Source: Octopus sinensis (Eukaryota). Taken from it: DNA of 27,381 nucleotides. Position 1 is the first letter of the stretch. Each line of letters begins with the position of its first letter. Below the pieces are notes generated by a model. It did no database searches, had not been told where the DNA came from, and saw only the letters and a program-made list of their open reading frames with translations. A program made the position numbers and the translations under genes. Of the stretch, positions 1 to 27,381 are shown piece after piece. The stretch covers positions 1 through 27,381 of the forward strand of contig NW_021833355.1 in the NCBI RefSeq assembly GCF_006345805.1. Reading direction: 5' to 3'.

Positions 1-205
1 CGGCATCATGGCTCTGTTTCCATCTGATCACAGTCTCTGCAATGAATGAACACCACTAAATCACATGATGTGAAGCAACCTGTGACAGTGTGATAAACAG
101 ATATATTTCATTCCCCCCGGTTGTTCTATGTTAATAAATGATATATCACACAGAATCTCGAGGGTAACGCAGAGATGTATTAGACTGTTAAGCTGACGCG
201 CAGAG

Positions 206-293
206 GGAGAGACAGAGAGAGTGAGAAACGGACGGACAGAGAGGGGGCGAGGGAGAGAGGAGCAGAGGAAAATGGAGGGGGAGATACGAAGAT

Positions 294-325
<32 letters not shown>

Positions 326-357
326 GAGAGAGAGAGGAGAGAGAGAGAGAGAGAGAG
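206..357. repeat. Purine-rich tract ending in (GA)n microsatellite
   Basis: Direct reading: gagagagagga... units, purest at ~295-357. Confidence 0.9.
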
Positions 358-639
358 GTGACATGGTTTATCTGACTGTGACGTGAACCTGTTACTCTCA
401 GCTAAATGTCTTCCCGCAAGATGTTTGTCATCACCCGGGGTTTTTTCTTGGTTTTTTTATTACTTTTTGTGAAGCAGCAGCAGCAGCCACTCCGTCATCC
501 CCCACCACTACTATTACCACAATAGTCGTAGTAGTAATGGTGATGGTGGTGGTGGTGTTTCACGCGAGAAGCGCTGTTAGTGACATTGGCGGACTTTAAG
601 TCAGCTTCTGGCAGCTAACCGTAACCCTGCACGCAAAGC

Positions 640-1760
640 ACACACGCATACACACATACACACATATTCACACATATTCACACTGATCTACGTCATCATA
701 CACCCTTTAAAATCTACACATACACATACATACACATACACATACACACACACATACACACACATACACACACACACACGCATACACACACACATATACA
801 CACATATTCACACTGATCTACGTCGTCATACACCTCTACATATACACATACACACACATACACACATATACACATACACACACATACACACATATACACA
901 TACACAAACATACACACACATACACACACACACATACACACATACACACACTGATCTACGTCGTCACACACCCTTTAAAATCTACACATACACACACACA
1001 CACATACACATACACACACACTACACACACATACACACATACACACACACACATACACACATACACACACTGATCTACGTCGTCACACACCCTTTAAAAT
1101 CTACACATACACACACACACACACATACACACACACTACACACACATACACACATACACACACACACATACACACATACACACACTGATCTACGTCGTCA
1201 CACACCCTTTAAAATCTACACATACACACACACACACATACACATACACACACATACACACACAACACACACATAACACACACATACACACATACACACA
1301 CTGATCTACGTCGTCATACACCCTTTAAAATCTACACATACACACACACACACATACACATACACACACATACACACACACTACACACACATACACACAT
1401 ACACACACACACATATACACATATTCACACTGATCTACGTTGTCATACACACATTTATAATACACACACATACACACATATATACATACACACACATACA
1501 CATATATACACACACACTACACACACATACACACACACACGCATACACACACACATACACACATATTCACACTGATCTACATTGTCATACACCCTTTAAA
1601 ATCTACACATACACACATATATACATACACACACACACATTACACACACATACACACACATACACACACATACACACACTGATCTACGTCATCATACACC
1701 CTTTAAAATCTACACATACACATACACACACATACACACATACACACATACACACACACG
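640..1760. repeat. Compound minisatellite: 9 copies of a ~35-bp core (ctgatctacgtcgtcatacaccctttaaaatcta) separated by (CA)/(CATA) tracts
   Basis: Core starts at ~683, 813, 951, 1070, 1185, 1301, 1430, 1572, 1679; period 107-142 bp. Confidence 0.92.
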
Positions 1761-2147
1761 ATGTGTGCTGCTGTTACACGTTTAAATAGTTCCTTTAGTG
1801 CTGCTCAGCCAGACCTCTTCCCTTACCATCTCTATCTCTCCTCCTCCTCCTCCTCTCTCTCTCTTTAACGTCTAGCCCCTTTTTTTCTGTCTGTCTGTCT
1901 GCCCTGCCCACCCCTCTCTTTCTCTCAATCTCCCTCTTCTTCTCCCTCGCTCTCTCTCTCTCTCTCTTTGTAATGTATTGCTTACCTTAAAAGTTGGGAC
2001 TTTCGTGCTGTCTGTGAACGTGTTTCTTCATCATTGGGGAAAAAGTTAAGAGAAAAGTAAATGGACCTCAAGTGGTGTCGACGATGATCATCCCAGCTAA
2101 CTGGATGACGTCTGCGCACACTTGTACATTTTTTTACTGTAATGGAC

Positions 2148-2462
2148 GTGTGTGTGAGTGTGTGTGTGTGTGTGTTTGTGTGTGTGAGTGTGTGTGTGTG
2201 TGAGAGTGTGTGTGAGTGAGTGTGTGTGTGTGTGTTTGTGTGTGAGTGTGTGTATGTTTGTGTGTGTGTGTGAGAGTGTGTGTGTATGTTTGTGTGTGTG
2301 TGTGTGTTTGTGCGTGAGTGTGTGTGAGTGTGTGTGTGTGTGTGTGTGAGTGTTAGTGTGTGTGTTTGTGCGTGAGTGTGTGTGTGTGTGAGTGTTTGTG
2401 TGAGTGTGTGTGTGTGTATGAGTGTTCGTGTGTGTGTGTTTGTGCGTGAGTGTGTGTGTGTG
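2148..2462. repeat. Imperfect (TG)n microsatellite
   Basis: Direct reading; source of the His/Thr and Cys/Val pseudo-ORFs. Confidence 0.95.
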
Positions 2463-2595
2463 CATGCCCATGTGCACGCGGGCGCGTGTGTTTCGAAAGA
2501 AGCAGCGAAACTTGGAAATGACAACTTTCTCCCTTTAAAATTAAATGTGATACTCTTTTACACACACACTCTCTCTCTCTCTCTCTCTCTCTTCC

Positions 2596-2778
2596 TTTAC
2601 AATTTTACTTGTTTCCGTCATTTGACTGCGGCCATGCTGGAGCACCGCCTTTAGTCGAACAAATCGACCCCCCCCCCGGGACTTATTCTTTGTAAGCCTA
2701 GTACTTATTCTATCGGTTTTCTTTTGCCGAACCGCTAAGTTACGGGGACGTAAACACACCAGCATCGCATGTCAAGCG
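2596..2778 (-). mobile_element. SINE family A, 5'-truncated 3' part
   Basis: Reverse complement of the A tail (ctccagcatggccgcagtcaaatgacggaaacaagtaaaa) up to acacaccagcatcg. Confidence 0.9.
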
Positions 2779-2962
2779 CATGTTAATTTCCGCTGGTCAA
2801 CTGGAATCCTCGTCGTCGAAACTGACGGAGGACCAGTTTCATTTCCCTAACAGTAAAGCAACTGGAACATGAAGATGCTTTTGCGCCAATTCTCTTCTTC
2901 AATCGGCAGAGATTGCAGCTTATGACCGTCTCGCATTTTAGAGGCATTCACACTACATTATA

Positions 2963-3363
2963 TACTCTTTTTACTTGTTTCAGTCATTCGACTGCGGCCA
3001 TGCTGGAGCACAGCCTTTAATCGAGTAATTCGACCCCGGGACTTATTCTTTTGTAATCCTAGTACTTATTTATCGGTCTCTTTTGCCGAACCGCTAAGTG
3101 ACGGGGACATAAACACACCAGCATCGGTTGTCAAGCAATGCTAGGGGACAAACACACACACACAAACACACACACGCATATATATATATATATATACATA
3201 TATACGACGGGCTTCTTTCAGTTTCCGTCTACCAAATCCACTCACAAGGCTTTGGTCGGCCTGAGGCTATAGTAGAAGACACTTGCCCAAGGTGCCACGC
3301 AGTGGGACTGAACCCGGAACCATGTGGTTGGTAGACAAGCTACTTACCACACAGCCACTCCTG
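2963..3363 (-). mobile_element. SINE family A, near full length (tRNA-derived head, internal (TA)/(TG) microsatellite, GAGTAAAA-type tail); possibly the octopus OK-type SINE
   Basis: Head has A-box-like TGGCTGTGTGG and B-box-like GGTTCAGTCC; highly similar to the copies at 16536 and 18339. Family name is recalled, not verified. Confidence 0.92.
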
Positions 3364-4013
3364 TATTTTGTTTTCACCTTTTCGTCTTTTAAAATGGCAA
3401 TATATTGATTTGAGGAAATTTTGGCAGCTATTTCTACCAGATAGAACGACTACAAGGACGTTCCCTCGTTATCTCGTGTATGCTTGAGTTTGCGTACGAA
3501 GAGGCTGATGTGAAATTAAATACGGTTGCTAAGTTGAGACATATTGCAGTTTGTGCAAAAATTAGTGTGACAAACGAAGGTAAACAAAAAAAGCTGCCTC
3601 TAATTCATCTGTCACAACACCCTCCTTATCACCCTTACGAATCTTAAGTTTTTGTCTTAACATTAATCGTATGGTCGCGTTAAGTGGGTGACACCCCTGC
3701 AGTTATATATATATATATGACAGCCATGTGTATGTAGGTTGTCTTTTTCTTTTTTTCTTTTTAATCAAGAATTCTTATAAACAAAAAGCTGGGTCCTAAC
3801 AAAGCTACAACACTGGAATTAAGATGGCAGCAACAGTAAAATGTTACATGTTGAATTTTAAAGATGTCGTTATATTTTACTTTTCTACTTACCGACTGAC
3901 TGTGAAGTACGCTGTTATCTTTGGTCACTGCTTTTGTCTGAAACTCCCTAACTTTTCCAGATATACACTCAGACATTTACTAACATATGTATGTATGTAT
4001 GTGTGTATGTATG

Positions 4014-4790
4014 AATCCCACTCACTAAGCAACAGCAGCCATAATCCGAAAAGAAGAACAAGTCAACATCATCGGTAAACACTGAGCCGCAGATTTTATG
4101 TCGTTACCTTCTCCTAGAAGGATGCCCTAACAAAGGCTAGGAGTCCTTCTCTCCCAATGGTTTAACCGCGCGATCGGGTATTTAGTCCGATTATTTCAAT
4201 GGCCCCGCGCATGATACAGCCTTAAGGCATTTATTGGATGGCCGTTGACTCTCGAGAATTCCTCCGCCCTTTGACGGGTTTTGTTTTTCATCCCGCAGAG
4301 TATCCAATAAACACCCTCATGTATGTATGTTATGTCAGGTCACTTTTCAGTGTTACAGGTAACACGTAACCCAGTGCAACCTGTTGCATGGTCGGGTCGT
4401 CGGCGACTAAACCGGCAACCCCACCAAGCTTGCTTGGTGAGGAGGGTGTTTATTGGACATCCTGCGGGTGAAAAACAAAACCCGTCAAAGGGCGGAGGAA
4501 CTCTTGAGAGTCAACGGCCATCCAATAAATGTGTTTTATTTTATTTTTTTTTTAGGCTTAAGGCTGTATCATGAACGGGGCCATAGAAATAATCGGACTG
4601 AATACCCGATCGCGCGGTTAAACCATTGGGAGTGAAGGACTCCTAGCCTTTGTTAGGGCATCCTTCTAGGAGAAGGTAACTCAGGTAACTGGGATAACTC
4701 CGACATAAAACCTGCGGCTCAGTGGTTACCGATGATGTTGACTTGTTCTTCCTTTCGGATTATGGCTGCTGTTGCTTAGTGAGTGCGATT
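4014..4790. repeat. Inverted duplication (arms 4014-4318 and 4442-4790) of a putative non-LTR retrotransposon 5' region
   Basis: Arms are reverse complements (e.g. ccttctcctagaaggatgccctaacaaaggctagg / cctagcctttgttagggcatccttctaggagaagg). The ctaggagaaggtaactc motif resembles RTE-clade 5' UTRs from memory (tentative). Confidence 0.85.
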
Positions 4791-5004
4791 GACTCAGTGC
4801 ACAGCCTTTCCTCACTTTAAAAAAGTATCTTCTTGCACAGGCATTGCACGATAACAACATTGATTAAGCTTCATGCAATGGCCATACTCGATAACGAGGG
4901 GGCAGCCACCATGTATGTATGTATGGATGGATGGATGGATGGATGTATTATGTATGTATGTATGTATGTATGTATGTATGTATGCATGTATGTATGTATG
5001 TATG

Positions 5005-5070
5005 TCATTTTTCAATTTTATTTCAAGATTTCTTGTCAATATAGAGAGAGCCAAGGCTCCTAGGTATTTT
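5005..5070 (-). mobile_element. Short retroelement 3'-end fragment embedded in (TATG)n
   Basis: gatttcttgtcaatatagagagagccaaggctcct resembles gaatttctcatcaatgaagaaagagcaggttcct at ~7310 and ~9350; flanked by TATG repeats. Confidence 0.5.
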
Positions 5071-5086
5071 TGTATGTATATATGTA

Positions 5087-5141
5087 TACTCTTTTACTTG
5101 TTTCAGTCACTTAACTGTGGCCATGCTGGAGCACCGCCTTT
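5087..5141 (-). mobile_element. SINE family A tail fragment
   Basis: tactcttttacttgtttcagtcacttaactgtggccatgctggagcaccgccttt. Confidence 0.85.
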
Positions 5142-5516
5142 AAAGGTTGGAGTTCAATTATATCAAATAGGCTGCCAGCCGACGGCTATTCACAGGTGCG
5201 ATCCCATTACTTCTCGACACGGGGTCTTTTGCCTGCTGCGTTTCCGCCCTGGGCCGCAGCGACCCTCCTTAGACAACCTGGTCCTGATGAGCTCCCTCTC
5301 CAACATCATATTGATGCCGAGCTTAGCGCGGACACCCGATCACCGTAGAAGACCGACTACCAGGACTCCCATCCTCAAACCGGCCAACCAACCAAGTCAC
5401 CGAGTAGCTGGATTCCAGGAGCACACCACAACTCCCAGATACGTGCAGATTTGTGTTTTGTTTTATTTATGTCTTCTCATACATAAAGTTGCGTATCTGG
5501 ACATGCTCATATATAC

Positions 5517-5843
5517 TTAAATGATAAACTTCTGGAAAGTTTTACAGATTTTCACAGTTCCTGTGATGGATTGGATCTGTAGGCTTAGAAACAGCTCTCT
5601 CCTTTCTGGTTTCAAGAGGCTCAATTTCTCAAGATTAGTATTTAGGCAGTGTGTTACATATCCCAGTACTCCAGTAATTACAGGTATAAACCTGAACTTG
5701 CAATCTGTATAGAGTAACTGCAGATTTCTCAAGAGTTCAGCGTAGGTATTCTCTTTTTCACTGATCTTCAGCTTTATGTTAATATCCGCTGGGTAACTGA
5801 TTTCCACAACTGTACACAGTTTCTCTTCTCTATCCCAAAACCC
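5517..5843 (-). pseudogene. C-terminal restriction-like endonuclease (RLE) region of an R4/Dong-like non-LTR retrotransposon, 5'-truncated
   Basis: WDREEKLCTVVEISYPADINIKLKISEKENTYAELLRNL...FRFIPVITGVLGYV fits the (D/E)-x-x-x-P...K..KY..L...IPVIIGALG pattern of RLE-clade ORF ends; stop at 5517; truncation abuts TATG/TGGA repeat. Confidence 0.75.
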
Positions 5844-5896
5844 ATATGTATGTATGGATGGATGGATGTATGTATATATGGATGGATGGATGGATG

Positions 5897-6147
5897 TTCT
5901 CATTCTCTTTTTAATTTTGGAGTAAATCTTGACCAACCACCTACTTGAGAGCAAGGTTTGAAGGAAAGTATCACCTCTTAACCATCATCCTTTAAATCTT
6001 AAGAAGGCCTTGAATGTTTTTATAATCCCAAATATTGTGACCATTTGTAACATATGAATTAAGGATTTGCATTCTCTCCCCAAGACCCCAAGTTTAGCCA
6101 TACTTTGCTCCAGATAGGTTGGTATGTATCTTGTTGCTTCAATAAGA
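5897..6147 (-). mobile_element. Second, divergent R4/Dong-like ORF end plus 3' UTR
   Basis: YIPTYLEQSMAKLGVLGRECKSLIHMLQMVTIFGIIKTFKAFLRF parallels YVTHCLNTNLEKLSLLKPERRELFLSLQIQSITGTVKICKTFQKF; both ends lie in microsatellite. Confidence 0.65.
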
Positions 6148-7279
6148 TATGTGTATTTATGTATGTATGTATGTATGTATGTATGTGTATGTATGTATGT
6201 ATGCATGTATGTATGTATGTATGTATGTATGTATGTATGTATGTATGTATGTATGTATGTATGTGTGTATGTATGTAGGTAGGTATGCATGTACGTATGT
6301 ATGTAAGTTTGTATGTATGTATGTATGTATGTATGTATGTATGTATGTATGTATGTATGTATGTATACTCTTTTACTTGTTTCAGTCATTTGACTGTGGC
6401 CATGCTGGAGCACCGCCTTTAGTCGAGCAAGTCGACTTATTCTTTATAACCCTAGTACTTATTCTATCGGTTCTCTTTTGCCGAACCGCTAAGTTACGGG
6501 GACGTAAACACACCAGCATCGGTTGTCAAGCGATGTTGGGAGGACAGACACAAACACACATACAAATACACATACATATACATATATACGACGGGCTTCT
6601 TTCAGTTTCCGTCAACCAAATCCACTCACAAGGCTTTGGTCGGCCCGAGGCTATATTAGAAGACACTTGCCCAAGGTGTCACGCAGCGGAACTGAACCCG
6701 GAACCATGTGGTTGGTAAGCAAGCTACTTACCACACAGCCACTGCTACGCCTATATGTATGTATGTATGTATGTATGTATTGTATGTATGTATGTATGTA
6801 TGTATGTATGTATGTATGCATGTATGTATGCTTGTATGTATGTATGTAGGTATGTATGTATGTATGTATGCATGTATGTATGCTTGTATGTATGTGTATG
6901 TATGTATGTATGTATGCATGTATGTATGTATGCTTGTATGTATGTATGTATGTAGTATGTATGTATGTATGTATGTATGTATGTGTATGTATGTATGTAG
7001 CTTGTATGTATGTATGTATGTATGTTGTATGTATGTATGTGTATGTATGTATGCATGTAGGTATGCTTGTATGTATGTATGTATGTATGTATGTTGTATG
7101 TATGTATGTATGTATGTAGTATGTATGTATGTATGTTGTATGTATGTATGTATGTATGTATGTATGTATGTATGTATGTTGTATGTATGTATGGATGTAT
7201 GTATGTATGTATGCTTGTATGTATGTATGTATGTATGTATGTATGCTTGTATGTATGTATGTATGTATGTATGTATGTA
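6148..7279. repeat. (TATG)n microsatellite tracts (6148-6365, 6755-7279) interrupted by a SINE
   Basis: Direct reading. Confidence 0.95.
6366..6754 (-). mobile_element. SINE family A, full length, inserted in (TATG)n
   Basis: Complete tail-to-head match ending in cacagccactgctacgcctat. Confidence 0.93.
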
Positions 7280-7280
7280 T

Positions 7281-7402
7281 ATTTTCCTTTTCTTATTTAT
7301 TCCTTTTTAGAATTTCTCATCAATGAAGAAAGAGCAGGTTCCTCGTCTAAAAGCAAGGCTCTTTCATGAGAATCTAAACAGCATCAGCAAGGTAATCTTG
7401 AA
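7281..7402 (-). mobile_element. Retroelement 3'-end fragment next to (TATG)n; second copy at 9318-9394
   Basis: tttttagaattt(c/t)tcatcaatgaagaaagagcaggttcct..ctaaaagca shared by both loci, each directly after a TATG tract. Confidence 0.7.
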
Positions 7403-7479
7403 TGTATGTATGCCTGCACACTTGTATGCATATACATATGTGCCCACGCAAGGCATTATATCACTGTATCTTATTACAT

Positions 7480-7780
7480 GTTAATATCTTTGATAGCGTG
7501 TATAGTTCTAATCTTCTGATTAGGCGTGTTTTTCTGTGAAAATCCAACGTCCCAAAAGTGGTACTACGGCAGTTAGTCACGTAGGCAAGTTCTCCGATAA
7601 TTATTGATAAAAATCTTACACTATAATTCGAATGAAATAATTTTAGATCTCCTTTGGCTTTCGCTATGGAGTGTTTGTTCCTTTATCACTAAATTTAAAC
7701 ATTACGTTGACATCTGCTGGGCAATCGATTTCCTCCGTAGTTTCTTTTCTCAGTTTCAGATCATTATCTCTGGTCAGCAT
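7480..7780 (-). pseudogene. Highly decayed third copy of the RLE domain
   Basis: Manual minus-strand translation gives EEIDCPADVNVMFKFSDK and NYSVRFLSIIIGELAYVTNC, homologous to VEISYPADINIKLKISEK and DCKFRFIPVITGVLGYVTHC; stops and frameshifts present. Confidence 0.65.
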
Positions 7781-8136
7781 TCTCTAATATTATGCGTAGT
7801 TGTTCTCTCCAAGTCACTGCGCCTGTGATTTATGGTATTACTGTTATCATATAGCCAACAGACGGTCATTCATTTATCAAATAACAATTTAGTCGCTGTT
7901 ACTGAGTTCGCAACTCCACACACATGTATTCTATAATACGATTCCTTCTTCATTCCTCGCTTTCTCCGCCTGCGGCAGAATGTGCCCCCAGAATGAAATA
8001 ATTTACTTCCATAGTATTCGATCCTTGGCAAGAGCATTCAGGGCGCACTCCTGTCCACGACTATTGATGTGCCCTCGTAGTCGCCTGGCGAGGGTCCGGC
8101 ATTGTCCCCTTCTAATTAGAACCATAGAATCCCTTC

Positions 8137-8275
8137 TATTCTTTTATTCTTTTGCTTATTTCAGTCATTTGACTGCGGCGATACTGGAGCACCGCCTTTT
8201 TAGTCGAAAACAAAAACGACCCCAGGACTTTATTCTTTGTGTAAGCCCAATACTTATTCTACCGGTCTCTTTTGC
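8137..8275 (-). mobile_element. SINE family A, diverged 3' fragment
   Basis: ttcagtcatttgactgcggcgatactggagcaccgcctttt...cggtctcttttgc. Confidence 0.85.
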
Positions 8276-8826
8276 ATGTATGTATGTATGTATGTATGCA
8301 TCTATGTATGCATGTATGTATGTATGTATGTATGTATGTATGTATGTATGTATGTGTGTATGTATGTGTCTGTATGTATGTGTGTATGCATGTATGTATC
8401 TATGCATGTATGTATGCATGTATGTATGTATGCATGTATGCATGCATGTAAGTATGCATGTATGTATGTATGTATGCATGCATGTATGTATGTATGTATG
8501 CATGCATGTATGTATATATATATATGTGTGTATATGTATATATGTGCGTATGCATGTATACATGTATGTATGTATGTATGTATACATGCATGTACGTATG
8601 CAAGCATGTATGTATGCAAGCATGTATGTATGTATGCAAGTATGCATGTATGCATGTATGCCTGTATGTATGCAAGTATGTATGTATGTATGTATGCAAG
8701 TATGTATGTACACTGCATTTCATCCCCGCAGAGAAACAATCATGAGTGTTGTTTATATTTATGTTTATGTTTATGTTGTTGTCGTCGTCGTCGTCGTCGT
8801 TTGTTGCTGTTGTTGTTGTTGTTGTT
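8276..8826. repeat. (TATG/CATG)n tract followed by (TTTATG)/(GTC)/(GTT) short repeats
   Basis: Direct reading. Confidence 0.9.
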
Positions 8827-9508
8827 AAAGCGGTGAAGTTGTGGAATCAGTACAGCATCAAACACAACGTGAACATACAAGCTCTTTCCATTCAGTGCGC
8901 TCAAACTGATTCAGGTAGTGTTGTGCTTTTAAGTGGGGCGTAGTAGTTTTAAAAAAAGTTAAGGACTAAATGCCGAGACAGACAGACAGACAGACTGATA
9001 ACTAACCAGACAGACAGACTGATGGAAAGTGGTGTTAAAGACAGAAGACGTCATGGATATAGAAAGTGAATCATTCGAGAAATTACTTACGGCTCTTTAT
9101 CTCAAGTGTCCGGCGATTTGTAAGAAGGTCAAAGGACAAATTGCACTTATTGGTCAAGTGGCCAATATGCCATTGAGCTGGCCTTTGTGTTTTACTAAAC
9201 ACAATTCGGCTTTGGCTGATGTAACAACTGCTGACCTCTTTCACACGGAAAGATGCGATCAGCTTTTGTATGTATGTATGTATGTATGTATGTATGCATG
9301 TATGTATGTATGTATGTAGTTTTTCTGTTCTTTTTTATTCTTTTTTTAGAATTTTTCATCAATGAAGAAAGAGCAGGTTCCTTGCCTAAAAGCATGTTGG
9401 CGAGTTGGCAGAGTTGTTAGAGTGTCTCGGATAGAAAGGCCTTGAGATATTCCAAGTCCTCAAGCTCTGGGGTTCACTTCACCGTTCTTCCATCCGGAAG
9501 TTCATTGA

Positions 9509-9586
9509 CTCAAAGCAGAGACTGAAGGATTTTGAATTGCAGCACAAGACCAAAGCCTCCTCACCAGAAATTACCAAAAGCATATA
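9509..9586 (+). pseudogene. R4/Dong-like ORF fragment (region upstream of the zinc knuckle)
   Basis: Translates LKAETEGF*IAAQDQSLLTRNYQKHI, matching the ETEG..IA.QDQ...TRNY motif of RLE-clade elements. Confidence 0.65.
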
Positions 9587-9998
9587 TATTTCTTTACTAC
9601 CCACAAGGGGCTAAACACAGAGGGGACAAACAAGGACAGACAAAGGGATTAAGTCGATTACATCGACCCCAGTGCGTAACTGGTACTTAATTTATCGACC
9701 CCGAAAGGATGAAAGGCAAAGTCGACCTCGACGGAATTTGAACTCAGAACGTAGCGGCAGACGAAATACCTATTTCTTTACTACCCACAAGGGGCTAAAC
9801 ACAGAGAGGACAAACAAGGACAGACAAAGGGATTAAGTCGATTACATCGACCCCAGTGCGTAACTGGTACTTAATTTATCGACCCCGAAAGGATGAAAGG
9901 CAAAGTCGACCTCGACGGAATTTGAACTCGGAACGTAACGACAGACGAAATACGGCTACGCAGGTCGCCCGGCGTGCTAACGTTTCTGCCAGCTCGCC
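9587..9998 (-). mobile_element. SINE family B: head + 2 tandem 184-bp units
   Basis: Units start at 9587 and 9771; head ends ...gccagctcgcc; probable TSD ccaaaagcatata (9574-9586) / ccaaaaacatata (9997-10009). Confidence 0.92.
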
Positions 9999-10147
9999 AA
10001 AAACATATAGCGAATGGCTATGGAGGTCCAGCAGAGAGGAATGAAAGGGTCCATAAAGGGTCCAGAAAAAAAAGGGTTGAAAACCGCAACTTTAAGCTAA
10101 TTGTAATCGTTTATTTCTTGAATAGAAACAGTTTGAAAAGTAGCCAC

Positions 10148-10824
10148 TCTCTTTACTCTTTTACTCTTTTACTTGTTTCAGTCATTTGACTGCGGCCATG
10201 CTGGAGCACCGCCTTTTAGTCGAGAAAATCGACCCCCGGGACTTATTCTTTTGTAAGCCTAGTACTTATTCTATCGGTTCTCTTTTGCCGAACCGCTGAG
10301 TGACGGGGACGTAAACACACCAGCATCGGTTGTCAGGCAATGCTAGGGGGACAAACACAGACGCACAAACATACACACACATACATATATATCGCCATGT
10401 TGATTCGCTAGCTTCTGCACACATTTTTTTTCTCTCCTTCTTTCTGTGTTTTTTCTCTGTGTATCTTTCTGTTGAAGAGCGTAAGCTCGAAACGTTAAAG
10501 ACTTGTTTTATTTATATTTCCTGAGCGCCATACTAATACAATTGTTTGTTTGTATTCCACCTGCCTTCGTCTTTTGTTTATTTCCGTAAACCTGCCTTCG
10601 TCTTTTGTCTATTTTCATAAAGCTTCCCGTTATATATATATATATATATACATATATACGACAGGCTTCTTTCAGTTTCCGTCTACCAAATCCACTCACA
10701 AGGCATTGGTCGGCCCGGGGCTATAGCAGAATACATTTGCCCAAGATGCCACGCAGTGGGACTGAACCCGGAACCATGTGGTTGGTTAGCAAGCTACTTA
10801 CCACACAGCCACTCCTGCGCCTAT
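10148..10824 (-). mobile_element. SINE family A, full length, with a ~240-bp insertion in its internal microsatellite
   Basis: Tail 10148-10390 and head 10632-10824 are colinear with other A copies. Confidence 0.92.
10393..10631 (+). mobile_element. Putative Penelope-like element terminal-repeat fragment with a hammerhead-like motif
   Basis: Inserted in (TA)n; contains tcttt-CTGTTGA-a-GAGC-gtaa-GCTC-GAAAC-GTT-aaaga at 10464-10501; internal duplication of acctgccttcgtcttttgt. Confidence 0.55.
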
Positions 10825-11701
10825 GTAAATCAAAGTTTTCAAATAAGATTAAAGCTCGAATGGATATTTTGGTTAAATGTGAACCTATTCAACTCAAAAG
10901 CTGTAAATTGTAAAGCAATCGCTAGGGTCGGGTACGTGGTTGAACGTTGTTTATTTTGCAAATGGCAGATCTTGAGGTGCGGGAAGGAATCGTTTAGAGA
11001 GTAGTGGGAGTGAATCTCCTGTCAAGAAGACAAATAAGTGATGAAAAATTATTTATTTAACAGAAGTCAGAGGTGTGAAAAGTTTAAGAGATTCATAAGA
11101 AAAGTACAAGAAAATGGGTGGAAGTTTTACGGCAATTAAAGTGTGTAAACGGATAGGTAGTGTATGGAAGCGATAAATCTAGAAACAGTGATGTCAATAG
11201 ATGCAATGTTTAGATGTTCAGACGATGCACTGATTAGAGAGGAGGTGAAATGCTACGATGGCGATATCAGGAGAACTGATGAAAGAGCGCTGAAGAATGG
11301 TAGACAGGAAGAAATCTGATGGAATCTGAAAAGTAAAATTTGCCGAAGAAATTAAAAGAAACTTACGATTAAAAGTGAAAAGGTAAAACTGCGAAATAAA
11401 TTAGTTAATGTTTTGTTAAGATGTAATTTGGTTTCCAGGAAGACATCTTCTATCGATTTTCATGAGTGAATGATAGGAGAAAATACATATTGAAGTGATA
11501 TCAGAATGATATAGCAGAATATAGAACAAACACTCGTTTGTTATCTGAATATAAAACCTTTCGTTGGAATAATAGTGTTGAAAAGTAAGGCAGCATATTG
11601 AGACTCTTGGCAAAACAAAGAAGGATTGAAAGAAAATTATATAATAAAGGAAAGTTATGTGGATATATATATATATAATATTCTTTGTTGAGTAACATCT
11701 A

Positions 11702-11861
11702 GCTTCTTTCAGTTTCCGTCTACCAAATCCACTCACAAGGCTTTGGTCGACCTGAGGCTATAGCAGAAGACACTTGCCCAAGGTGCCACGCAGTGGGAAT
11801 GAACCCGGAACCATGTGGTTGGTTAGCAAGCTACTTACCACACAGCCACTCCTGCGCGTAT
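11702..11861 (-). mobile_element. SINE family A, 5' half only
   Basis: gcttctttcagtttccgtctacc...cacagccactcctgcgcgtat. Confidence 0.92.
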
Positions 11862-11883
11862 GGCTTCTCAACTTTGTTTCATC

Positions 11884-12204
11884 ATAGGCGCAGGAGTGGC
11901 TGTGTGGTAAGTAGCTTGCTAACCAACCACATGGTTCCGGGTTCAGTCCCACTGCGTGGCATCTTGGGCAAGTGTCTTCTGCTATAGCCTCGGGCCGACC
12001 AAAGCCTTGTGAGTGGATTTGGTAGACGGAAACTGAAAGAAGCCTGTCGTATATATATATATTAATCAGCCGAAATTGCTAAGATGATCCGGTTCCTGAC
12101 TGAAGATTAGAGGCTTCGAATGACCTGTCTTTTTTTTGTGTCGTCTCTTTGTGTAGTTTGCGTTCTTGTCCCCTTTTGTACATTTTATATATAAGTTTTA
12201 TACG

Positions 12205-12273
<69 letters not shown>

Positions 12274-12492
12274 TTGTATGTCTGTCTTTGTCCCTCTAGC
12301 ATTGCTTGACAACCGATGCTGGTGTGTTTACGTCCCCGTCACTTAGCGGTTCGGTAAAAGAGATACCGATAGAATAAGTACTGGGCTTACAAAAGAATAA
12401 GTTCCCGGGGGTCGATTTGCTCGACTAAAAGGCAGTGCTCCAGCATGGCCGCAGTCAAATGACTGAAACAAGTAAAAGAGAAGAAAGAGTAA
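11884..12492 (+). mobile_element. SINE family A, full length, with an insertion at ~12061-12204
   Basis: ataggcgcaggagtggc head through gactgaaacaagtaaaagag tail. Confidence 0.93.
12061..12204 (+). mobile_element. (TA)n-inserted retroelement end fragment; homologous copy at ~21050-21172 (minus)
   Basis: taatcagccgaaattgctaagatgatccgg...cttcgaatgacc...ttgtccccttttgta vs reverse complement of 21050-21172: taatcagccgaaattgcgaagataatctgg...cttcgaatgact...ttgtcccattttgta. Confidence 0.75.
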
Positions 12493-12664
12493 TTTTAAAG
12501 CCCACCAGTCTTTAAAGTCCATTATAATTTTCCCCAGTCGCTCTCTTTACTTTAATTACTCCACTTCCGACACTTCATTACTCATTAACGTCACTCAATC
12601 TCCCAATTAAACAATTAATCCCAATTGCTGCAATCTTCATTACGTATTTCAAATTTTCCTCTCA

Positions 12665-13070
12665 CTTTACTCTTTTACTCTTTTACTTGTTTCAGTCATT
12701 TGACTGCGGCCATGCTGGAGCACCGCCTTTAGTCGAGCAACTCGACCCCCGGGACTTATTCTTTTGTAAGCCCAGTACTTATTCTATCGGTCTCTCTTTT
12801 GCCGAACCGCTAAGTGACGGGGACATAAACACACCAGCATCGGTTGTCAAGCGATGTTGGGGAGACAAACACAGACACACAAACACACATACGCATATAT
12901 ATATATATACATATATACGACGGGCTTCTTTCAGTTTCCGTCTACCAAATCCACTCACAAGGCTTTGGTCGGCCCGAGGCTATAGTAGAAGACACTTGCC
13001 CAAGGTGCCACGCAGTGGGACTGAACCCGGAACCATGTGGTTGGTAAACAAGCTACTTACCACACAGCCA
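12665..13070 (-). mobile_element. SINE family A, near full length
   Basis: Colinear match to other A copies. Confidence 0.93.
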
Positions 13071-13365
13071 GTACTTTCTTATTTTCTCTTGCTTGCCATC
13101 AGAATTAATCTCACTAGGACATGCCGTGTTTTTATTTAAATAACTGGTCTTCTACCAGTGATGTACTGGTTTAAATTAATTTAATTAATTAAATATGGTT
13201 ACTGAATTAAATGCGGCTGCTTCATGAAGTGTTGTAAATTGTTTAACTGTGAACTCTCTGTTAACTGTGATCAGTCAATACTGTTTTATAAACTACTTTA
13301 ACAGGAATGAGTTGTTACATAACCGCTACTAATCGAAATTTTAACTCACTATATTACACGAGTCA

Positions 13366-13597
13366 AGTCGGCGAGCTGGCAGAAACGTTAGCACGCCGGG
13401 CGAAATGCGTAGCCGTATTTCGTCTGTCGTTACGTTCCGAGTTCAAATTCCGCCGAGGTCGACTTTGCCTTTCATCCTTTCGGGGTCGATAAATTAAGTA
13501 CCAGTTACGCACTGGGGTCGATGTAATCGACTTAATCCATTTGTCTGTCCTTGTTTGTCCCCTCTGTGTTTAGCCCCTTGTGGGTAGTAAAGAAATA
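13366..13597 (+). mobile_element. SINE family B monomer (tRNA-like head + one unit)
   Basis: 16-bp TSD tatattacacgagtca (13350-13365) / tatattacatgagtca (13598-13613); B-box-like GAGTTCAAATTCC. Confidence 0.95.
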
Positions 13598-13654
13598 TAT
13601 ATTACATGAGTCAGATCCTAACACTTTAATTATGTAGAATTCAACCTTGAAGTA

Positions 13655-14071
13655 GGATCTTTTCGGTTTGAACGGCAGTTTTTAAAAATAATTTCCACGT
13701 AACTAAACACTTTTAAACTTCGTATACTGGTAGAATGTGTTTATAAAACATCTTTTTCTCTTGGCTTTATTGAGAAAATTCTATGGTTTGTAAGACATTT
13801 GTTGTTTTTTTCCTTCAATTTCTGCAATTTCAACCAATCAATGACGTCTATTGAGGTAAAAAAAAAAAAACATTCTGTGCCGTATGAATATGTCCCTCGT
13901 TTAAGAAACAGATTGGGTTTATTTACATTTGTGAAGAAAAAAAGATACCCTTCCCCCCACCCCTAACCCTAACCCTAAAACAGATTGAAATGCAATACTA
14001 GGGTCATAATTATGGGTGACAATTTCATATGACACCGCTAGAAAAAACTGCCGTTCAAACCGAAAAGACCC
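13655..14071. mobile_element. Non-autonomous TIR DNA transposon (MITE), possibly Merlin-like
   Basis: 29-bp TIRs ggatcttttcggtttgaacggcagttttt / aaaaactgccgttcaaaccgaaaagaccc (1 mismatch); 8-bp TSD ttgaagta at 13647-13654 and 14072-14079. GG termini plus an 8-bp TSD suggest Merlin (inference). Confidence 0.92.
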
Positions 14072-14501
14072 TTGAAGTATTCAGCTAAGGCTATATATTT
14101 TCCATATTCATAAGCACTATACTTTCTTTATTTCTGCGTATATAACTTGATGACGTTTAGTCATGCCAAATGAGAAGAATATACTTCACTAAAGAGATCC
14201 AATAAGACCGAAACGTCTGTTACTTTCATCAATCTACCACTTCAATCTGCCATAGTCTGCTTCGTCGAAAATTATTAATCAACACATCTTTTTGGAGTTA
14301 TCTCCCTTCTTTTCATTAAATATCTTAAAAATCCCTAGAGGGTGTTTTATCTGCTAATTGCTTGATCTTTCAACGTTACTTTACAAGTATTTAGTATGCA
14401 GAATGCTCCCCTGGGGTATGTTCCTATAGAGTTAAACTGTTATCAGACGGCCAATTATGAATTCAATAAATTGTGAATATTCAGCAGTGTATATCATCCA
14501 A

Positions 14502-14744
14502 TCTTTTGAGAGAGCACGTATCCAGCATGAAGAACTTAAGCGAGCTGCGCGAAAGCGCACGGCTCGTATAGTGAATGGGGAAAGCTTGATCTGCAATGTT
14601 TGCAGTCGTGTATGCTTGTCAAGAGCAGGGCTCATTAGCCACCAACGGAGTCGCAAATGCAAAATATAAGTTAGTCCTAGAGCGCACAATGTTCTTGAAG
14701 GTCGGCAATGGTCTTCCTCGGTCACGAGTGGACGGCCATCATCG
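14502..14744 (+). mobile_element. 5'-truncated RTE-clade LINE 3' end
   Basis: FERARIQHEELKRAARK...CNVCSRVCLSRAGLISHQR is an RTE-type C-terminal zinc finger; short 3' UTR ending ccatcatc; 10-bp TSD tatcatccaa at 14492-14501 and 14745-14754. Confidence 0.85.
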
Positions 14745-14949
14745 TATCATCCAAACTCCTACAACAATCTCTTCTCGTTCAGTGTTTATTTAGAAAGAGG
14801 AATATGAAGTTATGGAGATGATCAAGCCCCATTCACTTTCGTGTCTCCGAGTATAGGTACCGGAGAATGTGTGTAGCCATTGTTGAGTTGCTTGAAGGTC
14901 TTTGCACAGACGTATGCAAACAAAAGAAGTGATTGACATTATTTTTCTA

Positions 14950-15521
14950 TTTACTCTTTTACTCTTTTACTTGTTTCAGTCATTTGACTGCGGCTATGCT
15001 GGAGCACCGCCTTTTTGTCGAGCAAATCGACCCCAGGAACTTATTCTTTGTATGAGAGGTGGTAGTCAGTTTCCGCCTACCAAATCCATTCACAAGGCTT
15101 TGGTCGGCCCGAGGTTAAAGTAGAAGACACATGCCCAAGGTGCTACGCAGTGGGACTGAACCCGGAACCAGGTGGTTGGTAAGCAAGCTACTTACCACAC
15201 AGCCACTCCTGTGCCTATTCTTTGTAAGCCTAGTACTTATTCTATCAGTCTCTTTTGCCGAACCGCTAAGTTACAGGGACATAAACACACCAACATCAGT
15301 TGTCAAGCGATGTTGGGGGAACAAACACAGACACATAAACATATACACACACATACATATACATATATACGACGGGCTTCTTTCAGTTTCCGTCTACCAA
15401 ATCCACTCACAAGGCTTTGGTCGGCCCGAGGCTATAGTAGAAGACACATGCTCTAGGTGCCATGCAGTGGGACTGAACCCGGAACCATGTGATTGGCAAG
15501 CAAGCTACTTACCACACAGCC
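14950..15521 (-). mobile_element. Rearranged SINE A composite: tail piece (14950-15052), head piece (15066-15218), body+head (15217-15521)
   Basis: tattctttgta occurs at the end of the first piece and the start of the third, consistent with one A fragment nested in another. Confidence 0.85.
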
Positions 15522-15921
15522 GTATATATAAACTTCGCTTTTATTACCCCACAGGTAGCGAAACTATACTGTTATGTTTTTGAAAATCAGTCAGCCAATC
15601 AAATTTAATTGCTTTTTCGTTGAATTGTATTACATCATATCATATTGTATTACACGAAACATCCCAATTTTTATTTTAATATGATCACAACTGTCCGATG
15701 AATGGTAACGTGAAACTAAGTAACAGTTTGTGAAAATTTTTTTCGGCTTTAATAAAAGCATTGTGCTCTACCTTCGGTATAAGAGTATTATTTTTTCTAC
15801 CTTGTTTTGCATCTATCTATCTACTCGTGTATATATATATAAACCTCTGTTGATTTACCAAGTGATAAATTAGAGGACCCAGTAAAAGTGCGGAGAATTT
15901 TATATGCTATATACATTATAT

Positions 15922-16217
15922 GTGGAGGCGCAATGGCCCAGTGGTTAGGGCAGCGGACTCGCAGTCGTAGGATCGCGGTTTCGATTCCCAGATCGGGCTT
16001 TGTGTGTGTTTATTGAGCAAAAACACCTAAAAGCTCCACGAGGCTCCGGCAAGAGTGGAGGTGATCCCTGCTGTACTCTTTCACCACTCTTTCTCTCTTT
16101 CTTCTGTTGGCCTGCCCGCTTAGCCAGCGGGGTGGCGTCGTTCGAAGGCTAAAACAATGCGAAGCGCATTGTGACCAGCGATGTGTAGCAACATCTGATG
16201 GTCTGGTCGGTCACGTG
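15922..16217 (+). mobile_element. tRNA-derived SINE family C, short-tail form (possibly octopus OR2-type)
   Basis: A box TGGCCCAGTGG, B-box-like GTTTCGATTCC; 13-bp TSD atatacattatat (15909-15921 / 16218-16230). Family name from memory. Confidence 0.92.
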
Positions 16218-16248
16218 ATATACATTATATACCTGATATACTTAATTG

Positions 16249-16518
16249 GTGAAGGCGCATGGCTCAGTGGTTAGAGCGTAAGCTCAAAACCATAAGTAGC
16301 GTGTTCGATTCCTGGACCGGGCTGTGTTCGTGAGGAAGATATTTTATTTCACGTTGCTCCAGTTCACTTAGCTGTAGAAATGAGTTGCGACATCACTGGT
16401 GCCAAGCTGTATTGGCCCTTGCCTTTCTCTGGGATAACATCGGTGGCATGGAGAGGGGAGGCTGGTATGCATGGGCGACTACTGGTCTTCCATAAAACAA
16501 CCTTTCTCGGACTTGCGG
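16249..16518 (+). mobile_element. Older tRNA-derived SINE (family D) with a CORE-like central domain
   Basis: A box TGGCTCAGTGG, B box GTTCGATTCC, then ttatttcacgttgctccagttcacttagctgtagaaatgag resembling the CORE-SINE domain. Confidence 0.7.
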
Positions 16519-16535
16519 TGCTTTTTTTTTCTCAG

Positions 16536-16975
16536 ATAGGCGCAGGAGTGGCTGTGTGGTAAGTAGCTTGCTTACCAACCACATGGTTCTGGGTTCAGTC
16601 CCATTGCGTGGCACCTTGGGCAACTGTCTTCTACTATAGCCTCGGGCCGACCAAAGCCTTGTGAGTGGATTTGGTAGACGGAAACTGGAAGAAGCCCGTC
16701 GTATATATGTATGTATATATATATGTATGTGTGTGTAAATGTTTGTGTGTCTGTGTTTGTCCCTCTAGCATTGCTTGACAACCGATACTGGTGTGTTTAC
16801 GTCCCTGTCACTTAGTGGGTCGGCAAAATAGACCGATAAAATTAGTACTGGGCTTACAAAGAATAAGTCCTGGGGTCGATTTGCTCGACTAAAGGTGGTG
16901 CTCCAGCATGGCCGCAGTCAAATGACTGAAACAAGTAAAAGAGTAAAGAGTAAAAGAGTAAAGAGTAAAAGAGTA
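16536..16975 (+). mobile_element. SINE family A, full length, with an extended (GAGTAAA/GAGTAAAA)n tail
   Basis: Complete head-to-tail match. Confidence 0.94.
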
Positions 16976-17230
16976 TAACACTCAGGCCAACTAAAACCTT
17001 GTGCGTGGATTCTGCACGCACGCTGTCATATCACAATAAAATCTCTTAACGAAACATTATAGCGATACCATATAATTCATTCGTCTAGCTTTTTTTTTTG
17101 CTTTTTTTCGTTTGCTTGTCTGTGTGATTTCGTTTTTTATATAATTAATGTAATTAACAGTCTTTTAATAACTTCTTATTGAGAAAATTCGACCGAAATA
17201 GAAACAGTGCTTTCTATCTACTTTCTAATA

Positions 17231-17808
17231 CTTGTGGGTAGTAAAGAAATAGGTATTTCATCCGTCTTTACGTTCTGATTTCAAATTCCGCCGAGGTCGA
17301 CCTTGCCTTTCATTCTTTCGGGGCCGATTAAATAAGTACCAGTTATGCACTGGAGTCGATGTAATCGACTTAATCCGTTCGTCTGTCCTTGTTTGTCCCC
17401 TCTGTGTTTAGCCCCTTGTGGGTAGTAAAGAAATAGGTATTTCATCTGTCTTTACGTTCTGAGTTCAAATTCCGCTGAGGTCGACTTTGCCTTTCATTCT
17501 TTCGGGGCCGATTAAATAAGTACCAGTTATGCACTGGAGTCGATGTAATCGACTTAATCCGTTCGTCTGTCCTTGTTTGTCCCCTCTGTGTTTAGCCCCT
17601 TGTGGGTAGTAAAGAAATAGATATTTCGTCTGCCGTTACGTTTTGAGTTCAAATTCCGCCGTGGTCGACTTTACCTTTCATCCTTTCGGGGGTCGATCAA
17701 ATAAGTACCAGTTGCGCACTGGGGTCGATATAATCGACTTAATCCGTTTGTCTGTCCTTGTTTGTCCTCTCTGTGTTTAGCCCCTTGTGGGCAATAAAGA
17801 AAGAAATA
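17231..17808 (+). mobile_element. SINE family B: headless array (tail stub + 3 x 184-bp units)
   Basis: aaatag junction anchors at 17247, 17431, 17615 (period 184). Confidence 0.92.
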
Positions 17809-18018
17809 TGTGCATTGTACATTAGCTCACTCTATCCATCAAATCGAAGTTACCTGAACAGGTGCATGGTATATAATATCACGTGTCAGGTGTTGAAGTG
17901 ATCGCAGAGCAACACGTGATGAAGTGTTTTGCTAAAAAAAAAAACGTATAACCCGGTCAAGGAATTGAAATCATGATCGTGAGAGCAACTCCCTAATCAC
18001 TAGGCCATGCGTCCTCAC
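17809..18018 (-). mobile_element. tRNA-derived SINE family E (diverged)
   Basis: Reverse complement gtgaggacgcatggcctagtgattaggg...ctctcacgatc...tttcaattcc...ctgttcagg...agagtgagctaatg is homologous to 26700-26955. Confidence 0.75.
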
Positions 18019-18028
18019 TAGATCTTTA

Positions 18029-18860
18029 GATGTGATATATCTCGACTTAGCCAAGGTCTTCGATAAAATTGATCACGGAGTGATATGACACAGACTGTTT
18101 GACCTTAGTTTCATTGGAAGTCTACAGGAATGGCTGCGAGACATTTTTTAAGAGATAAAAAACAGGAGTCAGACAGTCGCGCCCAATGGTGTTCTCTGAG
18201 AAGAAATACCAATTCAAAGCGGAACCCCTCGGAGAACCGCACTGTAACCGTCTATGTTCGCAGCGGCTCCCTTAGATATACCCTTAGCCATACAGTCAAC
18301 CATTCTCACCAGCTACACTGACGATGCAAAAATTTAAGAGGCGCAGGAGTGGCTGTGAGGTAAGTAGCTTGCTAACCAACCACATGGTTCCAGGTTCAGT
18401 CCCACTGCGTGGCATCGTGTGCAAGTGTCTTCTACTATAGCCCCGGGCCGACCAAAGCCTTGTGAGTGGATTTGGTAGACGGAAACTAAAAGAAGCCGGT
18501 CGTATATATGTATATATATATGTGTGTATGTATGTGTGTGTGTTTGTGTGTCTGTGTTTGTCCCCCTAGCATTGCTTGACAACCGATGCTGGTGTGTTTA
18601 CGTCCCCGTCACTTAGCGGTTCGGCAAATGAGACCGATAGAATAAGTACTGGGCTTACAAAAAGAATAAGTCCCGGGGTCGATTTGCTCGACTGAAGGCG
18701 GTGCTCCAGCATGGCCGCAGCCAAATGACGGAAACAAAGTAAAAGAGTAAAAGAGTAATCAAGAATTCTGGTGATTATGCGAAACTACAGAAAGAACTGG
18801 ACTCGTACGAGTGGATTGAAGAAAACAACACTGTACAATGCTGACATTTTTCAATTCGCT
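18029..18860 (+). pseudogene. Decayed CR1/L2-group LINE reverse transcriptase, split by SINE A
   Basis: DVIYLDLAKVFDKIDH...QSGTPRRTAL*PSMF...SYTDDAKI, then after the SINE DYAKLQKELDS..EWIEENN; matches the YLDF.KAFD, SGVPQG, YADD and LQ.DLD motifs. Confidence 0.85.
18339..18758 (+). mobile_element. SINE family A, full length
   Basis: Complete head-to-tail match; inserted just after the YTDD motif of the LINE relic. Confidence 0.94.
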
Positions 18861-18906
18861 GTCCACCCACAAACTGCTATCAAATTATACAGGGTGATGA
18901 AGTATA

Positions 18907-19505
18907 TATTTCTTTATTGCCCACAAGGGGCTAAACACAGAGGGGACGAACAAGGACAGACAAACGGATTAAGTCGATTATATCGACCCCAGTGCGTAAC
19001 TGGTACTTAATTTATCGACCCCGAAAGGATGAAAGGCAAAGTCGACCTCGGCGGAATTTGAACTTCGAAGGTAACCTCAGACGAAATACCTATTTCTTTA
19101 TTACCCACAAGGGGCTAAACACAGAGGGGACAAACAAGGACAGACAAAGGGATTAAGTCGATTACATCGACCCCAGTGCGTAACTGGTACTTAATTTATC
19201 GACCCCGAAAGGATGAAAGGCAAAGTCGACCTCGGCGGAATTTGAACTTCGAAGGTAACCTCAGACGAAATACCTATTTCTTTATTACCCACAAGGGGCT
19301 AAACACAGAGGGAACAAACAAGGATAGACAAAGGGATTAAGTCGATTACATCGAACCCAGTGCGTAACTGGTACTTAATTTATCGACCCCGAAAGGATGA
19401 AAGGCAAAGTCGACCCCGGCGGAATTTGAACTTCGAACGTAACGACAGACGAAATACGGCTACGCATTTCGCCCGGCGTGCTAACGTTTCTGCCAGCTCG
19501 CCGCC
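18907..19505 (-). mobile_element. SINE family B: head + 3 tandem 184-bp units
   Basis: Units start at 18907, 19091, 19275; head ends ...gccagctcgccgcc. Confidence 0.93.
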
Positions 19506-19591
19506 TTAGCAAATCCGGATGTACGATCAGGGGCCCTGGGAATCCACATCACAAATAATGTATCATTCCGTGCGCTTATAACTAAGATAGC

Positions 19592-19979
19592 GGAGGCGCA
19601 ATGGCCCAGTGGTTAGGGCAGCGGACTCGCGGTCGTAGGATCGCGGTTTCGATTCCCAGACCGGGCGTTGTGAGTGTTTATTGAGCGAAAACACCTGAAA
19701 GCTCCACGACGCTCCGGCAGGGGATGGTGGTGATCCCTGCTGTACTCTTTCACCACAACTTTCTCTCACTCTTACTTCCTGTTTCTGTTGTACCTGTATT
19801 TCAAAGGGCCGGCCTTGTCACTCTCTGTTTCACGCTGAATATCCCCGAGAACTACGTTAAGGGTGCACGTGTCTGTGGAGTGCGCAGCCACTTACACGTT
19901 AATTTCACGAGCAGGCTGTTCCGTTGATCGGATCAACCGGAACCCTCGTCGTCGTAATCGACGGAGTGCTTAAGGAAGG
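19592..19979 (+). mobile_element. tRNA-derived SINE family C, long-tail form (possibly octopus OR1-type)
   Basis: Same head as 15922; 12-bp TSD aactaagatagc (19580-19591 / 19980-19991). Confidence 0.93.
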
Positions 19980-20354
19980 AACTAAGATAGCATCGTCCAT
20001 TCGTCTTCCCTTATTCACTCTTTTTCTACTTTTTTTTTTCACCTCCGGCTTCTATCTTTTTTCACTTTTTCGTCATCGTAGTCGCGAACCAACACCCAGA
20101 CACCCAGCCATCCACTCTCCCTTCATGCCATTCCTATCGACTAACTAGTCGGTGTGATATGAGAACGATGAGTCAGTGATCAGAAGTTCAAACCCAGATA
20201 ACAACTGGCTGCATGTTGTTCACGTAAATATAACTCGGCAGATAAACAGTCGTTGATTGATTCACACAAATAGACGGGTCGTGTGCACGCGAGTGAGTAC
20301 TGTATATGGATATACACACTCACTCATACACACATACATACATACATACATACA

Positions 20355-20385
<31 letters not shown>

Positions 20386-20459
20386 GTATATGCATTCATG
20401 TATGTATATATATATATATATATAAAATAATACATATACATATAAATACACACAGTATG

Positions 20460-20490
<31 letters not shown>

Positions 20491-20660
20491 TGTGGTGTGT
20501 GTGTTGTGTATATAAGTAAATACACAAACACAAACACACCACACACACACACATATATATGTATATCAATGATAATTAAGGGTAAAATTAATTAATCAAT
20601 TAATAATTAATAATTTTACCAAGTAGTTCGGTATTTTAAAAGAACCATTATCGGTAAATT

Positions 20661-20894
20661 TATGCAAAAATTTTATAATTACAAGCATAATTATAATTAG
20701 GGTTCATCAAAATTGCTTCACCACATACCGAAGTTTAGAAATACCAGTTAAATACTATTCCACTACCATAAGATATCTCCCAGACAGGTAGTGGAATAGT
20801 ATTTAACTGCTATTTCTAAACTTCGGTACGTGTTGAAGCAATTTTTGCTGAACCTTAATTATAATTATGCTTATAATTATAAAATTTTTGTATA
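20661..20894. repeat. AT-rich long inverted repeat (arms 20661-20767 and 20787-20894; 19-nt spacer)
   Basis: About 107-bp arms with ~8 differences by manual comparison; embedded in (CA)/(TA) microsatellite. Confidence 0.92.
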
Positions 20895-20997
20895 CACACA
20901 CACACAAACACACAAACAAACACAACACACACACACCACACACACAACACACACACCCATACACACACACACACACCCACACACCACACACATACAC

Positions 20998-21042
<45 letters not shown>

Positions 21043-21049
21043 ATATATA

Positions 21050-21172
21050 AATACAAAATGGGACAACGAAACATCGAGATAGACGATACAAAGAAAACAA
21101 GGACGAGTCATTCGAAGTTTTCTTTCCTCAGACAAGTACCAGATTATCTTCGCAATTTCGGCTGATTATACT
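21050..21172 (-). mobile_element. (TA)n-inserted element fragment homologous to 12061-12204
   Basis: See 12061 entry; (TA)n on both sides. Confidence 0.75.
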
Positions 21173-21206
<34 letters not shown>

Positions 21207-21367
21207 TGACTAAAGTTATATTCTAGGATTGAGAGTTTCGTGCGTTAGCATTCATAACTAAATTCTAGGCCCTTGAGTCTCTGTGTTGCTTCTGCATTAG
21301 TTTGATAAGTGCTAACGCATATAACTTACGTCATAGATATGAATTGTATGGAGCTGTTTTGTATATA

Positions 21368-22647
21368 TGCGAAGAGGTACCCAAAAGTAAGCGGAAACGT
21401 TTTCTGTGGGACAAACCCGTGGTGGTTCAGCCTTCCGCTGCGACAAGCTGCTCGATGCAACCCTCGAGCAACGGTCTGCCGACCGGCGGCTTCTGTTTGG
21501 ATCGTTCTACCACGTGGTGTGATTTTGTTTAGCAGTGCTTCTCTCCTGTTCGTCGTGTTTTACGGTGGCTGAAACGAAGGGACAGCGTGCTCCCGTGAAA
21601 TTCTGTTTTATGCTGGGGAAAACGGCGGCCGAAACAGTTGTCAAGCTTACAAGGGCGCTGCCATGAGCAAAGCACAAGTTTACAAGTGGTTTTACATGTT
21701 ATAGGAATGGTCACTTGTATTTGAAAACCAACCTAGTTCAGGGTGACCGTGGATCTCCTGAACGAATGAAAACATCACGAAAATTCCTGAACTGATTTTT
21801 TGTGGGGAAGGGTCTCCGAACAATTGACGAACTTGTTGATATGATTGATATGAAAGGCGGCGAGCTGGCAGAATCGTTAGCACGCCGGGCGAAACGCTTA
21901 GCGGTATTTCGTCTGCCGCTACGTTCTGAGTTCAAATTCCGCCGGGGTCGACTTTGCCTTTCATCCTTTCGGGGTCGATAAATTAAGTACCAGTTACGTA
22001 CTGGGGTCGATGTAACCGACTTAATCCGTTTGTCTGTCCTTGTTTGTCCCCTCTATGTTTAGCCCCTTGTGGGCAATAAAGAAATAGGTATTTCGTCTGC
22101 CGCTACGTTCTGAGTTCAAATTCCGCCGGGGTCGACTTTGCCTTTCATCCTTTCGGGGTCGATAAATTAAGTACCAGTTACGCACTGGGGTCGATGTAAC
22201 CGACTTAATCCGTTTGTCTGTCCTTGTTTGTCCCTCCTGTGTTTATCCCCTTGTGGGTAGTAAAGAAATAGATATGATTGGTGTGTTCTGGAGCTCCTGC
22301 TAACGAATTTTGAGCGAGGAATTGCGTATGCAAAGAGTTGCAGCAAAATCTGTGCCTCGCTTGCTCACGGAAGATCAAAAGCAGTCACGACTGAATGAAT
22401 GCGTGTCGTGAATTTAACGAACAGCTGTAAGTTGACCCGGACCTTTTTTCGAAGGTTATCGCTGGTGACAAGAACTGGTGCTACGGCTACTACCGAGGAA
22501 ACGAAACAGTAATCAGGTCATGGAAGCATTCAGTGTCACCGCGGCCCCAAAATGTGCGTCAAGTGAAGTCCAATGTTAAGACGATACTGATTTGTTTCAT
22601 CGATACGAAAGTAATTGTCCACACAATATTTGATCCTCCTGGTCAAA
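21368..22647 (+). mobile_element. Decayed mariner-family DNA transposon (transposase pseudogene), 3'-truncated
   Basis: QRAPVKFCFMLGKTAAETV, MSKAQVYKWF, RTIDELVDMI, RVAAKSVPRLLTEDQKQSRL (WVPHEL-type), KVIAGDKNWCYGY (first catalytic D region), VKSNVKTILICFIDTKVIVH..PPGQ; multiple stops and frameshifts; left end approximate. Confidence 0.88.
21856..22270 (+). mobile_element. SINE family B: head + 2 units, inserted in the mariner ORF
   Basis: 10-bp TSD gatatgattg (21838-21847 / 22271-22280) flanks the whole dimer, with 8 extra nt at the 5' side. Confidence 0.94.
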
Positions 22648-22844
22648 TATAGGAATGTTAGAGCCACAAGTTAATAGTCTTTATGTTTTAATCGTCCTTG
22701 ATATATTTTATATGCATGGAAAACTTGGGAAATTTTCGCATATATGCTTTTGTATACGCATACATGAGTGTGCATGTGCTTGCGTATATATGTGTGTCTA
22801 CGCATTATTGCATGTGCCTTTGTATGTCTTCACAATACGAAAAA

Positions 22845-22920
22845 TACATTCCGGAGGATGCTCAAGGTGGCCTTTACCGGGATGATGGTTTCCTAATACT
22901 TACCAACGGTACAAAAATTT
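22845..22920 (+). pseudogene. Penelope-like element RT catalytic-motif fragment
   Basis: GGLYRDDGFLIL at ~22866-22901 matches the GLYRDDGL motif recalled for Naiad-type PLE RTs; very short; lies between microsatellite-like tracts. Confidence 0.55.
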
Positions 22921-22973
22921 AAGTTTCCAAACCACAGCTGTGAGTGTATGTGTGTGTATGTATGTGTGTGTGT

Positions 22974-23047
<74 letters not shown>

Positions 23048-23120
23048 AGGAAAATAAAACAAGGTAGAAAATGCTGAAATAAATTTATCATGAAAAACAT
23101 TTTAGTATGTATTTATGTAT

Positions 23121-23313
23121 ATGTTTGTGTGTCTGTCTTTGTCCCAGCCAACATCGCTTGATAACTGATGCTGGTGTGTTTACGTCCCCGTAACTTAGCG
23201 GTTCGGCAAAACAGACCGATAGAGTAAGTACTAGGCTTACAAAGAATAAGTGCTGGAGTTCAATTCGCTCGACTAAAGGCGGGTGTTTCAAATGACAGAA
23301 ACAAATAAAAGAA
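23121..23313 (+). mobile_element. SINE family A, diverged 3' half
   Basis: gatgctggtgtgtttacgtccccgtaacttagcggttcggcaaaa...aaatgacagaaacaaataaaag. Confidence 0.85.
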
Positions 23314-23376
23314 TATATGTATGTATATATATGCGTGTGTGTATATCTATATATATGAGAGTGTGTGTGCGCGCGC

Positions 23377-23409
<33 letters not shown>

Positions 23410-23620
23410 TGTATGTATGTATGTATGTATGTATGTATTTATGTATGTACATGCAGTTAACAATGTTACAGTTTGTAAAGAAACACAGCCATAATTTAAA
23501 ATAAAATATTTATTTTATTTGGCGTCAGATTTATTTATCTTATCTCAAGATATTTGAACAAATGTCTTGGACATATCGCGACATTACACACATACACACG
23601 AACACACACACACACACACA

Positions 23621-23682
<62 letters not shown>

Positions 23683-24134
23683 GCAAAGTTATCTATATTT
23701 ATGTATGCGTCCTATGTATATATAAGCAGTGGTATATCGTATATCTATCAGTGAGAACAACTCCATATATTACTCAGAGCTGTTCCTGTAAAAAAAAAAA
23801 GGCAAACCTATTCAATGCTCTGGAACACTGATTTACTGTTTAAAACTATATCGGTTGCTAGTGGTGGAGGCAGTGCTAGTTCTGGCGGAGGCGGTAGCGG
23901 CGGCAACGGTGGTTGTGGTAGTGGTGGCATGAAACTGGGAGTGAGATTAAATACTGGGACTCGCTATAACAGTTGACCTACGGGTCAACTGCTATTACTG
24001 TTGCTGTCACTACTCCTCTCTCTATCCATTTCTAACTTAATTTTTTTTGTCTGAGACGGGCGGAGGTGTACTTAACGTGGACAGCATGGAGCAGGTTACG
24101 ATGTTATTGTAAATAAATTCGTGCTTCACTCTTT

Positions 24135-24892
24135 GTATGTGCTTTGTGTGTGTGTTGTGTGTGTATGTGTGTGTGTGTATGTGTGTGTGTGTGTTGTGTG
24201 TGTGTTGTGTGTGTGTGTGTATATGTGTGTGTATGTGTGTGTGTGTGTTGTGTGTGTGCGTGTGTGTGCGCGCGTAGGAGTGTGTGTTTGTGTATGTGTG
24301 TGTGTTGTGTGTGTGTGTGTATATCTCTGTATGTTGCATTGATGTGAAGTATGAGTATGTGTATGTGTGTGTACGTGTGTGTGCTGGGTTGTGCGTGAGG
24401 TGAGTGTGTGTGTGTGTGCGTTTTATTAGTCTGTGGATGATGGATGTGCTGTGTGTGTGTGTGTGTGTGTGTGTGTAAGTGTATGTGTGTTTGTGTGTGT
24501 GTGCTGAGGTGTGTATGTGTATTTTGGGAGTCTGTGGATGATGTATGTGTCGTTGTGTGTATGTGTTATGTTTACTGTATTAAGTGTGTGTGATGTATGT
24601 GTTGCATGTCTCTATGTGTGTGTGTGTGTGTGTGTGTTTTGTGATGTATGCGTTGCGTGTTTGTTGTATATCTGTGTTGCACTAGCGCGTTGTATAAGCG
24701 TGTGCGTGCGTATGTGTGTGTATGTATAAGTGTGTGTGTATATAAGTGTGAGTGTGTACGTGTGCATAAGTGCGTGTGTGTGTATAAGTGTGTGTATAAA
24801 TGTGTGTGTATATAAGTGTGTGTGTATAAGTGTGTGTATATATAAGTGTGTGTGTATAAGTGTGTGTATATAAGTGTGTGTGTGTATGTGTG
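24135..24892. repeat. Long imperfect (TG)n region with a (tgtgtgtatataag)-like sub-repeat at ~24720-24880
   Basis: Direct reading. Confidence 0.9.
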
Positions 24893-25084
24893 CAAAATGA
24901 GAGATTGTTGTTTTTGTTGTATTTCATTTTTGCCTCCCTCTCCCCTCCCCAACCATCAAAATTGTCAAATCCCTCCCTGCCCCTCCCCCCAGTCACAGCT
25001 TGAGCTCTTACCTGCATCGCTTGTACAACCTATGCAACCACTGACCTCAGCCCTACCCCCTCCCCCCATGTACTTTCTGCTGAC

Positions 25085-25692
25085 ACCACCACCACCACCA
25101 CCACGACTCTTGCCACTCGCACTATTACCAAATTCATCAGCAGCGCCACCACAACAATATCAACCACTACTAACATCACCACCACTCTTACCACCACCAA
25201 TACCATCACCACAACAATTATCACCATCACCACCACCTACGCCACCATCACCACAAACCACTGCCGACGACACCACCATCACCACAACGACCACTACCAC
25301 CTCCGCCACCATCACCGCTACCACAACCCTCACCACTACCACCATCACCACCACAACCACCAACACCACTACCTCCACCACCATCACCTCTACCACAACC
25401 ATCACCACTACCACCATCACCACAACCACCAATACCACTACCTCCACCACCGTCACCTCTACCACAACCATAACCGCTACCACCATCACCACAACCACCA
25501 ACACCACTACCTCCACCACCATCACCATCACCACCACAACCACAACTACCAGCACTTGCACCACTACCACCGCCACCCCACACCGTCCAGTCACCTCCTC
25601 TACGACCACCACAACGACAACCAACAACAACAACAACTTCATCCAATCCCTCCCCTGTCGCCATCACCACCATCACCATCATCACTACCAAC
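25085..25692. repeat. (ACC/ACA/ATC)n low-complexity trinucleotide tract with a 69-bp higher-order repeat
   Basis: aa(c/t)accactacctccaccacc recurs at 25362, 25431, 25500. Confidence 0.88.
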
Positions 25693-26202
25693 AATTTAAA
25701 GCTAGAAGATTGAGAGGGAAAGAGGGAATGAGAAAGTGAGAGGGAGAGAAAGAGAGGGAGAGGGGGGAAGAGGGAATAAAATATTGGTGAAAAAGAGGAT
25801 TTGGGGTGGGGTGGACACGGGTCGGGTTGGTAAAGCAAACTAAAATAAATCTTTTTTTTAATTCTTTCTCCGCCCTAAATATCTCCCCCACCCGTCCCTT
25901 ATACCTCTCACCCATACCGTCCCCACCTTATTCCAATCGCCTGGGGGTAGATAAGACCCTTTCTTAGGGGTCACTAGCCGTGCTGGTTGCCTGGAACAAG
26001 AACTTCTGATAGATACGAGACCACAGAGCTGATTTTAAGTGGTGGGTGGGGTGGGGTGGCGTCGGACGCTGTCGGGTGCGGGGGTGGGTGGGGTGCAGGT
26101 ACGAAGTGTAGTACAAAGGGTAGATTGGGGTGGAGGTATTTATGATTATCAGTCCCAAATCTCGTTCAGTGCGATGGTTTACAATTTTACGCTCCCACTT
26201 AC

Positions 26203-26442
26203 CTCCCCTTGAAATCGGTGTACATAGTGACGCGAGAGCTTAATGGATTGGAGCGTGTATAGGTGGAGGGGGGGTACAGGGGAGAGAGAGGGAGCGGGTG
26301 AGGGAGGGAGAGTTGTGAAGGTGGGGTGCCTAGCGAACAAGGGCAGAAAGATGTCGTCGTAGGTGGAGCACTTTACTGATATAATTGTTTCAGTTTCCAC
26401 ATTCTTCTGGAGACGTTTTTCAGGAATGGAATAAAGTGACGG
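26203..26442 (-). other. Candidate exon of a minus-strand host gene
   Basis: Acceptor ...tgtttgtgtgttctgTAG| and consensus donor GAG|GTAAGT; 240 nt, open in phase 0; no recognisable domain. Confidence 0.35.
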
Positions 26443-26502
26443 CTACAGAACACACAAACATACAGACACACACACACTCTCATACATATATATATTTTTT
26501 TT

Positions 26503-26644
26503 TTTTACTTGTTTCAGTCATTTTGACTGCGGCCATGCTGGAGCACCGCCTTTAATCGAGCAATTCGACCCCGGGACTTATTCTTTGTAAGCCCAGTACT
26601 TATTTTATCGGTCTCTTTTACCACACAGCCACTCCTACGCCTAT
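26503..26644 (-). mobile_element. SINE family A with a large internal deletion
   Basis: Tail portion joined at ~26619 (tctctttt|accacacagcc) directly to the first ~25 nt of the head. Confidence 0.85.
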
Positions 26645-26649
26645 CTTTA

Positions 26650-26699
<50 letters not shown>

Positions 26700-26701
<2 letters not shown>

Positions 26702-26955
26702 CGTATGACCTAATATCTAGAGTGTAGCTCTCACGATCGCGAGACCGCAGTTTCAATTCCAAGACCGAGGGGCAAGTTGTGTTCTTGAGCAAATCATTTC
26801 ATCTCACGTCGATCTGCGATCTCTTCGACACTTGACGCGTGTGCACCGCGCATCTGTTCAGGCAACGTCGATTCGGTAGAAAGAGTGAGCTAATGCTCTG
26901 AACACACATTTGATCACTAAAAAACAAAGCATTTGTACAAAGCATTCAGGAAAAT
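26700..26955 (+). mobile_element. SINE family E (diverged)
   Basis: ctctcacgatcgcgagaccgcagtttcaattcc head, tgtgttcttgagcaa CORE-like start; homologous to 17809-18018. Confidence 0.72.
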
Positions 26956-26969
26956 ATTTAATTAACTCA

Positions 26970-27374
26970 ATAGGCGCAGGAGTGGCTGTGTGGTAAGTAG
27001 CTTGCTAACCAACCACATGGTTCAGGTTCAGTCCCACTGCGTGGCATCTTGGGCAAGTGTCTTCTGCTATAGCCCCGGGCCGACCAATGCCTTGTGAGTG
27101 GATTTGGTAGACGGAAACTGAAAGAAGCCTGTCGTATATATGTATATATATATATGTATGTGTTTGTCTCCCTAGCATTGCTTGACAACCGATGTTGGTG
27201 TGTTTACGTCCCCGTTACTTAACGGTTCGGCAAATGAGACCGATAGAATAAGTACTGGGCTTACAAAGAATAAGTCCCGGGGTCGAGTTGCTCGACTAAA
27301 GGCGGTACTCCAGCATGGCCGCAGTCAAATGACTGAAACAAGTAAAAGAGTAAAAGAGGGAGTAAAGAGAGTAA
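26970..27374 (+). mobile_element. SINE family A, full length
   Basis: Complete head-to-tail match. Confidence 0.94.
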
Positions 27375-27381
27375 CCTAAAA

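Follow-up and report, generated by a model that had tools for sequence, protein, structure and literature searches.

The 27,381 nucleotides of Octopus sinensis DNA analysed here as the window (contig NW_021833355.1) contain five loci of a tRNA-like SINE (Table 1), and they raise the question of how a 184-bp unit of a 232-bp monomer comes to be repeated in tandem with a fixed junction inside the head. A sequence-only reading of this stretch had described loci of 2, 1, more than 3 (headless), 3 and 2 units, with seven junctions of which six read GAAATAG/GTATTTC and one GAAATAG/ATATTTC (a slash marks the junction). All of them were recovered. The apparent extra G is, however, the first target base in G-type heads (TAGC/GGTATTTC), and the true junction is GAAATA/GGTATTTC. 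The 13-bp hairpin with its TAGC loop is predicted to fold as described, and a motif check confirmed that the A box is missing from the repeated units, which retain the B box; two B boxes of the trimer are visible in the sequence as variants. Target site duplications (TSDs) flank the monomer and, with 9/10 and 10/10 matching positions, both dimers, but none was found at the trimer and none was seen at the headless array, whose final unit has a terminal-type GGGCAATAA tail.

Table 1. SINE loci of the window and their parts; J1 and J2 are the two junctions discussed in the text.
Feature	Position	Strand	Remarks
Dimer A	9587..9998	-	head 9998-9955, C-type (GCGTAGC/C)
Dimer A, units	unit 1 9954-9771, unit 2 9770-9587	-	J1 at 9771/9770
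Dimer A, TSD	~10000-10009 and 9577-9586		10 bp, weak
Monomer B	13366..13597	+	reference copy; head 13366-13413, body 13414-13532, tail A 13533-13597
Monomer B, TSD	13350-13365 and 13598-13613		15/16 match
Monomer B, head, Pol III A box	13377..13391	+	motif
Monomer B, J2 target	13381-13393		13-bp duplication of Tx1-c insertions
Monomer B, 13-bp hairpin	13397..13426	+	anticodon-arm position; loop TAGC 13410-13413
Monomer B, J1 point	13413/13414
Monomer B, J1 target position	13414..13429	+	~16 bases, duplicated elsewhere in the genome by Tx1-b or nested SINE insertions
Monomer B, Pol III B box	13439..13451	+	within the repeated unit
Monomer B, last 40 nt of tail A	13558..13597	+	29-35/40 positions shared with Tx1-like family 3' ends
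Array C	17231..17808	+	headless; 21-nt tail stub and 3 units
Array C, junctions	17251/17252, 17435/17436, 17619/17620
Trimer D	18907..19507	-	head 19507-19459, C-type
Trimer D, units	19458-19275, 19274-19091, 19090-18907	-
Dimer E	21855..22270	+	head 21855-21902, G-type; unit 1 21903-22086, unit 2 22087-22270
Dimer E, TSD	21838-21847 and 22271-22280		5' joint has 7 additional bases

By the definition of SINEBase (PMC3531059), a SINE is short, has at least 100 dispersed copies and carries a tRNA-related head (at least 60% identical to a tRNA over 60 nt). The octopus element is short, is dispersed in at least 100 copies, shows the TSDs of retroposition and shares its 3' tail with a LINE. Its tRNA-likeness lies in A and B box-like motifs; ARAGORN called no tRNA at default settings and was positive for both heads only at a relaxed threshold, with differing isotypes. 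Octopus SINEs named OK, OR1 and OR2 were reportedly described by Ohshima and Okada in 1994. The label MetaSINE, for which a 66-bp Meta domain behind the head is the criterion, is unsupported; a single BivaMeta-SINE1 excerpt compared by eye was unlike the SINE body.

Genome-wide, the exact 23-mer of the junction J1 occurs in 30,625 copies and its reversed-pattern control in none, an abundance far above chance. Among the first 100 matches listed for a gap-tolerant junction pattern, 74 were exact, 23 carried substitutions only and 3 changes in length (hand count). While the register deduced from the window is valid for the genome, J1 is not the single fixed junction: J2, which re-enters at head base 16, is present in 3,137 copies. 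Junctions starting with C number 343, compared with the 30,625 of the G-type J1, and one SINE head motif has 18,400 exact matches. Blind samples of 600 kb contained 43 tail-A loci, 11 of them with a junction; extrapolation puts the genome total at roughly 195,000 tail-A loci, of which some 50,000 would have a junction; since about three quarters of the sampled loci (32/43) have none, the SINE is only partly targeted. Most arrays start with a head, 84 of 87 have two to four tail-A units, and a few homogeneous ones reach 7-10. SINE monomers had a TSD score of at least 9 in 48 of 63 cases (null 2.7%). DNA reads over 17100-19620 gave no empty-site joint among the matches listed, which were mostly repeat matches.

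The decisive element, LINE families located at the junction bases, was hidden from the sequence-only reading because it lies outside the window. Within the window, tblastn detected no LINE fragment, and a 69-aa piece in a mariner-like flank had no Pfam match. The tail of the LINE Tx1-b has 139 matches in the genome, and a 35-mer of tail plus target has 126. Thirty loci were fetched, 29 of which are LINE ends, and all 29 enter the SINE body at J1, 28 of them directly and one by way of a 7-nt repeat. Each of the 20 5' sides fetched consists of a SINE head followed by a target duplication of about 16 bp; all 20 long copies are thus placed between SINE head and body, and on either side of the LINE the first duplicated base is the one expected from the type of the host head (13 C/C, 7 G/G). 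Kojima (2015; PMC4494074) regards a family as target-specific when more than 20% of its flanks lie in one repeat, a share that Tx1-b exceeds with 29/29 3' flanks and 20/20 5' flanks. Joint movement of the LINE and its flanking SINE halves as a composite was rejected because Tx1-b ends are 99.3% identical as opposed to 87% for host heads and 91% for host bodies, and also because downstream architectures differ and the first bases match the respective head.

ORF2 of Tx1-b contains APE, RT and zf-RVT domains (PF03372, PF00078, PF13966) and ORF1 a zinc knuckle (PF00098); in 3 of 20 copies, the ORF2 frame runs uninterrupted for 1134 codons. Among named proteins, the best match by similarity score was a TX1 149-kDa protein (322 bits, compared with 221 bits for human L1 ORF2p). 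We regard Tx1-b as a Tx1-like LINE that is young and in part still intact. From the existence of J2 we had predicted beforehand that a LINE would be found there as well, and this was the case: the sister LINE Tx1-c (66-77% at the amino acid level) and ORF1-only derivatives are inserted at J2 in 10 of 30 loci, representing 7 places, with a 13-bp duplication whose 5' copy is visible at 2 places. Tx1-a, another sister family, resides in microsatellites (TATC repeats).

Full-length SINEs, too, occur as nested insertions at J1, where they show the duplication seen with Tx1-b. The arrangement of head, duplication and head is rare (51 matches at 28 places) and has varied 5' joints. In 11 of 20 nested insertions examined, the target recurs on the 3' side, in four of them with a matching private base. 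As to whether the SINE could use a LINE enzyme, its last 40 nt agree at 29-36 of 40 positions with five natural Tx1-like 3' ends. Tail A resembles 3' ends across this group, several members of which are candidate donors. It matches the Tx1-b end at 29-32/40 and other Tx1-like ends better, at 34-36/40; moreover, the Tx1-b tail is of the GGGCAATAA type, and J1 mostly follows GGGTAGTAA tails. For these two reasons, most J1 arrays may have been built by a related family that is extinct or was not seen.

We propose, with a probability of roughly 0.7, that SINE copies have been inserted into the SINE's own head by a Tx1-like LINE enzyme, one 184-bp unit per event. The fixed register is then explained by J1 being the insertion site of such a LINE within the SINE. 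The LINE endonuclease would nick the target in the SINE head, and the RT would copy SINE RNA starting from tail A. A top-strand overhang of about 16 nt could subsequently anneal to the matching part of the new cDNA, which would account for the lack of a second head and of a visible duplication; we infer that homology of this kind makes the 5' join seamless. The outer TSD would be that of the host copy. As T4 is absent from four of the five SINE loci of the window, Pol III may read through the arrays, and read-through would allow multimers and J1-primed copies to be re-mobilised and the G-type junction to spread. Counting against the proposal, private variants in the duplicated target showed no excess of sharing, those of unit 2 being common to unit 1 in 5/44 cases versus 44/443 elsewhere.

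R2 elements, which possess a restriction-like endonuclease and target rDNA, join more precisely when their RNA carries target-homologous flanks. By analogy, R2 may serve as a model for the seamless 5' join suggested here, with the difference that in octopus the homology would reside in the passenger's own body. Homology-assisted integration of R2 co-transcripts is cited by Kojima (PMC4494074).

Within arrays, the units age from 5' to 3', with the head and the last unit being older and the inner units younger. Divergence of first, middle and last unit amounts to 3.8, 5.4 and 7.3% (n=35). For first and last units it is 4.2 and 8.2% in arrays with a B3-tailed last unit (17/19 arrays, p=2e-4; uncorrelated) and 3.5 and 4.7% with other tails (51 arrays: 32 up, 14 down; p=0.003), and head divergence has a rho of 0.31 with the last unit (p=0.044) but of only 0.07 with the first. 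These values refer to pooled column majorities, so that subfamily structure could inflate the gradient. One tail variant is mostly terminal (22/43 terminal versus 5/138 internal tails), and many arrays close with a tail unlike that of their inner units.

These data bear on a model in which a few founding insertions at LINE sites created multimeric sources, the present arrays being retroposed copies whose length was set by priming at any tail and self-insertion a rare side event. The alternative given in the sequence-only reading, that multimers stem from multimeric sources, is indeed supported for some of them. One TSD pair surrounds 18/35 A-ended and 13/21 B-ended single-head multimers (null 2.7%), although later invasion of the host copy would likewise leave an outer TSD. 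TSDs of A-ended copies begin with GGT in 15/82 cases against a 1% background, and the tail variant is coupled to the sequence that comes next: GGT or GAT follows 0/18 GGGCAATAA tails versus 21/51 other tails, and 25/32 J2 junctions are preceded by a C-type tail. Several nested loci have one 5' joint in common, and one of them (L336) moved as a unit. A C-type head precedes 11/51 G junctions, which also argues against simple seamless insertion; these cases, and the rarity of C junctions despite frequent C heads at Tx1-b, imply that inheritance as copies may account for many of the present arrays. By contrast, co-inserted units should be equal in age, whereas last units are older and B3 ends uncorrelated; C junctions track C heads (15/26, compared with the 11/51 for G junctions; p=0.002, head types assigned by alignment), and nested insertions show many distinct 5' joints. 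As the main origin of the arrays, founding sources are unlikely.

DNA-level unequal exchange or slippage, as proposed for SINE tandems of bivalves and reptiles, is very improbable as the builder of the arrays. A monomer has no internal repeat able to yield the J1 junction, and there is no reason why the register of such exchange should coincide with two LINE insertion sites; both sites contradict it as the sole cause. As a secondary process it is accepted, and it would homogenise and lengthen a minority of arrays. Units 1 and 2 have at least two rare alleles in common in 18/87 arrays (null 1%) and none in 55/87, long arrays often consist of a single haplotype, and 65-bp head repeats come after nested insertions. 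In the trimer, a private variant is confined to units 2 and 3 and absent from the rest of the source genome. The shared private variants by which the sequence-only reading had characterised the arrays are thus real in the window, where arrays C, D and E belong to the homogeneous minority, but not typical of the genome.

The same reading had favoured a circular or pseudo-circular RNA, or re-entry of the RT on the same RNA, by which n copies of one unit would arise in a single event. The fixed register would agree with this, as would the homogeneous minority including C, D, E and a 7-unit array of nearly one haplotype throughout (L132), and an RNA already running past J1 could provide homology for re-entry. 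Loop cleavage and ligation found no support, however, given that the hammerhead core CTGANGA is absent from both strands of the five loci and that 48 Rfam matches (E up to 5, 9000-23000) included no ribozyme family, none at gathering score and none on SINE units. Pairing of the tail with the TATTTC arm can be drawn, yet folding predicts it with a probability of 0.000 compared with 0.9985 for the head's own arm, and a circular 184-mer is not more stable than shuffled sequences (z +0.66). Neighbouring units also differ in ways not expected of rolling-circle copies: the linked two-site haplotype of units 1 and 2 differs in 19/51 arrays, terminal tails deviate, units age from 5' to 3' and J2 exists. 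A nearest-neighbour test, in which units 1 and 2 were mutually closest in 6/57 arrays, was discounted as biased against any single-template model, and the haplotype tests were used in its place. Finally, 184-bp units lack an A box, yet most arrays are head-first. Contigs of four runs guessed to be RNA cover the SINE, a kind of contig that shows neither strand nor ends and cannot separate a circle from a genomic tandem. We consider an origin by circular RNA or RT re-entry the least probable of the explanations weighed here.

The proposed self-insertion by a Tx1-like enzyme has its closest counterparts in the Tx1-clade systems described by Kojima (2015; PMC4494074), where Tx1L resides in Tx1D, and Tx1-Mar and SINEU-3 in Mariner-N4_AMi. 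As in octopus, a LINE of the APE type has a fixed insertion site within another transposon, a dependent SINE uses the same target, tandems form by sequential insertion, and sister families occupy microsatellites, as does Tx1-a. The targets named there are a DNA transposon, an LTR element, an snRNA gene and a microsatellite, whereas here it is the dependent SINE itself, of whose head two LINE families use two sites; and those tandems keep a TSD between full copies, whereas the octopus unit is headless and spacerless. In the TSD-(SINE)n-TSD structures of Scapharca broughtonii (Martelossi et al. 2024; PMC11481361), a full first head is likewise followed by copies cut at one head position within a single outer TSD pair. 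Their inner tails are truncated, those of octopus complete; they make up 3% of high-scoring SINEs, compared with a junction in 11/43 sampled octopus loci; and they are ascribed to unequal recombination, whereas the octopus cut position is a LINE target. The SINE-derived satellites (sSat) that Vassetzky et al. (2023; PMC10702118) describe in squamates likewise repeat a portion of a SINE and end in a longer unit; some of their units begin in the head and retain the B box. They are described as homogenised, with at least four middle units, tending to be subtelomeric and explained by recombination; octopus arrays are dispersed and heterogeneous, mostly of two to four units (84/87) and in 55/87 cases without a common rare allele. 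Metazoan non-LTR retrozymes (PMC11722881) resemble them as tandems of 170-400-nt units moved by other elements, but contain type I hammerheads and circularise, whereas no hammerhead was found in the octopus SINE, which combines Pol III boxes with a head and a tail like that of a LINE.

A LINE landing in its own dependent SINE is a new form of Tx1 target specificity. In the literature searched we found neither a LINE that targets its partner SINE, nor a SINE that targets itself in this way, nor the tandem form in octopods; older work on octopus SINEs and Tx1 as well as repeat databases may bear on this novelty. Insertion at J1 splits the A box from the B box and insertion at J2 hits the A box, so that parasite and hyperparasite limit each other. 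The three sister APE endonucleases, associated with J1, J2 and TATC repeats and including one with open copies, form a natural set for studying changes in target specificity. The large scale of the phenomenon touches repeat annotation and SINE dating in the octopus genome, and head-truncated SINE tandems, elsewhere ascribed to unequal recombination, gain an enzyme-based, testable origin. With somewhat better than even odds, we envisage a closed parasite loop in which Tx1-like LINEs land safely in an abundant SINE, and the SINE, by means of a captured LINE tail, targets and extends itself. If so, LINEs would use two different bases of the SINE's Pol III promoter region, RNA-templated and homology-sealed insertion would produce extensions of exactly 184 bp or 217 bp, and reverse transcription would be the source of tens of thousands of tandem arrays and may also lie behind the SINE tandems of bivalves and reptiles.

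The repeated element is a SINE, and the observation behind the sequence-only reading is real. TRF and BLAST recovered the five loci and their 184-bp periods, as that reading had it. The single junction position that it described is confirmed as well: in all seven window junctions the tail end, q232 (counted from window 13366, the start of the reference monomer), is joined to q49 (junction J1). The head contains A box and B box motifs and the expected 13-bp hairpin, whose 3' arm begins at q49. A 23-mer for J1 has 30,625 copies in the 2.72-Gb assembly G000, in which the window makes up all of contig C9826 (control pattern, 0), a looser pattern allowing 0–16 free bases has 30,961 matches, and the register is kept in 97 of the first 100 looser-pattern matches listed. 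In a blind sample of 60 stretches of 10 kb at round coordinates, the tail seen in the window (tail A) occurred at 43 loci, 11 of them with a junction, and re-entry was at q49 in 15 cases and at q16–17 in two. Head and body are common to older relatives that differ in their tails (B1–B3). Complete copies of these B-tailed relatives also lie loosely head to tail, with short AT-rich spacers, a type of clustering unlike that at J1.

LINE 3' ends surfaced when the fetched DNA was searched for copies of tail A that lack the SINE body. One Tx1-like family, here Tx1-b, was first met as a variant junction at locus L174. Its tail has 139 matches in the assembly, the first 30 of which comprise 29 LINE ends and one SINE; all 29 LINE ends enter the SINE body at q49, one of them after a 7-nt repeat. 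A 35-mer of Tx1-b tail plus target, which overlaps the tail pattern without being nested in it, has 126 matches. For 20 of the 29 we fetched 8 kb upstream, and every one shows the SINE head up to q48, a copy of about 16 bp of q49–64, and then the LINE, with a total of 4.96–5.48 kb. The first duplicated base is the same on both sides, being C in 13 C-type and G in 7 G-type heads (named after the first target base). In 190 pairwise comparisons, identity is 99.3% among LINE ends, 87.0% among host heads and 90.7% among host bodies; downstream tails vary among the hosts, and in several composites the SINE's own outer TSD is retained. Judged from these sequences, the Tx1-b copies are independent insertions into pre-existing SINE copies. 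Each of the 20 (L283–L302) interrupts an intact head, and no copy was met at a tail–J1 junction already present; the data suggest that Tx1-b must have head sequence on the upstream side of its cut for recognition.

Tx1-b ORF2 (P0001) has 1134 codons, is open in 3 of the 20 copies (L292, L287 and L294) and encodes APE, RT and zf-RVT domains; ORF1 contains a zinc knuckle. The best named relative is a TX1 protein, above human L1, and on this ranking by match we call the family Tx1-like. Five natural LINE ends agree with tail A at 29–36 of its final 40 nt. A related family, Tx1-a, encodes APE, RT and zf-RVT domains, has 5,133 tail matches and is nearly always succeeded by a TATC-type microsatellite (L042; L223–L252). 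The repeats behind it, either its target or part of its tail, start with CATATCTA in 21 of 30 cases, and this association may underlie the commonest type of start among SINE TSDs, TAT (29/82).

The junction J1 is very probably a LINE target site. If the same holds for the second fixed junction, J2 (re-entry at q16), J2 should carry a LINE of its own, a prediction that we tested. J2, with a unit of 217 bp, has 3,137 exact copies and is preceded by a C-type tail in 25 of 32 cases examined. J2 preceded by a tail end foreign to the SINE was matched 88 times by pattern, and 30 of the matches were fetched; ten of these, representing seven places, have non-SINE sequence upstream of J2, and ORF1 similarity was present at all seven. 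At L393, head q1–15 is followed by a 13-bp duplication, a 5.36-kb LINE (Tx1-c) that is 66–77% identical to P0001, the duplication again, two ORF1-only derivatives of about 1.67 kb with the duplication after each, and the SINE remainder. L395/L396 has the same arrangement with derivatives only. The derivatives contain open frames of 450–455 codons and stand in tandem with the 13-bp duplication between them. Further ORF1-bearing elements with related tails also occur at J2 (L397–L401).

SINEs are likewise inserted into SINEs. A head followed by q49–64 and a new head has 51 matches, spread over 28 places and differing in their 5' joints. The target is repeated behind the inserted tail in 11 of 20 nested loci examined, four times with a matching private base; six of the others lacked a 3' junction detectable by regular expression and three had other ends. 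After nested insertion the duplicated head (65–67 bp) was in places amplified to 3–10 copies, giving another tandem of SINE origin; at L336 an element of this kind has its own outer TSD. Within J1 arrays divergence rises from the first to the terminal unit, from 4.2% to 8.2% in B3-ended arrays (17 of 19) and from 3.5% to 4.7% in A-ended ones (32 up, 14 down, n = 51), and runs 3.8/5.4/7.3% for first, middle and last units of 35 arrays of 3–5 units. Head divergence correlates with last-unit divergence (rho 0.31, p = 0.044, n = 42) and not with that of the first unit. On this evidence the head and the terminal unit resemble parts of an older host, behind whose head younger units look to have been added.

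The sequence-only reading had instead proposed that the multimers may come from a circular or pseudo-circular RNA. It rightly saw no hammerhead core in the unit; none was found in the SINE units, nor any Rfam ribozyme. The pairing that it proposed between tail GAAATA and the TATTTC arm is absent from the predicted ensemble, and the circular 184-nt unit is ordinary in predicted folding. The linked q126/q129 haplotype differs between units 1 and 2 in 19 of 51 arrays (expected: 47% if units were independent, close to 0 if all came from a single template, with background divergence at 4%). The GGGCAATAA tail stands chiefly at array ends (22/43 terminal vs 5/138 internal, p = 4e-12), and body plus tail B3 closes many arrays. 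Mixed haplotypes, different terminal tails, the second junction and the ordinary predicted circle all speak against a circular origin. Private variants shared within arrays, which that reading had noted, do exist in the headless array at 17231, trimer D at 18907 and dimer E at 21855, that of D being found in D only; genome-wide they mark a homogeneous minority, units having at least two rare alleles in common in 18 of 87 arrays (null 1%). That reading met them because these three arrays belong to the minority. The SINE arrays are not a retrozyme-like circle, and do not qualify as retrozymes in the sense of PMC11722881.

LINEs insert by target-primed reverse transcription. LINE families at both junction bases, the lengths of the duplications, the tails held in common, SINEs nested in SINEs and the age order are direct observations; in the self-insertion model built on them, a nick at q48|49 would prime on tail A. 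The overhang of 16 nt would then match the new cDNA at q49–64, so that second-strand synthesis could start there. The addition would be q65–232 plus q49–64, exactly 184 bp, and by the same arithmetic 217 bp at J2. C-type heads stand upstream of 15/26 C junctions vs 11/51 G junctions (p = 0.002; 4/30 C and 40/91 G were left out as unclassifiable or with another junction upstream). Those 11 G junctions behind C heads nevertheless argue against purely seamless self-insertion, as do the scarcity of junctions starting with C (343, about 1% of J1) and the private variants at q50–64, which are not preferentially common to units (5/44 vs 44/443). Some of the misfit could stem from selection for unmutated targets and from joining at a higher point of the head, and re-mobilisation of multimers probably contributes much. 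T4 terminators are absent from most arrays, and one TSD pair surrounds 31 of 56 single-head multimers. GGT starts the TSDs of A-ended copies in 15/82 cases vs 1% background, and GGT/GAT follows GGGCAATAA tails in 0/18 vs 21/51 for others; the GGT bias fits RNA running past J1 or a relaxed endonuclease preference. Dimer A (9587) and trimer D, with C head and G junction, belong here: they are inherited or had their head replaced, and local homogenisation followed. Recurrent self-insertion, helped by re-mobilisation and local duplication, is our favoured main builder of the arrays, at a probability of roughly 0.7.

Other repeats were noticed in the window (see table). The decayed sequence interrupted by dimer E has a translation that resembles mariner transposase in its motifs; a 69-aa piece of this flank gave no Pfam match. 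The long imperfect inverted repeat at 20710–20844 is possibly a MITE-like element.

Coordinates of repeats and derivatives (G000, the Octopus sinensis assembly; L, fetched loci)
Feature	Location	Remarks
Amplified duplicated heads	L334–L342, L350–L354; G000:C3430:1373-2207	
B-tailed runs	L024:6381-7284, L027:675-1326, L035:3370-3745, L063:9075-9461	
ORF1-only derivatives of J2 LINE	L393:2420-7790, L394:79-3441, L395:6105-7783, L396:71-1743	
Decayed sequence around dimer E	window 21340-21847 and 22271-22640	
Second abundant SINE-like repeat	window 10660-10825, 11700-12050, 12920-13070, 18340-18500	often beside a third repeat
Two inverted copies of it	window 11700-12050	long hairpin, weak Rfam miRNA-family matches
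Long imperfect inverted repeat	window 20710-20844	~135 bp, AT-rich stretch, sub-threshold Rfam miRNA match only
Another tRNA-headed repeat	window 19590-19975	A and B box-like motifs at 5' end; starts ~85 bp from trimer D head, opposite strand

Octopus repeats are listed with L1-Tx1 and SINE classes in PMC13282606 and PMC8967140, the parts consulted making no mention of targets or tandems; PMC4758252, PMC4640811, PMC8869645 and PMC3747384 provide, in part, general background. A LINE targeting its partner SINE was not found reported in the literature searched, a search that lay outside subscription papers, supplements, Repbase and Dfam. The octopus arrays resemble bivalve TSD-(SINE)n-TSD arrays (PMC11481361) and, loosely, squamate sSats (PMC10702118), for both of which the sections seen blame recombination. 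According to the accessible part of PMC4494074, Tx1-Mar and SINEU-3 have in common a target in another transposon and form tandems by sequential insertion, and the SINE arrays of octopus work like this pair.
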